Shown here: positions 1-64,000 of the stretch, one piece after another
Numbering within the stretch: the stretch's first letter is position 1
Layout of the letters: every line of letters starts with the position of its first letter
From: Escherichia phage vB_Eco_OMNI12
Length of the DNA stretch: 64,000 bases
Reading direction: 5' to 3' (one strand)
Sequence record: OL362041.1
The notes under the pieces: model-generated
Told to the model about the DNA's origin: nothing
The model's database searches: none
The model's input: only the letters and a program-made list of their open reading frames with translations
Program-made: the position numbers and the translations under genes

Positions 1-165
1 CCAAGCTTCATTCCTGTTGGACATTATTTTCGTATATTCTGATTTAAATGCATTCTTAAGCATAGATTCAGTAACTATATGCTCTTCATTAGAAAAATTA
101 TTTCTCAGAATATATCGTTTTATTTCAGGAACAGTTAATAGATGCTGTCCAGTTGAATATTCCAT
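1..165 (-). CDS. hypothetical protein, partial (gene downstream of 46, runs off window)
   Basis: Minus-strand ATG at 165-163 with GGAGG 6 nt upstream; frame open to window edge. Confidence 0.4.
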   Translation of the reverse strand, partial: MEYSTGQHLLTVPEIKRYILRNNFSNEEHIVTESMLKNAFKSEYTKIMSNRNEAW

Positions 166-220
166 GTTTTTCCTCCATAGAGATTATACTCTAATAAATT
201 AAAGCATAATCTCTTATAAA

Positions 221-1903
221 TTAAACCATTACAGTAAACCGACCAACTTTCTTCATTTGAAGATGCTGACCATATGCTTGTGGGTCATGGTCTCTATGCG
301 AAATAACAAAAACGTTAGTATTTTTTAAACTATCTAAAATAGTTGAAATAGCTTTTACACCTTCAACATCAGTTGCTGAATCAAAAACTTCATCAAGAAT
401 TAGTGTGTTTATTTTAACACCTGAAACTTTTTCAGCAATATCACGCCAAGTAAATAAAAGCGCAATATCAATTCGTGCTTTTTCACCTTGACTAAATGAA
501 GCATAACTAAAATCTTCACGACCACGGGATTTAATTGTCTCATTAAATTCTTCATCTAATGTAAACACATAATCCGCTTCCATTATTTTAAGATAATGGT
601 TAATCTGCTTATTAAATAATGGAATGTACTTTTTAATAATAGCACCTTTAATACCAGAATCTTTGAGCATGTCAGTCAAAATTCCTCTGTGGTATTTTTC
701 CATTACTAAATTAGTTTTTGTCTTAACAATTTTATCAAGTTCTTCTTGAAGCAGTGCTATTTCATCAGCATGGTCAATAAACTCAGATGATGCTTTTTCT
801 ATAGCCGCTTTAACTTTTTTAGCTTTATCTACCGTCGTGATTAAGGATTGCTTTTTATTGCGAATATCATTCGCCAACGTCTGCTGGGTTTTAATATTAT
901 CTCGGTATTCATCAACAAGAACTTTTAAATTATCACGATGTGTTGAAAGCTGTTCAAACGAATGCGTGCATTCAGAAACTTTATCTTTAATTTTAGAAAC
1001 AACTTTATCACCGGAACTTAATTGTGACAAACAGGTTGGACATAATCCACCTTCGTGATACATATTAATGACTTTATTATACGAGTCAATTTTTGATTTA
1101 ATTAAAAATGCTTCTTGACCGATTTTATTAAATGCATCAGTTGGGTCTTCATCCAAAACAATATTAACTAATCTTTCGTTAGCTTCTTCTATTTCCGATT
1201 TTAGCGTTCTAGCTTCTTTTGCCAAATCATCATACATATTTTGTAGACGAGTAAGGTTGTCACCCGTTAATTTTTTCTGGCGTTCAACGTTATCATTATA
1301 TATTTTAATTTGTTGGATAATACTATCTTTTTTAACATCAAGCACTTGGTTTTGTGAATTTAATTCACGTATTAGTGCTTTATTAAGCTTATCCATTTCA
1401 GCTAATGTTCCTACCTCAAGCAGGTCTTCCACAAGCTTTCTTCGCGCCGGGGTCGACAAACCCATGAAAGGGGTATACCCTGCTGTACCAAGGACAACAA
1501 TCTGCTTGAAACTGGCATATGACATTCCGATAAGCTGTTCAAATTCTGCTTGGAAATCTTTACTGCTGGCAGATTCATTAAGACGTGTACCGTTAACGGT
1601 GATTTCGAAAACGTTTGGTTTTTGTCCTCTTTTGATATAGTACTTTTTCTCATCATATTCCATCCACAGTTCAACTAAAAGTTCTTTCTTATTTGTGCTG
1701 TTTATTAATTGACCTTTCTTTACATCACGAAATGGCTTGCCAAAAAGCCCAAATGTGATGGCTTCTAACATAGTAGACTTACCACCGCCATTTCGTCCAG
1801 TAATAAGAGTTTTTTGAACCTTATCTAATTGAATGTCAACTCCATTTTGACCAACTGACATTATATTTTTATATTTTACTCTATTAAGTTTAAATGATTT
1901 CAT
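221..1903 (-). CDS. 46: recombination endonuclease subunit gp46 (Rad50/SbcC-like ATPase)
   Basis: 560 aa ORF; Walker A GRNGGGKST; long central coiled coil; length equals T4 gp46. Confidence 0.9.
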   Translation of the reverse strand: MKSFKLNRVKYKNIMSVGQNGVDIQLDKVQKTLITGRNGGGKSTMLEAITFGLFGKPFRDVKKGQLINSTNKKELLVELWMEYDEKKYYIKRGQKPNVFEITVNGTRLNESASSKDFQAEFEQLIGMSYASFKQIVVLGTAGYTPFMGLSTPARRKLVEDLLEVGTLAEMDKLNKALIRELNSQNQVLDVKKDSIIQQIKIYNDNVERQKKLTGDNLTRLQNMYDDLAKEARTLKSEIEEANERLVNIVLDEDPTDAFNKIGQEAFLIKSKIDSYNKVINMYHEGGLCPTCLSQLSSGDKVVSKIKDKVSECTHSFEQLSTHRDNLKVLVDEYRDNIKTQQTLANDIRNKKQSLITTVDKAKKVKAAIEKASSEFIDHADEIALLQEELDKIVKTKTNLVMEKYHRGILTDMLKDSGIKGAIIKKYIPLFNKQINHYLKIMEADYVFTLDEEFNETIKSRGREDFSYASFSQGEKARIDIALLFTWRDIAEKVSGVKINTLILDEVFDSATDVEGVKAISTILDSLKNTNVFVISHRDHDPQAYGQHLQMKKVGRFTVMV

Positions 1904-1918
1904 TTTGTATCCAATTGT

Positions 1919-2773
1919 TCACAATGAAGAAAATTCTTTAACTAAAGCCTGTAATGAAGCCTCTATTGGATATCCATTCTTAACTAACATTTTCCTAAAC
2001 ATTACATGTTTAGGACGATTATATGATATCCACAATTCATACAATTTATCTTTATTATCCCAATGATAGCCTTTTCGTCGAGATGCTATATGAGCTTTTC
2101 TAATCTCCGGATTTTTCCAACTAGCAGCTACTGAATTTGATATAGCTATTTTATATTCAGGTTTTGATAAAGCAGCACGAACAGCCTTTTGGTGTTTAAT
2201 TTTATTTTCTTCGTTATTAAACCATTCCCTTGAAGCCATTGAAATTTTTTGTTTTGTTTTAAAATTATTTAATCTTTCTTTATTATCTTTCCTATTTTTT
2301 GCTACTGAAAAATATTTTAATGCCCTTTCTCTAGCAGCATTTCTATTTTGCGGATTTGAATAATACTGTTGAAGCCTTTTTGATATTGTGTCACTTACAT
2401 CTTGTTTTATAAAACTATATTCAGCAGCTATTAAATCAACTTCGGCTAAAGATAAATTTTTATATGTTTTTCCTGACATCATTCTGTTTAAAGCATTTAA
2501 CATTTTTCCATTTTTACCTTTTGCTAATAAGAAGTGTGCTTTAAAATGATTAAAATGACTTAAATTAACTAAATTCCATGTAGATTTTAAATATTCAGGA
2601 AATATTGATTTAGGAAGCACGTGGTGTGCTTCCGTTTTACCTGGAGTTTTAACAGTTGAATTCACAGAAATAAAATTAATGTAAGACTTGGCGTCTTCTT
2701 CACTCAACGCTAATTTTTCAACTAATTCCTTTATTAAAAATTCATCATTAATGTCAAGTTTAAAATTCTTCAC
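1919..2773 (-). CDS. freestanding HNH homing endonuclease (mob-like)
   Basis: 284 aa; motif KTEAHHVLPKSIFPEY...NLVNLSHFNH; repeated basic C-terminal modules; paralog of ORF 10417-11256. Confidence 0.7.
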   Translation of the reverse strand: MKNFKLDINDEFLIKELVEKLALSEEDAKSYINFISVNSTVKTPGKTEAHHVLPKSIFPEYLKSTWNLVNLSHFNHFKAHFLLAKGKNGKMLNALNRMMSGKTYKNLSLAEVDLIAAEYSFIKQDVSDTISKRLQQYYSNPQNRNAARERALKYFSVAKNRKDNKERLNNFKTKQKISMASREWFNNEENKIKHQKAVRAALSKPEYKIAISNSVAASWKNPEIRKAHIASRRKGYHWDNKDKLYELWISYNRPKHVMFRKMLVKNGYPIEASLQALVKEFSSL

Positions 2774-3033
2774 AAAAGATTCCTTTTAATGTATCTTTTA
2801 GACCATTCTATCATATCATCATAATCTAAAAAGTATTCATCAAATTCAGCCATGCAAACAACACCTTGTGCTGCTTTTGATGTGATATAAATTATTCCAA
2901 CATATCTAGAATCTTCTTCGGTGTATTCAATATTTGCTATGAATTCATCGTTAATGTCAAATGTCGAAAACTTCACAGTATGCATCCTTAATACAAGATA
3001 CGGCCATATCTCGCAATGATTTAGGTGTGTCAT
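2770..3033 (-). CDS. hypothetical protein
   Basis: ORF track 87 aa; start uncertain (overlaps next ORF). Confidence 0.35.
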   Translation of the reverse strand: MTHLNHCEIWPYLVLRMHTVKFSTFDINDEFIANIEYTEEDSRYVGIIYITSKAAQGVVCMAEFDEYFLDYDDMIEWSKRYIKRNLL

Positions 3034-3220
3034 TATCTAAAATGTTGAAGTTAAAAGATACAGCCCAATCTGTACAGACCGTAACTTTTTTAATACAATT
3101 ATCTTCAACCTCTAGCGGTTCAAACCAATATTCAATAATTTCTTTATGCCCAATATCATCTTTTACTTCACATTCAAAATGCTGACTCATCATAACATTT
3201 TTAAATTCATCAAAAGTCAT
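2957..3220 (-). CDS. hypothetical protein
   Basis: ORF track 87 aa; 4-nt overlap with gene 47 stop. Confidence 0.45.
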   Translation of the reverse strand: MTFDEFKNVMMSQHFECEVKDDIGHKEIIEYWFEPLEVEDNCIKKVTVCTDWAVSFNFNILDNDTPKSLRDMAVSCIKDAYCEVFDI

Positions 3221-4236
3221 TGTGTTGCCTCTACATATAACTGATTTGCATATTGAATAAGTGCTTCACGGTCAGAATCAGTGATGTCTGGAATTGCATT
3301 AATGTATTCTTCCATCAACGTCTGAAGAGATTGAACTTCAACTTCTTCACTGTCATCTGACTCGACAGAGTTATCAATCTTTGACACAACTCGTAATGAA
3401 TGCACAACTTTTTCTAGTTCAGATTCGAACTTCGTTAGATTTTTGTCTACTTCAGTTACTATAACACGTACTGATAGATTTGTAAAATCTTTATAGTCAA
3501 TTTTTCCTTTAAATGGATAATGAATTCTACGATGCCAGGTAGTGTTGTTTGGAATAAATTCCATTCGTTCTGTTTCTGTATCAAACATCCAGAACCCACG
3601 AGGGTCATTCTCGTCACCTGCAGTTAGTGTCCATGGTGTCCCAATATATCTGACGTTAGCAGCCTCAGAGATAGTATGGAAGTGACCAGACCACACCTCT
3701 TTATAAGTCTTAAGGAAATCAGGTTCAAGACCGTGAGATTTCATTCCTTTATAAAAATAAAATCCATTCAGTTCCCAGTGACCGACGCAAAAAGAAGCAG
3801 ATGAAGTTTTGATGTGCTCAAGAATTTCACCAGTATTTTCTTCACACATCCAAGGAATTAAATCAATTAAACATCCGTCAAAATCTACTGTAGTAGGCTT
3901 ATCATATACTTTAACATTAGGATATTTAGCCAAAAGCTCAGTAGAGGCATTTGGAGTTAAAGTATTTTTAAAGTGCATATCATGGTTTCCTACAACAGTA
4001 TGTAGGGTAATACCATCATCATCAAGCATTTGAACTATTTCACGAGCGAACTCCATAGTTTTATGCGTGATTGCTTTTCGCACATCAAAAATATCGCCGT
4101 ATTGAATCCATGTAGTAATTCCATTTTTCTTAGAATATTCTATTGCTTGTTTAATTCCATCCAACTGAATGGATTGAACCCACTCATCATCGGCTTTAAC
4201 GCCTAAATGCCAATCACCTAAATTTAAAATTTTCAT
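3217..4236 (-). CDS. 47: recombination endonuclease subunit gp47 (Mre11/SbcD-like nuclease)
   Basis: 339 aa; metallophosphatase motifs GDWHLG, GDIFD, GNHD; length equals T4 gp47. Confidence 0.9.
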   Translation of the reverse strand: MKILNLGDWHLGVKADDEWVQSIQLDGIKQAIEYSKKNGITTWIQYGDIFDVRKAITHKTMEFAREIVQMLDDDGITLHTVVGNHDMHFKNTLTPNASTELLAKYPNVKVYDKPTTVDFDGCLIDLIPWMCEENTGEILEHIKTSSASFCVGHWELNGFYFYKGMKSHGLEPDFLKTYKEVWSGHFHTISEAANVRYIGTPWTLTAGDENDPRGFWMFDTETERMEFIPNNTTWHRRIHYPFKGKIDYKDFTNLSVRVIVTEVDKNLTKFESELEKVVHSLRVVSKIDNSVESDDSEEVEVQSLQTLMEEYINAIPDITDSDREALIQYANQLYVEATQ

Positions 4237-4396
4237 ATATCAAGAACCGTCATTGAAATGCAAAATAAAATTATTGAAATAAACCCATCTGGCGTGCTAA
4301 AGAAACCAATCCAGCATGCTCTAGTGAATAGATAAAATGCAAGAAAAAGTATCACATATCCAAGAAATATCATTATATCAAACTCCGTATAAAGCT

Positions 4397-4414
4397 AAAG
4401 GGCCGAAGCCCTTT
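4397..4414 (-). terminator. GC hairpin (UUCG loop) immediately 3' of a-gt stop
   Basis: AAAGGGC-UUCG-GCCCUUU on minus-strand RNA; weak U-tract. Confidence 0.4.
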
Positions 4415-5615
4415 ATTTTGTAATAATGTCAAACTGTTCTTTAAAGCAGAAGCTTGAATCTTGATGCTGATACAAAAATTCATATGCTTTTTCTCGCTCA
4501 CGGTCATAAAGAGCTCGGTCAGATGACAGTTCTTTAATACGTTCAAACGTTGATTCCATATCATTTTCATCAAACCAAATGATACCGCTATCATGCGAGG
4601 TCAAAGGAGTATTATCAACACGGAATTTTAAATTTTCGCCAGTAGATTTCCAAAATACCGGAATTGTTCCACATGCACCAAGCTCGAGATGAGTATATTC
4701 TAAAGAACGTTGTAGATATTTTTTGTCCAACTTACTCAGCTGATAACCAAATCCGGATTTACTCATGCGTTCAAGCATTTCGCTATTTACATAACGGTCA
4801 AGAATTTGCGTTGGCAAATTAGGAGCAATTTTAATTTGGTCTACTTGATGAAGACGATAATACTCGTATGGAATTCCTTTTTCTTTAATAGGAATGAACG
4901 CTGGAGAACGTTCCAGACCTTCCATAATAGTACTTAGTCCTGCAGGTTTAAGATGTTTTTCATGAAAATCAAACATCTGATAAAAACCTTTCCATGTAGT
5001 CGTACGACCAATCCAACGGTTAACATTCATGTTAATTTCAGAAACATCTTTCCAGTAGGTTGATCGAACCTTCGCAATATCCATTGGAGGCTGAAAGTTA
5101 TATACTGTCGGTGCTTCTTCAATATCATCAAACAGAGAAACAGTTTCTGGATACCATTCTTTCATCAGAACTTTATTAAAATCACCATTATCAGAATGGC
5201 TAAAAATAACATCAGCTCGACGAACAGTTTCTTCTAATCCCAAATTTCGGCGCAAAGAAAGAGAAGAATGGTCATGTTGATAAACTACAACACGAACCGA
5301 AGGTTTAATATTATCAATAATTTTTTTATAGTTATTAATAGTGTCTTCTTCAACTGAAGTAGCAGGAACGGAATTGATAATTAGAATATCACAATCATTT
5401 ACCAGCTTAAGTGTTTTATCGTATTCTTTTGCCAATAAAACCGGAATTGAAAATGATTTATAATCATGCGCACAATTACGAGTAAATGATTTATCTTTAG
5501 CATAAACCAAAGTTACTTCATGACCATTTTTAATAAACCAATCACGCTGCTCAAGAGAAAATTTAGTTACACCGCAACCTTCAAGACCTCGAGCCATAAA
5601 AATACATACTTTCAT
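4413..5615 (-). CDS. a-gt: DNA alpha-glucosyltransferase
   Basis: 400 aa; N-terminus MKVCIFMARGLEGCGVTKFS matches remembered T4 alpha-gt; same length. Confidence 0.85.
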   Translation of the reverse strand: MKVCIFMARGLEGCGVTKFSLEQRDWFIKNGHEVTLVYAKDKSFTRNCAHDYKSFSIPVLLAKEYDKTLKLVNDCDILIINSVPATSVEEDTINNYKKIIDNIKPSVRVVVYQHDHSSLSLRRNLGLEETVRRADVIFSHSDNGDFNKVLMKEWYPETVSLFDDIEEAPTVYNFQPPMDIAKVRSTYWKDVSEINMNVNRWIGRTTTWKGFYQMFDFHEKHLKPAGLSTIMEGLERSPAFIPIKEKGIPYEYYRLHQVDQIKIAPNLPTQILDRYVNSEMLERMSKSGFGYQLSKLDKKYLQRSLEYTHLELGACGTIPVFWKSTGENLKFRVDNTPLTSHDSGIIWFDENDMESTFERIKELSSDRALYDREREKAYEFLYQHQDSSFCFKEQFDIITK

Positions 5616-5655
5616 TTAATATCCTCTTTGTTTTGGTTTATTTTACCAAAAATTT

Positions 5656-5684
5656 ATAAAGCAATATAGGAGCCGAAGCTCCTA
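5656..5684 (-). terminator. GC hairpin (UUCG loop) with U-rich tail
   Basis: AUAGGAGC-UUCG-GCUCCUAU then U-rich tail on minus RNA. Confidence 0.45.
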
Positions 5685-5873
5685 TCCACATAATACGCCA
5701 TACAGAGGCTCGTTAGAACTTTTAAATTTTATGCGCTTATATTTTATAGTTCCTTCTGCTTTAGCTTTATCATGAGACTCTTTAAAGCGTCTCATCATTT
5801 CCTCTTGAGAGGAACGAATTTTATTATAATCTATTTCAGAAGTCTGGTGTTCATCTTTCATAACTGCCACCAT
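5682..5873 (-). CDS. hypothetical protein
   Basis: ORF track 63 aa. Confidence 0.4.
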   Translation of the reverse strand: MVAVMKDEHQTSEIDYNKIRSSQEEMMRRFKESHDKAKAEGTIKYKRIKFKSSNEPLYGVLCG

Positions 5874-6064
5874 TTTTTGACTTGATAAGAATCAACCCAC
5901 ACTTTCATATTAGGGTCTGCTCTTACAATAGGAGGATTAACTTCTTTAATTGAACTATCATGGTATTCTTTTTCAGAAATTTTCACACAAAGATGACCAT
6001 TCAAAGATTCAGTAAATCCTGCATTAATTTTAAGACGCTTGAATTTTACGTGTGTAAGCATCAA
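5858..6064 (-). CDS. hypothetical protein
   Basis: ORF track 68 aa. Confidence 0.4.
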   Translation of the reverse strand: MMLTHVKFKRLKINAGFTESLNGHLCVKISEKEYHDSSIKEVNPPIVRADPNMKVWVDSYQVKKWWQL

Positions 6065-6347
6065 TCATATCCTCAATCTGCGATCTAGTAGTCTTCCAAA
6101 GAATACTGATGAGTTCATCGTTATATGGCTGTTTCAGAATATCCCGACTTTTCTTGATAGCATATTCGTATTGAGCAAAATTATTGTTTTCAGCTGCGAT
6201 CTGAGCGTGCTTATAAAGACGATTCAGTTCGCGTTTGTTTTTAGACAATAACTTATTTGCTTTTCTTTCTGCTTCAAGACGGTTCTTTTCTTCAATAGAA
6301 GAAATAAGCTTTTCCACTTCATCATTAATTTCGGGTTTATCAGTCAT
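6030..6347 (-). CDS. hypothetical protein
   Basis: ORF track 105 aa. Confidence 0.45.
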   Translation of the reverse strand: MTDKPEINDEVEKLISSIEEKNRLEAERKANKLLSKNKRELNRLYKHAQIAAENNNFAQYEYAIKKSRDILKQPYNDELISILWKTTRSQIEDMIDAYTRKIQAS

Positions 6348-6348
6348 A

Positions 6349-6567
6349 TTATTTCTCTAATATAAAATAAAAATCATCATCTGTTAAATGATACCGATAG
6401 TTTAATTCTACACCATTAGATTTAAAAGCGGTATCATACGGATTTTCTGGATCAATATCAATGTCAAGAGCTAAAACTTCCCTGAGATACATTTTAAGTA
6501 AATAGGGAATAGCTTCAACTTCAGGTATTTCTTCCAAGAATCCGGAGAGGTTAATCGTTAGCCTCAT
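6349..6567 (-). CDS. hypothetical protein
   Basis: ORF track 72 aa. Confidence 0.4.
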
Positions 6568-7108
6568 ATAAAAAATCCAAACTAGGAGAATCGTCTACAA
6601 CACTTTTCTTTTCAGCCCCCGGTGTTCTATAGGTTGATTCTTCGTAATGCGTCATTTTATCGTAGATGTCTTGAATAAAAGTTTCATCTACTAACGCAAC
6701 CATATCGTCGTCACGACTGTCATAGACATTGTGAACGAAGTAACTATATTTCTTTGCAACTTCCTTACGTTCTTTTTTAATACGTTGGACAAATGCATTA
6801 AAACAAGCTTGAGTTATATACGCATGTGGGTTTTTATATTTCGTTTCATCAAAATTGTGAAGCCCCTTAATAGAAGCTTCTATACCATCTGCAATCATTT
6901 CTTGTTTCCAAGACTGGGTGTATCCTGAAAAGTTGAAACGTTTAGATAAGCCTTCTGCAATAAGCATAATGGCTAATCCGATAGTATCATTCTGACGAAC
7001 TACTTTATTTGGGTCTTTATTATTTGCTAATTCTGTTTTCCAATCAATAATAGCTTGTAAAAGCTCTTTATTGTTTACGTAATTATATTTAGGCTTAGTT
7101 TCTGACAT
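6551..7108 (-). CDS. 55: late-transcription sigma factor gp55
   Basis: ORF 187 aa; start at third codon gives 185 aa as in T4 gp55; [11 protein letters not shown]-terminus. Confidence 0.85.
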
Positions 7109-7186
7109 TTTCACCTCTTAGCTCAATTCATAGATCTATTATATCATAATATTTGAAGATCTATCTTAAAGCATAGAGGATATCAG

Positions 7187-7456
7187 TTATCTAAGTAAGC
7201 AGTATGCTTGGAACACTTTCTCCATCATCTTTTTAAATTCATGAATATCTATGTAATGATCATTAATATCAGCGCGATATAAAAAGTCTAAAAACTTTTT
7301 ATGGGTATTAGAATATTTACTTCCAGTTAATTCAGAAACATGGCTTTCCCAATATCCAACACCAGTTTTATTTGGGAAAAATGAAATTTTCATGTATTGG
7401 TCAACATAGAAAATACCAAAATTTTCAATAGCAATAGAAATATTAATTAATTTCAT
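7187..7456 (-). CDS. hypothetical protein
   Basis: ORF track 89 aa. Confidence 0.45.
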   Translation of the reverse strand: MKLINISIAIENFGIFYVDQYMKISFFPNKTGVGYWESHVSELTGSKYSNTHKKFLDFLYRADINDHYIDIHEFKKMMEKVFQAYCLLR

Positions 7457-7668
7457 ACATTCATCAACTTAGCCGCTTCAAGAGCTGCATCTAGTGAATC
7501 AAATTGGTCAACATATTCAATCAATTCGCCGTAATTGGCATATAACCACCATTGGCTAAATTCATACTCAAGGATGAATCCGTTTCCTTCAATTTGAGTT
7601 AAACCAATGCCATTTGTATTTACTTCATATCCAGCAAGACGCAAATCGTTAATAAGAGCTTCGTTCAT
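7453..7668 (-). CDS. hypothetical protein
   Basis: ORF track 71 aa; 4-nt overlaps with neighbours. Confidence 0.45.
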   Translation of the reverse strand: MNEALINDLRLAGYEVNTNGIGLTQIEGNGFILEYEFSQWWLYANYGELIEYVDQFDSLDAALEAAKLMNV

Positions 7669-7670
7669 AA

Positions 7671-7997
7671 TTATACCTTAGTAATTTTCAGGTCTGCAAA
7701 TTTTTTCTTACGTTGATTTTTCATGCGACGAATAGTTTTATCGGAAATTTCATGCTTTTGATAAGCTTTAGATTCTACACCAAAAGCTTTAACATCAAAT
7801 TCTGACAAGATATATTGAACCAACAATTCACGGACAGTATTGCGTCCAATCTTCTGATCATTCTGTTTCATCGTCTGATGAAGCTCTTTTTCCCATTTAT
7901 CCAAAATTTGAGGAGTTACAATATCGCCTTTTTCTAGCAAAGAAACTACTTTATCATATGCGTAAGAATTGATGGCGTTTTTAATTTGAATAGTCAT
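7671..7997 (-). CDS. hypothetical protein
   Basis: ORF track 108 aa. Confidence 0.45.
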   Translation of the reverse strand: MTIQIKNAINSYAYDKVVSLLEKGDIVTPQILDKWEKELHQTMKQNDQKIGRNTVRELLVQYILSEFDVKAFGVESKAYQKHEISDKTIRRMKNQRKKKFADLKITKV

Positions 7998-8030
7998 ACA
8001 TTATCCTCAATTACGTTAAAATTTTATTAT

Positions 8031-8052
8031 CCAAAAAGGGCCGAAGCCCTTA
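8031..8052 (-). terminator. intrinsic terminator-like hairpin
   Basis: AAGGGC-UUCG-GCCCUU followed by UUUGG, directly after stop of ORF 8050-8250. Confidence 0.55.
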
Positions 8053-8250
8053 GCTAAACTTTTTGGCACCCTTCCAGCCTTCGTACATCATTGCGACTGA
8101 CAATGACAAAGCTCCTTCACATGCTGTGTACTTATTATTCCAGAACCAATTTAGAAAAACTTCGTCCTCAATACCATTGTGTTTCATGTTCTGGAAAAAT
8201 TTGGCGCGTTCTTCAGCAATTCGCTGCGATAATTTAGATTCAGGATTCAT
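8050..8250 (-). CDS. hypothetical protein
   Basis: ORF track 66 aa. Confidence 0.45.
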   Translation of the reverse strand: MNPESKLSQRIAEERAKFFQNMKHNGIEDEVFLNWFWNNKYTACEGALSLSVAMMYEGWKGAKKFS

Positions 8251-8466
8251 TTAAATTTTCCAATTACCGTTTTCATCAATGAATTTAATCCAGTCATTTA
8301 CTGACCACTTAGTTGTATCACCTTTTGGAGTAACATTTAAAGTGTATAGCCCTTGCTTAAAAAGCATTCGCTTGATATTCATATTTTCCTCAGCTGTAAC
8401 GATAACACTCGTTTGATTTACGTTTAGCAACTCGTTGAGAAGTATTATAATCAAAATCATCGTCAA
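8251..8466 (-). CDS. hypothetical protein (start possibly internal Met at 8385)
   Basis: ORF track 71 aa; overlaps ORF 8390-8722 in another frame. Confidence 0.35.
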   Translation of the reverse strand: MTMILIIILLNELLNVNQTSVIVTAEENMNIKRMLFKQGLYTLNVTPKGDTTKWSVNDWIKFIDENGNWKI

Positions 8467-8722
8467 TGTAAACTGATTTTTTCAACTTTCTTACTTCACC
8501 ACGTAATTGGCGATTTAGCTCATCTTTAACTTCTGAATCAATACCTTTCATTCTACGCCATTTATCTGAGCGAAAAATGTTTTCAACCATATCTTTATGA
8601 CTTACACCATCAGGAGCTTTACGCTTTCCGAAATAGTCATAATCACGAACTTTCAAGTCTTTACGACGATACGTTTTACCCATGGAGTTTAATTTCCTTA
8701 GCAACTGAACTAAATGCAGCAC
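8390..8722 (-). CDS. hypothetical basic protein
   Basis: ORF track 110 aa; start uncertain. Confidence 0.4.
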   Translation of the reverse strand: MLHLVQLLRKLNSMGKTYRRKDLKVRDYDYFGKRKAPDGVSHKDMVENIFRSDKWRRMKGIDSEVKDELNRQLRGEVRKLKKSVYIDDDFDYNTSQRVAKRKSNECYRYS

Positions 8723-8858
8723 GATCGCAAATCATGCGTTTATGTAACTTGAGTATAATATAGCAAACTTCAAAACTATTTACATGAGTAACACGAACAG
8801 CATTACCATTAATGAGATAATACTGTCCCTTTTTAATTTCTTTATCAACCATAACCAT
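8676..8858 (-). CDS. hypothetical protein
   Basis: ORF track 60 aa; early promoter 25 nt upstream. Confidence 0.4.
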   Translation of the reverse strand: MVMVDKEIKKGQYYLINGNAVRVTHVNSFEVCYIILKLHKRMICDRAAFSSVAKEIKLHG

Positions 8859-8882
8859 ATCAATTCCTCAAAGGCAATTCAT

Positions 8883-8917
8883 ATGTTAATAATACCACAG
8901 TTTGAGCTCGTTGTAAA
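8883..8917 (-). promoter_or_regulatory. T4-type early promoter
   Basis: Minus strand -35 TTTACA (8912-8917), 17-nt spacer, -10 TATTAT (8889-8894); upstream element TTTCACAAAGTTG. Confidence 0.6.
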
Positions 8918-8992
8918 CAACTTTGTGAAAAATATTTTAGGGAATGATAAGAAAGGAACGATAACTTAGAATGGTAATATACAGAATGTGAG

Positions 8993-9014
8993 AAAGAAAG
9001 GCCCAGAGGGCCCG
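8993..9014 (-). terminator. terminator-like hairpin 3' of nrdH
   Basis: GGCCC-UCU-GGGCC followed by UUUCUUUC. Confidence 0.45.
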
Positions 9015-9016
9015 TC

Positions 9017-9340
9017 TTAATCTTCTATGATATCTCTATCATATCCAAGTGAAATGAGAGTTTCTTTGAAGTGTTTAATGTTCTTTTGTCTAGAATCATT
9101 AATGAAAATGACTGGATAACGAATGTTAAGAGATGTGAATCCAGCGCGTTTAGCAAGAGATACAATCAGCGGACGATCATACTCAATCTTACCATTATTT
9201 GTAAGAACTTTATAGAAAGTAAAAGGAGCATTGAGCTCCTTTAGAAGTTTTGTAACTGATTGACATCCAGGACAACGACCTACTTCATCTGGAATTCCAT
9301 AGACTTCAATCTTATTCTTTAAGTTCGAGTTTTGTTCCAC
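9017..9340 (-). CDS. nrdH: glutaredoxin-like NrdH
   Basis: CPGC redox motif; ORF-track ATG start lies far upstream in a hydrophobic extension; GTG at 9340-9338 with AAGGAA upstream proposed as start (uncertain). Confidence 0.6.
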   Translation of the reverse strand: MEQNSNLKNKIEVYGIPDEVGRCPGCQSVTKLLKELNAPFTFYKVLTNNGKIEYDRPLIVSLAKRAGFTSLNIRYPVIFINDSRQKNIKHFKETLISLGYDRDIIED

Positions 9341-9623
9341 GAGAAATAATTCCTTGGTAAGCCCAATAAGGAGGATTAACAGAATCCTCGCCAGAGTTTT
9401 CTTCAGGAAAATAAACCTGGATAACAAATCCAGATGCATCAAAGGTAAAATAAACCGTAGGCAGTTCACCTAACAATTCGGCACGAGCATTAATTTCTTC
9501 GAGATCTCGTTCACGTCCAGCCCAAAAACTAGGATTTAGACTACATTCGTAAAAATAATAGTCATTACCGAACATATCAAAACCCTTCCAACTCTCTACC
9601 ACATACCGCTCAAAACTAATCAT
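9312..9623 (-). CDS. hypothetical protein
   Basis: ORF track 103 aa. Confidence 0.45.
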   Translation of the reverse strand: MISFERYVVESWKGFDMFGNDYYFYECSLNPSFWAGRERDLEEINARAELLGELPTVYFTFDASGFVIQVYFPEENSGEDSVNPPYWAYQGIISRGTKLELKE

Positions 9624-9625
9624 AA

Positions 9626-9841
9626 TTAAGCCTTTTTATCAAGAACAGAATTCAGCTTGTTAGTAATTTTATCCAGACGCTCATTGAACTCGCTAGAAGA
9701 TAAACCCTTTTCTGGAGAAATCAAACTAATCACGAAAAATATAGCAATAAAAGGAATAAGGAAAATAGCTCCAACTGCCATAAACAGAAAGAATGTTACA
9801 GTTGTAAGAAAATCAGCTAAACCTTTACGAAATTTATACAT
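9626..9841 (-). CDS. small membrane protein
   Basis: 71 aa; single long hydrophobic helix. Confidence 0.45.
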   Translation of the reverse strand: MYKFRKGLADFLTTVTFFLFMAVGAIFLIPFIAIFFVISLISPEKGLSSSEFNERLDKITNKLNSVLDKKA

Positions 9842-9956
9842 ATTTTACCCTTAATTGATTAACCAAGCATTGATAAGCACTAAACTATACTGTGAATAAA
9901 ATTCTGGACCAAAATGAAAAATCATATCATTTATAGTATCCATAATGTAATTCAAT

Positions 9957-10427
9957 TTAATCATGTTTCCACACCCCATCGGTATTTGACCAAAGCCGCT
10001 GATTATCTGATCCTCTCCACAGCTTTTTGGTCGGAAGATTTTTCTCATACTTCCCATCAATAATAACATCAACATATTTAAGCATTTCTAGTTGTTTAAT
10101 ATCTTCAAACTTATATCCTGTCCACAACCAAATGCTTTTATTTGGATAAAGATTTTTTACTGTTTGAACAATGCAATGAATAACATCTCGATTATCAGGA
10201 TAGAGAGGGTCTCCTCCAGTTATAGTTAATCCTTCTATATAATCATTATTCAAACATTCAATTAATTGTTCTAGTGTTTCACCAGTGAATGGAATACCAT
10301 TTCTAGCATTCCATGTTGATTTATTATAACACCCTTCGCATTTATGCAAACAACCTGTAACGAAAAGAACGGTCCTGCATCCAGGACCATTCACAAAGCA
10401 GCACGGGTATATTCTGTCATAATTCAT
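9957..10427 (-). CDS. nrdG: anaerobic ribonucleotide reductase activating protein NrdG (radical SAM)
   Basis: 156 aa; radical-SAM Cys cluster CLHKCEGC. Confidence 0.85.
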   Translation of the reverse strand: MNYDRIYPCCFVNGPGCRTVLFVTGCLHKCEGCYNKSTWNARNGIPFTGETLEQLIECLNNDYIEGLTITGGDPLYPDNRDVIHCIVQTVKNLYPNKSIWLWTGYKFEDIKQLEMLKYVDVIIDGKYEKNLPTKKLWRGSDNQRLWSNTDGVWKHD

Positions 10428-11256
10428 TTATATATTTCCAATTATAGCCTTCAACACTTTTACGTTCGCCATTTAAACATTTTAAAATATTTCCTTTGCT
10501 AGAAATATTAAAATATTTTGCTGCGTCTGGTATATAATTAAATGTTTTTAAAAGAACACCATCTTTATATGCGCCAAATAAATTAAGAGTATATTTTTCT
10601 CGAAGACGCTGATGTTTCCTTTTCATAACCTCAGGATTTGCATACGCCAACCTCAATGAATTTCTATGTTTTTCTTTTACTTCAGGTTTTTGCATTGCTA
10701 ACTTAGTTAGCCTGGAAATTTTATTTCTAACTTCGTCAGTTTTCATTGCATTTGACAAATTTAATAAAGTTTTATTTCTAACTTCAGGTTTTTGCATTGC
10801 TAACTTAGTTAGTTCTCTATGTCTTTTTCTAAAATCGTCATCCTTCCATATATTTTTCGATAATTTTGACATAGAGCGGTGAAATAATTCCTTTTCACTG
10901 GAATACAATTTAAAAATTTCATCCAATTCATCCGCATTAAATCTATCGGTATTCGAGTTTATCATTCTATGAAAGGCATAACACATTTTACTATTGCTTG
11001 TTTTAGCTAAATAGTAATGAGCTAACGCATGGTCATAATATGACAAATTAACAATATTCCATTTATCTGTTTTATATTCAGGAAATATAGATTTGGGAAG
11101 CACGTGATGTGCTTCCGTTTTTCCTTTTATTTTAGGATTATTATAATTTTTTGTTATCAAATCAACATATGACAATAGTAAATCATTATTTTCTTCAAAT
11201 ATTAAAGCTAATTTATCATTCACAAAATCGCAAGGATAAAATCTATCATAATTCAT
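10417..11256 (-). CDS. freestanding HNH homing endonuclease (mob-like) between nrdD and nrdG
   Basis: 279 aa; KTEAHHVLPKSIFPEY...NLSYYDHALAH; overlaps both flanking genes; internal tandem repeat. Confidence 0.7.
   Translation of the reverse strand: MNYDRFYPCDFVNDKLALIFEENNDLLLSYVDLITKNYNNPKIKGKTEAHHVLPKSIFPEYKTDKWNIVNLSYYDHALAHYYLAKTSNSKMCYAFHRMINSNTDRFNADELDEIFKLYSSEKELFHRSMSKLSKNIWKDDDFRKRHRELTKLAMQKPEVRNKTLLNLSNAMKTDEVRNKISRLTKLAMQKPEVKEKHRNSLRLAYANPEVMKRKHQRLREKYTLNLFGAYKDGVLLKTFNYIPDAAKYFNISSKGNILKCLNGERKSVEGYNWKYINEL
10681..10812. repeat. tandem duplication inside HNH endonuclease gene
   Basis: Identical 30-mer ttcaggtttttgcattgctaacttagttag at 10681-10710 and 10783-10812 (period 102 bp); encodes repeated LTKLAMQKPEV modules. 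Confidence 0.8.
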
Positions 11257-13070
11257 TGGTGTTTAACCCTATGCATGATTTCTTTATTTTTACCGAGATT
11301 AAATCCGCGTTCGTTCGGATTTCCCAAATAACCACATGTTCTTCTTATTGTATTCATCTTTTTAGGATCAGTTTCTCCACAAATAGAACAAACAAATCCG
11401 TTTTCAGTAGGAGTCATTTCATGGGTACTTCCACACGTAAAACATTTATCTACCGGCATGTTAACACCAAAATAATCTAAATGTTGTGCAGCATAATCCC
11501 ATACGGCCTCAAGACCTTTCAAGTTATTTTTCATATCAGGAAGTTCAACATAAGAAATGTGACCACCTGTCGCAATGAAATGATATGGCGCTTCACGAGA
11601 AATCTTTTCAAACGGAGTAATATTTTCTTCTACTGAGACATGGAAACTGTTAGTGTACCAGCCTTTATCGGTAACATCTTTTACGCTTCCATATTTTTCT
11701 GTATCGAGTTTACAGAAGCGATAACAAAGGTTTTCAGCAGGAGTCGAATATAAACTAAAAGCAAATCCGGTTCTTTCAGTCCACTGTTTAAGATGAGCAT
11801 TCATTTTAGTTAAAATTTCTCGTCCAATATCACGACCGACAAGAATATTCAATTCGTGAATACCAATGTATCCTAAAGACACTGAACTTCTACCGTTTTT
11901 AAATAACTCAATTATATCGTCATCAGGTTTAAGACGAACCCCAAATGCACCTTCTTGGTAAAGAATAGGAGCAACAGTAGCTTTAACTCCTTTTAAGGAA
12001 CTAATTCTACACATCAAAGCTTCAAAACATAAATCCATTCGTTCATTGAACAATTCAACAAATTTCTGTTCATTGAACTGTGTTCCAATATAAGAATCTA
12101 ACGCGATGCGAGGAAGATTCAGTGTTACAACACCAAGATTATTACGTCCATCAAGAATTTCATTACCAGTCGAATCTTTCCATACGCCCAAGAAACTACG
12201 GCAACCCATTGGAGAAACAGGAACAGATGAACCAGTGATAGCTTTATTGTTCTTAGCTGAAATAATATCAGGATACATCCTTTTGCTTGCACACTCTAGA
12301 GCAAGCTGCTTAATATCATAGTTCGGATCGTCTTTATAAAGATTAACACCTTCTTCAACGAACATAACAAGCTTAGGGAAAATAGGAGTTATTCCATCAC
12401 GACCAAGACCTTTAATACGATTTTTCAGAATTGCTTTCTGAATCATTCGTTCAGTCCAGTCAGTTCCTGTACCAAATGTAATTGTTACAAAAGGTGTTTG
12501 TCCGTTTGAACTAAAGAGAGTATTTACTTCATATTCATAAGCTTGGAATGCATCGTATACATCTTTTTCTGTTTTAGATTGAGCATAATTCAACACATCA
12601 GCGATTTGCCATTTTTCTGCATCCTCAATATGTTTTGCATAGGTGCGTTTAACATAAGGAGAAAGTACTTTATCGACATTAGCAAATGTAGTTCCGCCAT
12701 ATTGGTGAGAAGCAACCTGTGCAGTAATTTGTGCCATAATTGCAGTAGCAACGCCAATTGATTTAGGAGTTTCAATCTGTGCATTACCAAGCTTAAATCC
12801 GTTCTCAAGCATTCCTTTTAAATCTACTAAACAGCAATTAGTAAATGGAAGAGCAGGGGAATAATCAATATCATGGAAATGAATAATTCCGCTTTCATGC
12901 GCTTTCATAATAAAAGACGGGACCATATTTTTGGCAATGTGTTTAGACACAATACCAGCCATAAGGTCCCGTTGAGTTGGAAAAACACGAGAATCTTTAT
13001 TAGCATTCTCGTTTAAAAGGTCTTTATTAGTTTTATGAATCAATCCTTCAATTTCTTTTTCAATTGTCAT
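11253..13070 (-). CDS. nrdD: anaerobic ribonucleoside-triphosphate reductase NrdD (class III), intronless
   Basis: 605 aa uninterrupted; C-terminal glycyl-radical motif RRTCGYLG. Confidence 0.9.
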   Translation of the reverse strand: MTIEKEIEGLIHKTNKDLLNENANKDSRVFPTQRDLMAGIVSKHIAKNMVPSFIMKAHESGIIHFHDIDYSPALPFTNCCLVDLKGMLENGFKLGNAQIETPKSIGVATAIMAQITAQVASHQYGGTTFANVDKVLSPYVKRTYAKHIEDAEKWQIADVLNYAQSKTEKDVYDAFQAYEYEVNTLFSSNGQTPFVTITFGTGTDWTERMIQKAILKNRIKGLGRDGITPIFPKLVMFVEEGVNLYKDDPNYDIKQLALECASKRMYPDIISAKNNKAITGSSVPVSPMGCRSFLGVWKDSTGNEILDGRNNLGVVTLNLPRIALDSYIGTQFNEQKFVELFNERMDLCFEALMCRISSLKGVKATVAPILYQEGAFGVRLKPDDDIIELFKNGRSSVSLGYIGIHELNILVGRDIGREILTKMNAHLKQWTERTGFAFSLYSTPAENLCYRFCKLDTEKYGSVKDVTDKGWYTNSFHVSVEENITPFEKISREAPYHFIATGGHISYVELPDMKNNLKGLEAVWDYAAQHLDYFGVNMPVDKCFTCGSTHEMTPTENGFVCSICGETDPKKMNTIRRTCGYLGNPNERGFNLGKNKEIMHRVKHQ

Positions 13071-13540
13071 TTTAAACTCTTTCTAAGCTGCTTCTTAAAT
13101 GAAGCTATTAACTGTGTTTTGGTGTCAGATTCATTATATTCAAATCCTCTTTGAAGCATCTCGGCCATCATTTCCTCTTTTCCTAAACGAGAAAATTCCT
13201 TTGATTTATCTCCAACAAAGTTAGGGTGAATATTATTTTGGGTGTAATCGGATTTTAAATAAGTAAGTAAATTTTCTAACCATTCAAGATAATCAACACC
13301 TTGTCCCTTTAAGCCAGAACGATTAAATTTATGCTTCATTTGACCTTCTGCGGCATTGCAGAGATTACAAAGCAATCCACGTATCTTTCCTGCTTTTGGT
13401 CCATTTAATTCATGGTCATGATCAAGATGATTAGCTTGAACATCAGGATTTAGTTCTCGTTGGCAAATTAAACATTTACCGTTTTGTGCATCATAAAATT
13501 TCTGTTTTTCTTCTTTATATAATTTGCCAGTCAATAACAT
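13067..13540 (-). CDS. 49: endonuclease VII (Holliday junction resolvase) gp49
   Basis: 157 aa; Zn-binding cysteines and HLDHDH motif; length equals T4 endo VII. Confidence 0.85.
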   Translation of the reverse strand: MLLTGKLYKEEKQKFYDAQNGKCLICQRELNPDVQANHLDHDHELNGPKAGKIRGLLCNLCNAAEGQMKHKFNRSGLKGQGVDYLEWLENLLTYLKSDYTQNNIHPNFVGDKSKEFSRLGKEEMMAEMLQRGFEYNESDTKTQLIASFKKQLRKSLK

Positions 13541-13580
13541 AATAAAACCCTTACCTTAAATAGATAAGGGTATTTATTAT

Positions 13581-13866
13581 TTTTAAGTATTGTAAAACAT
13601 TCGATGCAATCGTTTATACTGTCGAATCATCTTTTTAGTAGGACGAGAATAGGTTCCTACGCAAGTTGTCATATGAGGGTCCGTAGAATGTCCTTTAATA
13701 AAAAGTTTCCAAACCTTACCGCCATTTAACTTTTCAGTATAAACCAATTCGGTTTTCATTAAAATGTCCTGTCAGAAAAAGAATTTTGAGTTTTTTCAAG
13801 TATTGTAAAACATTTGATGCAATCGCTTATATTGCCGAATCTTTTGGTCAGAAAAAGAAATTTGAG
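13581..13866. repeat. diverged direct repeats around two adjacent genes
   Basis: About 53-bp repeat at 13581-13634 and 13793-13845 (about 90 percent identity); 20-bp repeat gtcagaaaaagaa(t/a)tttgag at 13771-13790 and 13847-13866. Confidence 0.8.
13583..13759 (-). CDS. small ORF (58 aa) sharing its C-terminal 15 residues with upstream gene
   Basis: Hand-translated: MKTELVYTEKLNGG...IRQYKRLHRMFYNT; not in ORF track (under 60 aa). Confidence 0.4.
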   Translation of the reverse strand: MKTELVYTEKLNGGKVWKLFIKGHSTDPHMTTCVGTYSRPTKKMIRQYKRLHRMFYNT

Positions 13867-14299
13867 TTTCAAGCCATTCAATGTACTCTGCGGCAGCTTG
13901 CATCAGGTTACCTTCATAGCCATCGTTATTTTCTTGCGCAGCTAATTTAGCTAATGCGTATGAAATACGTTCACCTTGAAAAGCGGCTTTAGGCTTCTGA
14001 ACATCTTGGCTAGTTCTCTCTACAACTTCTTCAATTTCACCATTTTCAACGGATTCAGTATTCCACAAACACCAGTATGTAATTGGCTTATCATAGATGT
14101 TAATAATCTTTCCGTCGGAAAGTTCAATTTCAATAATTCCAGTATCAGGTTCTATATCATCTTCACATTCTTTTACAAGTTCACGAACTTTAAAGACAGT
14201 ACCTGCACTAAGTTCCGGCCAGTAATTACATAGCCCTGTATCAACACGATTAATTCTAAACCACTTATCTACTGTAATCATGTCCCATCTCCATATCAA
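13796..14299 (-). CDS. hypothetical protein (position of T4 pin/49.x genes)
   Basis: 167 aa; ends IRQYKRLHQMFYNT. Confidence 0.55.
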   Translation of the reverse strand: MIWRWDMITVDKWFRINRVDTGLCNYWPELSAGTVFKVRELVKECEDDIEPDTGIIEIELSDGKIINIYDKPITYWCLWNTESVENGEIEEVVERTSQDVQKPKAAFQGERISYALAKLAAQENNDGYEGNLMQAAAEYIEWLETQISFSDQKIRQYKRLHQMFYNT

Positions 14300-14403
14300 T
14301 TAAGTCATTTATCGTTGGTTCATTATATACTGTTTCTTCATCAGTGTAAACCGGTTCTTCCGGCTCTGGCTCTACAGTTTCCCATCTAGCCGCCCACCAA
14401 GGT

Positions 14404-14613
14404 TTAACCCCGAAGCTTATTAAGTTCTTCATAATCAATCCAGGATTCTAATCCTGATGGCAAATCAGATTCAATTTCCCAAAGAAGCTCTTCAATTTTC
14501 TGAAGACGATCTAGTTCTTCGGCTGGAATAGTAACCATTGACGGAGCTCGTGATACATTAATATCGTAAATCATATTTACCCCAGTTTGACCATGCAATC
14601 GCCGTATTTCCAC
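14404..14613 (-). CDS. hypothetical protein
   Basis: ORF track 69 aa. Confidence 0.4.
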   Translation of the reverse strand: MEIRRLHGQTGVNMIYDINVSRAPSMVTIPAEELDRLQKIEELLWEIESDLPSGLESWIDYEELNKLRG

Positions 14614-14792
14614 TTAGAAATAGACTTTTCGCCATTAGAATAATAAACTTCGAGTTTAGCACGATTATTTTTAATTTGAATAACCTTGGCTGTCATCAAA
14701 GTTCCATACCCATAATAAACTGCAACTTCATCACCTACATATACCGCGCTTCCGCGATAATCATGAATATAGTCAGTTCCTTCGAGCATCAT
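14577..14792 (-). CDS. hypothetical protein
   Basis: ORF track 71 aa. Confidence 0.45.
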   Translation of the reverse strand: MMLEGTDYIHDYRGSAVYVGDEVAVYYGYGTLMTAKVIQIKNNRAKLEVYYSNGEKSISKWKYGDCMVKLG

Positions 14793-15052
14793 TTAAAATA
14801 TTCTCGCAGTTGGTCAAATCCACCAATATGACTTCCATCAGGAGCAAATACCTGAGGCATTGTTAAGCCGATTTGAGTATCACGACCTAGTTTAGTCAGA
14901 AGCTCAGCGATTTTCTCATCATCAAAAACACCTTTTTCCGGCATAATGTTGATAAATTCAAACGGCTGTTTCTTCACAGTCAAAAGACGTTTTGCATTAT
15001 CACAATACACACATTTGTGGATGTTGCTATCATAACCATATACTTTAAACAT
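14789..15052 (-). CDS. nrdC: thioredoxin/glutaredoxin NrdC
   Basis: 87 aa; CVYC redox motif; length equals T4 thioredoxin. Confidence 0.85.
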   Translation of the reverse strand: MFKVYGYDSNIHKCVYCDNAKRLLTVKKQPFEFINIMPEKGVFDDEKIAELLTKLGRDTQIGLTMPQVFAPDGSHIGGFDQLREYFK

Positions 15053-15053
15053 A

Positions 15054-15296
15054 TTATTCCTTAATTCCTAGTACTTGTTTAAAAGTCTCGTCGTAATCAA
15101 GACTTTGACCTGTTTGTTCTTTATGTTTGTATATAATATCACTTACTTCTGATAGCATATTTTTATATGAACGAGTTAAAGCAGATTTAAGCACGCTGTA
15201 TCTATCAGGAAATTTACCATGTTCATTATAATAAGCTATTGCTAATTCACGGACTGCCTTTTCAGCAGCCTCCATATATTCTTTACGCTTGGTCAT
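15054..15296 (-). CDS. hypothetical protein
   Basis: ORF track 80 aa. Confidence 0.5.
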
Positions 15297-15298
15297 TT

Positions 15299-15688
15299 TT
15301 AATCCAAAATATTATTAGGCATTGGTTGAACACTCACAAGTTCTTTAAAGAACTCAGTAGAGTCAGGCAATTTAACCATTTCCGGAGCATGCTTACTGAA
15401 TTTATGTTTACATTGACGGCATTTATATTCAAGCTCTGGTTTACGCCAGTTAATCAACTGAACTTGTTCAGTACCGCATTCAGGGCAATTAGGAACGTTT
15501 TTAGAAGCTCTTTCACGTCGTTCAACCATAGCCATAATAGCATCCCATGCTGGAGGTTTAAAATCTAAATCGTCGCAGCCGTGAATCTTTCCACGCATTT
15601 CCATATCATCTTCCTCACCAGCCATAATAATTTTAATTAAACTGGAATTACTTGAAGCTGCAATGTCTTCTAATAAACGCTTTTTCAT
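15299..15688 (-). CDS. zinc-ribbon protein
   Basis: 129 aa; CPECG...CRQCKH four-Cys ribbon. Confidence 0.5.
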
Positions 15689-16614
15689 TTCAATACCTCA
15701 ATAGCATTACGTAAACCATTTGCTTTTGCATTAAGAGCTTTTAACAATTTGGTGTGTTCTGCAATTTGGGCTTCAACTTCAATCAAACGGGCATTGAGAT
15801 ATTCACGTTCTTCACTCAGATTATCAACCTTTTCTACTTTAGGCTCTTTTACAACTGTCTTATATGTATTAGGGTTCTTCAGTTTAATTAGAATGCGTGA
15901 ACTGTATAACATTGAACCATTATCTTCGGTTTCGTCATACATTTCCACTACGTCCATAATTTTTAACATCATGCGGAGTTTATAAGACAACGAACGAATA
16001 GTTTTGTTGTGCTTATTAATTTCTTTAGCTGTCATGGTGCCAAGATTACGTGAGTAATAATAAGGAACCTGGATATTAATTAATACTGATGAACCACCTG
16101 GCTTGTGTGTTACTTCATCAGCAATAACCCAGTCCTTAACATGAACTGTATTTGTACGGTCATCGCCCGCGGTAAATAGTTTGCGAGCATGCTTAAAAAG
16201 CATATTCACTTGGTCATTGAATTGACAAGCAAATTTATCAGCAAATTTAGTTTCAGGAATGGTAGAAAACCAATCAGCCAAATGAGTCTTTTTAACATCA
16301 TTAACAATAGTAAATTCAACCAAATCGGTTATAGATGTCTCAGATTTAATGAAGCTCGGCTTCATAAAGTTTTTAATGTTCTCATGAGCTACAGTAGAAG
16401 ATAACATACGAGAACGTTTAAACCATTCAAGCAAATTGCCTAACGAATGAGAATACGCATTTTGTGTATCTTTACAAATATGGTTTTCCCATCCAATATA
16501 GTCTAAAAAATCACGAAGAATATTATTGATTACTGCTCTGTGTCCTATCTGATAATTACGATGTTTAGTAATAAGACTGTCAAAATAATCAATATAATGT
16601 TTACGAGTTTTCAT
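15685..16614 (-). CDS. hypothetical protein with C-terminal coiled coil (paralog family member 1)
   Basis: 309 aa; N-terminus MKTRKHYIDY; C-terminal heptad-rich 40 aa. Confidence 0.55.
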   Translation of the reverse strand: MKTRKHYIDYFDSLITKHRNYQIGHRAVINNILRDFLDYIGWENHICKDTQNAYSHSLGNLLEWFKRSRMLSSTVAHENIKNFMKPSFIKSETSITDLVEFTIVNDVKKTHLADWFSTIPETKFADKFACQFNDQVNMLFKHARKLFTAGDDRTNTVHVKDWVIADEVTHKPGGSSVLINIQVPYYYSRNLGTMTAKEINKHNKTIRSLSYKLRMMLKIMDVVEMYDETEDNGSMLYSSRILIKLKNPNTYKTVVKEPKVEKVDNLSEEREYLNARLIEVEAQIAEHTKLLKALNAKANGLRNAIEVLK

Positions 16615-16666
16615 GTTCTTCTCACTTGGTTAATGATTTATACTCCGAGCCATCCTTGGCTTTAAA

Positions 16667-17668
16667 TTACTTAATTAACTGTAAAGCTTGTTCCAGACGA
16701 TCCAGGCGATTAACAGATTCTTCCCAAATCCTTTTAGACTGCTCATATTCTTTCTGTGCTTTATTAGAAATTTCTAGAACTTCTTTATAAGCTTTTTCTA
16801 ATGCAATAACTTCTGGACGAATTTCTACCGGTTCAGGTGAATCGTCAAGACATTCCATTAGTTCCTCAAGGGTGGTTTCTTCTTTAGGAGTATTCACAAT
16901 TTCATCACATTTTTGCTGGTAAATTTCTTTATCAGTCGGTGAGTACGCACACTTTACTTCACGAAGACTAACTACAATTTTATATCCTTCCCAGCCGCAT
17001 ATATTCTTAAAAGGATAAGTATGAATATTTTCTACTGTTTCCATACAAAGTAATGCGGTCTCTAATTGACGAGTTATAGTGCTAGCAATTGAGAAAAATT
17101 TATTAATGTTCTTTTGGTTAGTTTCTGGTGTAAAAAATCCATAATTCACAAAAAAGCTTACTTTATTTTTATCAAGTTCATATTCTTTTATGATAATCAT
17201 ATCAGAAGCCAAAGGATGAATTTGACGATAATCGCCATAACATAATTTAGAAGCTGATTTTAGAATCTGTCCTTTGAAAAGTCTGAAATTACTAATCCAA
17301 CGACGAGTAAAAATATTCTCAGGGTCTTCTTTATTATTAAGATGATAAGAATTAACATCACCGAACCAATTATATCCTACTACATCTTTGGTTCGTTTAA
17401 TTTCTTTCCCAAAATTACCAAGAATATCCCGATTAACCAAATATGAAAGAAGACGAGACTCTTTAAAGGTTTTCTTGATAACATCTTTATCTACACGGCT
17501 AGAAATTTTACGAATTTCATGAATAAATTTAGTAGAAGAAACAATACTTGCATCAACACTATTGAGCCATTGATTGATAATAGAAAGAACGCTATTTTGG
17601 CCAAACATCGGTATAGCTTTATCATCAATAACGCTATTGAATGATTTGATATATTCGTTACGAGTCAT
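16667..17668 (-). CDS. hypothetical protein with C-terminal coiled coil (family member 2)
   Basis: Start moved to Met 18 (ATG 17668-17666, GAGGAG upstream) because ORF-track start lies in promoter; 333 aa. Confidence 0.55.
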   Translation of the reverse strand: MTRNEYIKSFNSVIDDKAIPMFGQNSVLSIINQWLNSVDASIVSSTKFIHEIRKISSRVDKDVIKKTFKESRLLSYLVNRDILGNFGKEIKRTKDVVGYNWFGDVNSYHLNNKEDPENIFTRRWISNFRLFKGQILKSASKLCYGDYRQIHPLASDMIIIKEYELDKNKVSFFVNYGFFTPETNQKNINKFFSIASTITRQLETALLCMETVENIHTYPFKNICGWEGYKIVVSLREVKCAYSPTDKEIYQQKCDEIVNTPKEETTLEELMECLDDSPEPVEIRPEVIALEKAYKEVLEISNKAQKEYEQSKRIWEESVNRLDRLEQALQLIK

Positions 17669-17690
17669 AATAATCTCCTCAGTAGAAAGT

Positions 17691-17725
17691 AAGAACATTA
17701 TACCACATCCTTGTGGCAAAGTAAA
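17691..17725 (-). promoter_or_regulatory. T4-type early promoter
   Basis: -35 TTTACT (17720-17725), 17-nt spacer, -10 TATAAT (17697-17702). Confidence 0.6.
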
Positions 17726-18751
17726 CTAGTTCAGTGCATTTAGTGCATTGTTCAGTTTAGAACGTTGCTTTGTCAGATTTTGAACCCTTGACTGAGCTTG
17801 TTCTAACGCCTTTTCAACTTCTAGCATTTCATTGGTCGCTTTAACGAGTTCATCATCTACTGCCTTAAGAGACTTTTCAATCGCATCAGCGTGCCATTTT
17901 TCTACAGGTTTAAAATTTGAATTTTCAGTAGGAAGAAAACTCACTTTATTAAGTTTACATGCATCTATGTTACTTGAACTGTACATCCAACATTTAGGAT
18001 CGTTTGATAAGTAATTGGATAAATTTAAATTTAAGGTATCTTGCACTTCCTGCTTTTTCTCTTGAACAATTTCATCCTTTCTCAAAAATTCATATTTAAA
18101 TGAAACGATCATATCAAGTTCATATGTTGTTGTATGTTCCCAATTTCGCTCAAAACGAGGTAAAATCTTAGATTGAACAGCGGCAACAACATCCATATAC
18201 TTAAATGCTTCTGTCAACTGTGATTTAAGGCATTCACAAATTGAAAGAGAATTTTTTGTATTAGGTTTAAAGCTAATTCGTGCAGTTCTGTTATTTTCTT
18301 TTAATGGTCTTACTTCCATCTGAAGAGTATAACCATCAAATTTCAGGTTCTTTAAGTTAATATCAGAACCTTTTAATCGACTAGCCGTCGACAAAATTTG
18401 CTTTAATTGTCTACGGAACAGAGCAATAAATCTCCATTCAATACGATAATGATTTGGATTAAAAAATCCAGATGATAAATTAACCTTACTCTGACCAACG
18501 CCTTGAACAAATAGAGGATTTTTATAATCAATAGTTTTACCGAAATCGGTGAGCTGCTCACGAGCAGTCATTTGTGTAATATACCCCGCTTTACTAAAAT
18601 GACGTAACCATTCACTGCTATTCATATATTTAAAGTGAATATCACGATTAACTTTATCAGGGTCTAAATTATTTTGGCACAAAAATGTCATAACATCACG
18701 AGTATAGCTGGCATTACGAACCATATCTTCAATTTGAGAACGAGTTTTCAT
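17726..18751 (-). CDS. hypothetical protein with C-terminal coiled coil (family member 3)
   Basis: 341 aa; N-terminus MKTRSQIEDM similar to member 1. Confidence 0.55.
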   Translation of the reverse strand: MKTRSQIEDMVRNASYTRDVMTFLCQNNLDPDKVNRDIHFKYMNSSEWLRHFSKAGYITQMTAREQLTDFGKTIDYKNPLFVQGVGQSKVNLSSGFFNPNHYRIEWRFIALFRRQLKQILSTASRLKGSDINLKNLKFDGYTLQMEVRPLKENNRTARISFKPNTKNSLSICECLKSQLTEAFKYMDVVAAVQSKILPRFERNWEHTTTYELDMIVSFKYEFLRKDEIVQEKKQEVQDTLNLNLSNYLSNDPKCWMYSSSNIDACKLNKVSFLPTENSNFKPVEKWHADAIEKSLKAVDDELVKATNEMLEVEKALEQAQSRVQNLTKQRSKLNNALNALN

Positions 18752-18759
18752 AGTGTTCC

Positions 18760-19647
18760 TTAAGATTTAAGTAAATCAACAATTTTAATTAACTTTTCAC
18801 GCTCAGATTTAGCTTTACTACTCAGTCCAGATAGTCTGAAAATTTCATCATCATATTGCTGAATAGAAATATTCAGCTCTTCAATCTGCTTATTAAAATA
18901 ATCAATTTGTTCAGAATGTTTTTCGTTACTACGAACTGGTACAGGTTTTGTAGGTAATTTAGATGAACTGGATTCATCCTGGCGATAAATTAAAATACAA
19001 CTTGAACCAATTGGACATTTTGCACCAGATGAATATTCTAATGTTCCAGCTTCTTTTAAAACTTCAAAAGCTAAACAGAGATGATGCCCCATATTGACAT
19101 AATCTGTAGAGCGAGCTCTGACGTAATAATCATCTCCGCGAATACTAAATTTAAAGCATTTAAGGTCTTCTGTATTATTGGTCTTAAAAATCATTTGTTT
19201 ATCTAGACCCTTAGCTAATCGAGCGCCTAATGCTAATAATCGTCGTTGATTTTCCCACAAATCCTCAATCATTTGATCGAATGATAATTTTGGCATTAGT
19301 CGACCATAAAGGTCATATCCTTTATTATAATTACGAAGGATTTCACTCGCGTTAATACGAGACAACGCTCCAATTTTATTAAGGGCTTTCATGATGCGAT
19401 TAGATAAACCCATTCCAGACCCGTTTGTTCGTTGTAAATGTTTTTCTAATCCAAACCCAATATCAACTTTAAATTTATCTAAAATTTCAGCATGAACGTC
19501 TCTGTCAATAACATTCAAATCCAAAGTTGGGTTAAATCTATGAAAAAATTTATCTGGCTCTCCACGACGAAGTACAGTCCATTCATTCAATTTTTTATTA
19601 ACTAAAGATTTAATTACTGCATTGACATTATTAATTACTACTGACAT
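18760..19647 (-). CDS. hypothetical protein with C-terminal coiled coil (family member 4)
   Basis: Start at Met 13 (ATG 19647-19645, GAGGAA upstream); 295 aa. Confidence 0.5.
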   Translation of the reverse strand: MSVVINNVNAVIKSLVNKKLNEWTVLRRGEPDKFFHRFNPTLDLNVIDRDVHAEILDKFKVDIGFGLEKHLQRTNGSGMGLSNRIMKALNKIGALSRINASEILRNYNKGYDLYGRLMPKLSFDQMIEDLWENQRRLLALGARLAKGLDKQMIFKTNNTEDLKCFKFSIRGDDYYVRARSTDYVNMGHHLCLAFEVLKEAGTLEYSSGAKCPIGSSCILIYRQDESSSSKLPTKPVPVRSNEKHSEQIDYFNKQIEELNISIQQYDDEIFRLSGLSSKAKSEREKLIKIVDLLKS

Positions 19648-19654
19648 ATTTTCC

Positions 19655-20062
19655 TCACTCAATTTCAATTTTACTAAATACACAGAATAAGATAGAACAG
19701 ACTATATAAGCACCACACACAGATTGAACTAATACCATTCCAAAGAACCAAACAATATTATCAAACAATGTCTGTTTTACGTCGAAAGGACGTAAACTTA
19801 CAGTAATATTATCGCCTTTTTCTATTGATGAATACATCTCTGGTGAAATATATTCGCTAAATCTATAACCGTCTTTGAGTTCATATACGGCAATAAACGA
19901 TAAACTAGACCCCTTTCCTTGAGTTCCTGTAAGGGTATTAACTACAGTAACATCATAATCTTTATAATGCATATAATCATTAATAGCATAATAACCATAT
20001 GCAACTACTACACATAAACAGCATATCAATAAATTCAATCTTTTAATTATCAACTGTTTCAT
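19655..20062 (-). CDS. membrane protein
   Basis: 135 aa; hydrophobic helices at both ends. Confidence 0.5.
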   Translation of the reverse strand: MKQLIIKRLNLLICCLCVVVAYGYYAINDYMHYKDYDVTVVNTLTGTQGKGSSLSFIAVYELKDGYRFSEYISPEMYSSIEKGDNITVSLRPFDVKQTLFDNIVWFFGMVLVQSVCGAYIVCSILFCVFSKIEIE

Positions 20063-20085
20063 AATAATCTCAATTAAAAGGGCTT

Positions 20086-20116
20086 AGAACCATTATACCA
20101 TCCTTGGTATAAAGCG
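20086..20116 (-). promoter_or_regulatory. middle (MotA-type) promoter candidate
   Basis: Minus strand CGCTTTA (MotA-box-like, 20110-20116), 12-nt gap, extended -10 TGGTATAAT (20092-20100). Confidence 0.45.
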
Positions 20117-20117
20117 G

Positions 20118-20645
20118 TTATGCGAGTACCGTCTTTAACCGTTCTTCAAACTTCCGAAGAGTATTCTGGCGTTCAGCTCTTTGCTTTTTGTAAGTTTCAA
20201 TACGCTCTGAAATGAGAGTGTATCGTTCATTTACTGATTCTTTCATAAAATCAGGAATTTCACGAGAAGCTTTAATCTCGTCAAATTTATCAATAACAGC
20301 TTGCTCTTCAGCAATTAAGTTATCATACATCAAAATATCTTTCTTGATGAACTCAATATCTTCTTGAGTTACACGAGATAATTTAGATGCTTTATCCTTT
20401 TTGTACTGTTCGTTAGTATCACGAGACCAGTGTAATGTACGATTTTTATTCGTATTCTTATAAATTTCTACAATACCAATCTCATCAATAATAACGATCC
20501 AATTCCAACGGGATTTGTAAATTTGTCCTCCATCAACCGTGATTTCACCTCCGATTGAGATGTCATTAAAGAACTTGCTTTGTGCTTCAGATTTAAATTT
20601 ACCATCGTTGTAATTTACCAGGTTGAAAATATCTTTAGCGTTCAT
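20118..20645 (-). CDS. hypothetical protein
   Basis: Start moved to Met 21 (ATG 20645-20643, GGAGG upstream); 175 aa. Confidence 0.5.
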   Translation of the reverse strand: MNAKDIFNLVNYNDGKFKSEAQSKFFNDISIGGEITVDGGQIYKSRWNWIVIIDEIGIVEIYKNTNKNRTLHWSRDTNEQYKKDKASKLSRVTQEDIEFIKKDILMYDNLIAEEQAVIDKFDEIKASREIPDFMKESVNERYTLISERIETYKKQRAERQNTLRKFEERLKTVLA

Positions 20646-20667
20646 TTTGTGTTCCTCCGTAGTTGAT

Positions 20668-20702
20668 AGTTGTATAGTACCACAGAGGAACGGTCTTGTA
20701 AA
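20668..20702 (-). promoter_or_regulatory. T4-type early promoter
   Basis: -35 TTTACA (20697-20702), 17-nt spacer, -10 TACTAT (20674-20679). Confidence 0.6.
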
Positions 20703-20705
20703 CAA

Positions 20706-21020
20706 CTAAAAGAAACTTCTTTCACAATTTTTTCCACTGAACCACGCACTCACTGCTTTCTTAGTCTCAGGAGCAGTGTTATCCATAAACCATTCAAAGG
20801 CAGCCTTTTTATGATTCTGGAGGGCTTCTCGGGCTTTAATCTGCTCACGGTCTATTAACACTAACATATGAGCCTTTCTTGTCACCAAGGGCTTCTTATG
20901 ATTTTTTGAATATTCCCAATCATTTGTCCAGCGCATCGTTGTTGCGAACTGAAATACTGCTTCTTTAATTTTAGTTTCGTAAATTTCACGAGCCTTTGAG
21001 TATAACATCATTACCTCCAT
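20706..21020 (-). CDS. hypothetical protein
   Basis: ORF track 104 aa. Confidence 0.45.
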   Translation of the reverse strand: MEVMMLYSKAREIYETKIKEAVFQFATTMRWTNDWEYSKNHKKPLVTRKAHMLVLIDREQIKAREALQNHKKAAFEWFMDNTAPETKKAVSAWFSGKNCERSFF

Positions 21021-21110
21021 TTACCAGTTTAATTCTAGTCATCTTTTTGATGGCAGTCCATATAATCTATTTCTGAACTGCCTTTTTGTCTTAGAAGGCC
21101 TCTTATGAAT

Positions 21111-22079
21111 TTATTTCAGAAGAGTAACCTCAGCGATTTCTTGCCAACCGTTTTTGTCGGTCATAATAAAGTCAGCAAGATAAAGTGCAGTACGCAGTGA
21201 AACATTGCGTAAACGATTAACATTGACTTTCATCCATGATAATGCTTTATAAGTTTCTTCATCAGAAAGACCGCGCTTTTGCATCATGTCGGTTGAAAGA
21301 ATAACATCTTCAACCCTGACCATAATTTCTTCATTAGTGTGAACACCCAAATCTAAATAAACTGAGCGGGACACTAATGCTTGTAAATGTGGAGCAAGTT
21401 TAGTACCACGGTCTAATTCGCGGTCAATGTCAACGTTTGTGATAAAAACAATCGTTCCTTTAAATTCAAACTCACGCTCAATGCCTTTTTCTTCTAAGTA
21501 AGAAGATGCAGTGCTCCAGCAGACTTTACGGGTCTCTCCAGTGTCCAGAGCAGCTTTCAGAAGATTAAGAATGTCCATATCAGAGAAAACATCCACATCA
21601 TCAATCAAAAGGACAGAATTCTCTTCACGATTATTCCAAAGTTGTTCATAAAGACCGATACCGGAGATTTTACCGTTAATGCTTTTATATTCAATGTATC
21701 CATTATCATTTGCTTTATTCAAAGCTTTATCTAAAGAATACGTTTTACCAATACCCGCCGCACCAGAGATAATTAATGAACGAATGTTTCCGTTAATAAT
21801 ACCATTCGTCATCATTCCCATAACATTAAATCTTTTATTAATGCGGGTTTTCATATCTTCATATGATTCTTTAACTTCTTCAACTTTTACACCATCATAT
21901 GAAATGTCTGATTTGTAAACCCAAACACCGCGACGCTTACCGTCAATTTCAACAAAAACTTTACCATCTCCTTGTGCATCTACCGGAGCATTATCTGGGA
22001 ACCATTCACCTAAGAGCTCAAAAGTTCCAGAGATTTCTTTACCGAAGTAGATACCCTTATTGATAGTTACAGTTTTCAT
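21111..22079 (-). CDS. P-loop ATPase (AAA+-like)
   Basis: Walker A SGAAGIGKT, Walker B VLLIDDVD, sensor-like TIVFITN; start at Met 7 with GGAG upstream. Confidence 0.6.
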   Translation of the reverse strand: MKTVTINKGIYFGKEISGTFELLGEWFPDNAPVDAQGDGKVFVEIDGKRRGVWVYKSDISYDGVKVEEVKESYEDMKTRINKRFNVMGMMTNGIINGNIRSLIISGAAGIGKTYSLDKALNKANDNGYIEYKSINGKISGIGLYEQLWNNREENSVLLIDDVDVFSDMDILNLLKAALDTGETRKVCWSTASSYLEEKGIEREFEFKGTIVFITNVDIDRELDRGTKLAPHLQALVSRSVYLDLGVHTNEEIMVRVEDVILSTDMMQKRGLSDEETYKALSWMKVNVNRLRNVSLRTALYLADFIMTDKNGWQEIAEVTLLK

Positions 22080-22109
22080 TTTATTCTCCAATCTCACATT
22101 TGTTTTGAT

Positions 22110-22144
22110 AGGGTAATAGTATCACACTACTACCCTTCTGTAAA
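22110..22144 (-). promoter_or_regulatory. T4-type early promoter with embedded palindrome
   Basis: -35 TTTACA (22139-22144), 17-nt spacer, -10 TACTAT (22116-22121); palindrome agggta...taccct. Confidence 0.6.
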
Positions 22145-22148
22145 CAAT

Positions 22149-22412
22149 TTATTTTAACGTTCGCCAAATTTTTACTGCTTCACGGCGAGATACTTCTACA
22201 GCTCCAAGTTCTACAGCTTTTTGGCGTCGGCGAGCGTGTAAGTCATAATGTTTAATGCGTTTATCTTGAAACCAAGAACGTTTCATTCCTATTGCTTCTG
22301 CCATTTCATGAAGCTCTTCAATATCTCCATCAGTGAACATATGACAATTTTTAGTTGGATGACCGCGAAGTTTCCATCCATGATTCATTAAAACATCTAC
22401 GTAAACTGTCAT
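22149..22412 (-). CDS. conserved hypothetical protein (possibly DUF4031-like)
   Basis: 87 aa; MTVYVDV...CHMFTD...KRSWFQ...HYDL pattern; family assignment from memory, low certainty. Confidence 0.45.
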   Translation of the reverse strand: MTVYVDVLMNHGWKLRGHPTKNCHMFTDGDIEELHEMAEAIGMKRSWFQDKRIKHYDLHARRRQKAVELGAVEVSRREAVKIWRTLK

Positions 22413-22558
22413 TGATTCTTCTCCAAATAAGTTTCGATAATTTTCTGAGCGAGATAAACTGCATTATCTTCAGTTGCATCTTCTAAGAAACTTTCAAAAC
22501 ACTCTGAAATTTCTTCTGTGTCAATCAACTTTTTTACTTCAATTGGTGTAATTTTCAT
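22409..22558 (-). CDS. small hypothetical protein
   Basis: ORF-track N-terminus is translation of promoter; real start likely ATG 22558-22556 (49 aa). Confidence 0.3.
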   Translation of the reverse strand: MKITPIEVKKLIDTEEISECFESFLEDATEDNAVYLAQKIIETYLEKNQ

Positions 22559-22589
22559 TTTGTTTTTCCGTTTAAGTGTTTGTTTTGAT

Positions 22590-22624
22590 AGTTGTATAGT
22601 ACCATAAAGCTTTATGCTTGTAAA
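22590..22624 (-). promoter_or_regulatory. T4-type early promoter
   Basis: -35 TTTACA (22619-22624), 17-nt spacer, -10 TACTAT (22596-22601). Confidence 0.6.
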
Positions 22625-22648
22625 CAATTTTGTGAAAAATTTTTGAAA

Positions 22649-22674
22649 TAAAAAAAGGGAGCCCGAAGGCTCCC
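22649..22674 (-). terminator. rho-independent terminator
   Basis: GGGAGCC-UUCG-GGCUCCC followed by UUUUUUU, 3 nt after stop of ORF 22677-23690. Confidence 0.75.
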
Positions 22675-22676
22675 TA

Positions 22677-23690
22677 TCATTTATAATAACTTCGGTGGTT
22701 TTCAAGATAAACCCTCTCAAGGAAGTCATCCCAGAAACCCATGTCTACTTTTTGCTGCATACCGTTCTTAGAAGCTTCAGTAGATGCTGCTTCTACTTGA
22801 TCGACCACATCTTCCAAAAACTCTTGAACCGTTTTAAATGGATGTTTACCCAACTTCACGTCGAGAATAAATGGAGCATCTTGGAGTGGATAAACCAAGT
22901 CACCAGTTTTGTAAATTTCCAATAGTTGGAGTCCACCACGGCAAGCATGACTCAGAGCTTTCCAGTCAATGCCCTCATTCGCTTCAGCCTTACGAGCACG
23001 TTCACCGTATTCAGCATCTAATTTGTTCAGTGACTGCTTAAGCTCAATAAGAGAAAGCGTTGTCTGATATTTACGACCCAACACTGTGTAGAACGTCTGT
23101 GGGCCTGTTTTCTCATGATTATGGAACACCCATTCACAGAATTCGTTTTCTGGAAGACGATGCTTAATATCTTCAACTTTAGTACGACGCTGCTTAATAG
23201 AACCATCTTCTTGGTAATCAACCCATTGCTCAGGGATTTCATTAACTACTTTCAATACATCACGTAATGCAGCCAAACGAGAACCCTTAACGCCGTATTT
23301 AGAAGCTTGCTTACGGACATATCCTAAATAGGATTTCATGTTAGTCGTATAAAAACGAGAACGGTTGTCTTGAATAAACTTCCACACATCAGGCAAATCA
23401 GATTTAACCACTAACTCAGGTGGAGTGTGAAGCATATCTAACGCTACAGTTTCACCATCTGCTGCTAATTTAAAGAAATATTTAAGACTGTATAGTTCAT
23501 GGTCAATATCATCTTTAGTGTTTTTAGATGATGTGTTGTTAGTGTTTTTACTCATGTGCTCTTTAACATTTCCAATAAGAATATCACGAGCAGGAGGAAC
23601 AAAGATTTCTTTAAAATCTACATCAGATTCTGGGGTAGAAGTTCCATAAAGATGACTACCAAAATAGCTTTTCATTACTGTTTTCATCAT
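22677..23690 (-). CDS. putative Pol-beta-superfamily nucleotidyltransferase
   Basis: 337 aa; N-terminal YFGSHLYGTSTPESDVDF fits the G[GS]x9-13DxD signature. Confidence 0.55.
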   Translation of the reverse strand: MMKTVMKSYFGSHLYGTSTPESDVDFKEIFVPPARDILIGNVKEHMSKNTNNTSSKNTKDDIDHELYSLKYFFKLAADGETVALDMLHTPPELVVKSDLPDVWKFIQDNRSRFYTTNMKSYLGYVRKQASKYGVKGSRLAALRDVLKVVNEIPEQWVDYQEDGSIKQRRTKVEDIKHRLPENEFCEWVFHNHEKTGPQTFYTVLGRKYQTTLSLIELKQSLNKLDAEYGERARKAEANEGIDWKALSHACRGGLQLLEIYKTGDLVYPLQDAPFILDVKLGKHPFKTVQEFLEDVVDQVEAASTEASKNGMQQKVDMGFWDDFLERVYLENHRSYYK

Positions 23691-24148
23691 TCAGCCTTAT
23701 ATTCAATAACAGGACATACTTTAGCTTTACGCGCTTTTAAAAATTCGACGATAATAGATTTCTTGGGTTGAATAGGAGGTAAACCTTTATACGCCCTATC
23801 AATATTTTCTACATGTAAAGCATAATCCTTTTTCCATTTATAATCTTTATATTTTTCACGCAAGTGTGCAGGAATAACAAATGAACCGATAATAAGTAAA
23901 ACAACCAAAAGTGCAAGTATAAATGCCGATGGAAGAAGAGTCCATAAACTACCAAAAATAAGCCATTTCTGTATGATTTCTGCACAGATAATAGTTAGAC
24001 CTGCGAGTATAGTACATCCGAAAAAAGAAACGAAAAATGTAGGGATAACAATAGACCAAAAGTATGCACACAGTGTCTTAGGTCGTTTCCATTCGTCGTT
24101 AAACAGTTTGAATAATTTATAGTGCCAAGAGTTTTCATTAATAATCAT
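23687..24148 (-). CDS. membrane protein
   Basis: 153 aa; three hydrophobic helices. Confidence 0.5.
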   Translation of the reverse strand: MIINENSWHYKLFKLFNDEWKRPKTLCAYFWSIVIPTFFVSFFGCTILAGLTIICAEIIQKWLIFGSLWTLLPSAFILALLVVLLIIGSFVIPAHLREKYKDYKWKKDYALHVENIDRAYKGLPPIQPKKSIIVEFLKARKAKVCPVIEYKAE

Positions 24149-24150
24149 AA

Positions 24151-24672
24151 TTATCCTTTCATTGAAGGTGTAACAGTTGTTAAATACTTAATCATAGCTT
24201 CAGCTTCTGATTTTGATAATGAAATTTCTTCATTGTTTTGACGAATAGAAATAAAATCCGGATGACGGTCACCACCAGCTTTTAAAACACACATATAAGT
24301 ATCAGTTTCATCTTCAATATCTGAAATGATTGAAGCAGTTCCACATGAATGTGGTTTTTGATAAATCAATACAGCTTTTCTTCCACCGTTTGACTGTTCA
24401 TAAACTTTTAACACATCAAACAAATCGCTTCTTTTATCAATAGCTAAGATGTTGTTTTCATCTTCAATATTAAATCCTTCGGATACTTCATAAAGTGTCA
24501 CCCATAAATCACCAATATCAATAACAGCGTTCACTTTTCCATGACTTTCAAGAGCATTACAAATTTTCTTAATTTCATCATAACTCATTTTAATAATATC
24601 ATCTCCTTGAATAAGGAAGATGTCATTTTTAAATTCAACACGAATTAAACCACTTCCACTTGAAATAAACAT
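24151..24672 (-). CDS. hypothetical protein (paralog of 24679-25236)
   Basis: 173 aa; C-terminus SKSEAEAMIKYLTTVTPSM resembles neighbour. Confidence 0.5.
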   Translation of the reverse strand: MFISSGSGLIRVEFKNDIFLIQGDDIIKMSYDEIKKICNALESHGKVNAVIDIGDLWVTLYEVSEGFNIEDENNILAIDKRSDLFDVLKVYEQSNGGRKAVLIYQKPHSCGTASIISDIEDETDTYMCVLKAGGDRHPDFISIRQNNEEISLSKSEAEAMIKYLTTVTPSMKG

Positions 24673-24678
24673 ATTTCC

Positions 24679-25236
24679 TCACTTTGAAATCATAGTTGGA
24701 ATGACAGAATCGAGATAAGTCTTTAGCGCAATAGCTTCGTCTTTGGTAAATGTGACAATATGTGATCGAAAATCGTCGATTTGGCGAATAGTTAAGACAT
24801 CTCCCTCTTCATAACATTTTGATACGTTTAAAACAGTTTCATCATTCTGATTGCAAGCGTTAGTAATAATAGCATTGCAATTTTTGAGCCATTTTAAACT
24901 ATGTTTTCTTTCATTAGAATAATAAAAATATTTAATCTTATCTATAAAACTATCCCAATGGATAACTGATAAACACATTGACTCACTTTTAATATTAAAT
25001 CCTGGGCATGAAGAATAAAAATGAATTTTGTGCTCATCATTGATGCTTACTATTTTATCAGTATAAGGATATTCAATTTGGGTTAAATGAATGATTTCAC
25101 TAGGCGTAAAATATAGCATATCGTCTTCTTGTGTCAAACAATACATATTATTTACTTTTTCTATAGCTAATTCACCAAAAAGCGGACTAACTTCTAATAC
25201 TAATCGTTTCATATTGATTCTCTTCGACTCACTCAC
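24679..25236 (-). CDS. hypothetical protein (paralog of 24151-24672)
   Basis: 185 aa; C-terminus TKDEAIALKTYLDSVIPTM. Confidence 0.5.
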   Translation of the reverse strand: MSESKRINMKRLVLEVSPLFGELAIEKVNNMYCLTQEDDMLYFTPSEIIHLTQIEYPYTDKIVSINDEHKIHFYSSCPGFNIKSESMCLSVIHWDSFIDKIKYFYYSNERKHSLKWLKNCNAIITNACNQNDETVLNVSKCYEEGDVLTIRQIDDFRSHIVTFTKDEAIALKTYLDSVIPTMISK

Positions 25237-25365
25237 AATTACATACTCCTTTGAATAATATCAATAATGTTGTTCACCAGATTATAAGTAAACATTGGAT
25301 AATTATATTGAATCATCACATACACAACAAACAAAACTTTCATTCTCTTCTCCTTGGCAGTTGAC

Positions 25366-25400
25366 AAGATTACTATACCATAACCTTGCCAACTTGTAAA
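25366..25400 (-). promoter_or_regulatory. T4-type early promoter
   Basis: -35 TTTACA (25395-25400), 17-nt spacer, -10 TATAGT (25372-25377). Confidence 0.55.
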
Positions 25401-25404
25401 CCGT

Positions 25405-25578
25405 TAAATGTTGTTTTCAATAAAATTCTGAAGCTTTGTGTGAGCATCAACCATGATTTTCATTTCTTCTTTGGCGAAAGCTGTACCTCTTTCCCGAGAA
25501 GAACACTCATAGTCAGAAACTGCATTAGCATATTCTTCAATTAGTTTCATTAAAAACATCTGCTTTTCAGTTTTCATT
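25405..25578 (-). CDS. small ORF (57 aa), not in ORF track
   Basis: Hand-translated MKTEKQMFLMKLIEEY...; AGGUGG 6 nt upstream of ATG 25578-25576. Confidence 0.35.
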
Positions 25579-25761
25579 GTTCCACCTAATCATTTCAAGA
25601 TATTGAACTAACTTAGCTTTAGATTTATCCAAATCCTTTTTAGCTGCTTCTATACCATCGTATGAATATCCTTCACAATGCTCAACTGCTAATTGATATG
25701 AATCTATTTCAATATCACGTGCTAATTTAATGATTTTTTCAAACTGTTCGCGTGTTAGCAT
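25567..25761 (-). CDS. hypothetical protein
   Basis: ORF track 64 aa. Confidence 0.4.
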   Translation of the reverse strand: MLTREQFEKIIKLARDIEIDSYQLAVEHCEGYSYDGIEAAKKDLDKSKAKLVQYLEMIRWNNEN

Positions 25762-25763
25762 AC

Positions 25764-26003
25764 TTACACTCTCGTATTATGATCGATAATTTCATCAAGA
25801 AACATATCTAACGCTTCTATAGCATTATCCACTTTAGTTTCAAAGTCTTTAATGCCTTTATTCGAAATACCCGATGAATACCAAGCAAAGTCAATCAGCT
25901 CTTCATCTGCTTTGCGAATTGAAGCCACTAATTCCTTAATTTTATCTGCTTGTTCAATGCTAGTCATTATTCCACCACATATGAAAGAGAGAATATTGCA
26001 CAC
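25764..26003 (-). CDS. hypothetical protein
   Basis: ORF track 79 aa. Confidence 0.4.
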
Positions 26004-26155
26004 GCCATATGAGTTGCAGCTTCATCACACATATCATAACGTTTCTTAAGAAGTTCTACAAGTTCTTCACTAGTAACTTCATCCATGTCGACGAAAAAAT
26101 CACCATTAATGATGACGTAGATATTTCCTTCTTGATTGAGTGCTTCAATTTTCAT
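25967..26155 (-). CDS. hypothetical protein
   Basis: ORF-track start lies in promoter; start moved to ATG 26155-26153 (GAGGAG upstream), 62 aa. Confidence 0.4.
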
Positions 26156-26177
26156 GATGTTCTCCTCTTTATCCGAT

Positions 26178-26212
26178 GGTTGTATAGTATCACAGCTCAA
26201 ATTGAAAGTAAA
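26178..26212 (-). promoter_or_regulatory. T4-type early promoter
   Basis: -35 TTTACT (26207-26212), 17-nt spacer, -10 TACTAT (26184-26189). Confidence 0.55.
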
Positions 26213-26222
26213 CTGGTAAAAT

Positions 26223-26246
26223 GAAAAAAGTCTCCCGAAGGAGACT
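26223..26246 (-). terminator. rho-independent terminator
   Basis: AGUCUCC-UUCG-GGAGACU followed by UUUUUU, directly after stop of ORF 26251-26637. Confidence 0.75.
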
Positions 26247-26250
26247 AATG

Positions 26251-26637
26251 TTATTCGAGGGAAAGAAGATATTTGCTCTGGTAAAACATCCCAGTAATAT
26301 CATCTATCGTGCTTTGAATGGCTGGAGGCATTTCTTTATAAATGCTGTTAGATTGGTCTAGTATGCGATCAATCATTTTAATTGTGTCGGTAGGAAGTTT
26401 ACTGGCATCTGGAATAGAAGGCGTGTATTTTCTACCAGAATACCCCAAATATTGCTCACCAAATTTATCAATCAAATCTGGCAACTCAGAGAAAATAAAA
26501 TCGTATGCTTTGTGTCTAGCATAACTTTTAGTTTCAAAATGCGCAGAATGAAAATAAGCTTGTGCAGCCATTAATAAACCTAAGTATTCATCTGCCTTTG
26601 AAGGTTTTCCACTTTGTGAAAAGTCGCTGAATTTCAT
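26251..26637 (-). CDS. hypothetical protein
   Basis: ORF track 128 aa. Confidence 0.5.
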
Positions 26638-26927
26638 TCAGTCTCCAATTTAATGTTCATAATTCTAGCGTATGATTGTGCCATCTCCGCGCCTCGCTCT
26701 ATACATTCAAAATCGGAAGAGCACGGGTCATTTTTATAAGTCGTTCGCATAAAACTATAGAACTGTTCAGATGATTCTACGCTTTTGTTTTCAAAAAGCA
26801 TATAAACGTGTCTAATACCAGATTCCATAAATTTATCAAAATGAGGATCGACATTCGCTTCAATTGGTGGAGATAAAGCAAACGCTAATCCTAGCATGGC
26901 AAATAGTGCCGTTGCTTTTAAGGCCAT
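26634..26927 (-). CDS. rI: lysis-inhibition regulator rI
   Basis: 97 aa; N-terminal signal-anchor MALKATALFAMLGLAFALS; length equals T4 RI. Confidence 0.75.
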   Translation of the reverse strand: MALKATALFAMLGLAFALSPPIEANVDPHFDKFMESGIRHVYMLFENKSVESSEQFYSFMRTTYKNDPCSSDFECIERGAEMAQSYARIMNIKLETE

Positions 26928-26939
26928 AAAGGCCTCCTA

Positions 26940-27152
26940 TCATTTTTGTCCTGTATTTACTTTATGCCGATGCACGGCCTTAACTTTATCAAGGTATTTT
27001 TCAAAATTTCGCAATCTAGTATAGTCTGCCGGAGATTGGTTGAGTGATACTTCTCGACGCAAAGCTGAAATGATATTTCCAACTTCCCTACGAATTTCAT
27101 CTAATTGAAGAACAGTAAGATTGCGAAGTTGCTTTTCAGTTAATTGTAGCAT
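26940..27152 (-). CDS. hypothetical protein
   Basis: ORF track 70 aa. Confidence 0.45.
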
Positions 27153-27194
27153 ATATACCCCTTTAGTTAGATAAACCTATTTATAACTTTTGCA

Positions 27195-27776
27195 CTAACC
27201 GAGCTTTTTAGTTAATTCATTCCAATGTTTTCTACACAAAGAAACATAAATTTCATCACCAATACAGATTTGATTACCTTCTTTAACTGGTGTTCCATCT
27301 TCCATTAATCGAGCTGTCATAATAGCTTTTTTACCACAATGACAAACTGCCTTTAGTTCAATAAGTTTATCTGCAATCGCCAAAAGTTCTTTAGAACCTT
27401 CAAATAATTTTCCAGCGAAATCAGTCCTTAGCCCATAAGCCATAACAGGAACATTATATGTATCAACAATTCGACTTAATTGATGCACCTGTTCAGTTTT
27501 TAAAAACTGAGCTTCATCTACAAATACACAATGAATATCTTTTTGTGCTTCAGCCCATTTATAGAACTCAAAAATATCCATATCATCCGTAATAATATTC
27601 GCTTCCTGCTTAATTCCAATGCGAGAAACGACTTCACAGACAGAATCGCGAGTATCAATAGCAGGCTTAAGAACTAATACACCCATTCCGCGTTCTTTAT
27701 AATTATGTGCAGCAGTCAAAAGAGAAGCAGATTTTCCAGCATTCATTGCTGCGTAAGTAAAAATTAAACTCGCCAT
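27195..27776 (-). CDS. tk: thymidine kinase
   Basis: 193 aa; P-loop AMNAGKS, Zn-ribbon CHCGKKA...CRKH. Confidence 0.9.
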   Translation of the reverse strand: MASLIFTYAAMNAGKSASLLTAAHNYKERGMGVLVLKPAIDTRDSVCEVVSRIGIKQEANIITDDMDIFEFYKWAEAQKDIHCVFVDEAQFLKTEQVHQLSRIVDTYNVPVMAYGLRTDFAGKLFEGSKELLAIADKLIELKAVCHCGKKAIMTARLMEDGTPVKEGNQICIGDEIYVSLCRKHWNELTKKLG

Positions 27777-27785
27777 ATCACCTTC

Positions 27786-27971
27786 TTAAAGCATATTCAC
27801 ATAAGCTATTAATTCGTTTTCTTTCTTATCAAACCGATCAGCAAATTCTTCTTGCTGTTCGGGAGATAGCGGGCCGTATTCATCATAAAAGGTGTTTGCT
27901 TCTGTATGCTCATCTAGAAGTTCATGGATAAGCTCAAACAATTTATCTTTTTGTTCTTTACTCAGACTCAT
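27786..27971 (-). CDS. hypothetical protein
   Basis: ORF track 61 aa. Confidence 0.45.
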   Translation of the reverse strand: MSLSKEQKDKLFELIHELLDEHTEANTFYDEYGPLSPEQQEEFADRFDKKENELIAYVNML

Positions 27972-28141
27972 ATATTAATTTCCAGGAGTTTTAAAATAAT
28001 TCGCTTTTGCTTAAATATTTCCATAGTTAAATGACCAGTATCTTTTTGACCGATTCCAATGGCAAAACCTTTATTGACAGCGAGTTCAATTAAATTATCA
28101 AGCTCACGTAACACTTCATACTGTAACTCAAAACTATTCAT
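27968..28141 (-). CDS. small ORF (57 aa), not in ORF track
   Basis: Hand-translated MNSFELQYEVLRELDN...; ATGA start/stop overlaps with both neighbours. Confidence 0.4.
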   Translation of the reverse strand: MNSFELQYEVLRELDNLIELAVNKGFAIGIGQKDTGHLTMEIFKQKRIILKLLEINI

Positions 28142-28365
28142 TTCGGTTTACCTTCTTTAACGAAATCAGGATAAGGATAAAATCCTGAATAAAATCCTTC
28201 ACCTTTATGATTGATGCATCCTTTATTAGAACAATAGCACCAATAATCGAAATCACAAGCCATTTCATCATTACATAAAGCAAAAACAACTGGCCATTCA
28301 CACTTTTCACAATGGGCATTTTTAAGAATACTAGTTTGGCTCATAACCATGTAACCTTTAAACAA
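28138..28365 (-). CDS. cysteine-rich small protein
   Basis: 75 aa; 10 Cys (CEKCEW...CNDEMACDFDYWCYCSNKGC). Confidence 0.5.
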   Translation of the reverse strand: MFKGYMVMSQTSILKNAHCEKCEWPVVFALCNDEMACDFDYWCYCSNKGCINHKGEGFYSGFYPYPDFVKEGKPK

Positions 28366-28553
28366 TATTCTTCTACATGTTGTTTACGACCTTTCCTATC
28401 AATAAAGGTATATTCAACGAATGTTCCAATATAGTCTTTATCTACATCATGTGGACTATTAATTGGGCATTTAGTACGGCAAATGCGTTCCCATTGACGA
28501 ATAATTTCCACTTTGTTTTTAGGATCAAACGGATGCGGGTAATGTACTTTCAT
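28341..28553 (-). CDS. hypothetical protein
   Basis: ORF track 70 aa. Confidence 0.45.
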   Translation of the reverse strand: MKVHYPHPFDPKNKVEIIRQWERICRTKCPINSPHDVDKDYIGTFVEYTFIDRKGRKQHVEEYCLKVTWL

Positions 28554-29004
28554 AATCCACCACTATTAAATCAATATCAGGAGTAAACATGTCGATTAAT
28601 TTAGAAACCTTATCCCAATCGCCGCCAGCAATACCGCAACCTATGCGTGGAATGTAAATTACTGGTTTAAACAAAAGGGTTTCTGCCTGTAGATTTAATT
28701 CTATCATGCAGTTTACTAAAGCACCATAATCAAGATTAGGACCCGGTTCGTATTGTGTATACAGGTTATAGCATATACCAAATCCCGTAGGGCTATGTTT
28801 AAAAACAATAGACATATCGCCTAATTTATCACGAGAACCGTACTCGGTAGTGGTTTTATCTATTTCTAAAATTTTGGGATAGGCTCTTGCTAATTGACCC
28901 GCTACGCCAGAGCCCATTGTGTGGAAGCAATTGCACCCGTGCGCAATAATATTACCTTGAAGAAATAGGGCGACAATATCGCCCTTGATATATTTTACAA
29001 TCAT
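28525..29004 (-). CDS. macro-domain protein (putative ADP-ribose binding/hydrolase)
   Basis: 159 aa; GDIVALF..GNIIAHGCNC..GSGVAGQL and IGCGIAGGDW match macro-domain signature motifs. Confidence 0.6.
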   Translation of the reverse strand: MIVKYIKGDIVALFLQGNIIAHGCNCFHTMGSGVAGQLARAYPKILEIDKTTTEYGSRDKLGDMSIVFKHSPTGFGICYNLYTQYEPGPNLDYGALVNCMIELNLQAETLLFKPVIYIPRIGCGIAGGDWDKVSKLIDMFTPDIDLIVVDYESTLPASV

Positions 29005-29342
29005 CTAGTACTCAATCCTCGATTATAAGAATCTACTAAACGGTCAACCATTGAATGACAAGCGGCTTTATCTTTCTCCTCCGCAACTGAACATTCTAAG
29101 GTATTCCACTTTTTAGCATATCGTTTTAACAATGTATCATTTTTGTATCTGCTTGATTTATCTCTTTCTCCGTCTTTATATGCATATATTAATTTCTGCG
29201 CAAATTCAGCTTGGCATGCTTTATTTTTCCCGCAATAATCCGCTGCAGTACGGTTTACATACTCTCTAATTTCAGTATATGATGTATCTGCTAACACAGA
29301 AAATGAAATTAATCCTATACATAAAACCAAAATTTTAGTCAT
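29001..29342 (-). CDS. secreted Cys-containing protein
   Basis: 113 aa; signal peptide MTKILVLCIGLISFSVLA. Confidence 0.5.
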   Translation of the reverse strand: MTKILVLCIGLISFSVLADTSYTEIREYVNRTAADYCGKNKACQAEFAQKLIYAYKDGERDKSSRYKNDTLLKRYAKKWNTLECSVAEEKDKAACHSMVDRLVDSYNRGLSTR

Positions 29343-29880
29343 TTACTATTTCCAAAAGTTTATTATTTTTAAGGTAATTAGCCTTTTCTAGGACTTCAGA
29401 AGCATATTTAGAACCTGCTTTAACATTCCATCCCGAATTATAAGATGATATTGCTTTTCTTATATCACCCTTATGTATATTTAACCAATAAGAAAGTTCA
29501 ATGTACGCCCAGGAAGCTGAATTGGACCGTTTATTCAACATTCTTTTTATTTCAGCATCGGTCATATTATAACCAAGTTCCTTGACTCTCGCTCGCATAG
29601 TAGGCAAATAATTTTGGAACATTCCATAAGCGTGATGCTTTGGTTTAGATTTTAAATTAACTCCGCCAGAGCTTTCTTGCCATAAAATAGCAGCCATTAT
29701 ATGACCTAATCCGCTCTTGTGGATATTTTTGTGTGTTTTATATTTTCCATCCTTAGAAAATTGTTCCCCGAATTGATACGCGTAACGCATGTTATCGAGT
29801 TGGACATTACTGAAAGTATGCTCGGAGCTATGTGCCATCATTGAAATGGCCAATAGACCAGCGAGTAGTGCTTTTCTCAT
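29335..29880 (-). CDS. secreted lytic-transglycosylase-like protein
   Basis: 181 aa; signal peptide; ILWQESSGG...GMFQ...SYNSG pattern resembles SLT domain. Confidence 0.5.
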   Translation of the reverse strand: MRKALLAGLLAISMMAHSSEHTFSNVQLDNMRYAYQFGEQFSKDGKYKTHKNIHKSGLGHIMAAILWQESSGGVNLKSKPKHHAYGMFQNYLPTMRARVKELGYNMTDAEIKRMLNKRSNSASWAYIELSYWLNIHKGDIRKAISSYNSGWNVKAGSKYASEVLEKANYLKNNKLLEIVND

Positions 29881-29887
29881 GCTTACC

Positions 29888-30349
29888 TCATTGAGTTTTA
29901 ATTACTGCTTTAGAAGCCTTTCCTGGTAAACGACGACTATTGATAATTGCCATCCTGCATTGAAGCGACGGGTCTTTGAACTTCGCATTAGGTTTACAAA
30001 CTGTAAATCCAAGCCAAAGATTTCCATCTGTGATTTCTAAACGTCCAGGACGGTATTCAACCCCATCAATAAAATCCTCATCAATGTCAGGACGCGGAGG
30101 CATACTCAGGAATTCATTAACTTCTAAAACATGGTCTTTTATTTTGTGGAATAATTCAAAAACATATGTCTCATCAATCTCCCGTTGAATTGCACGATCA
30201 AGAAGATGCTGAGAATATTTTAGATGAAACGATGAGACCCCTGCTGCTTTTGATGCCTCACGAATCTCATTGTTAATTTGACGAAACTCCGACTCAAAGT
30301 GACGACGAAGCTTATTTCGACGGATAAAAACTTCTGTATTGATAGTCAT
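29888..30349 (-). CDS. regB: endoribonuclease RegB
   Basis: 153 aa; MTINTEVFIRRN N-terminus; same length as T4 RegB (identification from memory). Confidence 0.65.
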   Translation of the reverse strand: MTINTEVFIRRNKLRRHFESEFRQINNEIREASKAAGVSSFHLKYSQHLLDRAIQREIDETYVFELFHKIKDHVLEVNEFLSMPPRPDIDEDFIDGVEYRPGRLEITDGNLWLGFTVCKPNAKFKDPSLQCRMAIINSRRLPGKASKAVIKTQ

Positions 30350-30370
30350 GTTGTTCTCCTCTTAACTGAT

Positions 30371-30405
30371 AGAAAAATTATACCACAGTCAAGAGGAAAA
30401 GTAAA
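30371..30405 (-). promoter_or_regulatory. T4-type early promoter
   Basis: -35 TTTACT (30400-30405), 17-nt spacer, -10 TATAAT (30377-30382). Confidence 0.6.
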
Positions 30406-30408
30406 CAG

Positions 30409-30729
30409 TTATTCTTTAAATCTAATCAATTTATTCATAGACTTTGAAACTTCTGCACGAACCTCATGTAGATTTTTGAGCTGTTCAAGACGCTGCTCAT
30501 AGTAAGCAATTTCATCTTCTTCGAGACAGTCCTGTGAATCTTCTTTAAGATACCGTGCATAGTCCTGGAAAGCGTTACGGACTACTTCCTGGAAGTCATC
30601 AAGACTTTGAATTTTCTTAGGAGCAGCAGACACACGACGAGGGGCAGTATAATACTCATAACCAAACCCTGCGCTTAATTGAGCCATTAATATTTTTCCT
30701 CTGGTTGGAACACAGCACGACAAGCCCAC
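30409..30729 (-). CDS. hypothetical protein
   Basis: ORF track 106 aa. Confidence 0.4.
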
Positions 30730-30989
30730 ATACTAGCTTCTTTGAGTTTCGTTTTAGCAATAGCTAACTGATCGAGGCTTTCAGCATAATTCTTCGCGAG
30801 TTCAAAGTCTTCGCAATTATCTAGTGCTTCCCAGAATTCATCATATAAAGCATCAAAGATAAGTCCTAAACGAACTTCAGCGTCTTTAATAGCATTTACT
30901 TTACCGATTTTTTCGTCGGTATGTGGCTTATAACCTTTAATATCTTCAATCATATTTGACTTCCTCACCAGTACATAAATCGTATTCAA
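30687..30989 (-). CDS. hypothetical protein
   Basis: ORF track 100 aa. Confidence 0.4.
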
Positions 30990-31167
30990 CTAAACGAATA
31001 GGTTCATGAATGCCATATCCCTGAACAGAAATTTCTGTCGTAGGATAAATTCCACTAATATCACCCATATTCCACGCTTCATTAAATTGCTGTTCGCCTG
31101 AATTACTAAACCATTCTGCGAAAGCATTTAACACATCTTTAGAACCTTCAATAATTATCTTTGCCAT
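30946..31167 (-). CDS. hypothetical protein
   Basis: ORF track 73 aa. Confidence 0.4.
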   Translation of the reverse strand: MAKIIIEGSKDVLNAFAEWFSNSGEQQFNEAWNMGDISGIYPTTEISVQGYGIHEPIRLVEYDLCTGEEVKYD

Positions 31168-31529
31168 TACAAGCTCTCAGTAAAGGTACGAGCGATAACG
31201 TCGCGCTGCTGTTCCGGAGTCAGAGAGTTAAAGCGAACTGCATAACCGGATACACGGATGGTCAGCTGCGGATATTTTTCCGGATGCTTAACTGCATCTT
31301 CCAGAGTTTCACGACGCAGAACGTTAACGTTCAGGTGTTGACCACCTTCAATTTTAACTGTAGGCTGTTGCTCAATTTCAATTTCACGGGCATGCAAACC
31401 ATAGAAAATTTCTGGGTCTACAAAAGAGTCCTCTTTAAAGGTTTTAGAGACAATAATTCGTGCTTGAATACCATCTTCAAAATAAATAGTACCTTTATGT
31501 GTGCCTTCAAGAATTTGATATGCTTTCAT
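31167..31529 (-). CDS. autonomous glycyl-radical cofactor (GrcA/YfiD-like)
   Basis: 120 aa; C-terminal [33 protein letters not shown] glycyl-radical signature; 3' half GC-rich. Confidence 0.75.
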
Positions 31530-31535
31530 ATAACC

Positions 31536-31916
31536 TCAATTAGAAAATAATTTTATCCAAGATTGTTCTTTAATTAAAAATGGCTCAGAATCATATGCCA
31601 TTAAACTTTGAGTAATTAATCCTTTAAATGGTCCATCAATAAATTCCATGGTAAAATATGGAATTTTATTCATTAATCTTGCATTAGGAGCAGTGCACAA
31701 AACTCTGCATCCTTTGAATACACCTTTTTGTAATTTGTATTGCTTGGGATAAAATTCGCTCAAGACGTTGTTATTTGCCAAAATTTCAAAATGATTCACC
31801 AATTTATTTTTAATAGTTTTTGGCGAAAAATAAAGATATTCGAAAAGTTGCGTATCTGTCATCATTGCATTCCAATTACGAAAAACTGCGGACGAGTAAT
31901 ACCGCCAATGCAGCAT
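31536..31916 (-). CDS. hypothetical protein
   Basis: ORF track 126 aa. Confidence 0.45.
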   Translation of the reverse strand: MLHWRYYSSAVFRNWNAMMTDTQLFEYLYFSPKTIKNKLVNHFEILANNNVLSEFYPKQYKLQKGVFKGCRVLCTAPNARLMNKIPYFTMEFIDGPFKGLITQSLMAYDSEPFLIKEQSWIKLFSN

Positions 31917-32401
31917 TTACTATTGCAGCAGTGTTGCACAGTTTCAATATGAATATCGTAAATCTTATCCATATCAGGAGATTTGACAGGCTCATCAATT
32001 ATATACAAAATTCGCGAAAGCGATAAACCTCTGAACTTGCTTCCTTTATTACCAATAAAACTGCGCACAGAATCAGTAAATAAACGAAAACGTATATCAT
32101 CATTAGAATAACGCGAAAATTCCTTTTTAATATTATCTGCGGAAATTTTAGCGTAAGCTGAAGTATTAGAAAGAACAATAACTGTTCCGCCATCATACAA
32201 CCAATTAGCAGCAAAGTTAGTCACAGCAATTGATTTACCAGATTGACGCCCACCATCTAGTCGAAGTGTACAATACTGTTTAAGTAAGTCTTCAAATGGC
32301 GGGATATATTCGTTTTTACAAATTTCTTCTACTCTAGCATCAGAATGGTGTGTAAAAGCATTCATCAGGGATAGATAAGGACCAGTTAAAAATGTTCTCA
32401 T
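31862..32401 (-). CDS. P-loop NTPase, hypothetical
   Basis: Walker A GGRQSGKS, Walker B LYIIDEP; start uncertain (Met 1, 7 or 17 of ORF track). Confidence 0.45.
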   Translation of the reverse strand: MRTFLTGPYLSLMNAFTHHSDARVEEICKNEYIPPFEDLLKQYCTLRLDGGRQSGKSIAVTNFAANWLYDGGTVIVLSNTSAYAKISADNIKKEFSRYSNDDIRFRLFTDSVRSFIGNKGSKFRGLSLSRILYIIDEPVKSPDMDKIYDIHIETVQHCCNSKCCIGGITRPQFFVIGMQ

Positions 32402-32546
32402 TTTGTTCTCTCTAGGTTTGGGCCATTCCATGGCGCATGAATTGTCCATTTCTGTATTTACCCATTACCGCACTTGGGCTCGACCTTATTACAGGTTGGC
32501 GGGAATCCCTCACAGAATCATGAGGTCCAGGTTATTCCCATGTTAT

Positions 32547-32963
32547 TTAAATGTAAATATTTTTGCCGTAATACTTATACCAGTGTGGCTTCATTAAAAT
32601 TTTTTCATCGAGTCGTTGTTGACTCAACTTAATAGCTGATTTGCATGGATTATAATCATTTTTTCATTCTACTGGAATATCGCTGATGTCAGGAACTTCA
32701 GTATCTTTTATACTGAACCCGCGTTTTAAGCATTCCGTTATAATGTCCGATTGACGCTTTCGCAAAAATTCTAACTTATCGTAAAAGAAAGTAACATGAC
32801 CAGAACCTAAAATAAATTTAGAAGATATTTTAAAATCTTTAACGCGCTTACCGTTTGCCACATGCTTACGAACTATACCAAAAACACGCGGCAATTCACG
32901 GTATTCTGCGATTAAATGTTGATCAGCAAGTTCAGATACTAAAGTCAAATTAATACGAGTCAT
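32547..32963 (-). pseudogene. denV: denV (pyrimidine-dimer glycosylase, endonuclease V) interrupted by in-frame TGA
   Basis: 99-codon ORF ends at TGA (32666-32664); same frame continues 38 codons ending WYKYYGKNIYI, collinear with remembered T4 endo V (138 aa). Confidence 0.7.
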
Positions 32964-32982
32964 TTTATCCCTCCAAGTAACT

Positions 32983-33017
32983 GTGAATATACTATCACAA
33001 TTCTAGGAGAAAGTAAA
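32983..33017 (-). promoter_or_regulatory. T4-type early promoter upstream of denV
   Basis: -35 TTTACT (33012-33017), 17-nt spacer, -10 TAGTAT (32989-32994). Confidence 0.5.
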
Positions 33018-33022
33018 CAACT

Positions 33023-33553
<531 letters not shown>

Positions 33554-34009
33554 TTAAAAGAGGTTGTTCATTATTCGGTAAAGTGAAGGACCCATCACAT
33601 ATTGCCACTGAGTACGAGGAATAAGAGCAAAAGCATCCATCTCTGGAATCATAACGCCATCTTTATTTTCAAAATAAGACTCACAATAGCAATTTCTGAA
33701 CATCTCATGCTCTACTGGAATCGTATAATAAAATAACTGTAAGTCTTTATTACTAGAATATTTAAATACACCTAGGTCTTCTAGAAGGTCTGGATTATAA
33801 TTGCTAAAACCAGTCTCTTCTAAGCATTCTCTTCGTGCTGCATCTAGTGCGCTTAAATCAGAATTTTCTACGCGGCCCTTTGGAATATCCCAACGATGTG
33901 CCATCATTCCAGGCTTACGAGAACCAGTAACCCGACCCATAAATAAATCTTTATCTTCTGTCATAAAGATAATACCAGCTGATAATGTTTTCATTTTAAT
34001 TTCCTGCAT
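33554..34009 (-). CDS. nudE: Nudix hydrolase NudE
   Basis: 151 aa; Nudix box GRVENSDLSALDAARRECLEETGF. Confidence 0.8.
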   Translation of the reverse strand: MQEIKMKTLSAGIIFMTEDKDLFMGRVTGSRKPGMMAHRWDIPKGRVENSDLSALDAARRECLEETGFSNYNPDLLEDLGVFKYSSNKDLQLFYYTIPVEHEMFRNCYCESYFENKDGVMIPEMDAFALIPRTQWQYVMGPSLYRIMNNLF

Positions 34010-34479
34010 TCAGTGATAAAGTTATTTAAATTTTGAGCATATTTCTTTTCATCAAAAATCTTTTGTTGTCTGCGTAACCGCCATGGCATTTCAATGAACA
34101 CACACCATATTCCGGATAATATTGCTGCAGTAAAAATATTAACAAATATAGTACAAAGAGCCCAATCTCCTATTCTGTCCATTGGATTTTTTCCAAAGAA
34201 GTAAAATACGAATGATGACGCAGGAAGACTAATGATATACCACAGAAGCATATTCTTATCCGTAAACCATTCAGCGTTCGTTAACTTAGCACGACCGTTT
34301 TGAATACATACGAACTTATCATCTGTTACAGTAAATGGCTTAGCTGCTTGATATCCCATTCTAAACTCCCTAATTAATCGTTTCTTTGTATCTTCAGAAC
34401 AGCCGCTCCAGTCAACTCTATCAACTGAAATGCCATCGTCCCCATCATCTAAATCATACCAGCGAGTTTTTAAAATCAT
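33991..34479 (-). CDS. membrane protein (2 TM), tandem paralog family
   Basis: 162 aa; two hydrophobic helices; C-terminus FITECRKLK. Confidence 0.5.
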   Translation of the reverse strand: MILKTRWYDLDDGDDGISVDRVDWSGCSEDTKKRLIREFRMGYQAAKPFTVTDDKFVCIQNGRAKLTNAEWFTDKNMLLWYIISLPASSFVFYFFGKNPMDRIGDWALCTIFVNIFTAAILSGIWCVFIEMPWRLRRQQKIFDEKKYAQNLNNFITECRKLK

Positions 34480-34838
34480 TTAATTTTCCTACAATCACTC
34501 ACAAACTCTTCCATTGATTCTTTTTCAATATAAGACATGTAGTTATTATATTCTTTTAATTGTATTTTGTAATCCTTTTTTCTTTGCCAATTTATTTTAA
34601 AATTATCATAATGAAAATATAACATGGTACCAAAGAATGAAAATAATGAAATCGCTATAGTATAACAAAGCTCACTCCAAACTTCTGTTATATTTACTGT
34701 GCCGTCGATGTTTAAAATAAGACAGTCAATCATTAATCCAATAAGACTACCTGCAAGAGCTGCAAATGCTGATATGGCAAGAATTAATAGTGCCTCTGGA
34801 AACGAATATTTGACTTTATTTAGTTTTGGCTTTTGCAT
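34476..34838 (-). CDS. membrane protein (2 TM), tandem paralog family
   Basis: 120 aa; C-terminus FVSDCRKIK. Confidence 0.5.
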   Translation of the reverse strand: MQKPKLNKVKYSFPEALLILAISAFAALAGSLIGLMIDCLILNIDGTVNITEVWSELCYTIAISLFSFFGTMLYFHYDNFKINWQRKKDYKIQLKEYNNYMSYIEKESMEEFVSDCRKIK

Positions 34839-35233
34839 CGTGATTCCTTAACAAATTTCATAATTTCATTAAATTCATACGCAGCAAGTTTAAGCTGATG
34901 TTCCTTTTTAATCTTTTTACACTGAGCTTTCCATTCGCGTACGCGTTTACGATAATGTCTTCCTTGATACCAGTATCCTACCCAATTTACAGGTACTAAT
35001 AAAAATGGAACTACTAATGGAAGAATTAATACTAACAGAAATACTGCGTCTGATTCAATATCAGTAGTAACATCTATAACTATTCCAATAATCATTAGGA
35101 TTATAAATGATACAGCTGTCACAGGACCTACTAATACATCAGTAGGAATTAGCTGGCGCTTTAATTCATACTTCAACGGTTTACTTGGAAGGTATAGTGA
35201 TGGTTTTGACATATTCTCTACATTCCTTAACAA
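34820..35233 (-). CDS. membrane protein (2 TM), tandem paralog family
   Basis: 137 aa; C-terminus FVKESRCKSQN; start may be Met 8. Confidence 0.5.
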   Translation of the reverse strand: MLRNVENMSKPSLYLPSKPLKYELKRQLIPTDVLVGPVTAVSFIILMIIGIVIDVTTDIESDAVFLLVLILPLVVPFLLVPVNWVGYWYQGRHYRKRVREWKAQCKKIKKEHQLKLAAYEFNEIMKFVKESRCKSQN

Positions 35234-35795
35234 ATTTTTCTAGTAATAAATCGCTTTCAAAATTGGGATTTTCTACGAATTTATCAAAAAGATCATCAAC
35301 AATAGTTAAGATATTCTTTTTACTAAGAATACGTTTATTTTCATGCTTCGTTTCAGAATCAACTATAAGAGTAAAGAAATATTTCTTGCCCTGAAATTTT
35401 ACAGTAGTATCAATATAAAATAAATTTGACTTTTGTAAATTACGTTTAAACCATGCGTCACTTAAACTATAAACACCGAGATAATCAAAATCGTCGTTTA
35501 AATAACAAACCGTCCATTCAGGAGAAATGAAATCAGTAAATTCAACATCAAAATCACACGTCAATGAATGAATTGATTCAATACTGTTAATGAGTATTCC
35601 AGGACGTATTAAAGACTTTTTACCTCTAGAAAATCTTCCGGAAAGGCTTTCATCAGTTTCATATGAAGACCCCCAATAGTAATTACGTCCTTCTGCCATG
35701 CGTTTAAGAGCATTTAGTAATTGGTCTGGAACATCAACCTGTCTTTGGAACTCTTCAAACATTGAATTGAAATCACTTTGCATTTTCATTTTCAT
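35181..35795 (-). CDS. hypothetical protein
   Basis: 204 aa; C-terminal KFVKECREY motif shared with downstream membrane proteins. Confidence 0.5.
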   Translation of the reverse strand: MKMKMQSDFNSMFEEFQRQVDVPDQLLNALKRMAEGRNYYWGSSYETDESLSGRFSRGKKSLIRPGILINSIESIHSLTCDFDVEFTDFISPEWTVCYLNDDFDYLGVYSLSDAWFKRNLQKSNLFYIDTTVKFQGKKYFFTLIVDSETKHENKRILSKKNILTIVDDLFDKFVENPNFESDLLLEKFVKECREYVKTITIPSK

Positions 35796-35811
35796 TCCTA
35801 TTTACTCCAGT

Positions 35812-35833
35812 ATAAGGGGCCGAAGCCCCTTAT
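35812..35833 (-). terminator. stable GC hairpin (UUCG loop) 3' of ORF 35836-36429; no U-tract
   Basis: AUAAGGGGC-UUCG-GCCCCUUAU on minus RNA. Confidence 0.4.
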
Positions 35834-35835
35834 CA

Positions 35836-36429
35836 TTATTTCAGAGAATTAATGTATTCCTGAACATCGGCAGAGGTAGTTTCAACCCCAGAAATATTAC
35901 CGTTAAAGGTTTCAACTCGAGCAAGGGTATCTTCAATATCAACCTTAGTCAGTGCTGCAATTTCAACTACATCATCAGCAGTACTAATTCCAAGGGCATT
36001 TGCTGCACGAGTTTCACGGATATATTCCAATTTAACCGCAAGTTCTTGACGAGCATCATCTAACTCAACTACTTTCTTGGCGATTTCAATTCGCATTTCA
36101 GCATAACCGTCAGCCTTAGTAGTCAACTGCTCAGCTGTTCGACGATATAGTAAACCGAGTTTAGCATGCATTGTTACATCTTGGCCTTCGGAAAGAAGTT
36201 TACGAATTTCACGCTCTTTTGATTCGGCCTGTCGATTCTTTTCGATAACAAGTTCACGAATACGTTTTTCTTCGTTAATAGATTTAACAGAAGCAGTTTT
36301 TAGATCTTTAATTTTATCAAGTAGTTTTGCTGCTGCAGCAGTATACTGTTCTTCGACAGATAGATTTTTAGCCATAGCAGAACCAAGTTTAGTGCGAATA
36401 AACTCAACAATTTTCTTCAGTGTGTTCAT
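35836..36429 (-). CDS. coiled-coil protein, hypothetical
   Basis: 197 aa; heptad-rich, alanine-rich. Confidence 0.5.
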
Positions 36430-36530
36430 AGTATTTCCTTAGGTTAATTGAGATTTAAAATCCGTAGGAGTATAATACTCTATCGTCAAATTATAGGCTC
36501 ATAATATCTCAATCATGAGCCTGCGTAAAC

Positions 36531-36794
36531 TTATTTCATATTATTGAAATATTCTTCTGCGATTTCGTCGTTATCATGGTAAACTTTAGAAGACAGTTTA
36601 ACATAACCTTCTGCTGTGAACATATTAATCACAACTTTTACAGTATACCACTGACCGTCTTCATTACCCATTACTGCGTAAGTTTCAAACATCGGATGAT
36701 CAGGACCGATAACTTTAATATCATTCACTGTACGACCGAAATCTTCTGAAACGCATTTCATAAAGAAGTTGAACAGTTCGCCGTAATTATCCAT
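36531..36794 (-). CDS. hypothetical protein
   Basis: ORF-track N-terminus (..FFHGTIQLSTT..) is translated promoter; start moved to ATG 36794-36792, 87 aa. Confidence 0.45.
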   Translation of the reverse strand: MDNYGELFNFFMKCVSEDFGRTVNDIKVIGPDHPMFETYAVMGNEDGQWYTVKVVINMFTAEGYVKLSSKVYHDNDEIAEEYFNNMK

Positions 36795-36831
36795 TTCATT
36801 CTCCAAGTTGTTTTCTGTATCAGTAGTTGAT

Positions 36832-36866
36832 AGTTGTATAGTACCATGGAAGAACAGAGATGTAAA
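36832..36866 (-). promoter_or_regulatory. T4-type early promoter
   Basis: -35 TTTACA (36861-36866), 17-nt spacer, -10 TACTAT (36838-36843). Confidence 0.6.
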
Positions 36867-36989
36867 CAGTTTTGTGAAAAAATTTTTAGGGAATTCTAGG
36901 GCAGGGATGGGCAATTAAAGGATAGGATAATATATTATAAAGGGTATAAACTAAATGATGCCTAGAGAGGTCCAGAAAGGCCTAGATAC

Positions 36990-37016
36990 CAAAAAGCCCT
37001 ATCATTTAGATAGGGA
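36990..37016 (-). terminator. intrinsic terminator
   Basis: CCCUAUC-loop-GAUAGGG followed by CUUUUUGG, after stop of ORF 37024-37587. Confidence 0.6.
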
Positions 37017-37023
37017 TTTAAAA

Positions 37024-37587
37024 TTATTTACCTAGTTTACTTATTATAGCTTCTGCAGCAGCTTTTAGCTTAGATGCAGTGTTAATACGATTTTTAATTT
37101 CAGTATACGCATCGCCAAGAACATCAAGGCTATCAGAATAAACACTTACACTATTGCGTTCGCTATTTGAAATAGAACCTTTAGTTTTGCGGTCAAAATC
37201 GGTGTACACGTCTTGAAGATCGCGGGCTGCCTTCTTTGCATCATCCAATGCATCAAGAGCTTTATTCAAAGCATTAACGTATTTTTTAGTGTCGAACATA
37301 TTCTTAGAAATTTTAACAGGTGCGCGTTCAGGAGTAGCTAACACAGATTTAGGAACCTGAGCGCCAGATGCCAATTTCTTAGAAATTTTGAAAAATGCTT
37401 TATTGAATTTATTTTCTTGACTCATTGTAAAAGAACTATTATCGATGTTGTACATTTCAATAGCTTTAGCTTTCCACTTAAGAAAATCGCCGCGGTCTTT
37501 TGGGTCCAATTGGAAGAATACTTTAGTAAGATCTGCTTCAGATGGTAATTTTGCTGCTTCGGTTAAAAATTCGGCATAGGTTTTCAT
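37024..37587 (-). CDS. internal-protein-like head protein (capsid-targeting N-terminus)
   Basis: 187 aa; N-terminus MKTYAEFLTE-A matches T4 internal-protein targeting/cleavage motif; Lys/Ala-rich. Confidence 0.55.
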   Translation of the reverse strand: MKTYAEFLTEAAKLPSEADLTKVFFQLDPKDRGDFLKWKAKAIEMYNIDNSSFTMSQENKFNKAFFKISKKLASGAQVPKSVLATPERAPVKISKNMFDTKKYVNALNKALDALDDAKKAARDLQDVYTDFDRKTKGSISNSERNSVSVYSDSLDVLGDAYTEIKNRINTASKLKAAAEAIISKLGK

Positions 37588-37676
37588 TTAAAATCCTTGA
37601 AATAATTTATCGGTTGGTTATTAATTATTTATTACTTTGTTACTATCCGTAACAGCGTTATCCGAGTGATTCAAAC

Positions 37677-37705
37677 TAAAAAGCCCCAACCTTTCGGTCG
37701 GGGCT
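37677..37705 (-). terminator. rho-independent terminator (GNRA loop)
   Basis: AGCCCCGACC-GAAA-GGUUGGGGCU followed by UUUUU. Confidence 0.75.
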
Positions 37706-37712
37706 AAGAATG

Positions 37713-38186
37713 TCATTTGATTTGTTTAGCAGACCAAATGCGGTCTTTAATAATTTTTTGGATGTCTTCAACATACTCAAGAGAGTGAACATGTGGATTA
37801 TCTTTGAAACTATAAGCACGGGCTAACTTTTGGCCTTCGGTTTTGATTACTAAAAGCTCTTTAAGGATAGCTTCATATTTAGCGATAATTCCTTTAACGA
37901 TATTTTTTTCTTGTGCCGCTTTAGGATCTGCTTTAGGAGCAGGTTTACCCGAAGCCTTTGCAAAAGCAGCGCCAGTAGCAACTAAACTTTTCCAGGCCAT
38001 ACTAACTGCATTTCCCGTAAATCCTTCCGCTTTCATGTCGCGTGCAAACTGGAATCGCGATTCATCAGAAGCATCTTTATAGGAATATTTACCCGCGGCA
38101 ATGGCAGCTTTTGCAACAGCTTGAATTTCGGTGCTAGATGCTTCATTTAACACCGCTTCATTTAAAAATTGAGTATATGATTTCAT
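37713..38186 (-). CDS. internal-protein-like protein (capsid-targeting N-terminus)
   Basis: ORF-track start lies in RNA/terminator region; start moved to ATG 38186-38184 (AGGAA upstream); 157 aa; N-terminus MKSYTQFLNE-A. Confidence 0.5.
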   Translation of the reverse strand: MKSYTQFLNEAVLNEASSTEIQAVAKAAIAAGKYSYKDASDESRFQFARDMKAEGFTGNAVSMAWKSLVATGAAFAKASGKPAPKADPKAAQEKNIVKGIIAKYEAILKELLVIKTEGQKLARAYSFKDNPHVHSLEYVEDIQKIIKDRIWSAKQIK

Positions 38187-38224
38187 CTTATTTCCTGTTT
38201 TAATTTGTAGATTTAATATACTAA

Positions 38225-38232
38225 TATTTATA
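38225..38232 (-). promoter_or_regulatory. late promoter (TATAAATA)
   Basis: Minus-strand TATAAATA 39 nt upstream of ATG 38186. Confidence 0.5.
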
Positions 38233-38234
38233 CC

Positions 38235-38262
38235 AAAAAGCCCCAACCTTTCGGTCGGGGCT
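38235..38262 (-). terminator. rho-independent terminator ending tRNA/stable-RNA transcription unit
   Basis: Same hairpin as 37677-37705 followed by UUUUU. Confidence 0.75.
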
Positions 38263-38269
38263 AAGCCTT

Positions 38270-38580
38270 GCGGCAACCTTGTCGGGGTTCCACCTGCTAA
38301 GACAAGTGTTTGTACGAAACGCCGGGATTCGAACCCGGTTATTAAGTAGTTGACGCTACTCAATATTTTTAAAAGGCCATATCTCGACCATATCCGAACG
38401 TTCCGTCAAAAACGCTACTCGGCTTACGGCAAAGATATTTCCTCGAATCGATAATTCGGTGCGCCGTTTCTGCTGTGGTGTAAGAGGGCATCAACAAATC
38501 ATAAAGATTTATTAACGCAATTCCTTACCCAGGGAACATCAGTCCGACGACTTACCGGTAGCGACCCGGTTTCTTGTCTG
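38270..38580 (-). ncRNA. tRNA-like small stable RNAs (T4 species 1/2, rnaC/rnaD-like); boundaries approximate
   Basis: No ORF; T-arm-like CCGGGUUCGAAUCCCGG element; lies between tRNA-Arg and terminator as in T4. Confidence 0.5.
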
Positions 38581-38581
38581 G

Positions 38582-38655
<74 letters not shown>

Positions 38656-38658
38656 TAA

Positions 38659-39324
38659 TTAAAATTTCATTTTTCGACCTTTAAACCATCCTTCTGGAAT
38701 TGGGTCAGTTTTCTTAATACGTTTAGAAACTTTTTCATCTAATGAATGAATCCACATCATACCAAATTGGGAATTCTTTTCACCTTGTTGGTGTTTATTT
38801 TTGGCGTGAGATTCTTTCATTTTATTAATAGTTTCAAGAGTATGGGTCTTACCCAAGAAAGATTTAATATTTAAAAATTTCTCTCTATACTTAGGATTAT
38901 CCCAAAGCTGTTTAAACCTTTCTGAACCCATTTTACGATATTTTTCTTTAAGGTCTGGGTCGTTCTCAAATCTGGTTTTAAAAGCAGCAGCCCCTTTTAA
39001 GGAAGCTTCTTTCTTTTTATCCAAATATTCTTTAGTGTTTAAATGGTCCCAACCACCTTCACCACCTAATTTCAAATTATAAACATCAGGGCGCTTTAAA
39101 AACTCTTCAGTCACAATATTCTTTTCTGACTCAAACATAGAGGTTTTATCGTCAAAGAACTCTAATATTTCTTTAGAGAAATTTTCTATACCATACTTGT
39201 CTTGGGCTCTTTTTAATAATTTACCAGAACCCATATATCCATCATCTAAATTTTCGGTAGAATGAGCGCCTATATAGATTTTATTATTAATTTTATTTGT
39301 TATTTTATAAGTGTAATGGAACAT
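38659..39324 (-). CDS. segB: GIY-YIG homing endonuclease SegB
   Basis: 221 aa; GIY-YIG motif YKITNKINNKIYIGAHS; sits inside tRNA cluster as in T4. Confidence 0.8.
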   Translation of the reverse strand: MFHYTYKITNKINNKIYIGAHSTENLDDGYMGSGKLLKRAQDKYGIENFSKEILEFFDDKTSMFESEKNIVTEEFLKRPDVYNLKLGGEGGWDHLNTKEYLDKKKEASLKGAAAFKTRFENDPDLKEKYRKMGSERFKQLWDNPKYREKFLNIKSFLGKTHTLETINKMKESHAKNKHQQGEKNSQFGMMWIHSLDEKVSKRIKKTDPIPEGWFKGRKMKF

Positions 39325-39365
39325 AAATATCTCCTATTTCTAAGAGTATTTATGTTCCCAAAATA

Positions 39366-39437
39366 TGGCCCTGGGTGGAATTGAACCACCATCTGGCGAT
39401 TATGAGTCGCTTGCTTGAACCTTCCAGCTACAGGGCC
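39366..39437 (-). tRNA. tRNA-Ile (anticodon CAU, lysidine-type)
   Basis: 72 nt; anticodon loop CU-CAU-AA; T-arm GGUGGUUCAAUUCCACC. Confidence 0.8.
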
Positions 39438-39443
39438 TTGATA

Positions 39444-39516
39444 TGCTGATTGACGGAATCGAACCGCCGACATCCTCATTACAAGTGAGGTGCTCTACCT
39501 ACTGAGCTAAATCAGC
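39444..39516 (-). tRNA. tRNA-Thr (anticodon UGU)
   Basis: 73 nt; D-arm GCUCAGUAGGUAGAGC; anticodon loop CU-UGU-AA. Confidence 0.85.
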
Positions 39517-39523
39517 GAAATTA

Positions 39524-39610
39524 CGGAGGCGATAGGATTTGAACCTATGAGTCACCGGAGCGACTGCCGGTTTTCAAGACCGGTGCATTAAACCACTCTG
39601 CCACGCCTCC
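39524..39610 (-). tRNA. tRNA-Ser (anticodon UGA)
   Basis: 87 nt with long variable arm; anticodon loop CU-UGA-AA. Confidence 0.85.
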
Positions 39611-39612
39611 AG

Positions 39613-39686
39613 TCTCCGCGGCAGGATTTGAACCTGCGACATTCTGCTCCCAAAGCAGACGCTCTACCAAACTGAGCTACACGGAG
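39613..39686 (-). tRNA. tRNA-Pro (anticodon UGG)
   Basis: 74 nt; anticodon stem UCUGC/GCAGA, loop UU-UGG-GA. Confidence 0.85.
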
Positions 39687-39698
39687 TAAATTAAATTT

Positions 39699-39770
<72 letters not shown>

Positions 39771-39776
39771 AAACTT

Positions 39777-39863
39777 TGGTACGAGAAGTGGGACTCGAAC
39801 CCACAAGGAAATCATTCCGCAGCATTTTAAGTGCTGTGCCTTTACCAATTTGACCATTCTCGC
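39777..39863 (-). tRNA. tRNA-Leu (anticodon UAA)
   Basis: 87 nt with long variable arm; anticodon loop CU-UAA-AA; CCA encoded. Confidence 0.85.
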
Positions 39864-39864
39864 G

Positions 39865-39937
39865 CTGGGAATAAAGGACTCGAACCTTTGCATCTAGCAG
39901 TCAAAGTGCTATGCCTTACCAACTTGGCTAATTCCCA
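39865..39937 (-). tRNA. tRNA-Gln (anticodon UUG)
   Basis: 73 nt; anticodon loop CU-UUG-AC; 1-nt spacer to tRNA-Leu. Confidence 0.85.
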
Positions 39938-40023
39938 ATTATTAACAAAGGCTCTCAGGAAAGAACCCTTGATGATAGAGGGTATTAATCAGTGCGATAT
40001 GAGTTAATAATAACACATAATTC

Positions 40024-40539
40024 TTAAAGCAAATCAATCATTTTAACGGTTGGCAAAACAATTTCTTTTTCAATATAAGCAAATTCGACACGTTCAACTA
40101 CACGCAAGAAATCGTAATCATAGTATTCAGAAGCATAGCCAAGAATATCAATAAGTCCTTGAGATATCTCATCGCCTTTCACAAAGAACAGGTCGAATAC
40201 GCGGGCTTCGTCTTCTTCAGATTTATCACCAAGGTCTACTTCGATACCAAAGACCTTTTTAATAAATTCCGGTTGGAGTTGGTCTGAGAACAGTCCTTCA
40301 ACCAGATATTCGTAGATAATAAGCGAGCAACGACCGAATGGTGTATTACCGCAATAACGTTCGGCTTTGGTGCTAGAATGACGGCTCTTAAATTTCTTCA
40401 AGAGATATTTAAACTGTTGGAGCTCATGCTCTTCCACTTCAAACAATGTTTTGGTTTTATAGTTGTCACCATCACTTTCATAGGTAGTGACATCAATTAC
40501 GTAGCCCTTAGGAATTGTACTGCCTAAACGAATATTCAT
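40024..40539 (-). CDS. hypothetical protein
   Basis: ORF track 171 aa. Confidence 0.5.
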   Translation of the reverse strand: MNIRLGSTIPKGYVIDVTTYESDGDNYKTKTLFEVEEHELQQFKYLLKKFKSRHSSTKAERYCGNTPFGRCSLIIYEYLVEGLFSDQLQPEFIKKVFGIEVDLGDKSEEDEARVFDLFFVKGDEISQGLIDILGYASEYYDYDFLRVVERVEFAYIEKEIVLPTVKMIDLL

Positions 40540-40543
40540 TTAA

Positions 40544-40834
40544 TCACCATACCATATTAATGTAAGTATACTCAATACATTCAAGATTTAAAGGATTCTT
40601 GAAAATATCATATTCAAGAGGGCCTTTTTCTGTTTCAATAAAGAAATCAAAGTTAACTGTGTTAAATTTACGGTCTTCCTTCACTAATTTAACTTGAGAA
40701 GATGAACGGTCAATGTAAACCTTTTCAACTTCAAAACATGTTAAAATGCCATAATCATCAATCAAAGCTTTAGCCGCGTCTTGATCATATTTATATCCAT
40801 TTTCAATGGATGATACTTTCGCATAAAGAATCAT
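40544..40834 (-). CDS. hypothetical protein
   Basis: ORF track 96 aa. Confidence 0.45.
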   Translation of the reverse strand: MILYAKVSSIENGYKYDQDAAKALIDDYGILTCFEVEKVYIDRSSSQVKLVKEDRKFNTVNFDFFIETEKGPLEYDIFKNPLNLECIEYTYINMVW

Positions 40835-40836
40835 TA

Positions 40837-41235
40837 TCAGCCTTCATCAACAATAGTGTGAGTATTAGCATTTACGATTTGCCACCAATCAAAGCGATTA
40901 GAATCCATCGGTTTGTTTTCATTTTCTTTGATAATGTCACGGAGTTCATCTTCAGAGAATGCTTTAGCGATTAAATCGGTATACCCACCACGTGGATAAT
41001 AATTATCACCTGCAAACAAAAGGAAATTTACCTTCCCGGAAGGAACATACGCTTCCTTAGGATACTTGTTTCCTGCGTGGTCAACCACTTCAATATAACG
41101 GTAAGGAATATCGGTTCTTTCAACCCATTGCCATGCCGCCGCAGGGGAATCGAAAGCATCTACACCTAAACGATTATCTTCATCTTTAGACGGATTATTT
41201 TCGTAATCCGCATATACATAATATTCAACGTTCAT
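40837..41235 (-). CDS. hypothetical protein
   Basis: ORF track 132 aa. Confidence 0.5.
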   Translation of the reverse strand: MNVEYYVYADYENNPSKDEDNRLGVDAFDSPAAAWQWVERTDIPYRYIEVVDHAGNKYPKEAYVPSGKVNFLLFAGDNYYPRGGYTDLIAKAFSEDELRDIIKENENKPMDSNRFDWWQIVNANTHTIVDEG

Positions 41236-41420
41236 TATTCACCTTTAGAAATTTTATCCATAACAATAGCAATTAAACCAATTAAAAATGCTACTACAAG
41301 TGAAAAAACATTTTCTGCCGTAGTCAATAATCCGCATATAAATCCAACAAACATTGAAAAACTGAAAGCGGAAGCAGAAATTGCAATAGCAACATTTCGA
41401 ATTAATTCACAACGTTTCAT
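41235..41420 (-). CDS. small membrane protein
   Basis: 61 aa; two hydrophobic helices; own early promoter. Confidence 0.5.
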   Translation of the reverse strand: MKRCELIRNVAIAISASAFSFSMFVGFICGLLTTAENVFSLVVAFLIGLIAIVMDKISKGE

Positions 41421-41442
41421 TTTATTCTCCTCAGTAGTAGAT

Positions 41443-41477
41443 AGGGTAATAGTATCACTACCCTATCTAAAAGTAAA
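41443..41477 (-). promoter_or_regulatory. T4-type early promoter with 11-bp-arm palindrome
   Basis: -35 TTTACT (41472-41477), 17-nt spacer, -10 TACTAT (41449-41454); palindrome tagatagggta/taccctatcta around -10. Confidence 0.6.
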
Positions 41478-41478
41478 C

Positions 41479-41712
41479 TTATTTTTTACGAAAAATTGAT
41501 TTATTTTCTGCTGCCCATTTTTCAATAACTGCAGCAGGACCAGTAACAACAATTTTATCACCGTAATCTTCTGCGGCGAGTTGACCGAAATTATCTAATG
41601 CATCACGAAGAACTCCATGAGGCATTTCACCCATTTTATCTTTCTTGCCAGTGTAAATAAACTCAACTTTTACATCAGCAGTTTCAGCAATAAATTCTTG
41701 GTAAGTTTTCAT
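41479..41712 (-). CDS. ipI: internal protein I-like (capsid-targeted, putative anti-restriction)
   Basis: Start at Met 5 of ORF track; N-terminus MKTYQEFIAE is the T4 internal-protein capsid-targeting sequence; adjacent to 57B as ipI in T4. Confidence 0.6.
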   Translation of the reverse strand: MKTYQEFIAETADVKVEFIYTGKKDKMGEMPHGVLRDALDNFGQLAAEDYGDKIVVTGPAAVIEKWAAENKSIFRKK

Positions 41713-41740
41713 TTTGATTTCCATTTGGTTTTGTTTTGAT

Positions 41741-41775
41741 AGGGTAATAGTATCACAACTAAAACCCTATGTAAA
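41741..41775 (-). promoter_or_regulatory. T4-type early promoter with palindrome
   Basis: -35 TTTACA (41770-41775), 17-nt spacer, -10 TACTAT (41747-41752). Confidence 0.6.
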
Positions 41776-41788
41776 CAACTTTGTGAAA

Positions 41789-42046
41789 TTATTTTAAATC
41801 TTCTAATCGTTTCTTCATCTTAGAACCATTTTTAGCAATTTCTCCTGCATCGGAGCATAATGCTAAAAGTGCTTTAACTTTAGTTTGGTCTCCTTTAAAA
41901 GATGAAGGATCGACCGCAGCAGCAAGTTCTTTAATACGAGAGAAAAGACGCTCAGCTTCAGCTAAAGCCATTCCAAGCTTTACTTCCATACCGTGGGAAG
42001 ATTCAGTGATAGTAGTTTTTGTAGCAAACTCTTTGAAAGTTTTCAT
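41789..42046 (-). CDS. internal-protein-like small protein
   Basis: 85 aa; N-terminus MKTFKEFATK resembles capsid-targeting sequence; AGGAAAA SD. Confidence 0.5.
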   Translation of the reverse strand: MKTFKEFATKTTITESSHGMEVKLGMALAEAERLFSRIKELAAAVDPSSFKGDQTKVKALLALCSDAGEIAKNGSKMKKRLEDLK

Positions 42047-42071
42047 TTTTATTTTCCTAATTAATTTTGAT

Positions 42072-42106
42072 GAGGTAATAGTATCACTACCTCATCAGTA
42101 TGTAAA
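42072..42106 (-). promoter_or_regulatory. T4-type early promoter with 9-bp-arm palindrome
   Basis: -35 TTTACA (42101-42106), 17-nt spacer, -10 TACTAT (42078-42083); palindrome gatgaggta/tacctcatc. Confidence 0.6.
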
Positions 42107-42119
42107 CAACTTTGTGAAA

Positions 42120-42804
<685 letters not shown>

Positions 42805-42805
<1 letters not shown>

Positions 42806-43530
42806 TATAGTACCTTTAGTGTATTTTTAATTTTAGAAAAAAGTTCTTCAAGAGAACCATCGTTTGTAATTACTAAATCGCCATCACGAATTGGCAATCC
42901 AGCTTCTGTAATATGTGTATCATTGGATTTTTGACCAGGACGAACTACATGAATTACTGTAGCACCCATCGCCCTAGCCGCATCCATTTCATGATCTTGA
43001 CGGGTATCAGGAACGATATAATAATCATAACCTGAGTTAAATTTATCAAGATAATCTAAAGCAAATAATTTTACCCAGTACATGCGGTCGAAGTTATTAA
43101 CAATCAAATCCGTACCTAGGGCTTGCATCAGACGACGGACTGACCATTGATCTTCAATATTATTTATAACGTCAATAATCTTGTTAAATGCTACGGAATT
43201 AACTGATTCTTGTCCTTCGTCATCAAAAACAAACACACCTTTAATTGGGCTTTTACCATTAAGATAGCAAAATGCTTGTTCCATAATCGTGATTACTTCT
43301 AATTTAGTTAGATTTAAATTAGTCTCACGATCATAGTCAATTCCTTCAAACTCTTTACGAGTTAAGCAAGGATAGTCGGTATTTGCTGCAAATACTCCCC
43401 ATGCATAAGCCAATGCATCCTTAATAGGACCAGCAAGTTGGTATTTAACTGCAGAATAATTGCTCATGATAAAATCAGCAGTAGTATCTTTTCCACTACG
43501 CTTTACACCGCTTAAAAAGATTAGTTTCAT
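42805..43530 (-). CDS. 1: deoxynucleoside monophosphate kinase gp1
   Basis: 241 aa; P-loop GVKRSGKDT; length equals T4 gp1. Confidence 0.85.
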
Positions 43531-43579
43531 ATGTTTCTCCTCAAATTTAGTTAAGATTATAACACATGAAACTGAAGCA

Positions 43580-44110
43580 TTAAACTTCCGCTATAATTTT
43601 TCCATCTTTTTCTACTTGAAAATACGTATAAGGAATCGTTGCTGTACATACTAAAGCCGGGTCTGAATCTTCTGTGTAGCTAAATTCTACTTCAGACAGG
43701 TCAGAAACCCAAGGCTTATAAAAATTTATTGACATCACGATTTCAGTTTTGCTATTATCTAAAATGTAAAGCGTAATGTATTCAGGACCTGTTTTTTGGG
43801 CAGTATTTTCACCTGTAAGATAGTTGCTAGTTCCTAGCATCCATTCATACATTCCTATCCATGACTTAAGTTCTTCATCAACTATAAATCTCACGATGAG
43901 TGGATCGTACTCAAATGTAGCACCTGGACGTTGTGCTCGGCCCAGTCCAAACGGCCCAGTCACGGTATCAGTAACAGGTATTCTAATTCCTGGAATAGGA
44001 ACTGACTGAGCATTTAAAGTAAAAGCAGATGTAGTATTACTATGTGGTATTGATACTACAAAGTTAGTTGTATTTGCTTGGTTAAAAATTTGTTGCAGTG
44101 CTTGCGACAT
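43580..44110 (-). CDS. 3: tail completion / sheath stabiliser gp3
   Basis: ORF track 203 aa; start at Met 28 gives 176 aa as in T4 gp3. Confidence 0.7.
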   Translation of the reverse strand: MSQALQQIFNQANTTNFVVSIPHSNTTSAFTLNAQSVPIPGIRIPVTDTVTGPFGLGRAQRPGATFEYDPLIVRFIVDEELKSWIGMYEWMLGTSNYLTGENTAQKTGPEYITLYILDNSKTEIVMSINFYKPWVSDLSEVEFSYTEDSDPALVCTATIPYTYFQVEKDGKIIAEV

Positions 44111-44216
44111 ATATTCCTCATAATGCTTTATAACTGTTGGTGGTATAATGGGTCTAAGTCCCTTCCATTCAATTCCAATTAGAACAAACAATAGAAAAGA
44201 ATGGAAGATAATAGAA

Positions 44217-45041
44217 TTAAATATTTGACCAGACTTTGTTTGCAGAGAAACGTTTTCCTTTTGAAACGAACTGCTGAAGTGGCATTAACACAACGTTCGC
44301 CCAGTCTTTCGGGGCGATTTCAACAAGGCTACCCATAATATTACCAGGTATATATGCCTTAATCATTTGGTCTGCACCCCTAAATCCTTTCACTTGACTC
44401 CAATCAATTTTTAATTTCGTTTTATTAGTAATAGTAGGTGTATTTGAATATTGCTTTAAAAGCTCTTCTAGGAATTGCTGGCGAGCTTTAGGTGGAATAT
44501 AGTGCAAGTTCAATCCGTACATTAAATTATGCTTACCTAAACCAAGGTAAATTATCAAAGGAAATTTATCCCAGTAAGGAAGAGTTTCCTTGTGTTTAGC
44601 ATCATAAGCAAAAGCATATATTCGTCCCGGCTGCGGGCGAACAACTTTATGTCCTTTTACTTGCTTAATAGTTTCAGCAAACCACTTTCTGGTTTTATTA
44701 TTAATTGCTGCGCCTTCATTACGAATTTTATCACGTAATGTTTGCCTGAATGAATTTATCATAAGCAGTTGTCTTTCTTGCTTATTGAGTTTATTCATTG
44801 GTTTTGATTCAAGCTTTTGAATCTTTTCAGCCGTTTTAATTCCTGAAGCATATTTTGACATTGCTGAAGTAAACGTAGAGTATTTGATTCCTCTTTCTTC
44901 AGCAAATTGCTTTCCGGTCATTCCTTTTGCTTTGGCCTTTTTATATTCAAGACCTATCTGAATCCATTTCTTTTCGTTTAATGATTGCTTAACCTTTGGA
45001 ACTTGGGGAGTGCTTTCATTAATTATTTGAAAAATAGCCAT
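44217..45041 (-). CDS. 2: DNA end protector gp2
   Basis: 274 aa; length and position equal T4 gp2. Confidence 0.8.
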
Positions 45042-45493
45042 TATGCCCCCTTAAAGCCAAGAGCTCGTAATCCATCTTCTGTTAAAATTCTAAATTTTAT
45101 TCCACGCTTTTCAGCTAAAGCTTGAGCTGCTTTCCATTTGTCAGTATTAACGGAATATGTATAAATTTCATTCATAAATCTTTTCTTCGCTGCAGTTGTT
45201 AGATGTGCTGGTTTAACTGGTGGTTGTGTTTCTTTTTTAGGTTTTATTTCAATAAAAAATTCTTGTCCAGAAGAATCTTTCATCCAAATATCCATGAAGT
45301 ATCTACGTTTTTTCCCTTCTGCATTACAAAAATAAGGAATTACTGCTGTTTCACTACCCCATGCAATAATTTCTGGATTTTTATCTAACCATTCAAAAAA
45401 GAATTTTTCCCAATTTGATCTATACGTAATTTTTTTAGGGTCACCTCTATACTTTGATATATTTTTAGGAACCCATTTTCCAGAATATGCCAT
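45041..45493 (-). CDS. 4: head completion protein gp4
   Basis: 150 aa; length and position equal T4 gp4. Confidence 0.8.
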
Positions 45494-45504
45494 TGGATTC
45501 TCCT

Positions 45505-45512
45505 TATAAATA
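45505..45512 (+). promoter_or_regulatory. late promoter (TATAAATA) for gene 53
   Basis: Plus-strand TATAAATA 29 nt upstream of ATG 45541. Confidence 0.6.
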
Positions 45513-45519
45513 GATAATA

Positions 45520-45527
45520 TATTTATA
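45520..45527 (-). promoter_or_regulatory. late promoter (TATAAATA) for gene 4
   Basis: Minus-strand TATAAATA 27 nt upstream of ATG 45493. Confidence 0.6.
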
Positions 45528-45540
45528 AACAGGAGGGCCC

Positions 45541-46131
45541 ATGCTCTTTACATTTTTTGATCCGATTGAATATGCGGCCAAAACGGTGAATAAAAACGCG
45601 CCGACTATTCCTATGACAGATATTTTTAGAAACTATAAAGACTATTTTAAACGCGCTCTTGCGGGATACCGCTTACGTACTTATTATATCAAAGGTTCAC
45701 CACGCCCGGAAGAATTAGCAAATACTATATATGGAAATCCACAGTTGTATTGGGTTTTATTGATGTGTAATGATAATTATGACCCGTATTATGGATGGAT
45801 TACTTCACAAGAAGCAGCTTATCAAGCATCTATACAAAAATACAAAAATGTAGGTGGAGACCAAATAGTATATCATGTGAATGAGAACGGTGAAAAATTT
45901 TATAATTTAATATCATACGATGATAATCCATATGTTTGGTATGATAAAGGTGATAAAGCTAGAAAATATCCTCAATATGAAGGAGCACTTGCTGCTGTTA
46001 ATACGTATGAAGATGCTGTTCTTGAAAATGAAAAACTTCGTCAAATAAAAATAATAGCAAAATCAGACATTAATTCATTTATGAACGACCTTATACGTAT
46101 AATGGAGAAATCTTATGGAAATGATAAGTAA
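45541..46131 (+). CDS. 53: baseplate wedge protein gp53
   Basis: 196 aa; length and position equal T4 gp53. Confidence 0.85.
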   Translation: MLFTFFDPIEYAAKTVNKNAPTIPMTDIFRNYKDYFKRALAGYRLRTYYIKGSPRPEELANTIYGNPQLYWVLLMCNDNYDPYYGWITSQEAAYQASIQKYKNVGGDQIVYHVNENGEKFYNLISYDDNPYVWYDKGDKARKYPQYEGALAAVNTYEDAVLENEKLRQIKIIAKSDINSFMNDLIRIMEKSYGNDK

Positions 46132-47842
46132 TAACCTTAATTGGTTTGTTGGTGTTGTTGAAGATAGAATGGACCCATTAAAATTAGGTCGTGTTCGTGT
46201 TCGTGTGGTTGGTCTGCATCCACCTCAAAGAGCACAAGGCGATGTAATGGGTATTCCAACTGAAAAATTACCATGGATGTCAGTTATTCAACCTATAACT
46301 TCTGCAGCAATGTCTGGAATTGGAGGTTCTGTTACTGGACCGGTAGAAGGAACTAGAGTTTATGGTCATTTTTTAGACAAATGGAAAACTAACGGAATTG
46401 TCCTTGGCACGTATGGTGGAATAGTTCGCGAAAAACCGAATAGACTTGAAGGATTTTCTGACCCAACTGGGCAATATCCTAGACGTTTAGGAAATGATAC
46501 TAATGTATTAAACCAAGGCGGAGAAGTAGGATATGATTCGTCTTCTAACATTATCCAAGATAGTAACTTAGACACTGCAATAAATCCCGATGATAGACCA
46601 CTATCAGAGATTCCAACCGATGATAATCCAAATTTGTCAATGGCTGACATGCTTCGCCGTGATGAAGGATTAAGACTAAAAGTTTATTGGGATACTGAAG
46701 GATATCCGACAATTGGTATTGGTCATCTTATCATGAAGCAGCCAGTTCGTGATATGGCTCAAATTAATAAAGTTTTATCAAAACAAGTTGGTCGTGAAAT
46801 TACTGGAAACCCAGGTTCTATTACGATGGAAGAGGCGACGACTTTATTTGAACGTGATTTGGCTGATATGCAACGGGACATTAAATCACATTCTAAAGTA
46901 GGACCAGTCTGGCAAGCTGTCAACCGTTCTCGTCAAATGGCGTTAGAAAATATGGCATTTCAAATGGGTGTTGGCGGTGTAGCTAAATTTAACACAATGT
47001 TAACTGCTATGTTAGCCGGAGATTGGGAAAAAGCATATAAAGCCGGTCGTGATTCATTGTGGTATCAACAAACAAAAGGCCGTGCATCCCGTGTTACCAT
47101 GATTATTCTTACGGGGAATTTGGAATCATATGGTGTTGAAGTGAAAACCCCAGCTAGGTCTCTATCAGCAATGGCTGCTACTGTAGCTAAATCTTCTGAC
47201 CCGGCTGACCCTCCTATTCCAAATGACTCGAGAATTTTATTCAAAGAACCAGTTTCTTCATATAAAGGTGAATATCCTTATGTGCATACAATGGAAACTG
47301 AAAGCGGACATATTCAGGAATTTGATGATACTCCTGGGCAAGAACGATACAGATTAGTTCATCCGACTGGAACTTATGAAGAAGTATCACCGTCAGGAAG
47401 AAGAACAAGAAAAACTGTCGATAATTTGTATGATATAACCAACGCTGATGGTAATTTTTTGGTAGCCGGTGATAAAAAGACTAACGTCGGTGGATCAGAA
47501 ATTTATTACAACATGGATAATCGTCTTCACCAAATAGATGGAAGCAATACAATATTTGTACGTGGCGATGAAACTAAGACAGTTGAAGGCAATGGAACTA
47601 TCCTAGTTAAAGGTAATGTTACTATTGTAGTTGAAGGTAATGCTGACATTACAGTTAAAGGAGATGCTACCACTTTAGTTGAAGGAAATCAAACTAACAC
47701 AGTAAATGGAAATCTTTCTTGGAAAGTTGCTGGGACAGTTGATTGGGACGTTGGTGGTGATTGGACAGAAAAAATGGCATCTATGAGTTCTATTTCATCT
47801 GGTCAATACACAATTGATGGATCGAGGATTGACATTGGCTAA
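46115..47842 (+). CDS. 5: baseplate hub / tail lysozyme gp5
   Basis: 575 aa; lysozyme domain ADMLRRDEGLRLKVYWDTEGYPTIGIGHL; C-terminal VxGxxxxx beta-helix repeats. Confidence 0.95.
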   Translation: MEMISNNLNWFVGVVEDRMDPLKLGRVRVRVVGLHPPQRAQGDVMGIPTEKLPWMSVIQPITSAAMSGIGGSVTGPVEGTRVYGHFLDKWKTNGIVLGTYGGIVREKPNRLEGFSDPTGQYPRRLGNDTNVLNQGGEVGYDSSSNIIQDSNLDTAINPDDRPLSEIPTDDNPNLSMADMLRRDEGLRLKVYWDTEGYPTIGIGHLIMKQPVRDMAQINKVLSKQVGREITGNPGSITMEEATTLFERDLADMQRDIKSHSKVGPVWQAVNRSRQMALENMAFQMGVGGVAKFNTMLTAMLAGDWEKAYKAGRDSLWYQQTKGRASRVTMIILTGNLESYGVEVKTPARSLSAMAATVAKSSDPADPPIPNDSRILFKEPVSSYKGEYPYVHTMETESGHIQEFDDTPGQERYRLVHPTGTYEEVSPSGRRTRKTVDNLYDITNADGNFLVAGDKKTNVGGSEIYYNMDNRLHQIDGSNTIFVRGDETKTVEGNGTILVKGNVTIVVEGNADITVKGDATTLVEGNQTNTVNGNLSWKVAGTVDWDVGGDWTEKMASMSSISSGQYTIDGSRIDIG

Positions 47843-48371
47843 TATACTTCCAATGAGCGCTGATTTAGGAGAATCCATGGAAGGTTCTTCTATCGACGTC
47901 ACCTTTACCGCTCAATTAGAAACAGGTGAAACGTTAGTATCTATAAATATAACTAGTTACGAAGAAACTCCTGGGGTTTTAGTAGAAGAAAATCGCTTAT
48001 ACGGAACATATGAATCTGTGTTTGGATTTGGAAATGACGCGTTGAAATATCGTTTAGGCGATGAATTTAAAACTGCTGCTTCATGGGAAGAACTTCCTAC
48101 TGATTCTGATACTCAGTTGTATTTATGGAAAGCTCCTCAAAACCTCCAGAAGACATTCACTTACGAAGTAACATTAATATATGACTACCAAGAACAAAGT
48201 GAATCTGGAGGTTCTGGCAGTAATTCTAGGTCATCTTCTGATACTACTGAACCGACGGATCCTCCTGCTCCAGTAAGAAAAACTCTCGTTAAAAATTATA
48301 CTAAAACTATAGTTGGAAATTGGAGTCGTTGGGCTAATAAATTAAGAAGCTATGTGTATGAGAGGTCATAG
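47814..48371 (+). CDS. 5.1: gp5.1-like protein
   Basis: ORF track 185 aa; start may be Met at 47853. Confidence 0.55.
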
Positions 48372-48665
48372 ATGTCAGGATTAAGTTATGATAAGTGTGT
48401 TACTGCTGGCCATGAAGCATGGCCTCCAACAGTTGTGAATGCAACACAAAGTAAAGTATTCACTGGAGGAATTGCTGTTCTCGTAGCAGGTGATCCAATT
48501 ACAGAACATACAGAAATTAAAAAGCCATATGAAACACATGGCGGAGTGACACAACCCAGAACTTCTAAGGTATATGTCACTGGAAAGAAAGCTGTTCAAA
48601 TGGCTGATCCAATATCATGCGGTGATACTGTGGCTCAGGCATCATCTAAAGTATTCATTAAATAG
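48372..48665 (+). CDS. 5.4: PAAR-like spike tip protein gp5.4
   Basis: 97 aa as T4 gp5.4; directly follows gene 5 region. Confidence 0.7.
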
Positions 48666-48673
48666 GATTTAAA

Positions 48674-50656
48674 ATGGCAAATACCCCTGTAAATTATCAA
48701 TTAACAAGAACAGCAAATGCTATTCCCGAGATATTCGTCGGGGGTACGTTTGCTGAAATAAAACAAAACCTCATTGAATGGCTTAATGGCCAAAATGAAT
48801 TTTTGGATTATGATTTTGAAGGCTCAAGATTAAACGTTCTGTGTGACCTTTTGGCTTATAATACATTGTACATTCAGCAGTTTGGTAATGCTGCTGTGTA
48901 TGAAAGCTTTATGCGTACTGCTAACTTACGAAGTTCAGTTGTTCAAGCTGCACAAGATAACGGATATTTACCTACTTCAAAATCCGCTGCGCAGACCGAA
49001 ATTATGTTAACATGCACCGACGCATTGAATAGGAATTACATTACAATTCCTCGCGGAACTCGCTTTTTAGCATATGCAAAAGATACTTCTGTTAATCCAT
49101 ATAACTTCGTTTCTACCGAAGACGTTATTGCTATTCGTGATAAAAATAACCAATATTTTCCGCGTTTAAAATTGGCCCAGGGACGTATAGTAAGAACTGA
49201 AATCATTTATGATAAATTAACACCTATTATCATTTATGATAAAAATATTGATAGAAACCAGGTTAAATTATACGTTGATGGAGCAGAATGGATTAACTGG
49301 ACAAGAAAGTCAATGGTTCATGCTGGTTCTACATCGACAATTTACTACATGCGTGAAACTATTGATGGAAATACTGAATTCTATTTTGGTGAAGGTGAAA
49401 TTTCTGTTAATGCTTCTGAAGGAGCTTTGACTGCTAATTATATCGGAGGTCTTAAACCTACTCAGAACTCTACGATTGTTATTGAGTACATCAGTACTAA
49501 TGGTGCTGACGCGAACGGAGCAGTCGGATTTTCATACGCAGATACATTAACAAATATAACTGTCATCAATATTAATGAAAATCCAAACGATGACCCAGAT
49601 TTTGTTGGGGCAGATGGCGGCGGTGATCCAGAAGATATTGAGCGTATCCGCGAATTGGGTACTATTAAACGCGAAACCCAGCAACGCTGCGTAACTGCGA
49701 CTGACTATGATACATTCGTTTCAGAGAGATTTGGTTCTATTATTCAAGCAGTTCAGACTTTCACTGATTCTACTAAACCTGGTTATGCATTTATTGCTGC
49801 TAAACCTAAATCAGGTCTGTATTTAACTACTGTACAGCGTGAAGATATTAAAAATTATCTCAAAGACTATAATTTAGCTCCTATTACGCCATCAATTATT
49901 TCTCCTAATTACCTTTTTATTAAGACTAATTTAAAAGTCACATATGCTTTAAATAAACTACAAGAATCCGAGCAGTGGCTTGAAGGTCAAATAATTGATA
50001 AAATTGATCGCTATTATACCGAAGATGTAGAAATTTTTAACTCGTCTTTCGCTAAATCTAAGATGTTAACTTATGTAGATGATGCAGATCATTCTGTCAT
50101 TGGTTCATCAGCGACTATTCAAATGGTTCGTGAAGTACAAAACTTCTATAAAACACCTGAAGCAGGTATTAAATACAATAATCAAATAAAAGATCGTTCT
50201 ATGGAATCTAATACGTTTTCATTTAATTCTGGACGAAAGGTTGTAAATCCTGATACTGGTTTAGAAGAAGATGTATTATATGATGTTCGTATAGTATCAA
50301 CAGACCGAGATTCTAAAGGAATTGGTAAAGTTATTATTGGTCCATTTGCTTCTGGCGATGTTACAGAAAATGAAAACATTCAGCCATATACAGGCAATGA
50401 TTTTAATAAATTAGCAAATTCTGATGGACGCGACAAATACTATGTTATCGGTGAAATAAATTATCCGGCTGACATGATTTATTGGAATATCGCTAAAATT
50501 AATTTAACATCTGAAAAATTTGAGGTTCAGACTATTGAATTATATTCTGACCCAACCGATGATGTTATCTTTACCCGTGATGGTTCACTGATTGTATTTG
50601 AAAATGATTTACGTCCGCAATACTTAACTATCGATTTGGAGCCTATATCACAATGA
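48674..50656 (+). CDS. 6: baseplate wedge protein gp6
   Basis: 660 aa; length and order equal T4 gp6. Confidence 0.85.
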   Translation: MANTPVNYQLTRTANAIPEIFVGGTFAEIKQNLIEWLNGQNEFLDYDFEGSRLNVLCDLLAYNTLYIQQFGNAAVYESFMRTANLRSSVVQAAQDNGYLPTSKSAAQTEIMLTCTDALNRNYITIPRGTRFLAYAKDTSVNPYNFVSTEDVIAIRDKNNQYFPRLKLAQGRIVRTEIIYDKLTPIIIYDKNIDRNQVKLYVDGAEWINWTRKSMVHAGSTSTIYYMRETIDGNTEFYFGEGEISVNASEGALTANYIGGLKPTQNSTIVIEYISTNGADANGAVGFSYADTLTNITVININENPNDDPDFVGADGGGDPEDIERIRELGTIKRETQQRCVTATDYDTFVSERFGSIIQAVQTFTDSTKPGYAFIAAKPKSGLYLTTVQREDIKNYLKDYNLAPITPSIISPNYLFIKTNLKVTYALNKLQESEQWLEGQIIDKIDRYYTEDVEIFNSSFAKSKMLTYVDDADHSVIGSSATIQMVREVQNFYKTPEAGIKYNNQIKDRSMESNTFSFNSGRKVVNPDTGLEEDVLYDVRIVSTDRDSKGIGKVIIGPFASGDVTENENIQPYTGNDFNKLANSDGRDKYYVIGEINYPADMIYWNIAKINLTSEKFEVQTIELYSDPTDDVIFTRDGSLIVFENDLRPQYLTIDLEPISQ

Positions 50657-53600
50657 CAGTAAAAGCACCTTCAGTCACTAGTCTCAGAATTTCCAAGTTA
50701 TCCGCAAATCAGGTGCAAGTACGCTGGGATGACGTTGGTGCTAATTTCTACTATTTTGTAGAAATCGCTGAGACAAAAACAGACTCGGGGGAAAATCTCC
50801 CGAGTGATCAATATCGTTGGATTAATTTAGGATATACAGCAAACAATAGTTTCTTTTTTGATGATGCTGATCCACTAACATCATACATCATTAGAGTAGC
50901 TACAGCTGCGCAAGATTTTGAGCAGTCTGATTGGATTTATACCGAAGAGTTTGAAACTTTTGCTACAAATGCTTATACATTTCAAAACATGATTGAAATG
51001 CAATTAGCCAATAAATTCATTCAGGAAAAATTTACTCTTAATAATTCTGATTATGTTAATTTTAACAATGACACTATAATGGCTGCATTGATGAATGAAT
51101 CATTTCAATTCAGCCCATCGTATGTTGATGTTTCATCAATAAGTAATTTTATTATTGGTGAAAATGAGTATCATGAAATACAAGGTTCTATTCAGCAAGT
51201 ATGTAAGGATATTAACCGAGTTTATTTGATGGAATCAGAAGGAATTCTATATCTTTTTGAGCGCTATCAACCTGTAGTTAAAGTATCCAATGATAAAGGA
51301 CAAACCTGGAAAGCTGTAAAGCTCTTCAATGACCGTGTAGGATATCCTTTATCTAAGACAGTATATTACCAATCTGCGAACACAACATACGTTCTAGGAT
51401 ACGACAAGATTTTCTACGGCCGTAAATCTACTGATGTTAGATGGTCAGCAGATGATGTCAGATTTAGTTCGCAGGATATAACATTTGCTAAACTTGGTGA
51501 CCAATTGCATCTAGGATTTGATGTAGAAATTTTTGCCACTTATGCGACTTTACCAGCGAATGTATACCGCATTGCAGAAGCTATTACTTGCACCGATGAT
51601 TACATTTACGTTGTCGCCAGAGATAAAGTTAGATACATAAAAACGAGTAATGCACCTATAGATTCTGATCCATTATCTCCAACATATTCGGAAAGACTTT
51701 TTGAACCTGATACAATGACTATAACTGGAAATCCTAAAGCAGTATGCTATAAAATGGATTCTATTGGTGATAAAGTTTTTGCTCTTATTATCGGTGAAGT
51801 TGAAACATTAAATGCTAATCCTAGAACGTCAAAAATAATTGATTCTGCTGATAAAGGAATATATGTTTTAAATCATGACACAAAAACGTGGAAAAGAGTT
51901 TTTGGCAACACTGAAGAAGAAAGAAGACGTATTCAACCTGGATACGCAAACATGTCAACTGACGGTAAATTAGTTTCTCTGTCTTCGAGTAATTTTAAAT
52001 TTTTAAATGATAACGTTGTTAATGACCCTGAAACTATGGTGAAATATCAGTTAATCGGTGCCGTTAAATATGAATTTCCTCGTGAATGGTTAGCTGATAA
52101 GCATTATCATATGATGGCATTTATAGCAGATGAAAAGTCTGATTGGGAAACTTTTACGCCTCAGCCAATGAAATACTATGCAGAACCGTTCTTTAACTGG
52201 TCTAAAAAGTCTAATACACGGTGCTGGATAAACAACTCTAATAGGGCTGTGGTAGTTTATGCTGATTTAAAATACACTAAAGTTATTGAAAATTTTCCAG
52301 AAACATCGCCAGATAGATTAGTTCATGAATACTGGGATGATGGTGATTGTACGATAGTAATGCCAAATGTTAAATTCACGGGATTTAAAAAATATGCGTC
52401 TGGGATGCTTTTTTATAAATCTTCTGGTGAAATAATTTCTTACTATGATTTTAACTATCGTGTGAGAGATACAGTAGAAATTATTTGGAAGCCGACTGGA
52501 GTATTTTTAAAAGCATTTTTACAAAACCAAGAGCATGAGACTCCTTGGTCACCAGAAGAAGAGCATGGATTAGCTGATCCTGATTTAAGACCATTAATTG
52601 GCACAATGATGCCTGATTCTTATTTGTTGCAGGATTCGAATTTTGAGGCATTTTGCGAAGCATATATTCAGTATCTTTCTGATGGATATGGAACTCAGTA
52701 TAACAATTTACGAAATTTAATTCGTAACCAATATCCACGAGAAGAGCATGCGTGGGAATATTTGTGGTCAGAGATATATAAAAGAAACATTTATTTAAAT
52801 GCTGATAAACGTGATGCTGTTGCGAGATTCTTTGAATCACGTAGCTATGATTTTTATTCTACTAAAGGAATTGAAGCATCATACAAGTTTCTTTTTAAAG
52901 TTCTTTATAATGAAGAAGTTGAAATTGAAATTGAATCTGGGGCCGGTACTGAATATGACATAATCGTTCAATCTGATTCTTTGACTGAAGATTTAGTAGG
53001 ACAAACGATTTATACAGCCACAGGAAGATGTAATGTTACTTATATAGAAAGAAGTTATTCTAATGGTAAATTGCAATGGACCGTAACTATTCATAATCTT
53101 TTGGGAAGATTAATTGCTGGTCAAGAAGTTAAAGCAGAAAGACTCCCTAGTTTTGAAGGCGAAATTATTCGTGGAGTTAAAGGAAAGGATTTGCTTCAAA
53201 ACAATATAGACTATATTAATAGAAGTAGATCATACTATGTAATGAAAATTAAATCCAATTTACCTTCTTCCCGCTGGAAATCTGACGTTATTCGTTTTGT
53301 TCATCCAGTAGGATTTGGATTTATAGCAATTACCCTTTTAACGATGTTTATTAATGTTGGTTTAACTCTTAAACACACAGAGACAATAATTAATAAATAT
53401 AAAAACTATAAATGGGATTCTGGATTGCCTACTGAATATGCTGATAGAGTAGCTAAATTAACTCCAACCGGTGAAATTGAGCATGATTCAGTAACAGGCG
53501 AAGCAATTTATGAGCCTGGCCCAATGGCTGGTGTAGAATATCCTCTTCCTGATGACTATAATGCTGAAAATAATAATTCAATATTTCAAGGTCAATTGCC

Positions 53601-53751
53601 GTCTGAACGACGTAAATTAATGAGTCCTTTATTTGATGCATCTGGAACAACATTTGCGCAATTTAGAGATTTAGTTAATAAACGTCTAAAAGATAATATA
53701 GGAAATCCAAGAGACCCTGAAAATCCAACACAGGTTAAAATAGATGAATGA
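50653..53751 (+). CDS. 7: baseplate wedge protein gp7
   Basis: 1032 aa; length and order equal T4 gp7. Confidence 0.85.
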   Translation: MTVKAPSVTSLRISKLSANQVQVRWDDVGANFYYFVEIAETKTDSGENLPSDQYRWINLGYTANNSFFFDDADPLTSYIIRVATAAQDFEQSDWIYTEEFETFATNAYTFQNMIEMQLANKFIQEKFTLNNSDYVNFNNDTIMAALMNESFQFSPSYVDVSSISNFIIGENEYHEIQGSIQQVCKDINRVYLMESEGILYLFERYQPVVKVSNDKGQTWKAVKLFNDRVGYPLSKTVYYQSANTTYVLGYDKIFYGRKSTDVRWSADDVRFSSQDITFAKLGDQLHLGFDVEIFATYATLPANVYRIAEAITCTDDYIYVVARDKVRYIKTSNAPIDSDPLSPTYSERLFEPDTMTITGNPKAVCYKMDSIGDKVFALIIGEVETLNANPRTSKIIDSADKGIYVLNHDTKTWKRVFGNTEEERRRIQPGYANMSTDGKLVSLSSSNFKFLNDNVVNDPETMVKYQLIGAVKYEFPREWLADKHYHMMAFIADEKSDWETFTPQPMKYYAEPFFNWSKKSNTRCWINNSNRAVVVYADLKYTKVIENFPETSPDRLVHEYWDDGDCTIVMPNVKFTGFKKYASGMLFYKSSGEIISYYDFNYRVRDTVEIIWKPTGVFLKAFLQNQEHETPWSPEEEHGLADPDLRPLIGTMMPDSYLLQDSNFEAFCEAYIQYLSDGYGTQYNNLRNLIRNQYPREEHAWEYLWSEIYKRNIYLNADKRDAVARFFESRSYDFYSTKGIEASYKFLFKVLYNEEVEIEIESGAGTEYDIIVQSDSLTEDLVGQTIYTATGRCNVTYIERSYSNGKLQWTVTIHNLLGRLIAGQEVKAERLPSFEGEIIRGVKGKDLLQNNIDYINRSRSYYVMKIKSNLPSSRWKSDVIRFVHPVGFGFIAITLLTMFINVGLTLKHTETIINKYKNYKWDSGLPTEYADRVAKLTPTGEIEHDSVTGEAIYEPGPMAGVEYPLPDDYNAENNNSIFQGQLPSERRKLMSPLFDASGTTFAQFRDLVNKRLKDNIGNPRDPENPTQVKIDE

Positions 53752-54748
53752 TTCAAGTGTTATCTATCGTGCGATAGTTACTTCAAAATTTAGAACAGAA
53801 AAAATGTTGAATTTTTATAATTCAATTGGAAGTGGTCCGGATAAAAACACTATCTTTATCACATTTGGAAGATCAGAACCGTGGTCATCAAATGAAAATG
53901 AGGTGGGCTTTGCCCCACCTTATCCAACCGATTCTGTATTAGGCGTAACTGACATGTGGACGCATATGATGGGAACAGTAAAGGTTCTTCCATCAATGCT
54001 TGACGCAGTTATTCCTCGTCGAGATTGGGGAGATACTAGATATCCGGATCCATACACATTTAGAATTAACGATATTGTAGTGTGTAACTCAGCTCCTTAC
54101 AACGCTACTGAATCAGGCGCAGGCTGGTTAGTATATCGTTGTTTAGATGTTCCTGATACTGGAATGTGTTCAATCGCATCTTTAACTGATAAGGATGAAT
54201 GCCTTAAATTAGGCGGAAAATGGACACCTTCTGTTAGGTCAATGACTCCTCCTGAAGGTCGAGGAGATGCTGAAGGAACAATTGAACCTGGGGACGGGTA
54301 TGTATGGGAATATCTTTTTGAGATTCCACCCGATGTATCTATAAATAGATGCACGAATGAATATATTGTGGTTCCTTGGCCTGAGGAATTAAAAGAAGAC
54401 CCGACTAGATGGGGATATGAAGATAATCTCACTTGGCAACAAGATGATTTTGGATTAATTTACCGGGTTAAGGCAAATACTATCCGTTTTAAAGCATATT
54501 TAGATTCAGTTTATTTTCCTGATGCTGCATTGCCAGGAAATAAAGGATTTAGACAAATATCAATAATCACGAATCCTCTTGAAGCTAAAGCTCATCCAAA
54601 TGACCCAAACGTTAAAGCTGAAAAGGATTATTATGACCCAGAAGATTTAATGAGGCATTCGGGCGAAATGATTTATATGGAAAATAGGCCACCTATTATT
54701 ATGGCAATGGATCAAACAGAAGAAATCAATATTCTGTTTACATTTTAA
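53744..54748 (+). CDS. 8: baseplate wedge protein gp8
   Basis: 334 aa; length and order equal T4 gp8. Confidence 0.85.
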   Translation: MNDSSVIYRAIVTSKFRTEKMLNFYNSIGSGPDKNTIFITFGRSEPWSSNENEVGFAPPYPTDSVLGVTDMWTHMMGTVKVLPSMLDAVIPRRDWGDTRYPDPYTFRINDIVVCNSAPYNATESGAGWLVYRCLDVPDTGMCSIASLTDKDECLKLGGKWTPSVRSMTPPEGRGDAEGTIEPGDGYVWEYLFEIPPDVSINRCTNEYIVVPWPEELKEDPTRWGYEDNLTWQQDDFGLIYRVKANTIRFKAYLDSVYFPDAALPGNKGFRQISIITNPLEAKAHPNDPNVKAEKDYYDPEDLMRHSGEMIYMENRPPIIMAMDQTEEINILFTF

Positions 54749-54753
54749 ATTAA

Positions 54754-54780
54754 GGGAGCCCATGGGCTCCCTTTTTCTTT
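54754..54780 (+). terminator. rho-independent terminator after gene 8
   Basis: GGGAGCCC-AUGG-GCUCCC followed by UUUUUCUUU. Confidence 0.75.
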
Positions 54781-54787
54781 ATAAATA
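54780..54787 (+). promoter_or_regulatory. late promoter (TATAAATA) for gene 9
   Basis: TATAAATA 24 nt upstream of ATG 54812. Confidence 0.65.
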
Positions 54788-54811
54788 CTATAAACTCATA
54801 AGGAAACCGCT

Positions 54812-55678
54812 ATGTTCATTCAAGAACCAAAGAAATTGATTGATACCGGCGAAATTGGTAACGCTTCTACTGGTGATATCTTATTCGACGGTGGTAATAA
54901 AATTAATAGTGATTTTAACGCAATTTATAATGCGTTTGGCGATCAGCGTAAAATGGCAGTAGCAAATGGCACTGGAGCAGATGGTCAAATTATCCATGCT
55001 ACTGGGTATTATCAAAAACACTCTATTACAGAGTACGCAACTCCAGTGAAAGTTGGCACTAGACATGATATTGATACCTCTACTGTAGGTGTTAAAGTTA
55101 TTATTGAAAGAGGCGAACTCGGCGATTGTGTTGAATTCATTAACTCTAATGGATCAATATCAGTTACTAATCCTTTAACAATTCAAGCTATTGATTCAAT
55201 TAAAGGTGTTTCAGGTAATTTAGTAGTAACTAGCCCATATAGTAAAGTAACTTTACGCTGTATTTCATCTGATAATTCTACATCGGTTTGGAATTATTCT
55301 ATTGAAAGTATGTTTGGACAAAAGGAATCACCAGCTGAAGGTACATGGAATATTTCTACATCCGGATCAGTTGATATTCCACTATTTCATCGCACTGAAT
55401 ACAATATGGCTAAATTGTTAGTTACGTGCCAATCGGTAGATGGAAGAAAAATTAAAACGGCAGAAATAAATATTCTTGTAGATGCTGTTAATTCAGAAGT
55501 CATTTCTTCTGAATATGCTGTCATGCGGGTTGGAAATGAAACAGAAGAAGACGAAATCGCTAATATTGCATTTAGTATTAAAGAAAATTATGTAACGGCA
55601 ACTATAAGTTCTTCAACTGTCGGTATGAGAGCAGCAGTTAAAGTTATCGCTACGCAGAAAATCGGGGTGGCTCAATAA
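54812..55678 (+). CDS. 9: baseplate wedge / long-tail-fibre socket gp9
   Basis: 288 aa; length and order equal T4 gp9. Confidence 0.85.
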   Translation: MFIQEPKKLIDTGEIGNASTGDILFDGGNKINSDFNAIYNAFGDQRKMAVANGTGADGQIIHATGYYQKHSITEYATPVKVGTRHDIDTSTVGVKVIIERGELGDCVEFINSNGSISVTNPLTIQAIDSIKGVSGNLVVTSPYSKVTLRCISSDNSTSVWNYSIESMFGQKESPAEGTWNISTSGSVDIPLFHRTEYNMAKLLVTCQSVDGRKIKTAEINILVDAVNSEVISSEYAVMRVGNETEEDEIANIAFSIKENYVTATISSSTVGMRAAVKVIATQKIGVAQ

Positions 55679-57483
55679 TGAAACAAAATATTAATATCGG
55701 TAATGTTGTAGATGATGGTACCGGTGACTACCTGCGTAAAGGTGGTATAAAAATAAATGAAAACTTTGATGAACTTTATTATGAACTTGGCGATGGAGAT
55801 GTTCCATATTCAGCCGGTGCCTGGAAAACTTATAATGCTTCATCCGGTCAAACATTAAAAGCTAAGTGGGGAAAATCATACGCTATTAATACCTCTTCTG
55901 GAAGAGTAACTTTACAACTTCCTAAAGGAACTGTTAATGATTATAATAAAGTAATTAGAGCTAGGGATGTATTTGCAACATGGAACATTAATCCAGTTAC
56001 TTTAGTAGCTGCTTCTGGGGATACAATTAAAGGGTCGTCATCGTCAGTTGAAATTAATATTCAATTTAGTGATTTAGAGCTCGTTTATTGCGCTCCAGGA
56101 CGTTGGGAGTATGTCAAAAACAAACAAATTGATAAAATTATTAGTTCAGATATTAGTAATGTAGCTCGCAAAGAATTTTTAGTAGAAGTTCAAGGACAAA
56201 CTGACTTTTTAGATGTTTTCCGCGGAACTAGCTATAATGTTAATAACATCCGAGTAAAACACCGTGGTAATGAATTATATTACGGCGATGTATTTAGTGA
56301 AAACAGTGACTTTGGCTCTCCCGGAGAAAATGAAGGAGAATTGATTCCTCTTGATGGATTTAATATTAGGTTAAGACAGCCTTGTAATATTGGTGACACT
56401 GTTCAAATTGAAACATTTATGGATGGTGTATCACAATGGAGAAGTTCATATACAAGACGCCAAATAAAAGTATTAGATTCAAAACTAACGTCAAAAACGT
56501 CTTTAGAAGGAAGTATTTACGTTACTGATTTATCAACAATGAAATCAATTCCATTTTCTGCATTTGGATTAATTCCTGGAGAACCTATTAATCCTAATTC
56601 TCTTGAAGTTCGTTTTAATGGAATTTTACAACAACAAGCTGGAACAGCAGGATATCCTCTGTTTTTGTGTGAAGGTGCTAACTCAGATACGCAAGCAGGA
56701 TGTATATCTCTTGGTGGTGAATGGAAAGAATCGAACACAGATTATTCTATAGAATATGAAGATGGAAAACCTGTCAGTCTTTTATTTGATAGAAAATTTG
56801 AATCAGGTGATATAATCGTTATAACATGGTTTAATAATGATTTAGGAACTCTTTTAGAAAAAGATGACATTATTGAATTAACTGATGACCGTTATGTTAG
56901 TAAAGGATCATCTACTGAAGTTACTGGGGATGTAGCCTTAACAGATTTTGATAAAATCGGTTGGCCAAATGTTGAAAAAGTTGATTCTTATACTAGAACG
57001 TATAATTCAATATCATCTATTTTCGACAGCATTTATCCTGTTGGTTCAATTTATGAAAATGCTATAAATCCAAATAATCCGGTGACTTATATGGGATTTG
57101 GTTCATGGAAATTATTTGGTAAAGGACAAGTTTTAGTAGGATGGAATGATGATGTTACGGATCCAAACTTTGCTTTAAACAATAATGATTTAGATTCTAG
57201 CGGAAATCCTTCACATACTGCCGGTGGAACAGTTGGAACAACATCGGTGACACTTGAGAACGCAAATCTTCCTGCGACTAAAACTGATGAAAAAGTTTTA
57301 ATTGAAGATGAAAACGGATCAGTTATTATTGGAGGTTGTCAATATGACCCAGACGAAACTGGTCCTATATATACAAAATATCGTGAAGACTACGCAACAA
57401 CAAACTCTTCACATACTCCTCCTACTAATATTAGTAATATTCAACCGTCTATTACTGTATACCGTTGGATAAGGATTGCATAA
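55678..57483 (+). CDS. 10: baseplate wedge protein gp10
   Basis: 601 aa (T4 gp10 602). Confidence 0.85.
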
Positions 57484-58142
57484 TGAGTTTACTTAATAAT
57501 AAAGCGGGAGTTATTTCCCGCTTAGCAGATTTTCTTGGTTTTAGAACTAAGAAAAATGATATTTCGGTTATGAATAATCAGCCAGTAGGCGCTGTAACAA
57601 TTTCACAAATAGCAAAAGGTTTTTATGACCCGAATGTAGAATCTGCTATCAATGATGTTAGAAATATGGCAGAGCAACCGGTTGGAGCTGTATTAGTTAA
57701 TATAAGCGGCGTATCTCCTACTGGCGTGCAACAAACCGACTATTGGTCATTTGAAGGAACTGTTACTGATACTTCAGTCAAATCAGGTGACCCAGTTATT
57801 GTTAACATGTTTGGTATTCCAGTTAAAGCTACTAATGGAATGACTTCAATTGAATTTACTAGTGCTGTTAGAACAGCTCTACAGGAAATGGTTGTAAAAT
57901 TTATTGCAATTGATTCATTTGAAGACCATCCTACTATAGGGAATAAAATACAAGTTAAGTATTTAGATAACCAAGAACATATCTTAGAGCAATACTCTGA
58001 TAAAGGAATTACTTTCAAACAAGAAATAATTTCTCCTTCTAAACCCGGGTATGGAACTTGGCAATTATTAGGTGCGCAAACTGTTACGCTAGATAGTCAT
58101 ACACAACCTACAGTATTTTATTATTTTGAGAGAATAGCATGA
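57483..58142 (+). CDS. 11: baseplate wedge / short-tail-fibre connector gp11
   Basis: ORF track starts upstream; ATG at 57483 overlapping gp10 stop gives 219 aa as in T4. Confidence 0.8.
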
Positions 58143-59689
58143 GTAACAATACATATCAGCACGTATCAAATGAATCAAAATATGTTAAATTCGATCCTAC
58201 TGGATCGAATTTTCCTGGCACTGTTACGACAGTACAGTCTGCATTATCAAAAATAAGTAATATCGGCGTAAATGGTATTCCTGATGCAACTATGGAAGTT
58301 AAAGGAATAGCAATGATTGCATCAGAGCAAGAGGTTTTAGATGGAACAAATAATTCTAAAATCGTTACACCAGCTACATTAGCAACAAGATTATTGTATC
58401 CAAATGCTACTGAAACTAAATATGGTTTAACGCGCTATTCAACAAATGAAGAAACATTAGAAGGCTCAGATAATAATTCATCAATAACGCCGCAAAAACT
58501 GAAATACCATACTGATGATGTGTTCCGAAATAGATATTCATCTGAGTCATCAAACGGGGTTATTAAAATATCATCTACGCCTGCGGCTTTGGCTGGTGTT
58601 GATGATACTACGGCGATGACTCCGCTAAAAACCCAAAAACTCGCAATAAAATTAATTTCACAAATAGCTCCTTCCGAAGATACTGCATCAGAATCTGTGA
58701 GAGGTGTGGTTCAATTATCAACTGTTGCGCAAACTCGTCAAGGAACTCTCCGCGAAGGATATGCAATTTCTCCGTATACCTTTATGAATTCTGTTGCAAC
58801 ACAAGAATATAAGGGTGTTATACGTTTAGGAACACAATCGGAAATTAACAGTAATTTAGGAGATGTTGCAGTAACAGGTGAAACACTAAATGGTCGAGGA
58901 GCTACTGGTTCTATGCGTGGAGTAGTTAAATTAACGACGCAAGCCGGTATTGCCCCTGAAGGTGATAGCTCTGGAGCATTAGCATGGAACGCAGATGTAA
59001 TTAATACTCGTGGTGGACAAACTATTAATGGTTCTTTAAATTTAGACCATCTTACAGCAAATGGAATTTGGTCACGCGGTGGAATGTGGAAAAATGGCGA
59101 TCAACCTGTTGCCACTGAAAGATATGCGTCCGAACGAGTTCCGGTTGGAACTATTATGATGTTTGCGGGTGATTCAGCACCTCCAGGTTGGATTATGTGT
59201 CATGGTGGAACCGTGTCAGGTGACCAATTTCCTGATTATAGAAACGTAGTTGGAACAAGATTTGGTGGCGATTGGAATAATCCTGGCGTTCCTGATATGC
59301 GGGGTCTTTTCGTCAGAGGAGCCGGCACAGGCGGTCATATTTTAAATCAACGTGGACAAGATGGCTATGGAAAGGATAGACTGGGCGTAGGATGTGACGG
59401 AATGCATGTTGGTGGTGTTCAGGCACAACAAATGTCATACCATAAACATGCTGGTGGTTGGGGTGAATATAACAGAAGTGAAGGCCCATTTGGCGCGTCA
59501 GTTTATCAAGGATATCTTGGAACTAGAAAATATTCCGACTGGGATAATGCTTCATACTTCACTAATGATGGATTTGAATTAGGTGGACCGAGAGATGCTC
59601 ATGGTACACTTAATCGTGAAGGATTAATTGGTTATGAAACTAGACCATGGAATATATCATTAAACTATATTATTAAAGTTCATTACTAA
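58139..59689 (+). CDS. 12: short tail fibre gp12
   Basis: 516 aa (T4 527); position between 11 and wac. Confidence 0.85.
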
Positions 59690-59698
59690 GGATTACAA

Positions 59699-61156
59699 AT
59701 GATTGAATTAAAAGAGTTACCTTTTGTTGATAGCGTTCCTGACGAAGGTCAGGAACGTATTTCATGGATTAAAAATGGTGAAGAAATATTAGGAGCTAGT
59801 ACTAAGTATGGAAATGATGGATCAATGAATAGACCAATTGTTTCCGTGTTTAAAAACGTCGAAGTTCTTGATGAAAATGTGGGAATTCTTAAAACTGCCA
59901 TTGAAACATCACAGAAAGATATTAAAACAATTCAAGGAGTTTTAGATGTATCAGGAGATATAGAAGCACTATCGCAGATCAGTGTTAATAAAAATGACAT
60001 ATCGAATTTAAAGACACTTACCAGTGAACACACTGATATATTAACTGGAACTAATAATACAGTTGACAAAATTATTGCTGATATAGGTCCATTTAATGAT
60101 GAAGAAAACTCTGTTTATAGAACAATTAGAAATGATTTATTGTGGATTAAACAGGAATTAGGACAATATTCTGGCCAAGACATTAACGGTCTTCCTGTTG
60201 TTGGTAATGCTAGCACAGGAATGAAACACAGAATAATAACAAATAGTACATTATTATCTTCACAAGGCATTCGTTTAAGTGAATTAGAAAATAAATTTAC
60301 TGAATCTGACGTAGGATCATTAACTGTTGAAGTTGGTAAATTACGTGATGAACTTGGTAATAAACCAGTAGATTTTGGGCCAAATATTTATAATAGATTA
60401 AACACCATAGATGATAAACAAACTTTAATAATTTCTGATATAGCAGAAATTAAATCTTCTATTGGATACCCAGAAAATGTTTCTATAATAACAGAAATTA
60501 ATAATAACAAAAGTAGCATTGAAGCTATTAATAATGAATTAAATCAGAGTGAAGGTGTTAAACAGCGCTTAACGGCTATTGAAACTTCTATAGGTTCAGA
60601 TGATATTCCTTCTAGTATTAAAGGAAAAATTAAAAATCACACAACTTCTATTGAGTCTTTAAACGGAATTGTTGGTGAAAACACTTCGTCTGGTTTAAGA
60701 GCGAATGTTTCGTGGTTAAATCAAATTGTTGGAACTGACTCCAGCGGAGGACAACCGTCTCCTTCTGGATCTCTATTAAATAAAGTTTCAGTGCTTGAAG
60801 GAGAAGTTTCAGTTTTAAACAATAATGTTCAAAATATACAAGTTGAAATAGGAAATAATAGAACAGGAATTAAAGGTCAAGTTATTGAACTTACTTCACT
60901 TATAAATGGAAATAATCCTGACGGATCAACTGTTGAAGAACGAGGATTAACTAATTCTATAAAAACGAATGAAACTAACATTGCGGCAGTCACGCATGAA
61001 GTAAATACAGCTAAAGACAATATATCCTCTTTACAGAGCAGCGTTCAAGCTCTACAAGAAGCGGGTTATATTCCTGAAGCTCCAAAAGATGGCCAAGCTT
61101 ACGTTCGTAAAGACGGCGAATGGGTACTACTTTCTACCTTTTTATCACCAGCATAA
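59699..61156 (+). CDS. wac: fibritin (whisker) wac
   Basis: 485 aa; heptad coiled coil; C-terminal foldon [27 protein letters not shown]. Confidence 0.9.
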
Positions 61157-61159
61157 CAT

Positions 61160-61175
61160 GGGGCCGCAAGGCCCC
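61160..61175 (+). terminator. GC hairpin (GCAA loop) after wac; no U-tract
   Basis: GGGGCC-GCAA-GGCCCC. Confidence 0.35.
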
Positions 61176-61187
61176 AAAGGATTTTAA

Positions 61188-62889
<1,702 letters not shown>

Positions 62890-62930
62890 TAAATATTATA
62901 AACTAATTAAAGCCCAGATTAGGAGAAATC

Positions 62931-64000
<1,070 letters not shown>

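Follow-up and report, generated by a model that had tools for sequence, protein, structure and literature searches.

In most descriptions, free-standing homing endonuclease genes lie between genes, and how they avoid cutting their own carrier and come to be expressed with no signals of their own has been solved case by case. The MobA gene with gene 60 and the Aeh1 mobE gene are free-standing genes that lie inside the coding sequence of a host gene and bring along sequence that preserves the function of this gene. In these two systems, the MobA and gene 60 bypass cassette and the Aeh1 mobE that splits nrdA (discussed in bioRxiv 10.1101/2022.08.31.505936), the host gene is split or needs translational bypass. 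T4 MobE is encoded between nrdA and nrdB by a promoterless Mob HNH gene that is coupled to the upstream nrd gene. Its nicks fall in the 5' part of nrdB, the downstream gene, at nt 122-126, and carrier polymorphisms have been proposed to spare the carrier genome (PMC2790892). The T4 nrdD/nrdG junction harbors MobC (NP_049689, 210 aa), for which the activity is given as 'ND' and the target as unknown (PMC2988022). The same locus is occupied in RB3, PP01 and other phages by SegH, a GIY-YIG nuclease.

Here, we analysed a stretch of 64,000 nucleotides from the Tequatrovirus Escherichia phage vB_Eco_OMNI12 (OL362041.1; hereafter the window), in which a predicted Mob-family gene sits at the nrdD/nrdG junction. 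The features of the locus are as follows.

9957 to 10427, minus strand: nrdG, radical-SAM activase, 156 aa, intact
10388 to 10427, minus strand: cassette-borne replacement of nrdG nt 1-40 (MNYDRIYPCCFVN)
10388 to 11216, minus strand: inserted cassette of 829 bp, endonuclease body plus re-coded nrdG 5' end, defined with empty-site phages as the reference
10417 to 11256, minus strand: predicted Mob-family HNH homing-endonuclease gene, 279 aa
11217 to 11256, minus strand: captured resident nrdG 5' end, equal to endonuclease ORF nt 1-40 (13 codons plus 1 nt)
11253 to 13070, minus strand: nrdD, anaerobic ribonucleotide reductase large subunit, 605 aa plus stop, single frame

The endonuclease gene is a discrete cassette inside nrdG and does not merely adjoin it. 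An initial annotation had described an HNH homing-endonuclease ORF at 10417-11256 that lies between nrdD and nrdG and overlaps both. The overlaps hold: the endonuclease ATG shares 4 nt (ATGA) with the nrdD stop, and its TGA lies 11 nt inside nrdG, with the replacement nrdG ATG 8 nt before the endonuclease stop. The gene is not simply located between its neighbors, since the cassette interrupts nrdG behind nt 40 and continues the reading frame of the resident nrdG start. The endonuclease ORF opens with 40 nt that match nrdG nt 1-40 of empty-site Tequatroviruses exactly, and for this reason the endonuclease inherits the nrdG ATG and the ATGA overlap with the upstream gene. The nrdG gene in turn stays whole because the cassette brings a re-coded copy of nrdG nt 1-40. 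This replacement start encodes MNYDRIYPCC and differs from the resident start at 8 of 40 nt, mostly silently, while nrdG from nt 61 on is 100% identical to that of an empty-site relative. Thus, unlike the host genes of MobA/gene 60 and Aeh1 mobE, nrdG is in one piece, and a capture or duplication of the downstream gene start as found here has not been described for T4 mobE. The matched span measures 1801 nt in the window compared to 972 nt in the empty-site records listed, a difference of 829 nt, and a 41-nt flanking direct repeat has a spacing of 829 nt as well. That insertion length and repeat spacing coincide supports a captured nrdG start rather than a chance likeness. The element is a known kind of selfish gene whose class is already annotated; the layout of its insertion is tidy and apparently undescribed so far.

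The start-capture layout recurs at the gene 46 locus of the same genome, where the initial annotation had recognized a paralogous gene, as borne out by 36% identity to the nrdG-locus endonuclease over 233 aa (E 5e-30).

1919 to 2773, minus strand: paralogous Mob-type gene, 284 aa, between gene 46 and 46.1/46.2/47

The first 18 nt of the paralogue (2756-2773) match the resident gene 46 start (GTGAAGAATTTTAAACTT) at 18 of 18 positions, so that even the unusual GTG start of gene 46 is copied. A new gene 46 start (ATGAAATCATTTAAACTT) closes its 870-bp cassette (1886-2755).

Among 824 phage records with a match the cassette is present in 21 (96-99% identity), a frequency of about 2.5% of the matching records. 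In these 21 near-identical records the gene is labelled mobC or homing endonuclease. Presence and absence are polymorphic with precise borders, the 21 records being occupied and the empty-site records listed lacking exactly 829 bp. Klebsiella Jiaodavirus records, 10 in number, also have this gene (85.7% amino acid identity), placed at the identical position of nrdG, and the Jiaodavirus empty-site records examined are 826 bp shorter than the occupied ones. In both genera the upstream 40-nt copy equals the local empty-site nrdG start, which in the Klebsiella phages is the Jiaodavirus-specific sequence (MNFDRIYPSD), and the downstream copy encodes MNYDRIYPCCFVN. Between the genera this 40-nt patch shows 0 nonsynonymous and 6 synonymous differences. 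In the Jiaodavirus carriers the downstream junction becomes identical to the empty site 10 nt ahead of the insertion point and stays so thereafter. As nrdG differs by about 31% between the two carrier genera, the occurrence of the same precisely bordered cassette in both argues for transfer by homing. All 31 of the 31 near-full-length copies in phage records encode 278-279 aa. The BF15 copy, called from an internal start (228 aa), looks damaged, and E. coli-derived copies encode 268 aa. No loss footprints, in which nrdD would be joined directly to a patch-type nrdG, were found in IMG/VR, where 4 matching sites are empty and 0 are occupied, which gives this negative little weight. As a separate matter, a conserved RNA or DNA hairpin with compensatory changes at the insertion point was considered and set aside, since its pairing is broken in the carriers PST and L010.

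The protein belongs, as judged from sequence comparison and a structure model, to the T4 Mob family of HNH homing-endonuclease-type proteins. The following regions can be distinguished.

11005 to 11124, minus strand: HNH (beta-beta-alpha-metal) core, aa 45-84, from family alignments and model
10582 to 10836, minus strand: about five helical units of 17 aa (51 nt), aa 141-225, NUMOD3-like by alignment with relatives
10781 to 10812, minus strand: 32-nt exact repeat, copy in unit 1
10679 to 10710, minus strand: 32-nt exact repeat, copy in unit 3 (LTKLAMQKPEV)
10420 to 10581, minus strand: C-terminal beta-hairpin and helix-turn-helix DNA-binding domain of I-HmuI/NUMOD1 type, aa 226-279

PHROG 655 'homing endonuclease' matches the protein at 5.7e-37 and phrog_12434 'HNH endonuclease' at 4.7e-15. 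Pfam HNH (PF01844) and NUMOD3 (PF07460) give no match to the protein itself at E<=1, and its scores for I-HmuI_NUMOD-like (21.1, cut-off 27) and NUMOD1 (17.3, cut-off 22.8) stay below gathering. Since Pfam makes no HNH call on the single protein, the assignment needed family alignment, profile search and structure prediction. An exhaustive search returned 2352 relatives; among 50 of them Pfam HNH is matched in 9, NUMOD3 in 15 and I-HmuI NUMOD-like in 16. The His-His/Asn/His/His motif is intact, and its residues are likewise conserved in both family alignments (50 and 67 sequences): H50, H51, H76 and H80 are invariant, N67 is nearly invariant in both, and P54 is invariant in the larger and nearly invariant in the smaller. 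The AlphaFold2 model (pLDDT 90) places a beta-beta-alpha element at aa 47-84, with strands at 47-51 and 68-72 and a helix at 73-84, this region having pLDDT >95. The family profile also matches the HNH domains of Cas8f-HNH and McrA at an E of about 0.02, whereas a phmmer search of the protein against PDB sequences gave nothing meaningful. A full-length Foldseek search against the PDB had no significant match, the best being 1u3e (E 0.21), which is I-HmuI. Like the window protein, I-HmuI has an N-terminal HNH, helical linkers and a C-terminal helix-turn-helix, and its C-terminal DNA-binding domain is matched by the family profile at E 2.3e-6. Unlike the window gene, I-HmuI is intron-encoded, and its HNH region has no detectable sequence similarity. 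Between the two carrier genera synonymous divergence is high (pS 0.53). The overall pN/pS of 0.13 drops to 0.083 for the HNH core and to 0.04 for the C-terminal domain, values that indicate strong purifying selection on the protein.

Comparison with the T4 Mob proteins yields significant matches to MobB, MobC and MobD, in Foldseek searches against viral models at 1e-8 for T4 MobB, 7e-8 for T4 MobC and 6e-13 for a MobD-like protein. The best T4 match is MobD and not MobC (tblastn match to T4 mobD, 32% identity, E 9e-8). T4 MobC shares with the window protein the nrdD/nrdG junction, the 4-nt nrdD and 11-nt nrdG overlaps, the HNH core, a start borrowed from nrdG and a C-terminal ending (GY.WKY..EL and stop; GYNWKY in the window protein) that reads through the nrdG ATG. 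However, MobC is only 38% identical, over a 60-aa core out of 279 aa (BLASTP, E 1e-7), is missing the N-terminal helices together with most helical repeats, and has its junction at about nrdG nt 20 and not at nt 40. A megablast search with T4 mobC retrieved 32 records, all at least 99% identical, that form a separate set. We therefore rejected the window gene as an orthologue of T4 mobC, the name it bears in the PST record: locus and junctions are shared, but the full-length sequences are not orthologous.

The 17-aa units appear DNA-binding-like from sequence and model, in agreement with the proposal in the initial annotation that an exact repeat encodes duplicated DNA-binding-like helical modules, of which there are about five. 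The repeat itself had been given as a 30-bp tandem repeat with a period of 102 bp. The 102-nt spacing of the exact copies is right, but their length is 32 nt, and a simple 102-bp tandem duplication was rejected because Tandem Repeats Finder reports a 51-nt period (2.7 copies, 66% match). In 200 shuffles of the endonuclease gene the longest exact repeat was 15 nt, and units 1 and 3 of the series both carry LTKLAMQKPEV. The suggestion that target specificity is still changing is faintly favored by an exact deletion of 102 bp (34 aa) between the 32-nt repeats in three metagenome-derived sequences, and the uniform length of all 31 phage-record copies speaks against it. In two of the three, which are Logan-contig sequences, the deletion may have arisen when assembly at k=31 collapsed the 32-nt repeat; the third comes from an ENA assembly. 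Deletion alleles are found in run ERR2241743 and in the ENA contig encoding P0270, and the shortened protein has 245 aa.

The uninterrupted frame of nrdD, as first annotated, was confirmed by a full-length match to Pfam NRDD (PF13597, 5.6e-171). Rfam detects no group I intron at gathering score in the whole window, and none at E<=10 over 9800-13300, so nrdD is intronless, as it is in CHD16UKE1, the one empty-site relative examined closely. In Yersinia phage PST nrdD contains an intron of about 1033 nt with I-TevII at a position corresponding to 12533/12534; at this T4/PST group I intron site the window is continuous, and its nrdD aligns colinearly with the PST exons after splicing. An intron-encoded endonuclease in the I-TevII arrangement was rejected, given the lack of an intron core and the uninterrupted nrdD. 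Yet the endonuclease gene does not stand in the place of the intron, as had been claimed. Phages T4 and PST have the I-TevII intron in nrdD as well as a mob gene at the nrdD/nrdG junction, and hence intron and mob gene are independent.

The re-coded patch is found together with other nucleases. SegH belongs to a family unrelated to the Mob protein, and its cassette re-codes the last roughly 10 nrdD codons and is not fused to the nrdG start, but it has the same right border as the window cassette, and nrdG nt 1-40 next to segH in PP01 is 100% identical to the re-coded patch of the window. Near-identical patches, again coding for MNYDRIYPCC, occur beside the PST-type gene of Jiaodavirus and the T4-type mobC of Shark_ER15, and T4-type mobC itself has captured about 20 nt of nrdG with a genus-specific MNY/MNF start. 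T4 nrdG turns out to be a chimera, as about 300 nt adjoining mobC are Jiaodavirus-like, a tract typical of co-conversion. Among 39 exact matches to the 'PCC' NrdG N-terminus nearly all have an endonuclease-type or unnamed gene under the match, and the one apparent exception that was opened, PD112, contains a segH remnant.

We consider it probable that the locus holds a free-standing Mob HNH homing-endonuclease gene on an 829-bp cassette inside nrdG, at an intron-like site and without splicing. From this we infer activity, target and immunity of the endonuclease. In a mixed infection the enzyme would bind via its C-terminal helix-turn-helix domain and the 17-aa helical repeats and would nick or cut cassette-free nrdG near nt 40, and recombinational repair would copy the cassette from the donor. 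To the left of the break, the native 40 nt would act as the abutting homology arm, and to its right nrdG from nt 41 onward. Neither of the carrier junctions, the native left part with the endonuclease body or the re-coded patch with the native right part, would rebuild an intact site. This might lead to partial or full self-immunity and also to less loss by recombination between the two copies. Given the sequence of the Jiaodavirus downstream junction, such immunity would have to rest further upstream than the last 10 nt before the insertion.

Alternatively, the 40-nt patch might be no immunity device but DNA that always co-converts because it is flanked by the endonuclease gene on one side and by a cleavage site at nt 40 or further downstream on the other, and the enzyme may cut carriers too. 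The identical patch beside the unrelated segH of PP01, the near-identical patches in Jiaodavirus and Shark_ER15 and the Jiaodavirus-like tract in T4 nrdG are all consistent with this. SegH reportedly also cleaves its own genome, and hence the shared patch may not confer immunity. However, an unchanged copy of the resident start would do just as well for nrdG, yet 8 of 40 nt differ. That these differences are mostly silent and that the peptide is constant across the genera suggests that selection acts on the DNA or favors reduced homology of the repeats. We regard co-conversion alone as rather unlikely, although it is a serious contender, and the co-conversion and immunity readings of the patch are mutually compatible. 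Improbable in our view is that the gene is a decaying or domesticated remnant that no longer homes and is kept since its deletion would damage nrdG expression, or for another service to the phage such as competition or exclusion. The 'ND' entry for the activity of T4 MobC (PMC2988022), the low frequency of the cassette and the truncated or re-called variants in BF15 and E. coli-derived sequences would fit a remnant, and the segH remnant in PD112 indicates that decay does occur at the nrdD/nrdG site. Against this stand the low pN/pS, with catalytic core and DNA-binding domain most constrained, the intact motif residues and the precisely bordered cassette in two divergent genera.

A resemblance of the endonuclease N-terminus to NrdG by chance or as a family feature, instead of a captured start, might be considered because T4 MobB starts with MNYLNIY and MobD with MNYTKVY without copying their downstream genes. 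No 5' capture was found in T4 mobB and mobD or in two distant metagenomic homologues, which indicates that capture is a trait of the nrdG- and gene 46-locus cassettes and not of the family. The 40 of 40 nt shared with empty-site nrdG, the switch of the copy to MNFDRIYPSD in Klebsiella phages, the match of insertion length and repeat spacing and the copied GTG start of gene 46 leave this explanation a negligible probability. By the last-named switch and the copied gene 46 start it is already refuted for the window gene, and it is relevant only to the short T4-type mobC junction.

Returning to homing from within nrdG, we put forward tentatively, at somewhat less than even chances, a joint reading of the locus as a splicing-free 'pseudo-intron'. 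The endonuclease would reside at its own homing site in nrdG, fused to the host start codon. The portable re-coded 40-nt patch would repair nrdG, break the target site and serve as a shared right-hand module for exchanged nucleases (two Mob lineages and the GIY-YIG SegH), in a design that would be reusable, as at gene 46. For one lineage, the cassette would thus be a clean sequence-level answer to self-cutting and signal-less expression, using the start of the victim gene and carrying a re-coded spare. The layout predicts a target of the endonuclease in nrdG around nt 40. For comparative genomics, the 'PCC' patch at the nrdG 5' end marks past or present endonuclease occupancy. As for annotation, the borrowed N-terminus is a possible reason why the copy in Klebsiella phage UTI-K1 is labelled NrdG activase.

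The window is a segment of a Tequatrovirus (T4-like) genome with the gene order of T4 (46, 46.1, 46.2, 47, a-gt, 55, nrdH, nrdG, nrdD, 49). Over 9900-11700 it is 99.2% identical to Escherichia phage AndreasVesalius and 98.8% identical to Yersinia phage PST. The coordinates of the initial annotation all held, including those of the endonuclease ORF with its 279 aa product. The features concerned are:

1919-2773, minus strand: Mob-type gene at gene 46, the paralogue
10388-10427, minus strand: patch, a re-coded copy of nrdG nt 1-40
10388-11216, minus strand: 829-bp insert in nrdG
10417-11256, minus strand: endonuclease ORF, Mob family
11217-11256, minus strand: upstream copy, resident nrdG nt 1-40
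11253-13070: nrdD, 605 aa

The nrdD gene ends in ...CACCAATGA, with the endonuclease ATG lying within its ATGA, and the endonuclease ends in ...AATGAATTATGA, in which the nrdG ATG is contained. Both nrdD and nrdG have full-length Pfam matches (NRDD and radical-SAM activase, respectively).

The endonuclease gene had been placed between nrdD and nrdG, overlapping both. The overlaps are confirmed, but the gene sits inside nrdG, after nt 40. The two copies of an imperfect 41-nt direct repeat (10388-10428 versus 11217-11257, 80% identity) lie 829 nt apart, which is the exact surplus of the window over the listed records with an empty site, the nrdD/nrdG junction without insert (1801 versus 972 nt). 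In empty-site Tequatroviruses (CHD16UKE1 and four IMG/VR contigs), nrdG begins with exactly the same 40 nt as the endonuclease ORF. In the nrdG start of the window, 8 of the 40 nt deviate from this upstream copy, and the encoded peptide is MNYDRIYPCCFVN, not MNYDRFYPCDFVN. The same endonuclease gene is found in Klebsiella Jiaodavirus phages (85.7% aa identity). There, the upstream copy is the Jiaodavirus-specific nrdG start (MNFDRIYPSD...), matching empty-site Jiaodaviruses at 40/40 nt (K65PH164) and 39/40 nt (KP13MC5-5), and the downstream copy likewise encodes MNYDRIYPCCFVN. Past about nt 60, the nrdG sequence of carriers in either genus does not differ from the local empty-site allele, even though nrdG diverges by about 31% between the two genera. 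Because of the 829-nt spacing match, the junction identities in both genera and the nrdG identity past about nt 60, the element is a discrete cassette inserted in frame after nrdG nt 40. The cassette uses the start codon of the resident nrdG, together with the ATGA that couples it to the gene upstream, and replaces the displaced 40 nt by its own re-coded version.

Several further observations concern this junction. The record of Klebsiella phage UTI-K1 (L006, 2377-3213) labels the endonuclease 'ribonucleotide reductase activating protein', perhaps on account of the borrowed NrdG N-terminus. Four Jiaodavirus records (L004, L006, L007, L008) have an extra 77-aa ORF that overlaps the nrdD 3' end and the nrdG start, with or without the endonuclease. 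The BF15 copy (MW822007.1, P0282) is called from an internal GTG 3' of the His-His pair (228 aa); it is possibly frameshifted and decaying, since its match comprises 1801 record bases versus 1800 query bases. A terminator-like hairpin (10367-10392, minus strand; GGTCCTG-GATG-CAGGACC, then a T-run) lies directly 3' of the insertion point within nrdG. It pairs better in the carrier than in the empty allele (GGC to GGT, and GTC to ACC, V19T), a gain that is not retained in the carriers PST and L010, a Logan contig.

T4 mobC lies at exactly the same nrdD/nrdG junction with identical overlaps, although T4 MobC shares only 38% identity across 60 residues with the endonuclease described here, and T4-type mobC genes form a separate tight set of 32 records. 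For these reasons 'mobC' is a positional name in the PST record, and by sequence the window endonuclease represents a second Mob lineage at the mobC site. T4-type mobC opens with roughly 20 nt that correspond to the start of the local nrdG (MNY in T4, MNF in Jiaodavirus Shark_ER15). T4 nrdG itself (L002, 14447-14917) is chimeric, with nt 1-300 Jiaodavirus-like (up to 30/30 identities per 30-nt block) and nt 301-471 Tequatrovirus-like, and T4-type mobC is 99.3% identical in a Klebsiella Jiaodavirus (Shark_ER15, L009). The chimera looks like a co-conversion tract of an inter-genus transfer.

The gene at 1919-2773 had been called paralogous, which agrees with 36% identity over 233 aa; it is closer to the window endonuclease than T4 MobC is. 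Its start is gene 46's own GTGAAGAATTTTAAACTT (18/18 nt, identical to T4 and PST, both without the insert), and its cassette end supplies a new gene 46 start, ATGAAATCATTTAAACTT (ATG; MKSFKL...). The captured resident start is GTG (locus 1886-2773, minus strand), and 71 of 559 matching phage records carry the 870-bp insert. The captured-start layout was absent from T4 mobB, mobD and two distant homologues, so it is not family-wide.

The patch also accompanies unrelated nucleases. By tblastn, 39 exact matches to the 'PCC' NrdG N-terminus were found, nearly all with an endonuclease-type or unnamed gene beneath them: PST-type in Jiaodavirus, and SegH in RB3, PP01, F2, EC121 and others. PD112 (L022, 1200-1600), the single apparent exception inspected, has an internally deleted segH remnant of 87 aa and keeps the patch but for one silent G-to-A change. 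In PP01, nrdG nt 1-40 is 100% identical to window 10388-10427 and the empty-site type resumes directly after nt 40; the segH cassette (L021, 620-1600) re-codes the last ~10 nrdD codons and carries the identical 40-nt patch. The right-hand border and the patch are therefore common to three different nuclease genes.

The nick made by T4 MobE falls in the 5' region of nrdB, the next gene downstream (PMC2790892). By analogy, we infer that the endonuclease recognises cassette-free nrdG near nt 40; nrdG around this position encodes a conserved FVNGPGCR segment. Once the DNA is nicked or broken there, the recipient left end (nrdD plus nrdG 1-40) would pair with the donor upstream copy in perfect homology and the right end with nrdG nt 41 onward, and repair would copy the cassette. 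The geometry would be that of intron homing, with a duplicated, re-coded 'exon 1' in place of splicing. A carrier would have an intact site at neither junction, and re-coding would also lower deletion via recombination between the copies. However, several points count against such immunity. The downstream junction of Jiaodavirus carriers has the empty-site sequence from position -10 on, and Sandegren and colleagues are reported to have found in 2005 that SegH cuts carrier DNA too. In a simpler reading, the patch always co-converts because its place is between the nuclease gene and the site of cleavage.

The endonuclease gene, its family and its locus are already known and annotated. The gene belongs to a known kind and has a noteworthy layout. 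No description of start-codon capture with a re-coded patch, or of a patch common to segH, was found in the literature searched; the key 2005 SegH paper lies outside it, and the claim of novelty is restricted for that reason.

The family assignment is secure despite the missing Pfam HNH call on the endonuclease sequence. It matches PHROG 655 'homing endonuclease' (5.7e-37), and an exhaustive HMMER search returned 2352 relatives; Pfam HNH, NUMOD3, NUMOD1 or I-HmuI-NUMOD-like domains are present in many of those aligned. H50, H51, H76 and H80 are invariant in both family alignments (50 and 67 members), N67 is nearly so in both, and P54 is invariant in one and nearly in the other. The family profile matches the I-HmuI (1u3e) DNA-binding domain (E 2.3e-6) and, weakly, bona fide HNH domains (Cas8f-HNH, McrA, group II intron maturase). 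In an AlphaFold2 model (pLDDT 90) the conserved residues sit on a pair of strands and a helix (aa 47-84), followed by a long helical run and a C-terminal beta-hairpin with helix-turn-helix; the viral models closest to it in structure are T2, T4 MobB, MobC and MobD-like endonucleases. Given the histidine conservation, the profile and the model, the mutated HNH residues considered in the initial annotation are not seen; the conserved residues are intact. The protein is under purifying selection, with a pN/pS against the Klebsiella-phage counterpart of 0.13 for the whole protein, 0.083 for the HNH core and 0.04 for the C-terminal domain. The G+C content of the gene (10417-11256) is 27.6%, versus 34.8% for the whole window.

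That nrdD is intronless was borne out: Rfam gave no group I intron-like hit across nrdD even at E<=10, and at 12533/12534, the T4-type intron site according to an alignment with PST, the sequence is continuous. The lack of an intron in nrdD is unremarkable. The whole-window Rfam scan returned eight tRNAs only; this cluster of eight genes (38582-39937, minus strand) resembles the T4 tRNA region.

The internal repeat is exact as claimed, but 32 nt long rather than 30 bp (10679-10710 = 10781-10812); in shuffles of the gene exact repeats never exceeded 15 nt. One copy falls in unit 1 and the other in unit 3 of a series of about five helical units of 17 aa each (aa 141-225), which align with NUMOD3-bearing regions of relatives. 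In Roth77 both copies have the same two lineage-specific silent changes, which hints at gene conversion between them. All near-full-length copies in phage records (31/31) encode 278-279 aa, and three metagenome-derived sequences (P0002, P0265, P0270) lack exactly 102 bp between the repeats, giving 245 aa; one was confirmed at the same locus. In the two Logan contigs among them, the 102-bp deletion is possibly a k=31 assembly collapse. For ICP1 phages, in-frame deletions between repeats have already been described in the DNA-binding domains of endonucleases (PMC10448857). In L010 (Logan ERR2241743, 975-1703) the 102-bp deletion is accompanied by a 2-bp AT insertion, and the stop is moved to just before the nrdG ATG.

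Follow-up and report, generated by a model that had tools for sequence, protein, structure and literature searches.

The window, a stretch of 64,000 nucleotides from Escherichia phage vB_Eco_OMNI12 (OL362041.1), is a segment of a Tequatrovirus (T4-like) genome in which nrdD, gene 49, a 58-codon open reading frame (ORF58) and pin lie in that order, all on the minus strand. A 601-bp query spanning the repeat locus described below matched 639 phage records; the top matches, such as Shigella phage SF2-1 and Salmonella phage pSe_SNUABM_01, are 99.5% identical, and the best matches carry the annotations 'inhibitor of host Lon protease', 'hypothetical protein' and 'endonuclease VII'. In the T4 reference, pin (161 aa) is followed 41 nt on by gene 49, with no ORF in the gap. 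The features of the locus are:

11253-13070, minus strand: nrdD
13067-13540, minus strand: gene 49, recombination endonuclease VII, 157 aa (Pfam Endonuclease_7 and Endonuc-dimeris; endonuclease VII in matching phage records)
13541-13582, minus strand: gene-49 leader, with a hairpin (13547-13571); the ORF58 stop is followed in frame by two more stop codons
13583-13759, minus strand: ORF58, 58 aa, ending ..KKMIRQYKRLHRMFYNT and stop; a full-length DUF7279 member
13583-13627, minus strand: Ct', original tail-coding segment of ORF58 (I45-T58 and stop), holding the family-invariant R46, K49, R50, R53 and F55
13759-13795, minus strand: apparent relic of the former 3' end of pin, (K)TQNSFSDRTF with a TAA overlapping the ORF58 ATG
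13767-13770, minus strand: ORF58 Shine-Dalgarno sequence AGGA, inside the relic
13771-13793, minus strand: X', the repeat copy inside the relic
13796-14281, minus strand: pin (PinA, inhibitor of the host Lon protease), 161-aa fused form, ending ..SFSDQKIRQYKRLHQMFYNT and stop
13796-13840, minus strand: Ct, the tail read as captured; final 14 codons and stop of pin161 (IRQYKRLHQMFYNT and stop)
13841-13846, minus strand: fusion-junction codons CAA AAG (Q147 K148); CGA ATG in T4 and T2, CAA ATG in other alleles
13847-13869, minus strand: X, the in-gene copy of the 23-bp repeat, pin codons ..ETQISFSD, 22/23 identical to X'
between pin and nrdC, minus strand: small ORFs
14789-15052, minus strand: nrdC

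The gene-49 leader is conserved in all alleles, directly 3' of the stop codon of either ORF58 or pin161. It forms a terminator-like hairpin (10-pair stem, −18.2 kcal/mol, z −3.4) in which the Shine-Dalgarno region of gene 49 is paired; reportedly this is the hairpin of Barth et al. 1988. Among the frames entering the leader, only that of ORF58 halts ahead of the hairpin, at a TAA or TGA.

The surroundings of the locus differ from T4 in several respects. The window nrdD is one unbroken ORF of 605 aa; in T4 a group I intron bearing a homing endonuclease gene interrupts nrdD, and mobC comes after it. The nrdC-49.1 interval is also unlike its T4 counterpart, a DUF7205 ORF (14577-14792) and a 69-aa ORF (14404-14613, minus strand, between nrdC and pin) replacing 49.2 and 49.3. 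The 69-aa ORF has a sub-threshold match to the family of the T7 gp5.9 RecBCD inhibitor (PF25708; E 6e-4, 20 bits, cut-off 24.5). A strong sigma-70-like site (14322-14350, minus strand; TTTACA, 17-nt spacer, TATAAT; 11/12 matches) falls within the 49.1-like ORF, a short way ahead of where pin starts, and is a candidate early promoter for a pin-ORF58-49 transcript.

A repeated tail shared by Pin and ORF58

Two dispersed two-copy repeats mark the locus. The longer, D1, pairs 13566-13628 with 13779-13841 (83% over 63 nt, spacing 213), and its coding core, 13583-13627 against 13796-13840, is identical at 40 of 45 bases, both copies on the minus strand, one forming the 3' end of ORF58 and the other the 3' end of pin. 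The shorter, D2, is the pair X' and X, spaced 76 nt apart. Both had been recognised in the initial annotation, the second as a short repeat flanking the first copy, and both stand. The top ungapped direct-repeat score in 13300-14100 was 34, as against a mean of 10.2 (sd 1.2, maximum 14) in 100 dinucleotide-preserving shuffles, and the match is therefore due neither to chance nor to low complexity. The comparison with the T4 49-pin interval that it had proposed also reveals differing loci, T4 lacking exactly 213-214 bp present here. Its description of the arrangement as a partial tandem duplication does not hold, as Tandem Repeats Finder detected no true tandem array at the locus. A further candidate repeat, D3, probably reflects chance similarity of AT-rich stretches, and the 76-nt periodicity hinted at by D2 and D3 was rejected as a genuine tandem repeat. 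Neither copy of the repeats holds a promoter-like site or a stable stem-loop, and no promoter-like or terminator-like site was found in 13760-13870.

Counted from the ATG at 14281, the start used in the T4 annotation, the window Pin has 161 aa, and it is 96% identical to T4 Pin; the 167 aa previously ascribed to it derive from a TTG start that is an artefact of mechanical ORF listing. It matches PF10465 with 159.2 bits (cut-off 27) over residues 4-141, and phrog_2167 over residues 1-146. The remaining residues, 147-161, match positions 44-58 of a different family, phrog_3272. The C-terminus typical of the Pin family (..WLE.Q..FS...F, then stop) is absent from the window pin, in which the final two ancestral codons (..AF) are swapped for 15 of DUF7279 origin, the R147 codon surviving only in the T4/T2 junction. 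The 161-aa protein remains a member of the Pin family, though as a chimera. T4 PinA (PF10465, Inhibitor_I24) has the same fused tail with point differences, the junction reading QK-IR here and RM-IQ in T4.

Other members of the Pin family end without the tail. RB69 Pin (137 aa) ends ..EYIEYLERRLS, and homologues at 41-54% identity likewise lack it, those at 41-44% ending ..QLEFSSKSF or ..QLAFSDRGF, like the ..SFSDRAF of the 148-aa form of Pin (pin148). The ancestral ending is thus kept in pin148 and in the distant homologues P0039-P0041. In every pin161 read, R53 of the captured helix has become Q, and H52 is sometimes N (RB7, SG1), changes that fit relaxed or altered constraint on the tail in its new setting. 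An AlphaFold2 (AF2) model of Pin161 merely prolongs the last Pin helix through the tail, at low confidence (pLDDT 65.6 overall and about 50 in the tail). According to literature cited in PMC8835725, T4 PinA binds and inhibits the Lon protease.

ORF58 is a full-length member of DUF7279 (PF23945), with 62.7 bits against a cut-off of 24.5 and coverage of the whole profile (1-53/53), and it matches phrog_3272 over profile positions 1-58/59 (E 3.4e-34). All the family-invariant residues (G13, W17, T41, R46, K49, R50, R53, F55) are present, and an alignment of 17 homologues places the most conserved block of the family, RPTKKMIRQYKRLHRxFY, in the shared tail. It encodes a basic 7-kDa protein (pI 10.2), for which AF2 predicts three beta strands and, at the C-terminus, a basic amphipathic helix (residues 42-56) that corresponds exactly to the segment shared with pin (pLDDT 81.7 in the best model, 52-63 in the other four). 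A Foldseek search of the model against the PDB returned no structural relative (best E 0.27); matches resembling dsRNA-binding domains were weak and were not taken as evidence. With dN/dS of 0.05-0.23 against nine homologues, ORF58 is under purifying selection; this, an AGGA placed 7 nt ahead of its ATG and an unstructured leader are indirect signs that it may be translated into a functional protein.

By tblastn, ORF58 homologues occur in 357 phage records from several genera, and the locus was read in eight of these. WG01 and JS98 (Dhakavirus), RB69 and ST0 (Mosigvirus) and VR7 (Gaprivervirus) each have a DUF7279 gene immediately upstream of gene 49; in E33 (Dhakavirus) and S16 (Gelderlandvirus) it lies at the corresponding place, but the downstream gene is not gene 49. 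With that proviso for S16 and E33, the gene occupies this place in five genera of Tevenvirinae. WG01, E33 and ST0 carry it despite lacking pin. RB69ORF087c, JS98 orf76 and VR7ORF082c share both family and position with ORF58. The family appears tiny and confined to T4-like phages: a profile search of 1.8 billion representative proteins gave only nine matches, the long proteins among them being spurious (repetitive, and matching many unrelated Pfam families), and a word-indexed protein search gave only 10 relatives of ORF58. Nothing relevant to DUF7279 or to ORF087c/ORF078c was found in the literature searched. ORF58 is missing from T4 and about 300 other phages, and is therefore dispensable in at least some settings.

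Among sequenced relatives ORF58 is annotated only as 'hypothetical protein', with one exception: the GenBank record of APTC-EC-2A (L023, 283-459) calls it 'host protease inhibitor'. This label looks like an annotation error that most likely arose from the 14-residue tail shared with Pin.

The profiles, the position of the gene (including in genomes without pin), the conservation of the tail within DUF7279 and the tail-less Pin homologues together indicate that the tail is original to ORF58, and that pin holds the acquired copy. Neither the foreign origin of the PinA C-terminus nor its independent recurrence was found described in the literature searched, which also yielded nothing relevant on PF10465 and pin/gene 49 rearrangements.

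Alleles of the pin-gene 49 interval

The interval was read in 20 genomes and resolved into five arrangements:

C (OE5505, ECML-363, GRNsp7, BMB16, PEC04): pin148 ending ..TCTGAC CGA GCA TTT TAATG, its stop overlapping the ORF58 start; then ORF58 and the gene-49 leader
A (T4, T2, Sf21, RB7): ..TCTGAC CGA / ATG ATT C.G..; C with exactly 137 bp missing
B (the window, SG1, APTC-EC-2A, U115, BCPEco_001): pin161, then the relic AAACTCAAAATTCTTTTTCTGAC AGG ACA TTT TAATG and an intact ORF58
D (Pu-Krd-SF2): pin148; ORF58 lost by a deletion between AAT microhomologies
F (YwIITB1): pin148, with the ORF58 body joined to part of X and to the pin161 junction and tail; ORF58 frameshifted

The tail and leader of A-type alleles are collinear with C, and the tail is one base off that of OE5505 ORF58; the T4 junction is the 'GACCGA' of pin148 joined straight to the 'ATGATT' of ORF58. 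The junction variants, RM-IQ (T4, T2), QM-IR and QK-IR (the window), are of equal length, as would result from one fusion with later substitutions. T4 thus has pin followed directly by gene 49, while the window has a relic of a pin end and an intact DUF7279 gene in between. The C-type allele has the same genes in the same order as the window, but is 76 bp shorter, its ..SFSDRAF ending overlapping the ORF58 start as TAATG and neither tail nor X being duplicated; ORF58 in these phages is 91-97% identical to that of the window. The size gaps between alleles are 214 and 76 bp. In B-type genomes the relic represents the last 11 codons of pin148, still overlapping the ORF58 start; it begins at a run of A's right after the pin stop, and aligns with the ..ETQ(I/N/K)SFSDRAF, stop, TAATG end of the 148-aa pin in OE5505, ECML-363, GRNsp7, BMB16, PEC04 and YwIITB1.

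Systematic samples of the ranked hit lists, which are not a full census, put the alleles at roughly 250 genomes for A, 110-120 for B, 60-65 for C and 60 for D, with B and C together in 177-180 records. In the junction-specific BLAST, coverage failed to separate B from C, as pieces were joined across the repeat, and span and piece count were used instead. The composite allele of the window, present in about 115 sequenced phages, is common among its sequenced relatives.

Two of these genomes have peculiarities of their own. In Ec_YwIITB1 (L019, 416-676) the frameshifted ORF58 runs through the gene-49 hairpin into gene 49, and is annotated as an 86-aa protein. In the B-type genome BCPEco_001 (L025, 281-457), ORF58 ends KRLNQMFYNT, which is the pin-tail allele with the invariant R53 changed to Q; this suggests exchange between the repeat copies, or with an A-type genome.

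Related rearrangements, recovered in a search with Pin, occur outside this group. The RB69-like contig SRR20302901_2936 (L020, 2329-2966) encodes P0038, a Pin of 141 aa ending ..ERRFHRDFYNVY (..EYIEYLERR / FHRDFYNVY), in which RB69 pin is fused to the last nine codons of RB69ORF087c, gene 49 following directly; comparison with RB69 (L008, 1120-1440) places the breakpoints in a deletion between ACGTTT repeats. As in the T4-type allele, a deletion has joined pin in frame to C-terminal codons of the DUF7279 gene that follows it, but the fusion lies in another genus, involves nine codons rather than 15, has breakpoints at ACGTTT and leaves no intact downstream DUF7279 copy. It counts as a second case of tail capture, independent of the first.

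Upstream of pin, this contig also carries another DUF7279 gene, of ST0 type. In phage ST0 itself (L011, 1201-1411), which lacks pin, the DUF7279 gene ends ..HRNFY / NVY and stop, and it looks as if a crossover in ACTTTTATA, between two DUF7279 tails such as those on either side of pin in L020-like genomes, removed pin. P0037 (191 aa; ENA metagenome contigs L021 and L022) is a full-length ST0-type DUF7279 protein fused in frame to the Pin N-terminus. In the RB69-like P0032 and P0035, Pin is extended N-terminally through a frameshifted remnant of that upstream DUF7279 gene. From the P0038, ST0 and P0037 variants, the 49.1-pin-DUF7279-gene 49 interval appears to be a rearrangement hot spot, with the DUF7279 tail as a recurrent breakpoint.

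Proposed origin of the fused and composite alleles

The reading that best accommodates these alleles, to which a probability of about 75% is assigned, is that T4-type pin arose by fusion with the last 15 codons of ORF58, and that the window allele is a composite formed by unequal recombination. ORF58 (DUF7279/phrog_3272; the RB69ORF087c family) is on this reading an old and conserved Tevenvirinae gene. Its ancestral site would be the gap from pin to gene 49, where the TAATG overlap coupled its start to the stop codon of the 148-aa pin. In the lineage to T4, an in-frame deletion of 137 bp would have removed the last eight bases of pin (the last two codons and part of the stop codon) and codons 1-43 of ORF58, thereby letting pin read on into the final 15 ORF58 codons and yielding the 161-aa PinA of T4.

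The window allele would then be secondary, combining the fused pin161, a 35-bp non-coding relic of a pin148 end and an intact ORF58, and it is this composite structure that makes the 45-bp tail and the 23-bp ..TQISFSD segment each occur twice. Most likely a single unequal recombination at the level of microhomology produced it, the partners being a T4-type genome with pin161 and a pin148 genome with ORF58; the left part of A, as far as 'ACTTGAAAA', would thereby have been joined to C from 'AAACTC..'. The same join is found in 5/5 B-type genomes read, and a 7-nt similarity, CTTGAAA, adjoins it. Two points count against it: the join has six A's (five in U115) where a clean crossover within CTTGAAA would give three, and none of the ORF58-bearing pin148 genomes sampled has exactly the ORF58 allele of the window, dS to the sampled C-type alleles being about 0.3.

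The initial annotation had proposed the opposite direction, in which a downstream duplicate of the pin 3' end received an insertion of about 130 bp in front of it and so became a new small gene. The presence of both the tail and its 23-bp flank in two copies, and the lack of the small ORF in T4, would agree with this. It is nevertheless very improbable, as the tail is a DUF7279 feature that the Pin profiles and distant Pin homologues lack, and ORF58 matches DUF7279 and phrog_3272 over its full length, so that the supposed insertion is the ancestral ORF58 body; nor can the gene be new, given homologues of the whole ORF at the same position in five genera, including the pin-less WG01, E33 and ST0. 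Even less credible is that the segment was kept twice as a promoter or RNA signal for gene 49 rather than through its coding history. The tail does always directly precede the gene-49 leader in A- and C-type alleles, and its frame is the only one to terminate ahead of the hairpin, but the pin copy in the window lies 255 bp from gene 49 with the relic, not the leader, coming next; D-type genomes retain gene 49 without almost the whole tail; and the repeat copies are devoid of promoter-like sites. Conservation, moreover, tracks codons: nearly all differences among the window copies and the C-type ORF58 tail are synonymous, the single replacement being R53Q (ORF58 numbering), which is found in the pin copy. 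An origin through a homing endonuclease or mobile cassette was also considered and rejected, since none adjoins the locus in the window and the repeats bear neither promoter nor stem-loop.

A more serious competitor, though still unlikely, reverses the order of the two alleles: a 213-bp unit (X, the old pin end and ORF58) would have been tandemly duplicated in a pin148 genome and then have suffered the 137-bp deletion, with the T4-type allele appearing later. Its second part, equally unlikely, derives that allele from the window type by recombination between the two tails, with loss of 213 bp. The window allele is indeed metastable, in that recombination between its 45-bp copies would yield the A-type with just this loss, and recombination between its 23-bp copies (76 bp lost) the C-type arrangement, and the size differences seen, 214 and 76 bp, agree with both; in the latter product, however, the pin end would read ..DRTF, not ..DRAF. 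Loss between DUF7279 tails is paralleled in ST0, and exchange between copies in BCPEco_001. Against this order stands the fact that it takes three events to reach the T4-type allele where fusion by deletion takes one. In addition, the pin tail is 1 nt away from the ORF58 tail of OE5505 and 5 nt away from that of the window itself; X and X' represent distinct pin alleles (ATT and AAT, respectively); and the B-type junctions are derived variants (QK, QM) that A-type alleles also show, the ancestral CGA ATG being absent from every B-type genome read. A single unequal recombination between A- and C-type genomes is preferred on the first three of these grounds, and because unequal joins of the YwIITB1 type do occur at this locus.

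Expression, function and significance

The proposed join has consequences for the expression of ORF58. In the ancestral arrangement the DUF7279 gene is coupled to the pin stop or starts within 9 nt of it, and the C-type ORF58, coupled through TAATG, has only CGAG upstream; the window ORF58 has its own leader, with a Shine-Dalgarno sequence on the relic. After the join, ORF58 would have lost translational coupling to pin, the relic now bearing a stronger Shine-Dalgarno sequence (AGGA/AAGG). In all five B-type genomes the same six bases read AGGACA or AAGGCA, placing this sequence 7-8 nt before the ATG (7 nt for the AGGA of the window), in a leader that is unstructured (−4 kcal/mol, z +1.1). This suggests selection for independent initiation once coupling was lost. 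Both independent tail captures use the ORF58 frame, two cases being too few to show selection; it is conceivable, if doubtful, that this frame is favoured as the sole one that stops ribosomes before the regulatory hairpin of gene 49.

It is conceivable, if doubtful, that Pin and the DUF7279 protein work together and that the helix of T4 PinA is a functional module rather than a passive remnant, which may serve, for example, in binding Lon or in neutralising Pin. This idea draws on circumstantial evidence, namely on the very acidic body of Pin (pI 4.3) as opposed to the very basic ORF58, on the adjacency and translational coupling of the ancestral genes, and on at least three independent fusions (the T4-type tail, the RB69-like tail and the full-length DUF7279-Pin P0037).

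The type of event, a deletion that fuses genes combined with unequal recombination in a plastic part of a phage genome, is ordinary and does not amount to a new system. Arbiol and colleagues reportedly described, in 2010, modular shuffling in hyperplastic regions of T4-type phages by way of promoter-stem-loop cassettes (PeSLs). Small ORFs are gained and lost between conserved genes at short repeats in both cases, but PeSLs consist of an early promoter and a stem-loop, whereas the repeats here are coding 3' ends and coding flank, without either element.

For annotation, ORF58 ought not to be labelled a 'protease inhibitor'. T4 PinA, the reference phage Lon inhibitor, serves as a biochemical reagent. 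Should its final 15 residues be foreign, structure-function work should compare the 161-aa chimera with the natural 148-aa form, which is present in about 120 sequenced phages. The locus offers a natural allele series, comprising ancestral, fused, composite, deleted and frameshifted forms together with an independent fusion in another genus, and this series shows short homologies reshaping small genes in T4-like phages.

Follow-up and report, generated by a model that had tools for sequence, protein, structure and literature searches.

The four consecutive genes nrdC.3 to nrdC.6 of this phage are best explained as ancient, highly diverged tandem paralogs with a role in counter-defence, a joint reading to which we assign a probability of roughly 0.6. 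We observed paralogy among the four, together with a probable common architecture, synteny, conservation of the C-terminal tails, and a locus at which genes are often lost or recombined. Databases place these proteins in three unrelated families of unknown function, namely PF26897/phrog_1435 (NrdC.3 and NrdC.4), PF26899/phrog_2257 (NrdC.6), and phrog_2351 (NrdC.5), and all four match their respective families clearly and over their full length, whereas the evidence presented here points to one superfamily. The genes are already known; joining the three families into one and nominating three counter-defence candidates may be new.

The window (the whole stretch of DNA that was analysed, 64,000 nt) belongs to a T4-like phage of the genus Tequatrovirus, with a 96.5% DNA match to Tequatrovirus genomes in which the genes are annotated NrdC.3–NrdC.6. 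The sequence-only reading had described four consecutive genes of similar size, and the corresponding minus-strand ORFs are present (309, 333, 341, and 295 aa):

15685..16614, minus strand: nrdC.3 homolog (paralog A), 309 aa; ORF; phrog_1435, E=5.7e-116; named NrdC.3 in LR990704
16667..17668, minus strand: nrdC.4 homolog (paralog B), 333 aa; ORF; phrog_1435, E=1.5e-167
17726..18751, minus strand: nrdC.5 homolog (paralog C), 341 aa; Pfam DUF7235, E=3e-113; phrog_2351
18760..19647, minus strand: nrdC.6 homolog (paralog D), 295 aa; phrog_2257, E=1.4e-151, full-length family match

The array had been drawn as far as 19683, but this is merely an upstream GTG of a longer mechanical ORF, and orthologs start at the ATG at 19647. 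The start codons of nrdC.4 and nrdC.6 (both ATG) are preceded by GAGGAG and GAGGAA, respectively, and the stop of nrdC.3 overlaps the start of nrdC.2 (ATGA). NrdC.4, NrdC.6, and NrdC.5 are 97.6%, 96.6%, and 91.0% identical to their T4 counterparts, the last lying at the same genomic position as in T4, and NrdC.3 is a mosaic with 61.6% identity to T4 NrdC.3. All NrdC.4 homologs carry PF26897 and NrdC.6 homologs carry PF26899; NrdC.5 matches DUF7235 (PF23882) over its full length (residues 1–341) at 378.7 bits, above the curated cutoff of 30, and NrdC.3, NrdC.4, and NrdC.6 gave no direct match to the DUF7235 profile. The N-terminus MKTR, attributed to two of the proteins, is indeed found in NrdC.3 and NrdC.5, where it is encoded by the identical 12-nt ATGAAAACTCGT (repeat D12), and NrdC.4 begins with MTR. 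T4 nrdC.5 has been described as an early gene; we infer that nrdC.3, nrdC.4, and nrdC.6 are early like it, and the gap between nrdC.5 and nrdC.4 holds a candidate promoter:

17697..17725, minus strand: candidate early-type promoter (TTTACT, 17-nt spacer, TGGTATAAT; consensus scan 10/12 with TG), its putative function read from the consensus match alone

Many GenBank records label these genes thioredoxin or glutaredoxin. We rejected this label: none of the four proteins contains CxxC, Pfam and NCBIfam scans found no thioredoxin family in them, and the AF2 models of NrdC.4 and NrdC.6 do not have a thioredoxin fold. The label is a name propagated from "nrdC.x", and a widespread mis-annotation of nrdC.3–nrdC.6 is thereby corrected.

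BLASTP among the four proteins matched NrdC.3 with NrdC.4 (25% identity over 231 aa, E=4e-6) and no other pair, and no DNA-level repeat was found among the four genes. The earlier proposal of a paralog family was to fall if no similarity extended beyond the coiled coil; such similarity was found, through profiles that included divergent orthologs from other genera. NrdC.3 and NrdC.4 both fall in phrog_1435, and hhalign aligned them with 97.5% probability (E=7e-12). The NrdC.3/NrdC.4 profile aligned with that of NrdC.5 over 277 collinear columns (90%, E=1.6e-6; global mode E=2.5e-9), and with the last 60 residues removed a match over 230 columns remained (72%, E=3.5e-5), as compared with E=0.2–0.35 for reversed-sequence controls. 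NrdC.6 compared weakly in direct pairwise profile comparisons with NrdC.3/NrdC.4 and with NrdC.5 (E=5e-4 to 3e-3, probability 10–31%); its link is strong only with a merged NrdC.3/NrdC.4/NrdC.5 profile built in this analysis (89%, E=2.1e-6, 210 columns; global mode 97%, E=6.6e-10; controls E=0.02–0.67), and with the tails removed E was 1.4e-4 over 69 columns. Reversed-sequence controls for the tail-removed comparisons, which have the same composition and periodicity, gave E=0.2–0.9. Tail-only profile similarity was barely above controls, and the tails taken alone could be of convergent origin. The family proposed from the sequence is thus strongly supported for NrdC.3 and NrdC.4, well supported for NrdC.5, and moderately but convergently supported for NrdC.6, for which profile, fold neighbours, order of secondary-structure elements, and synteny agree.

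The same motifs were superposed in every independent hhalign comparison:

16366..16425, minus strand: motif 1 of NrdC.3 (WFKRSRMLSSTVAHENIKNF), superposed by all independent hhalign alignments (alignment A4)
17402..17470, minus strand: motif 1 of NrdC.4 (TFKESRLLSYLVNRDILGNFGKE), from hhalign alignments
18536..18601, minus strand: motif 1 of NrdC.5 (HFSKAGYITQMTAREQLTDFGK), from hhalign alignments
19318..19392, minus strand: motif 1 of NrdC.6 (MKALNKIGALSRINASEILRNYNKG), from hhalign alignments
16153..16200, minus strand: motif 2 of NrdC.3, on the long central helix (LFKHARKLFTAGDDRT), from profile alignment
17222..17266, minus strand: motif 2 of NrdC.4 (ILKSASKLCYGDYRQ), within AF2 helix 119–142 and the residues just after, from profile alignment
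18353..18397, minus strand: motif 2 of NrdC.5 (ILSTASRLKGSDINL), from profile alignment
19195..19239, minus strand: motif 2 of NrdC.6 (LLALGARLAKGLDKQ), within AF2 helices 134–150, from profile alignment

An N-terminal TR-x-E-[YFL]-I pattern is also common to the NrdC.3, NrdC.4, and NrdC.5 lineages across genera. On balance, we think it likely that all four proteins share one layout: an N-terminal helical domain with motif 1, a central module, a flexible linker, and a conserved C-terminal helix. The central module would comprise a long helix bearing motif 2, followed by two β-hairpins with a helix between them, and the C-terminal helix is predicted to be amphipathic and heptad-like, ending L-x-x-A/I-[LIV]-x-[LV]-[LI]-K/N. 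The two available AF2 models, of NrdC.4 (pLDDT 82) and NrdC.6 (pLDDT 77), show one succession of elements: a helical N-domain, then the β-hairpin/helix/β-hairpin module, a disordered linker, and the C-terminal helix. Both match the same BFVD entries, all distant and from other T4-like phages: PM2 A0A0A0PZG4 (1.4e-7 and 3.9e-7 for the two models), IME523 A0A7G3KGN9 (1e-7 and 9.6e-7), and Acj61 E5E4A2 (1.1e-5 and 1.6e-4). The T4 NrdC.3, NrdC.4, and NrdC.5 entries are absent among the significant BFVD matches of the NrdC.6 model, and the Foldseek RMSDs are large (12–30 Å) because the models are flexible and multi-domain. Fold relatives with unrecognisable sequences occur in T4-like phages of Pectobacterium, Enterobacter, Erwinia, Serratia, Klebsiella, Yersinia, and Acinetobacter. 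Among the closest known systems is also the tail terminator/gpU-like α+β sandwich fold (e.g., λ gpU 3fz2, T5 p142 8bcp, GTA 6tba).

In every family the C-terminal tail ranks with the best-conserved blocks:

15688..15816, minus strand: tail of NrdC.3 (aa 267–309), heptad score p=0.03, 80–100% conserved between alleles
16670..16816, minus strand: tail of NrdC.4 (aa 285–333), ending RLEQALQLIK, a single 48-residue AF2 helix (285–332)
17729..17908, minus strand: tail of NrdC.5 (aa 282–341), ending KLNNALNALN, with the strongest heptad signal (0/200 shuffles), conserved across genera
18763..18939, minus strand: tail of NrdC.6 (aa 237–295), ending KLIKIVDLLKS, AF2 helices 241–271 and 277–294 after a disordered linker

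In NrdC.4 the tail is the most conserved block of the family (0.89 vs about 0.5 for the body), and in NrdC.6 its block identity is 0.63–0.76. Heptad-rich C-termini had been claimed for all four proteins. By a crude, uncalibrated heptad score compared with 200 shuffles, the claim holds for NrdC.5 (0/200), NrdC.3 (0.03), and NrdC.6 (0.02), whose best windows lie in the tail, but not for NrdC.4, whose best window (185–212) lies outside a tail that is helical and less canonical. The terminal motif was formulated as a pattern only post hoc. We consider it probable that the tails self-associate.

The supposition that the family is diversifying was borne out. NrdC.5 is only 24–28% identical between genera, as compared with 77% for NrdC.3, and within one genus there are two NrdC.3 alleles that share about 61% identity. 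Variable N-terminal domains were seen in NrdC.5 and NrdC.6, whose first 55–80 residues are their most divergent part between genera, but not in NrdC.3, in which the first 75 residues, like the tail, are 85–100% conserved between alleles and it is the central body (about residues 76–270) that varies (about 45% identity). Natural deletions, an in-frame hybrid, and an internal duplication show that rearrangement is common at this locus; deletions and fusions were found in ACG-C40, Pinarejo, Manna, and fPS-65, and nrdC.3–nrdC.6 are dispensable accessory genes. The junction of the hybrid, NrdC.6::NrdC.4 of Salmonella phage Manna (Manna_094), corresponds to a short repeat present here:

16898..16918, no strand assigned: 21-nt microhomology with 18841–18861, 81% identity (repeat D7), encoding QQxxDEI in NrdC.4 and NrdC.6

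The order.6-.5-(.4)-(.3) beside nrdC.8 is kept in Gaprivervirus and Mosigvirus, and in Acinetobacter phage Acj61 the interval from nrdC to nrdC.10 contains two fold relatives side by side. The slot after nrdC holds arrays of two to four such genes, even in an Acinetobacter phage.

The functional argument begins with T4 nrdC.5, the ortholog of gene C, which, when expressed in trans, allows a deletion mutant to plate again on cells carrying dsr1 (Srikant 2022, PMC9391042). Dsr1, a sirtuin (SIR2 NADase) defence, senses the major capsid protein (PMC13581612). Because T4 NrdC.5 switches off Dsr1, its paralogs, which probably have the same architecture and are related to it by profile comparison, are good counter-defence candidates; counter-defence is demonstrated for T4 NrdC.5, whereas NrdC.3, NrdC.4, and NrdC.6, below BLAST-level similarity to it, are candidates only. 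NrdC.5 of this phage departs from the T4 sequence at 9% of positions and therefore need not be active against a given Dsr1. The neighbouring T6 gene 49.2 inhibits OLD (PMC13096335), and this region of the genome thus carries other counter-defence genes; a gp49.2 of the phage NR1 type is not encoded within the 64,000-nt window.

Our best reading is that NrdC.3–NrdC.6 form a phage-specific family of modular counter-defence proteins, each with a variable body and a conserved tail. Each would act stoichiometrically to inhibit a different protein of host anti-phage immunity, with target specificity supplied by the variable body, and self-association through the conserved tail would raise avidity where the defence protein is oligomeric. 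In the case of NrdC.5, the protein inhibited would be Dsr1, a SIR2 NADase. The trigger of Dsr1, the major capsid protein, is made late, and early-made NrdC.5 could occupy Dsr1 before this protein appears. Direct target binding is presumed in this scheme, and NrdC.5 could act indirectly instead. A capsid-protein mimic or decoy for the Dsr1 sensor was considered and rejected, as no HK97-like major capsid fold was found.

Known systems offer further comparisons. DSAD1 of an SPbeta-type phage inhibits the DSR2 sirtuin defence (PMC10973363, PMC10981675, PMC11087589), and it resembles NrdC.5 by functional analogy only: in each case a defence-associated SIR2 NADase, whose sensor recognises a structural protein of the phage, is blocked by a phage-encoded protein. 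The sensors of DSR2 and Dsr1 differ, and so do the triggers, being the tail tube for DSR2 and the major capsid protein for Dsr1. The T-even anti-defence clusters (Gp49.2, anti-OLD; TifA, Dmd, and AdfA, anti-toxin island) likewise consist of accessory genes of small or medium size. The phages can do without these genes in laboratory hosts, and microhomology recombination adds, removes, or amplifies them; deletions, a hybrid, and an internal duplication are seen here as well. Gp49.2, TifA, Dmd, and AdfA are unrelated in sequence, whereas the nrdC.3–nrdC.6 cluster is a paralog array.

A broader form of this reading, which we regard as possible yet tentative, is that NrdC.3–NrdC.6 and their fold relatives make up one ancient Straboviridae-wide superfamily of modular immune antagonists, with the tail as an oligomerisation or docking handle and a fast-evolving, recombining body retargeted to different bacterial sensors. 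Targets might then include different Dsr1/Avs7-type capsid sensors and other oligomeric NADase and STAND systems. We consider it unlikely that the family is real but acts primarily in early host takeover or regulation (as scaffolds or as nucleic-acid- or protein-binding modulators), with rescue by NrdC.5 being indirect, e.g., by way of the NAD+ economy, or of when or how much capsid protein is made. The published NrdC.5 evidence is genetic rescue only, indirect routes against Dsr1 exist (NARP pathways rebuild NAD+), and the NrdC.3 N-domain faintly matches the N-terminal helical domain of XerD at a sub-threshold score (17.7 bits, cutoff 279; E=0.0016). However, searches of Pfam, NCBIfam, and PDB matched no enzymatic or DNA-binding family at threshold, the genes are often lost in nature with viability kept, their fast, mosaic evolution follows the pattern typical of arms races, not of core takeover functions, and another direct defence inhibitor lies in the neighbourhood. 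Also improbable is a variant in which the tail is a common handle docking all four proteins onto one partner (a host hub, or each other as a hetero-oligomer) while the bodies recruit different targets. The adjacent, probably co-expressed genes, the greater conservation of tail than body in every family, the terminal motif common to all four, and the persistence in Manna of NrdC.6 body joined to NrdC.4 tail, which suggests that tails are exchangeable, would be expected of such an adaptor. Yet that motif is a post hoc pattern, tail sequences are distinct per family and conserved within lineages, which fits family-specific homo-oligomers at least as well, and genomes with just two or three members are common, so there is no obligate four-part complex. 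Equally improbable are four unrelated accessory ORFs that acquired coiled-coil-like C-termini independently, the family being a helical or low-complexity artefact: the single BLASTP pair, the separate PHROGs and Pfam families, the marginal tail-only similarity, and the lack of a DNA-level repeat agree with this, but tail-removed matches persist well beyond their reversed controls, the alignments are collinear over 210–290 columns, the NrdC.4 and NrdC.6 models agree in element order and distant structural neighbours, and synteny of the tandem arrangement extends across genera.

T4 is the best-studied phage, and about half of its genes are without known function; the nrdC.x block is a classic example of this gap. 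Recognition of NrdC.3, NrdC.4, and NrdC.6 as diverged paralogs of NrdC.5 turns them into three concrete, cheaply testable anti-defence candidates, and it suggests a structural logic of variable body and conserved tail that a natural body/tail hybrid has already probed. The family grows larger with the fold relatives from T4-like phages that infect many hosts, which bears on predicting the host range of therapeutic phages. If the Straboviridae-wide antagonist reading is true, one tandem array would amount to a panel of inhibitors setting host range.

The 4-kb stretch carrying the array matched 656 phage records, nearly all of them Tequatrovirus (nucleotide comparison, top identity 96.5%), and by its sequence the window is that of a T4-like phage. 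The products of the flanking genes are NrdD, endonuclease VII, Pin, and NrdC. A sequence-only reading had described four tandem paralogous genes with C-terminal coiled coils, and all four consecutive ORFs were indeed present, with two ambiguous starts settled by Shine-Dalgarno sequences and orthologs in other genera; names were taken from an annotated relative.

Genes of the array and the adjoining nrdC.2
15685-16614, minus strand, nrdC.3 homolog (gene A), 309 aa
16667-17668, minus strand, nrdC.4 homolog (gene B), 333 aa
17726-18751, minus strand, nrdC.5 homolog (gene C), 341 aa
18760-19647, minus strand, nrdC.6 homolog (gene D), 295 aa
15299-15688, minus strand, NrdC.2 homolog, 129 aa

The two MKTR N-termini pointed out in that reading belong to NrdC.3 and NrdC.5, which have the same 12-nt start in the DNA, and NrdC.4 begins with MTR. 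The genes lie close together, only 52, 57, and 8 nt apart, and a sequence match identified a candidate promoter-like site in the nrdC.5-nrdC.4 gap (TTTACT, 17-nt spacer, TGGTATAAT). Because the nrdC.2 ATG overlaps the nrdC.3 stop (ATGA), translational coupling of the two is suggested. A zinc-ribbon signature (Zn_ribbon_8, E=6.6e-6) was detected in the NrdC.2 homolog, whose length ranges from 73 to 129 aa among relatives. Many GenBank records call NrdC.1-NrdC.11 "thioredoxin", including the four array genes (window 15685-22082, and relatives). We rejected this identity for NrdC.3-NrdC.6, which lack CxxC, match no thioredoxin profile, and differ in fold; the label appears to have been propagated from the gene name nrdC.x.

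By BLASTP, the sole linked pair was NrdC.3-NrdC.4 (25% identity over 231 aa, E=4e-6). PHROGs groups these two as phrog_1435 and assigns one family each to NrdC.5 and NrdC.6, and Pfam also splits the array into three families (PF26897, PF23882/DUF7235, and PF26899). Gene C falls in DUF7235/NrdC.5 and genes A, B, and D in their own database families; in this analysis the latter three also belong to the superfamily that holds NrdC.5. The supporting profile-profile comparisons used divergent orthologs from Gaprivervirus and Mosigvirus genomes, together with reversed-sequence controls.

Pairwise profile comparisons
NrdC.3 vs NrdC.4: 97.5% probability, E=7e-12, 210 columns
NrdC.3/.4 vs NrdC.5: 90% probability, E=1.6e-6, 277 columns, collinear
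NrdC.3/.4 vs NrdC.5 without the last 60 residues: 72% probability, E=3.5e-5, 230 columns
NrdC.6 vs NrdC.3/.4 or NrdC.5, direct: 10-31% probability, E=5e-4 to 3e-3, 57-117 columns
Reversed controls: E=0.15-0.9

Every weak NrdC.6 alignment superposed the same motif. When the NrdC.3/.4 and NrdC.5 families were joined into a merged profile and compared with NrdC.6, the match reached 89% probability (E=2.1e-6, 210 collinear columns), or 97% in global mode (E=6.6e-10), with controls at E=0.02-0.67. Similarity was found beyond the predicted coiled-coil segment, as tail-less profiles still matched, both for NrdC.3/.4 with NrdC.5 (E=3.5e-5) and for the merged profile with NrdC.6 (53% probability, E=1.4e-4). 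The shared blocks were read from a 16-sequence alignment.

Blocks shared in the 16-sequence alignment
Motif 1, helical N-domain: [FL]-K-x-[SG]-x-[LI]-[ST]...A...L-x-N-[FY]-G-K
Motif 2, long central helix: L-[LK]-x-x-[AS]-[RK]-L-x-x-G
Shared strand: [IV]-N-[LF]-K
Shared helix: L..AL..M..V
Tail start: P-V...[KW]-[HY]-[AS]-[ED]-x-I
Tail end, common to NrdC.3-NrdC.6: L-x-x-A/I-[LIV]-x-[LV]-[LI]-K/N

We put the probability that all four proteins are homologous at about 0.8, with NrdC.6 as the least secure member. NrdC.8 (175 aa), whose K/E/R-rich terminal helix is similar in look to the array tails, was rejected as a fifth member (hhalign E=0.06-0.3, on par with reversed controls; heptad p 0.19).

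AlphaFold2 models made from family alignments for NrdC.4 (pLDDT 82) and NrdC.6 (pLDDT 77) have elements alike in order and position, beginning with six N-terminal helices and ending with a second hairpin, a disordered linker, and the tail.

Corresponding elements of the AlphaFold2 models (residues)
Motif-2 helix: 119-142 in NrdC.4, 123-144 in NrdC.6
First β-hairpin: 158-174 in NrdC.4, 165-178 in NrdC.6
Helix after the first hairpin: 185-208 in NrdC.4, 186-199 in NrdC.6
Second hairpin: 212-235 in NrdC.4, 204-221 in NrdC.6

Both models were searched with Foldseek against predicted viral structures and compared via their neighbours; the distant matches common to both were 11-17% identical.

Foldseek matches common to both models
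Pectobacterium phage PM2 A0A0A0PZG4: E=1.4e-7 (NrdC.4), 3.9e-7 (NrdC.6)
Enterobacter phage IME523 A0A7G3KGN9: E=1e-7 (NrdC.4), 9.6e-7 (NrdC.6)
Acinetobacter phage Acj61 E5E4A2: E=1.1e-5 (NrdC.4), 1.6e-4 (NrdC.6)

The NrdC.4 model also matched ~300-370-aa proteins from T4-like phages of Erwinia, Serratia, Klebsiella, and Yersinia. In Acj61 (Twarogvirinae), two Foldseek matches are adjacent genes (330 and 304 aa) that lie between nrdC and nrdC.10 and retain the long terminal helix. As a sequence bridge, Acj61 p120/p121 were rejected, having no detectable similarity to the T4 families and being linked by fold and synteny only. The same phage carries another tandem duplicate in its T4-like accessory region that is unrelated to the nrdC.x array, the adjacent 372-aa genes p076/p077 (L011 14027-16321), annotated in the record as mutual copies. 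A direct function search of Pfam, NCBIfam, and PDB sequences returned DUF-type or sub-threshold matches only, and PDB matches to designed helical repeat proteins were set aside as helical-composition artefacts.

In the NrdC.4 model a disordered stretch leads into the tail, one C-terminal helix of 48 residues (285-332); in the NrdC.6 model the tail is two helices (241-271 and 277-294) after the linker. By a simple heptad score compared with 200 shuffles per protein, the top window was the tail in NrdC.5 (matched by 0/200 shuffles), NrdC.3 (0.03), and NrdC.6 (0.02), and lay outside the tail in NrdC.4. From these models and scores, the description of the tails as helical and heptad-like holds, while "coiled coil" stays a prediction. 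Conservation in every family is at or near its highest in the tail: mean pairwise identity in the final block of NrdC.4 is 0.89 vs ~0.5 in the body, and NrdC.3 alleles are 80-100% identical in the tail and ~45% in the central body. The terminal pattern matched exactly these 4 of the 70 window ORFs of at least 100 aa and nothing else in 17,099 residues, a result that measures specificity and not probability because the pattern was defined after seeing the four proteins. Tails alone gave profile E-values of 3e-4 to 0.1 (controls, 0.03-0.6).

Recent duplication or gene conversion was rejected: DNA repeats are absent among the genes except for the 12-nt start and one 21-nt microhomology, and the duplications are therefore ancient. 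The genes keep the order nrdC.8,.6,.5, (.4), (.3), and number three in Gaprivervirus and Mosigvirus. Between genera, NrdC.5 diverges fastest (24-28% identity, compared with 32-50% for NrdC.6, 49% for NrdC.4, and 77% for NrdC.3). The range of NrdC.5 is very narrow; an exhaustive HMMER search of 1.84 billion representative proteins yielded 14 clusters at 50% identity and no bacterial or distant homologs, all full-length clusters being T-even-like. Identity to T4 is 97.6% for NrdC.4, 91.0% for NrdC.5, 96.6% for NrdC.6, and merely 61.6% for NrdC.3 (window 15685-16614 vs T4 L010 5057-5980). The NrdC.3 divergence is limited to residues ~76-270, where the window resembles the Mosigvirus version; on sequence grounds its NrdC.3 is a mosaic allele, and this resemblance points to exchange between genera. 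Tequatrovirus NrdC.3 falls into two allele classes (at least 90% identity in ~357 records and ~61-63% in others, T4 included), and phage 121/2022-2B combines a near-identical NrdC.5 (98.8%) with a divergent NrdC.3 (61.3%).

Natural isolates also rearrange the array. Phage fPS-65 carries an NrdC.5::NrdC.3 fusion. Salmonella phage Manna, in which nrdC.5 and most of nrdC.4 are deleted, encodes an in-frame 345-aa hybrid (Manna_094, L005 2715-3752) of NrdC.6 residues 1 to ~268 and NrdC.4 residues ~256-333, joined at a 21-nt QQxxDEI microhomology found in the window at 16898-16918 and 18841-18861; its record, in which only a tail stays at high identity, is this fusion and not a novel N-domain. The corresponding records of ACG-C40 and Pinarejo, considered as swaps to new N-domains, proved to be out-of-frame deletion remnants. 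In Shigella phage Sf25, NrdC.6 (P0121, 378 aa) has an in-frame tandem duplication of residues 176-258, comprising half of the central module and the tail start. Given these deletions, fusions, hybrid, and duplication, nrdC.3-nrdC.6 are dispensable, recombination-prone accessory genes. The exhaustive search also returned P0230 (173 aa), in which a 118-aa unrelated N-terminus, not encoded within the window and with a partial gapped match in two phages only, precedes a tail that matches one variant of the NrdC.5 tail exactly; either a genuine swap of domains or an error of assembly or ORF calling could account for it.

Features of other genes in the region were noticed as well. The NrdC.10 homolog (21111-22082, minus strand, 323 aa) has sub-threshold P-loop matches (nSTAND3, AAA_16, AAA_14, and AAA_22; E=1e-4 to 3e-4) and sub-threshold matches to clamp-loader PHROGs, and is a candidate for an uncharacterised NTPase within this accessory block. 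A gp49.1 homolog (14268-14420, minus strand) is 90% identical to the phage NR1 protein, and two further small ORFs, of 69 and 71 aa, separate 49.1 from nrdC in the 14404-14792 region. In T6, 49.2, a gene near this locus, inhibits OLD defence (PMC13096335); NR1 gp49.2, of the family reported as the T6 OLD inhibitor, had no tblastn match in the window. Just downstream of pin, a 58-aa ORF (13583-13759, minus strand) ends in ...IRQYKRLHRMFYNT, nearly the same as the Pin C-terminus (...IRQYKRLHQMFYNT); 47 of 58 nt are common to its 3' end and that of pin (pin 3' end, 13796-13853), and it looks like a partial duplication of the pin end.

The genes themselves and one function are already known. A T4 deletion mutant failed on ECOR17, host dsr1 deletion restored infection, and cloned dsr1 made MG1655 resistant to the mutant (Srikant et al., eLife 2022, PMC9391042), whose plating on cells that carry dsr1 is restored by T4 nrdC.5 in trans (PMC9391042). 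Dsr1 is a SIR2 NADase with a sensor, common with Avs7, that recognises the phage major capsid protein (Nature 2026, PMC13581612). DSAD1 (anti-DSR2) is only a functional analogue of NrdC.5. Our literature search returned no mechanism for NrdC.5 (PMC9391042 reports it without one), no later work on NrdC.5 or DUF7235, and nothing on the function of nrdC.3, nrdC.4, or nrdC.6.

To the homology, architecture, tail conservation, and dispensability demonstrated for nrdC.3-nrdC.6 we add a proposed mechanism, in which NrdC.3-NrdC.6 would be stoichiometric inhibitors, made early, that act on host immunity proteins. Variation within and between genera concentrates in the body, which would set the target, and the conserved tail would mediate self-association, conferring avidity for defence proteins that are oligomeric. 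Dsr1 would be engaged by NrdC.5, presumably by direct binding, ahead of the late capsid protein. For NrdC.3, NrdC.4, and NrdC.6, each taken singly, a putative anti-defence role is at most an even call. That the family is real and its role non-defence or indirect seems unlikely, and it is quite improbable that the tail instead docks on a common partner or makes hetero-oligomers. Convergence of four unrelated genes, equally improbable, is contradicted by the profile matches obtained without the tails as well as by the fold evidence. The four genes of the sequence-only reading are confirmed, and its interpretation as a diversifying family of possibly oligomeric factors with variable N-terminal domains is partly supported. 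What may be new is that three families listed as "unrelated" become a single ancient array of paralogs with a defined architecture, and that three candidate counter-defence genes (nrdC.3, nrdC.4, and nrdC.6) are nominated; more doubtfully, the array may belong to a modular antagonist superfamily that sets host range across the Straboviridae.

Follow-up and report, generated by a model that had tools for sequence, protein, structure and literature searches.

The 64,000 nucleotides of Escherichia phage vB_Eco_OMNI12 (OL362041.1) analysed here, hereafter called the window, contain a small open reading frame for a macro-domain protein, and the question raised by this locus is what such a protein would do for the phage. 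An earlier note on this DNA had assigned the frame to a tk-regB block and had proposed that its product reverses or intercepts ADP-ribose marks. The boundaries given in that note were exact, and the ORF, for which no strand had been given, starts with ATG on the minus strand and encodes 159 amino acids (Table 1). The source genome belongs to Tequatrovirus, and its nearest relatives across 24 kb, e.g., Yersinia phage fPS-90, are ~97% identical. On the minus strand, tk, three small ORFs, tk.3, tk.4, vs, vs.1, and regB follow one another in the T4 gene order, and the placement in a tk-regB block was thus correct. The T4 gene at the equivalent position, namely between vs and tk.3, is tk.4, annotated as “phosphatase; contains A1pp phosphatase motif”; by synteny, therefore, the window ORF is the counterpart of T4 tk.4.

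Table 1. Positions of tk.4, its sequence features, and the neighbouring genes in the window
Feature	Position	Strand	Details
tk	27195-27776	-	
Three small ORFs between tk and tk.3		-	
tk.3	28341-28553	-	
tk.4 / adfM CDS	28525..29004	-	159 aa, one single macro domain
Overlap of the tk.4 3' end with the tk.3 start	28525..28553	-	29 nt (ORF coordinates, T4 annotation, alignment)
Segment diverging from T4	28525..28966	-	codon-by-codon comparison
Residues 119-130, PRIGCGIAGGDW	28615..28650	-	second glycine-rich (phosphate-binding) loop
Residues 80-84, NLYTQ	28753..28767	-	end of strand 74-82; Q84 at the position of the catalytic Lys
Residues 17-38, GNIIAHGCNCFHTMGSGVAGQL	28891..28956	-	HGCNC motif (H22, N25) and first glycine-rich diphosphate-binding loop MGSGVA
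Perfect 8-bp hairpin AGGGCGATATTGTCGCCCT	28967..28985	-	codons 7-13; terminator-like scan
Translation start region of tk.4	29001..29020	-	read directly from the sequence
vs	29001-29342	-	
vs.1	29335-29880	-	
regB	29888-30349	-	

The ATG codon of tk.4 (29004-29002) overlaps the TGA stop codon of vs (29003-29001) as ATGA, which suggests translational coupling within one transcript, and the sequence upstream of the start contains GAGGA at 29020-29016 (12-16 nt upstream) as well as GAG at 29013-29011. A dedicated promoter for tk.4 was considered and rejected, because the sequence scan found no convincing sigma-70 or MotA-box promoter directly upstream of the gene and because T4 does not share a MotA-like box that is located within it; tk.4 hence probably belongs to a longer transcript, with its translation coupled to that of vs. 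The internal box, TGCTTTA-N12-TAGAAT at 28698-28723 on the minus strand, could drive the downstream tk.3-tk genes but is probably a chance match, since T4 has CGCTTTA at the equivalent place. Also, we noticed that MotA-like patterns are enriched across the whole window (21 found versus 8.3 expected).

The product of tk.4 was matched by Pfam Macro (PF01661) with E=1.3e-7 and 32 bits, above the gathering score of 22, over the profile positions 2-117 of 118, and by PHROG 335 with E=1.2e-71. Furthermore, 794 homologues were obtained at E<=1e-3 in a large protein collection, and tblastn retrieved related sequences from 2789 of the 50,697 phage records, the majority of them from large myoviruses of Escherichia, Klebsiella, Salmonella, Pseudomonas, Vibrio, and Acinetobacter. 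The homology is far past chance, so the reading frame is not a fortuitous one. When the structure was predicted with AlphaFold2 by using 76 homologues, a macro fold was obtained with pLDDT of 94.3 and pTM of 0.89, and the macro-domain call of the earlier note is thus borne out by both the Pfam match and the predicted fold. Residues 1-155 were modelled confidently, with the macro domain spanning 1-152 and a disordered tail at 156-159; the predicted fold is a three-layer alpha/beta macro fold, in which two glycine-rich loops would line the ADP-ribose cleft.

In the structure comparison, the model scored highest with BT1257 of Bacteroides thetaiotaomicron (18.3; PDB 2afc, also 2fg1), a structural neighbour without known function, followed by the macro domain of M. 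tuberculosis DarG (17.6), yeast Poa1p (17.3), and human TARG1 and Thermosipho DarTG (16.6 each), while the values of all other macro domains were 13.7 or less. The Foldseek results agree with this picture, the top match being human TARG1/C6orf130 (PDB 4j5r; E=5.9e-10, TM 0.72-0.83). As far as the model can tell, therefore, the protein is structurally nearer to the TARG1/DarG/SCO6735/Poa1p-type (ALC1-like) class than to the MacroD, PARG, and viral Mac1 types. Poa1p (PDB 6lfq and related entries) has been described as an ADP-ribose-1''-phosphate phosphatase, and its similarity to the window protein is one of sequence and fold only; nothing here argues for that activity. The closest structural relatives are hydrolases of nucleic-acid or protein ADP-ribose and not signal receptors, which bears on the earlier suggestion that defence signals derived from ADP-ribose (Thoeris) are intercepted; for this, the phage protein would have to hydrolyse the signals or act as a sponge for them. 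Nothing that we found supports this suggestion, the literature searched provides no genetic or biochemical link to Thoeris-type signals, and we regard it as extremely unlikely.

The sole matches of the window protein in NCBIfam and PADLOC were DarG, the antitoxin of DarTG2, and these matches were confined to the macro part; namely, positions 2-142 of 338 in NF048014, with 27.7 bits versus the cut-off of 250, and positions 3-144 of 329 in the PADLOC profile. DarG (PDB 5m3i, 5m31, and 7omu) has the catalytic Lys80 (in T. aquaticus) where the window protein has Gln84, carries a C-terminal DarT-binding domain and is about 330-340 residues long as compared with 159 here, and is encoded beside darT, whereas the window gene is located between vs and tk.3. 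With no Lys, no C-terminal domain, and no darT neighbour, the window protein is not a DarG antitoxin.

DarTG stops phages by ADP-ribosylating phage DNA, and T-even phages are equipped with layered countermeasures: AdfA, which binds DarT1; AdfN, a NADAR protein that acts against DarTG1; and Tk.4/AdfM, which acts against DarTG2. T4 30.3/AdfN was reported to counter DarTG1, and T4 without adfA and adfN was still resistant to DarTG2, so that another factor was to be expected and was indeed predicted (Johannesman et al. 2025). The HIDEN-SEQ transposon screen singled out tk.4, the one gene of T4 to be depleted on a DarTG2 host, and a clean knockout of tk.4 sensitised T4 to DarTG2; the gene was hence renamed adfM for “anti-DarT factor Macrodomain” in this preprint, in which the removal of ADP-ribose from DNA by T4 Tk.4 was proposed but not demonstrated (bioRxiv 10.1101/2025.11.20.689424). 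The idea that a phage macro domain reverses the marks of DarTG thus matches what the screen and the knockout revealed for the T4 orthologue, and would apply to the window allele by homology; the plating of a deletion mutant on a DarTG host, which had been proposed as an experiment, had already been realised for T4 in that work. The same study found vs to be the most strongly depleted T4 gene in minimal medium (bioRxiv 10.1101/2025.11.20.689424), and the two adjacent genes therefore have separate conditional phenotypes. The macro/A1pp nature of tk.4 has also been noted since the 2000s, both in the T4 genome annotation and in comparative papers (Nolan et al. 2006). The finding at this locus is accordingly already known and explained for T4 tk.4/adfM, and the residual novelty is modest: a Gln-type classification of the active site and an allelic replacement, both of which are described below.

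We consider it quite probable that tk.4 encodes a stand-alone macro-domain ADP-ribosylglycohydrolase, an orphan antitoxin stripping the ADP-ribose added by DarT2 from phage DNA, and probably with a chemistry like that of Streptomyces coelicolor SCO6735. Host DarT2 would ADP-ribosylate single-stranded phage DNA at the thymidines of TNTC motifs and thereby block replication; the phage enzyme would then bind the ADP-ribose in the cleft between both glycine-rich loops and hydrolyse the ribose-thymine bond, by which replicable DNA would be restored. The active site would be of the SCO6735 type, in which the distal ribose is oriented by Q84, itself held by N25, for a hydrolysis mediated by water, and the Lys-based chemistry of DarG and TARG1 would be absent. 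The gene itself is one of a tightly packed series of early-region genes, and its translation would be coupled to that of vs. We infer that Tk.4 of the T4 type acts enzymatically on DNA, and the window allele would have the same activity as T4 Tk.4 despite the identity of 58% between the two proteins. What speaks against our explanation is this low identity to the tested T4 protein, together with the missing DNA-contacting lysines of SCO6735 and the acidity of the window protein (pI about 5.0); the evidence for T4 tk.4, moreover, comes from a preprint.

The residues expected for such an enzyme are strongly conserved. Both motifs quoted in the earlier note are present in the translation, QGNIIAHGCNCFHTMGSGVAGQL as residues 16-38 and RIGCGIAGGDW as residues 120-130. 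When 200 relatives (121 from phages and metagenomes and 79 from bacteria) were aligned, H22, G23, N25, C26, G33, A35, D49, N80, Y82, Q84, P119, G122, G124, and W130 were invariant or nearly so; namely, H22, G23, N25, C26, G33, and A35 were invariant in the first motif, and P119, G122, G124, and W130 were nearly invariant in the second. The bacterial loci were retrieved with patterns including HGCNC and GxGIAGGxW, and the conservation of both motifs in bacteria is therefore partly circular; N80, Y82, and Q84, which lie outside the retrieval patterns, are nonetheless invariant in all of the 200 relatives. In a codon-by-codon comparison with T4, furthermore, codons 21-30 have eight silent changes and no amino-acid change, which points to purifying selection on the active site.

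In the profile alignment and also in MAFFT, Q84 aligns with K84 and A126 with D125 of TARG1, and the catalytic dyad K84/D125 of TARG1 is thus Q84/A126 in the window protein; the loop PRIGCG is common to both proteins, and TARG1 removes thymidine-linked ADP-ribose, as is proposed for the window protein. SCO6735 (PDB 5e3b) likewise lacks both catalytic residues, with Gln85 taking the place of K80 in DarG and of K84 in TARG1; its Q85A mutant is inactive and its N27S mutant nearly dead. On DNA, SCO6735 cleaves ADP-ribose linked to thymidine, and it shields Streptomyces from DarT (PMC9411070). The window protein resembles SCO6735 in being a stand-alone macro domain with no adjoining darT, in the Gln in place of the catalytic Lys, in the conserved Asn (N25 being the counterpart of N27 by motif position), and in the loop PRIGCGLAGGTW, while the overall sequence similarity is modest (E=8.5e-8 with a single sequence and 1e-15 with a profile). 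The second loop, PRIGCGIAGGDW, is the family consensus and aligns with PRIGCGLAGGTW of SCO6735, PRIGCGLAGGKW of BT1257, and PRIGCGLDRLQW of TARG1; direct alignment places it against the SCO6735 loop as PRIGCG[IL]AGGxW (G126 and G128 in SCO6735). In the PDB sequence search with C-terminal fragments, solely this PRIGCG loop and not the Gln85 region was aligned to SCO6735 (5e3b), and it is the alignment with TARG1, together with the structural comparison published for SCO6735, from which the equivalence of the Gln with the catalytic Lys is taken. Q84 would take the role of SCO6735 Q85. SCO6735 differs from the phage protein in that it is encoded by a DNA-damage-inducible bacterial gene and in its DNA-contacting K34 and K89, which have no counterpart here; by motif offset, an approximate correspondence, K34 is S32 in the window protein and Ala in most relatives, and K89 falls at the Gly-Pro of positions 88-89. 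As no Lys is available for mutation, the catalytically dead controls of choice would be Q84A or N25A.

A different way to counter DarT2 would be stoichiometric inhibition by binding, with hydrolysis being secondary. SCO6735 with the inactivating Q85A mutation continued to inhibit DarT in vitro, and did so more strongly than the mutants of DarG and TARG1 (PMC9411070), and AdfA sets a precedent for a phage factor that acts by binding DarT1. The window protein, however, has none of the C-terminal DarT-binding domain of DarG, as expected from its length and the extent of the profile match, and purifying selection acts strongly on each residue of the active site; also, the catalytic Asn of PhiKZ AdfM is required for its full activity (PMC13309987). 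Binding as the main mode of action thus appears highly improbable to us, and hydrolysis of the ADP-ribose on DNA is the reading that we retain.

Yet another role is implied by “phosphatase” and “O-acetyl-ADP-ribose deacetylase” as labels in databases, namely metabolic clean-up of small soluble derivatives by a Poa1p-like ADP-ribose-1''-phosphate phosphatase or a deacetylase, but both labels were taken over from the name of the domain (A1pp). While TARG1-type enzymes do have phosphatase and deacetylase side activities, these are not their main role, and we know of no Tpt1/KptA step in T4 that would produce Appr-1''-p. Since the sole reported phenotype of T4 tk.4 is, moreover, specific to DarTG2, clean-up of this kind is in our judgement very unlikely.

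The substrate might also be ADP-ribose on protein or RNA instead of DNA. Candidates are uracil-linked ADP-ribose on RNA, marks left by other host toxins, and, as the earlier note had suggested, those that the phage itself makes with Alt, ModA, and ModB. SCO6735 and TARG1 do act on Glu-linked ADP-ribose in proteins and on uracil-linked ADP-ribose in RNA as well, and the strong divergence of the window allele from T4 leaves room for a shift in specificity. Alt, ModA, and ModB, however, modify arginine, and to our knowledge macro domains of the class of the window protein do not cleave arginine-linked ADP-ribose; nothing found in this study supports the undoing of these marks. CmdTAC, which ADP-ribosylates mRNA, is reported to defend robustly against T-even phages, and Tk.4 hence evidently does not neutralise it. 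The genetic evidence points to DarTG2, a DNA modifier, so that a protein or RNA substrate in place of DNA is very unlikely, and de-ADP-ribosylation of phage DNA remains our preferred explanation.

The name AdfM was given independently to gp104 of phage PhiKZ, which removes DarT2-made ADP-ribose from DNA in vitro and of which the N23A mutant is impaired (Cell Rep 2026, PMC13309987). Like the window protein, gp104 is a stand-alone phage macro domain countering DarTG2, and its catalytic N23 aligns with N25 in MAFFT. Unlike the window protein, it has the DarG-type motif FPTKDNW and the second loop PPLGCANGGLDF, shares only ~23% identity, and is imported into the phage nucleus, with its DNA de-ADP-ribosylation having been shown in vitro (PMC13309987). 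Alignments of gp104 by hhalign and MAFFT put its PTK motif two columns off the TQ of the window protein, and, given this shift and the low confidence, they were set aside for the placement of the catalytic residue. Across the whole Tk.4 clade, then, an invariant Gln appears to occupy the place of the catalytic Lys of DarG and TARG1, a feature that appears to be new; we read the Tk.4 clade as Gln-type (SCO6735-like) and PhiKZ AdfM as Lys-type, a distinction that we did not find in the text of the two AdfM papers. PhiKZ gp104 is probably a separate lineage with a shared name. The predicted SCO6735-like, not DarG-like, chemistry would also bear on the design of inhibitors.

In terms of the allele, the window gene is far from that of T4. 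The two proteins were compared over 155 residues without internal gaps, and the nucleotide identity over the whole gene is 62%, whereas the flanks are nearly those of T4 (Tk 99%, Tk.3 91%, Vs 96.5%, Vs.1 100%, and RegB 99%). Locus, length (similar), and fold class are common to both proteins, as are H22, N25, N80, Y82, Q84, G122, G124, and W130, but the second loop is RIGAGIGKGNW in T4 (L002:5923-6390) in place of RIGCGIAGGDW, the window protein has four additional C-terminal residues, and the overlap with tk.3 is 29 nt in the window versus 4 nt in T4. The first ~38 nt of tk.4 are identical or nearly identical to T4, and vs is 98.7% identical over the 150 nt next to it; indeed, the identity to T4 is complete up to the 3' end of the hairpin AGGGCGATATTGTCGCCCT and then collapses, so that the hairpin delimits the divergent segment on its left side. 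The hairpin itself is conserved in T4 and may be incidental. From these comparisons, tk.4 of the window is a deep allelic replacement within T4-like flanks, an observation that appears to be new; the allele is old, its active site is kept by purifying selection, and recombination has placed it into a T4-like backbone.

This allele is by no means confined to the window. The gene is 99.8% identical in nucleotides to the copies in Sf21, OE5505, and the BASEL phages Paracelsus and WilhelmHis, and window-type alleles (at least 90% identical) were found in 312 phage records, as compared with 224 records for the T4 type; T4 is matched at 80-90% identity in another 159 records, and further classes share ~75% identity with the window protein. 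Several classes of tk.4 alleles thus coexist in T4-like phages. The second loop of T4 is atypical among the 121 phage and metagenome relatives, where Lys at the position of G127 occurs in three and Gly at that of A126 in eleven. While the anti-DarTG2 phenotype is known from the T4 allele only, therefore, the tested allele is the atypical one in the second loop, and the window allele has the consensus form and occurs in sequenced phages no less often. Recognition of the adfM locus would explain part of the host range of the phages carrying it and matters for the choice of therapeutic phages on DarTG2-positive strains. The allelic replacement may reflect selection for different specificities, e.g., for DarT2 variants or for uracil-linked ADP-ribose on RNA, a good substrate of SCO6735. 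That both propositions hold together, namely that the Gln-type lineage is separate from the Lys-type DarG and from PhiKZ “AdfM” and that the alleles diverged by selection on specificity, is conceivable but somewhat doubtful; if true, two unrelated phage solutions, mechanistically and evolutionarily separate, carry one name, AdfM.

Bacterial relatives of the window protein, 35-44% identical, occur in Rhodobacteraceae, Verrucomicrobia, Desulfobacteraceae, and other groups. Within 5 kb of 80 bacterial relatives, no homologue of DarT2 was found by tblastn with the single sequence of P. aeruginosa DarT2, a search of limited sensitivity in which nothing scored below E=0.8. A Pfam scan of 20 neighbouring genes, with crude ORF calling in GC-rich contigs, gave housekeeping or unrelated functions (rpoC, a class I tRNA synthetase, lspA, PALP, and GNAT) along with one NADAR, one Fic, and one second Macro domain. 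An origin of the Tk.4 clade from a toxin-antitoxin pair was rejected on these grounds; with no DarT2 within 5 kb and with unrelated neighbours, the clade would consist of stand-alone enzymes like SCO6735 and not of detached antitoxins.

Three of these neighbourhoods deserve mention in their own right. In Ruegeria sp., a NADAR-domain gene (L023:4463-4993) is located 8 nt upstream of the macro relative (L023:5001-5459) on the same strand, a pair that would join the guanine- and thymine-specific kinds of DNA ADP-ribose-removing enzymes in one operon. In a Bacteroidales MAG, the relative (L081:5001-5441) is followed by an overlapping second Macro-domain gene (L081:5426-5968), and in a Saprospiraceae MAG (L064:3991-5004), a Fic-family gene precedes the macro relative.

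Also around tk.4 in the window, other small differences from T4 were noticed. Compared with T4, the block between tk and tk.3, 27786-28365 on the minus strand, is a mosaic: the T4 sequence nearest to ORF 27786-27971 (L002 5535-5717, corresponding to T4 tk.2) shares only 54% identity with it, and ORFs 27968-28141 and 28138-28365, the latter Cys-rich and 68-75 aa long, have no match in the tk region of T4. On the other side of the locus, the T4 match of ORF 30946-31167 (minus strand, 73 aa) is in two pieces, namely vs.5 and the vs.4-vs.5 spacer, which suggests a different start or a small indel as compared with the 58-aa vs.5 of T4.

Follow-up and report, generated by a model that had tools for sequence, protein, structure and literature searches.

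Why should a small gene of a T4-type phage end in a stretch of DNA that looks like that of its host? T4 is the textbook virulent phage, which shuts down and degrades the host genome, and to our knowledge its own genome is regarded as essentially without nucleotide similarity to E. coli. The locus lies in a 64,000-nt stretch of Escherichia phage vB_Eco_OMNI12 (OL362041.1), hereafter the window, by which we mean the whole stretch analysed; it is that of a T4-type phage. An initial annotation, made from the letters alone, described here a gene for a glycyl-radical cofactor whose AT-rich 5' half is diverged and whose GC-rich 3' half resembles E. coli grcA (yfiD), and proposed recent recombination or gene conversion with the host gene.

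The gene is the ortholog of T4 vs.6. Its product shares 118 of 120 aa with the T4 vs.6 protein (NP_049730), which RefSeq labels 'autonomous glycyl radical cofactor GrcA' and which we take to be UniProt Y06I, and the ORF has the same nucleotide sequence (100%) as that of Escherichia phage EC.W14-2 (Tequatrovirus). Gene order around it is as in T4: e, denV, vs.8, vs.7, vs.6, vs.5, vs.4, vs.3, regB, vs.1. The features of the locus, from upstream to downstream, are as follows.

31536..31916, minus strand: vs.7 homologue, upstream neighbour, outside the patch (from the ORF list)
31534..31537, minus strand: GAGG, Shine-Dalgarno-like motif 5' of the vs.6 ATG, overlapping the vs.7 stop (read in the sequence; putative function)
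31167..31529, stop codon included, minus strand: vs.6/Y06I ortholog, GrcA/YfiD-like cofactor of 120 aa (ORF list, T4 protein match, Pfam)
31352..31529, minus strand: phage-type 5' part of vs.6, codons 1-59 plus one base, diverged GrcA N-terminal half, AT-rich, ~40% nucleotide identity to grcA
31177..31351, minus strand: host-derived conversion tract, GrcA residues 68-125, structured glycyl-radical domain including RVSGYAV, 175/175 nt
31167..31176, minus strand: phage-type tail G AGC TTG TAA, host and phage bases mixed, its stop overlapping the vs.5 start (TAATG)
30946..31167, minus strand: vs.5 homologue, downstream neighbour, outside the patch, its start overlapping the vs.6 stop

The product ends with the RVSGYAVRF signature that had been read in it at the outset. 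The Pfam domain Gly_radical (PF01228) is found at residues 60-101 with 67 bits (cut-off 22.2), and the RVSGYAV radical loop is present. It is a small stand-alone protein (~14 kDa) with no PFL catalytic barrel, encoded between unrelated phage ORFs. We compared it with the GrcA/YfiD autonomous glycyl-radical cofactor family (NCBIfam TIGR04365, InterPro IPR011140). Against the TIGR04365 GrcA equivalog, the vs.6 product scores 154.9 bits in an alignment spanning residues 20-120; this is below the cut-off of 170 (E. coli GrcA scores 233.9) because the N-terminal half is diverged, and the N-terminal 59 aa taken alone give no match to the model. In YfiD, residues 61-127 are structured and fold as PFL residues 693-759, and residues 1-60 are disordered (PMC8683613). 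YfiD and T4 Y06I are both activated by PFL-AE and restore O2-cleaved PFL, according to PMC8683613, which cites Wagner et al. 2001; this is consistent with the role of Y06I as a spare part for damaged PFL that the initial annotation had given. vs.6 is also listed as conserved across six T4-like genomes (PMC1524935). Judged from its sequence, the window product is predicted to be a spare C-terminal glycyl-radical domain for oxygen-cleaved host PFL, working after activation by the PFL activase.

The gene is chimeric. Between 31177 and 31351, the window is identical to E. coli grcA at 175 of 175 nt, without a break (strain SK1144). BLAST of gene nt 179-363 against grcA gives 183/185 identities (98.9%, E=7e-86), and the sole two differences fall in the last three codons (GAG/GAA and TTG/CTG). 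All 5,426 complete E. coli genomes match the patch at 98-99% (identity class 95-99%), with grcA as the best match in every one; none of the 5,426 reaches 99% to the phage segment, because of the two tail differences. At the protein level, codon-aware alignment pairs codons 61-120 with E. coli GrcA residues 68-127 and finds 60 of 60 aa identical, from EGGQH to the C-terminus, so that the initial claim of identity over the last ~60 residues is borne out exactly. The N-terminal 60 residues of the product align loosely to E. coli GrcA, as expected of the diverged homolog that this half was taken to be; relative to GrcA/YfiD, this half lacks 7 residues and has diverged strongly, and its coding sequence, the phage 5' part, is the counterpart of YfiD residues 1-60, which are disordered (domain limits from PMC8683613).

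The composition of the gene is likewise split. The segment 31167-31352 has a GC of 0.484, which places it at the 99.5th percentile of 186-nt windows; GC is 34.8% in the window overall and about 0.28-0.36 in the 5' half of vs.6. The GC-rich part had been placed at about 31167-31360; the richness is real but the limit is not, as the true 5' junction lies at 31351/31352, where identity to grcA in the codon alignment goes from ~40% to 100%. At third codon positions, the patch (GC3 0.45) is close to the corresponding segment of E. coli grcA (0.43) and above both the 5' half of vs.6 (0.20) and the phage genes next to it (0.22-0.31). Of six Leu codons in the 3' half, all but the terminal TTG are CTG, and CGT/CGC and CCG are among the patch codons. 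Thus, codon usage and composition of the patch fit the donor and not the recipient phage. Megablast of the whole 64-kb window against E. coli genomes found no match outside the vs.6 tract. Other 186-nt windows with GC of at least 0.50 lie at about 38239, 39499 and 59282 and have no E. coli match by megablast; the first two presumably lie roughly where the T4 tRNA cluster would map.

A join of this kind could come from host-read contamination or a chimeric assembly, and host DNA is known to contaminate phage preparations, although nothing specific to this locus speaks for it. The same in-frame junctions are present in ~640 independently sequenced genomes, including the T4 reference, and phage-specific tail bases follow downstream of the patch. 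We therefore give an artefact almost no credence.

Identities computed over the same 180 nt identify the donor. The phage is 98.9% identical to E. coli, 97.8% to Escherichia sp. and 92% to Citrobacter amalonaticus. E. coli itself is 93% identical to Citrobacter, 87-88% to Klebsiella/Enterobacter/Serratia and 84% to Salmonella. The donor must thus have been E. coli grcA or a sequence very close to it. The related genes pflB and tdcE are ruled out as donors, with 79.5% identity between the phage and E. coli pflB against 98.9% for grcA. The near-identity to grcA at the nucleotide level that the initial annotation had set as its test is present, and stands above both the 70-83% of native phage genes and the 84-93% found between enterobacterial genera; it supports the proposed recombination or gene conversion with host grcA, which left a diverged phage 5' half joined to a host 3' half.

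Transfer ran from host to phage, as three observations indicate: the tract is host-like in composition and codons and anomalous in the phage; the 3' half of E. coli grcA, in all 5,426 genomes, lies at the normal distances from other enterics (93% to Citrobacter, 84-88% to others); and the phage-type 5' half is found in no E. coli genome, 0 of 5,426 matching at 80% or more of the gene and no match extending over more than 51% of it. The same observations bear on the reverse transfer, in which E. coli grcA would have received its 3' half from a T-even phage. For cyanophage psbA, exchange in both directions has been suggested (PMC1484495), so that such a transfer would have a precedent, but with a host-like patch, ordinary enterobacterial distances and no phage-type sequence in any E. 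coli genome, we find it scarcely believable here.

We then compared vs.6 with its homologues in other phages. Matching phage records number 1,514. In other T-even genera and other virulent phages, the 3' halves are AT-adapted and 63-83% identical to any sampled host grcA; this group includes Karamvirus CC31-like phages, EnC07, ZX13, RB43-like phages, Slopekvirus KP15, Krischvirus JSE and RB49-like phages, and T5-like phages. Specifically, the region of the patch has a GC of 0.39-0.42 and at most 83% identity to any host in the Karamvirus CC31-like phages, EnC07 and ZX13. The native homologues (CC31/EnC07, RB49/JSE, T5-like and jumbo phages) have the architecture and radical domain of vs.6 but AT-adapted 3' halves that contain no host-identical tract (63-83% to any sampled host grcA), and they show the form of vs.6 without recent conversion.

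These homologues also bear on a quite different history, namely the ancient capture of a whole gene whose disordered N-terminal half drifted and whose radical domain was frozen by purifying selection. In favour of such a capture, the radical-domain protein is extremely conserved in all phages and hosts, and residues 20-60 of the phage N-terminal half can still be aligned to the GrcA profile. However, selection at the protein level cannot keep ~43 synonymous sites identical to the allele of one host species. RB43-like phages and KP15 have nearly the same protein, yet are 80-83% identical at the nucleotide level, and the patches of Klebsiella phages, described below, track host-specific synonymous variants. 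Ancient capture is thus very improbable, and conversion of a resident phage gene by host DNA is the reading that we retain.

Two groups of homologues deserve separate mention. In the RB43-like Karamvirus group and Slopekvirus KP15 (L014-L020), the C-terminal 60 aa are identical or nearly so to host-type GrcA, with E. coli-type LEDAVKH and, in KP15, Klebsiella-type LLDAVEH. Their nucleotide identity to hosts is 80-83% and their GC is intermediate (0.47-0.49); they may be older conversion tracts that later drifted toward phage base composition. In Morganella phage MP1 (L034, KX078569), the GrcA-like C-terminal half resembles PflB (MNREMLLEAMEDPTKYPQL...TKEQQRDVISRTFTEAM) and not GrcA, and may reflect conversion with a different host paralogue.

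The patch is present in T4 (NC_000866) and in some 640 records of Tequatrovirus and Mosigvirus. At a threshold of 95% identity, 639 phage records match the 3' half and 474 the 5' half; about 174 further records match the 5' half at 88-95%. These diverged 5' halves belong to Mosigvirus (e.g. AV114), and across the two genera the 5' halves are 88-100% identical. The T4 tract has 3 differences in 180 nt, one of which is R73H. The window inherited its patch from an ancestor common with T4; the isolate itself did not acquire it. Tequatroviruses whose isolation host was Yersinia, Salmonella or Serratia retain the E. coli patch, and an exact-pattern scan of IMG/VR found no Tequatrovirus copies beyond the five loci in our set.

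How old is the tract? In a sliding comparison of the window with AV114, identity is 55-88% in vs.7, 85-88% in the 5' half of vs.6, 97-100% in the tract and ~72% in vs.5 just past the patch end. Across 18 Tequatrovirus × Mosigvirus pairs, the 5' half has 10.5-13 synonymous differences over ~37 sites and the patch 0-6 over ~43 sites (Fisher p 1e-5 to 0.17, below 0.05 in 17 of the 18 pairs), indicating that the tract is younger than the split between the two genera. Within Tequatrovirus, synonymous differences amount to 0-5 in the patch and 0-8 in the 5' half. The patch is thus about as variable as the 5' half there, indicating that conversion is not continuous on the timescale of the genus and that the tract is mostly vertically inherited within it. 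Only when measured against T-even evolution is the tract 'recent'. The recent event of the initial annotation accordingly stands relative to T-even divergence and falls for this isolate, since T4 and the other records have the same patch. The same annotation had held that conservation of the GC-rich half across T-even orthologs would make it ancient; two genera do have this half in common, but it postdates their separation and is absent from other T-even genera.

Small differences in the patch and in the tail were also considered. Tail haplotypes differ between T4, the window, L003-L006 and Mosigvirus, with GAA/GAG, AGC/AGT and CTG/TTG/CTA as the variants among tequatroviruses. As a sign of several conversions, they were dropped as weak, each change being almost the sole synonymous option at its site. 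The E. coli tract has a single common SNP (A/G, core nt 12), for which phage L005 has the G allele; separate donors were not argued from it, one site being too little.

The distribution in the two genera could also have arisen if the patch was acquired once and then spread from phage to phage into the other E. coli-infecting genus, which would leave only the Klebsiella events as independent. Consistent with this, the 5' junctions of Tequatrovirus and Mosigvirus coincide, their tails, which begin GAG AGT, are similar, and the patch behaves as vertically inherited inside Tequatrovirus. However, directly beside the patch the two genera share only 72-88% identity, and an exchanged tract would therefore need to coincide exactly with the host-homologous 175 nt. 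In addition, RB69 is unable to recombine with T4 or other RB phages, according to PMC6024577, and Jiaodavirus shows that independent host conversions happen. We consider a single acquisition unlikely, though it deserves real weight, and favour repeated conversion from the host.

The Klebsiella/Raoultella phages of the genus Jiaodavirus provide the parallel case. In Klebsiella phage KPV15 and others of this genus, the 3' half has a GC of 0.53-0.57 within loci of ~39% GC. A metagenome scan for the Klebsiella/Salmonella-type peptide LLDAVEH... yielded 58 host-type grcA genes and 2 phage contigs. Over core nt 1-156, one of these phage contigs (L171) is identical to the commonest, Klebsiella-like host allele (21 contigs) at 156/156 nt and KPV15 at 155/156, and the last ~24 nt are phage-type. 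The sister phage contig (L167) lies 12 sites from L171 and only 2/156 from another, Raoultella-like host allele, L164. The L164 locus is 94% identical to a Raoultella MAG over ~980 nt, and Klebsiella-like metagenomic host contigs are 85-90% identical to a Klebsiella MAG over ~980 nt; at the genus level, the metagenomic host contigs are thus probably Klebsiella and Raoultella.

In a comparison of eleven Jiaodavirus copies, identity is 96-100% for the 5' halves but only 89-97% for the tracts. Of the 37 synonymous tract variants, 28 match host polymorphisms in both position and base, where ~16 are expected (hypergeometric P ~1e-6, with transition bias ignored). In several Jiaodavirus isolates, the allele is other than the one closest to the isolation host. 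Together, these comparisons point to a separate host-to-phage replacement in Jiaodavirus, of Klebsiella and Raoultella type and with different alleles in sister phages. Jiaodavirus mirrors the situation in E. coli, whose grcA is nearly monomorphic, and both agree with a 3' half that tracks the gene pool of the host. Separately, the vs.6 homologue in the KPV15 record (L028, KY000080/NC_055715) has a 1-nt deletion relative to sister phages, at ~nt 1640-1650 of the locus, that splits the ORF.

vs.6 thus has the marks of a mosaic auxiliary metabolic gene of the psbA type, with an abrupt change in identity, donor-like composition and a tract genealogy at odds with that of the gene and genome. Replacement has recurred across phage genera, and we hold it highly probable that it took place by repeated host-to-phage gene conversion, limited to the conserved glycyl-radical domain. 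The starting point would be an old AT-rich GrcA homologue resident in the phage, whose 5' half was kept and whose codons 61-118 were overwritten via homologous (homeologous) recombination with E. coli grcA DNA in the infected cell. T4 has a recombination system of its own. Native phage versions, at 75-83% identity to host grcA in the structured domain, would be similar enough for homeologous strand invasion by host fragments, and these fragments may recombine through T4 UvsX/UvsY/gp46-47. Host DNA is broken down by T4 during infection (PMC6071114).

The limits of the tract can be read in the same way. It would stop at EGGQH on the 5' side and near the stop codon on the 3' side because phage-host similarity ends there. 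The 3' limit would fall a few bases before the stop and leave a phage tail that overlaps the vs.5 start region (TAATG). The Jiaodavirus tail has GAGG 7 nt before the next ATG, and overlap of the tail with the start signals of the next gene may select against its conversion. In Mosigvirus, which also infects E. coli, the replacement would have come about separately or by spread.

Separate replacements across genera mean that this half of the gene follows the host gene pool and not the phage genealogy. Conversion is nevertheless episodic and not instantaneous, as indicated by the E. coli patch in Yersinia, Salmonella and Serratia phages and by the non-nearest alleles of Jiaodavirus. Fixation may have been neutral or selected. 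If neutral, one-way recurrent conversion would act like mutation pressure. Selection for a match to host PFL and its activase is possible; native phage variants with diverged residues persist, however, indicating that exact host matching is not required. More tentatively, and at somewhat less than even chances, recurrent one-way conversion in virulent, host-DNA-degrading T-evens may make the patch a record of recent host species, perhaps favoured by the match to PFL and activase. If true, 'Yersinia', 'Salmonella' and 'Serratia' tequatroviruses would carry an E. coli record and sister jiaodaviruses a Klebsiella- or a Raoultella-type one, and homeologous recombination between T4 and its host could be measured in a natural system.

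The protein and its function were already known, and the type of event is known from cyanophage psbA. Intragenic host-phage recombination in cyanophage psbA/psbD was reportedly described by Zeidner in 2005. The likeness to vs.6 is that a metabolic gene of T4-like phages is uneven in %G+C and contains stretches swapped with its host counterpart; the cyanophage gene also groups by host range (PMC1484495, Sullivan 2006). Unlike psbA, whose signals are statistical, bidirectional and mostly phage-to-phage, vs.6 has a sharper tract (0 mismatches in 175 nt), always in the same domain and from host to phage only, and it is found in hmC-containing virulent coliphages that destroy host DNA. We found no earlier description of the vs.6 nucleotide mosaic or of recurrent host-tracking in the literature searched, although older T4 papers may have noticed it; the mosaic is unmentioned in PMC1524935, PMC2993671, PMC6071114 and PMC8683613.

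The perfect 175-nt tract and the parallel Klebsiella/Raoultella tracts mean that host DNA does enter T-even genomes wherever similarity suffices, and make vs.6 a natural locus at which to measure the rate and genetic requirements of homeologous recombination from host to phage. Phylogenies or host predictions based on GrcA mix two histories, and the patch allele could mark the recent reservoir host of a phage lineage. The known biochemical role of the vs.6 protein is unchanged by the mosaic.

Several other features were observed near the locus and among the records compared. The minus-strand ORF of denV, the endonuclease V gene (32664-32963), ends in TGA at 32664-32666, where the near-identical EC.W14-2 has TGG (Trp100), giving 99 aa versus 138; the premature TGA is either a nonsense mutation or a sequencing error. 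At 32316-32545, covering the denV/vs.8 spacer and the 5' end of vs.8, the window, T4 and AV114 are 90-100% identical between flanks at 50-80%, with a GC of ~0.45. Rfam has no match over 30500-33000, and the fold of the denV/vs.8 spacer is not significant (z=+0.49). The window is without an 8-nt repeat unit that T4 has at this denV/vs.8 island. Only ~60 nt (32964-33022) separate lysozyme e (33023-33517) from denV, as in EC.W14-2; T4 presumably has the internal-protein genes ipII and ipIII between e and denV, which are absent in the window and EC.W14-2. Among the bacterial records, one labelled 'Vagococcus sp. WN89Y' (L112, NZ_JBQPOM010000029.1), a Firmicutes label, contains a grcA of enterobacterial type, its product being 91% identical in aa to that of E. 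coli, indicating that the assembly is probably mislabelled or contaminated. In Klebsiella sp. WOUb02, grcA lies on a 275-kb replicon labelled 'plasmid unnamed4' (L103).
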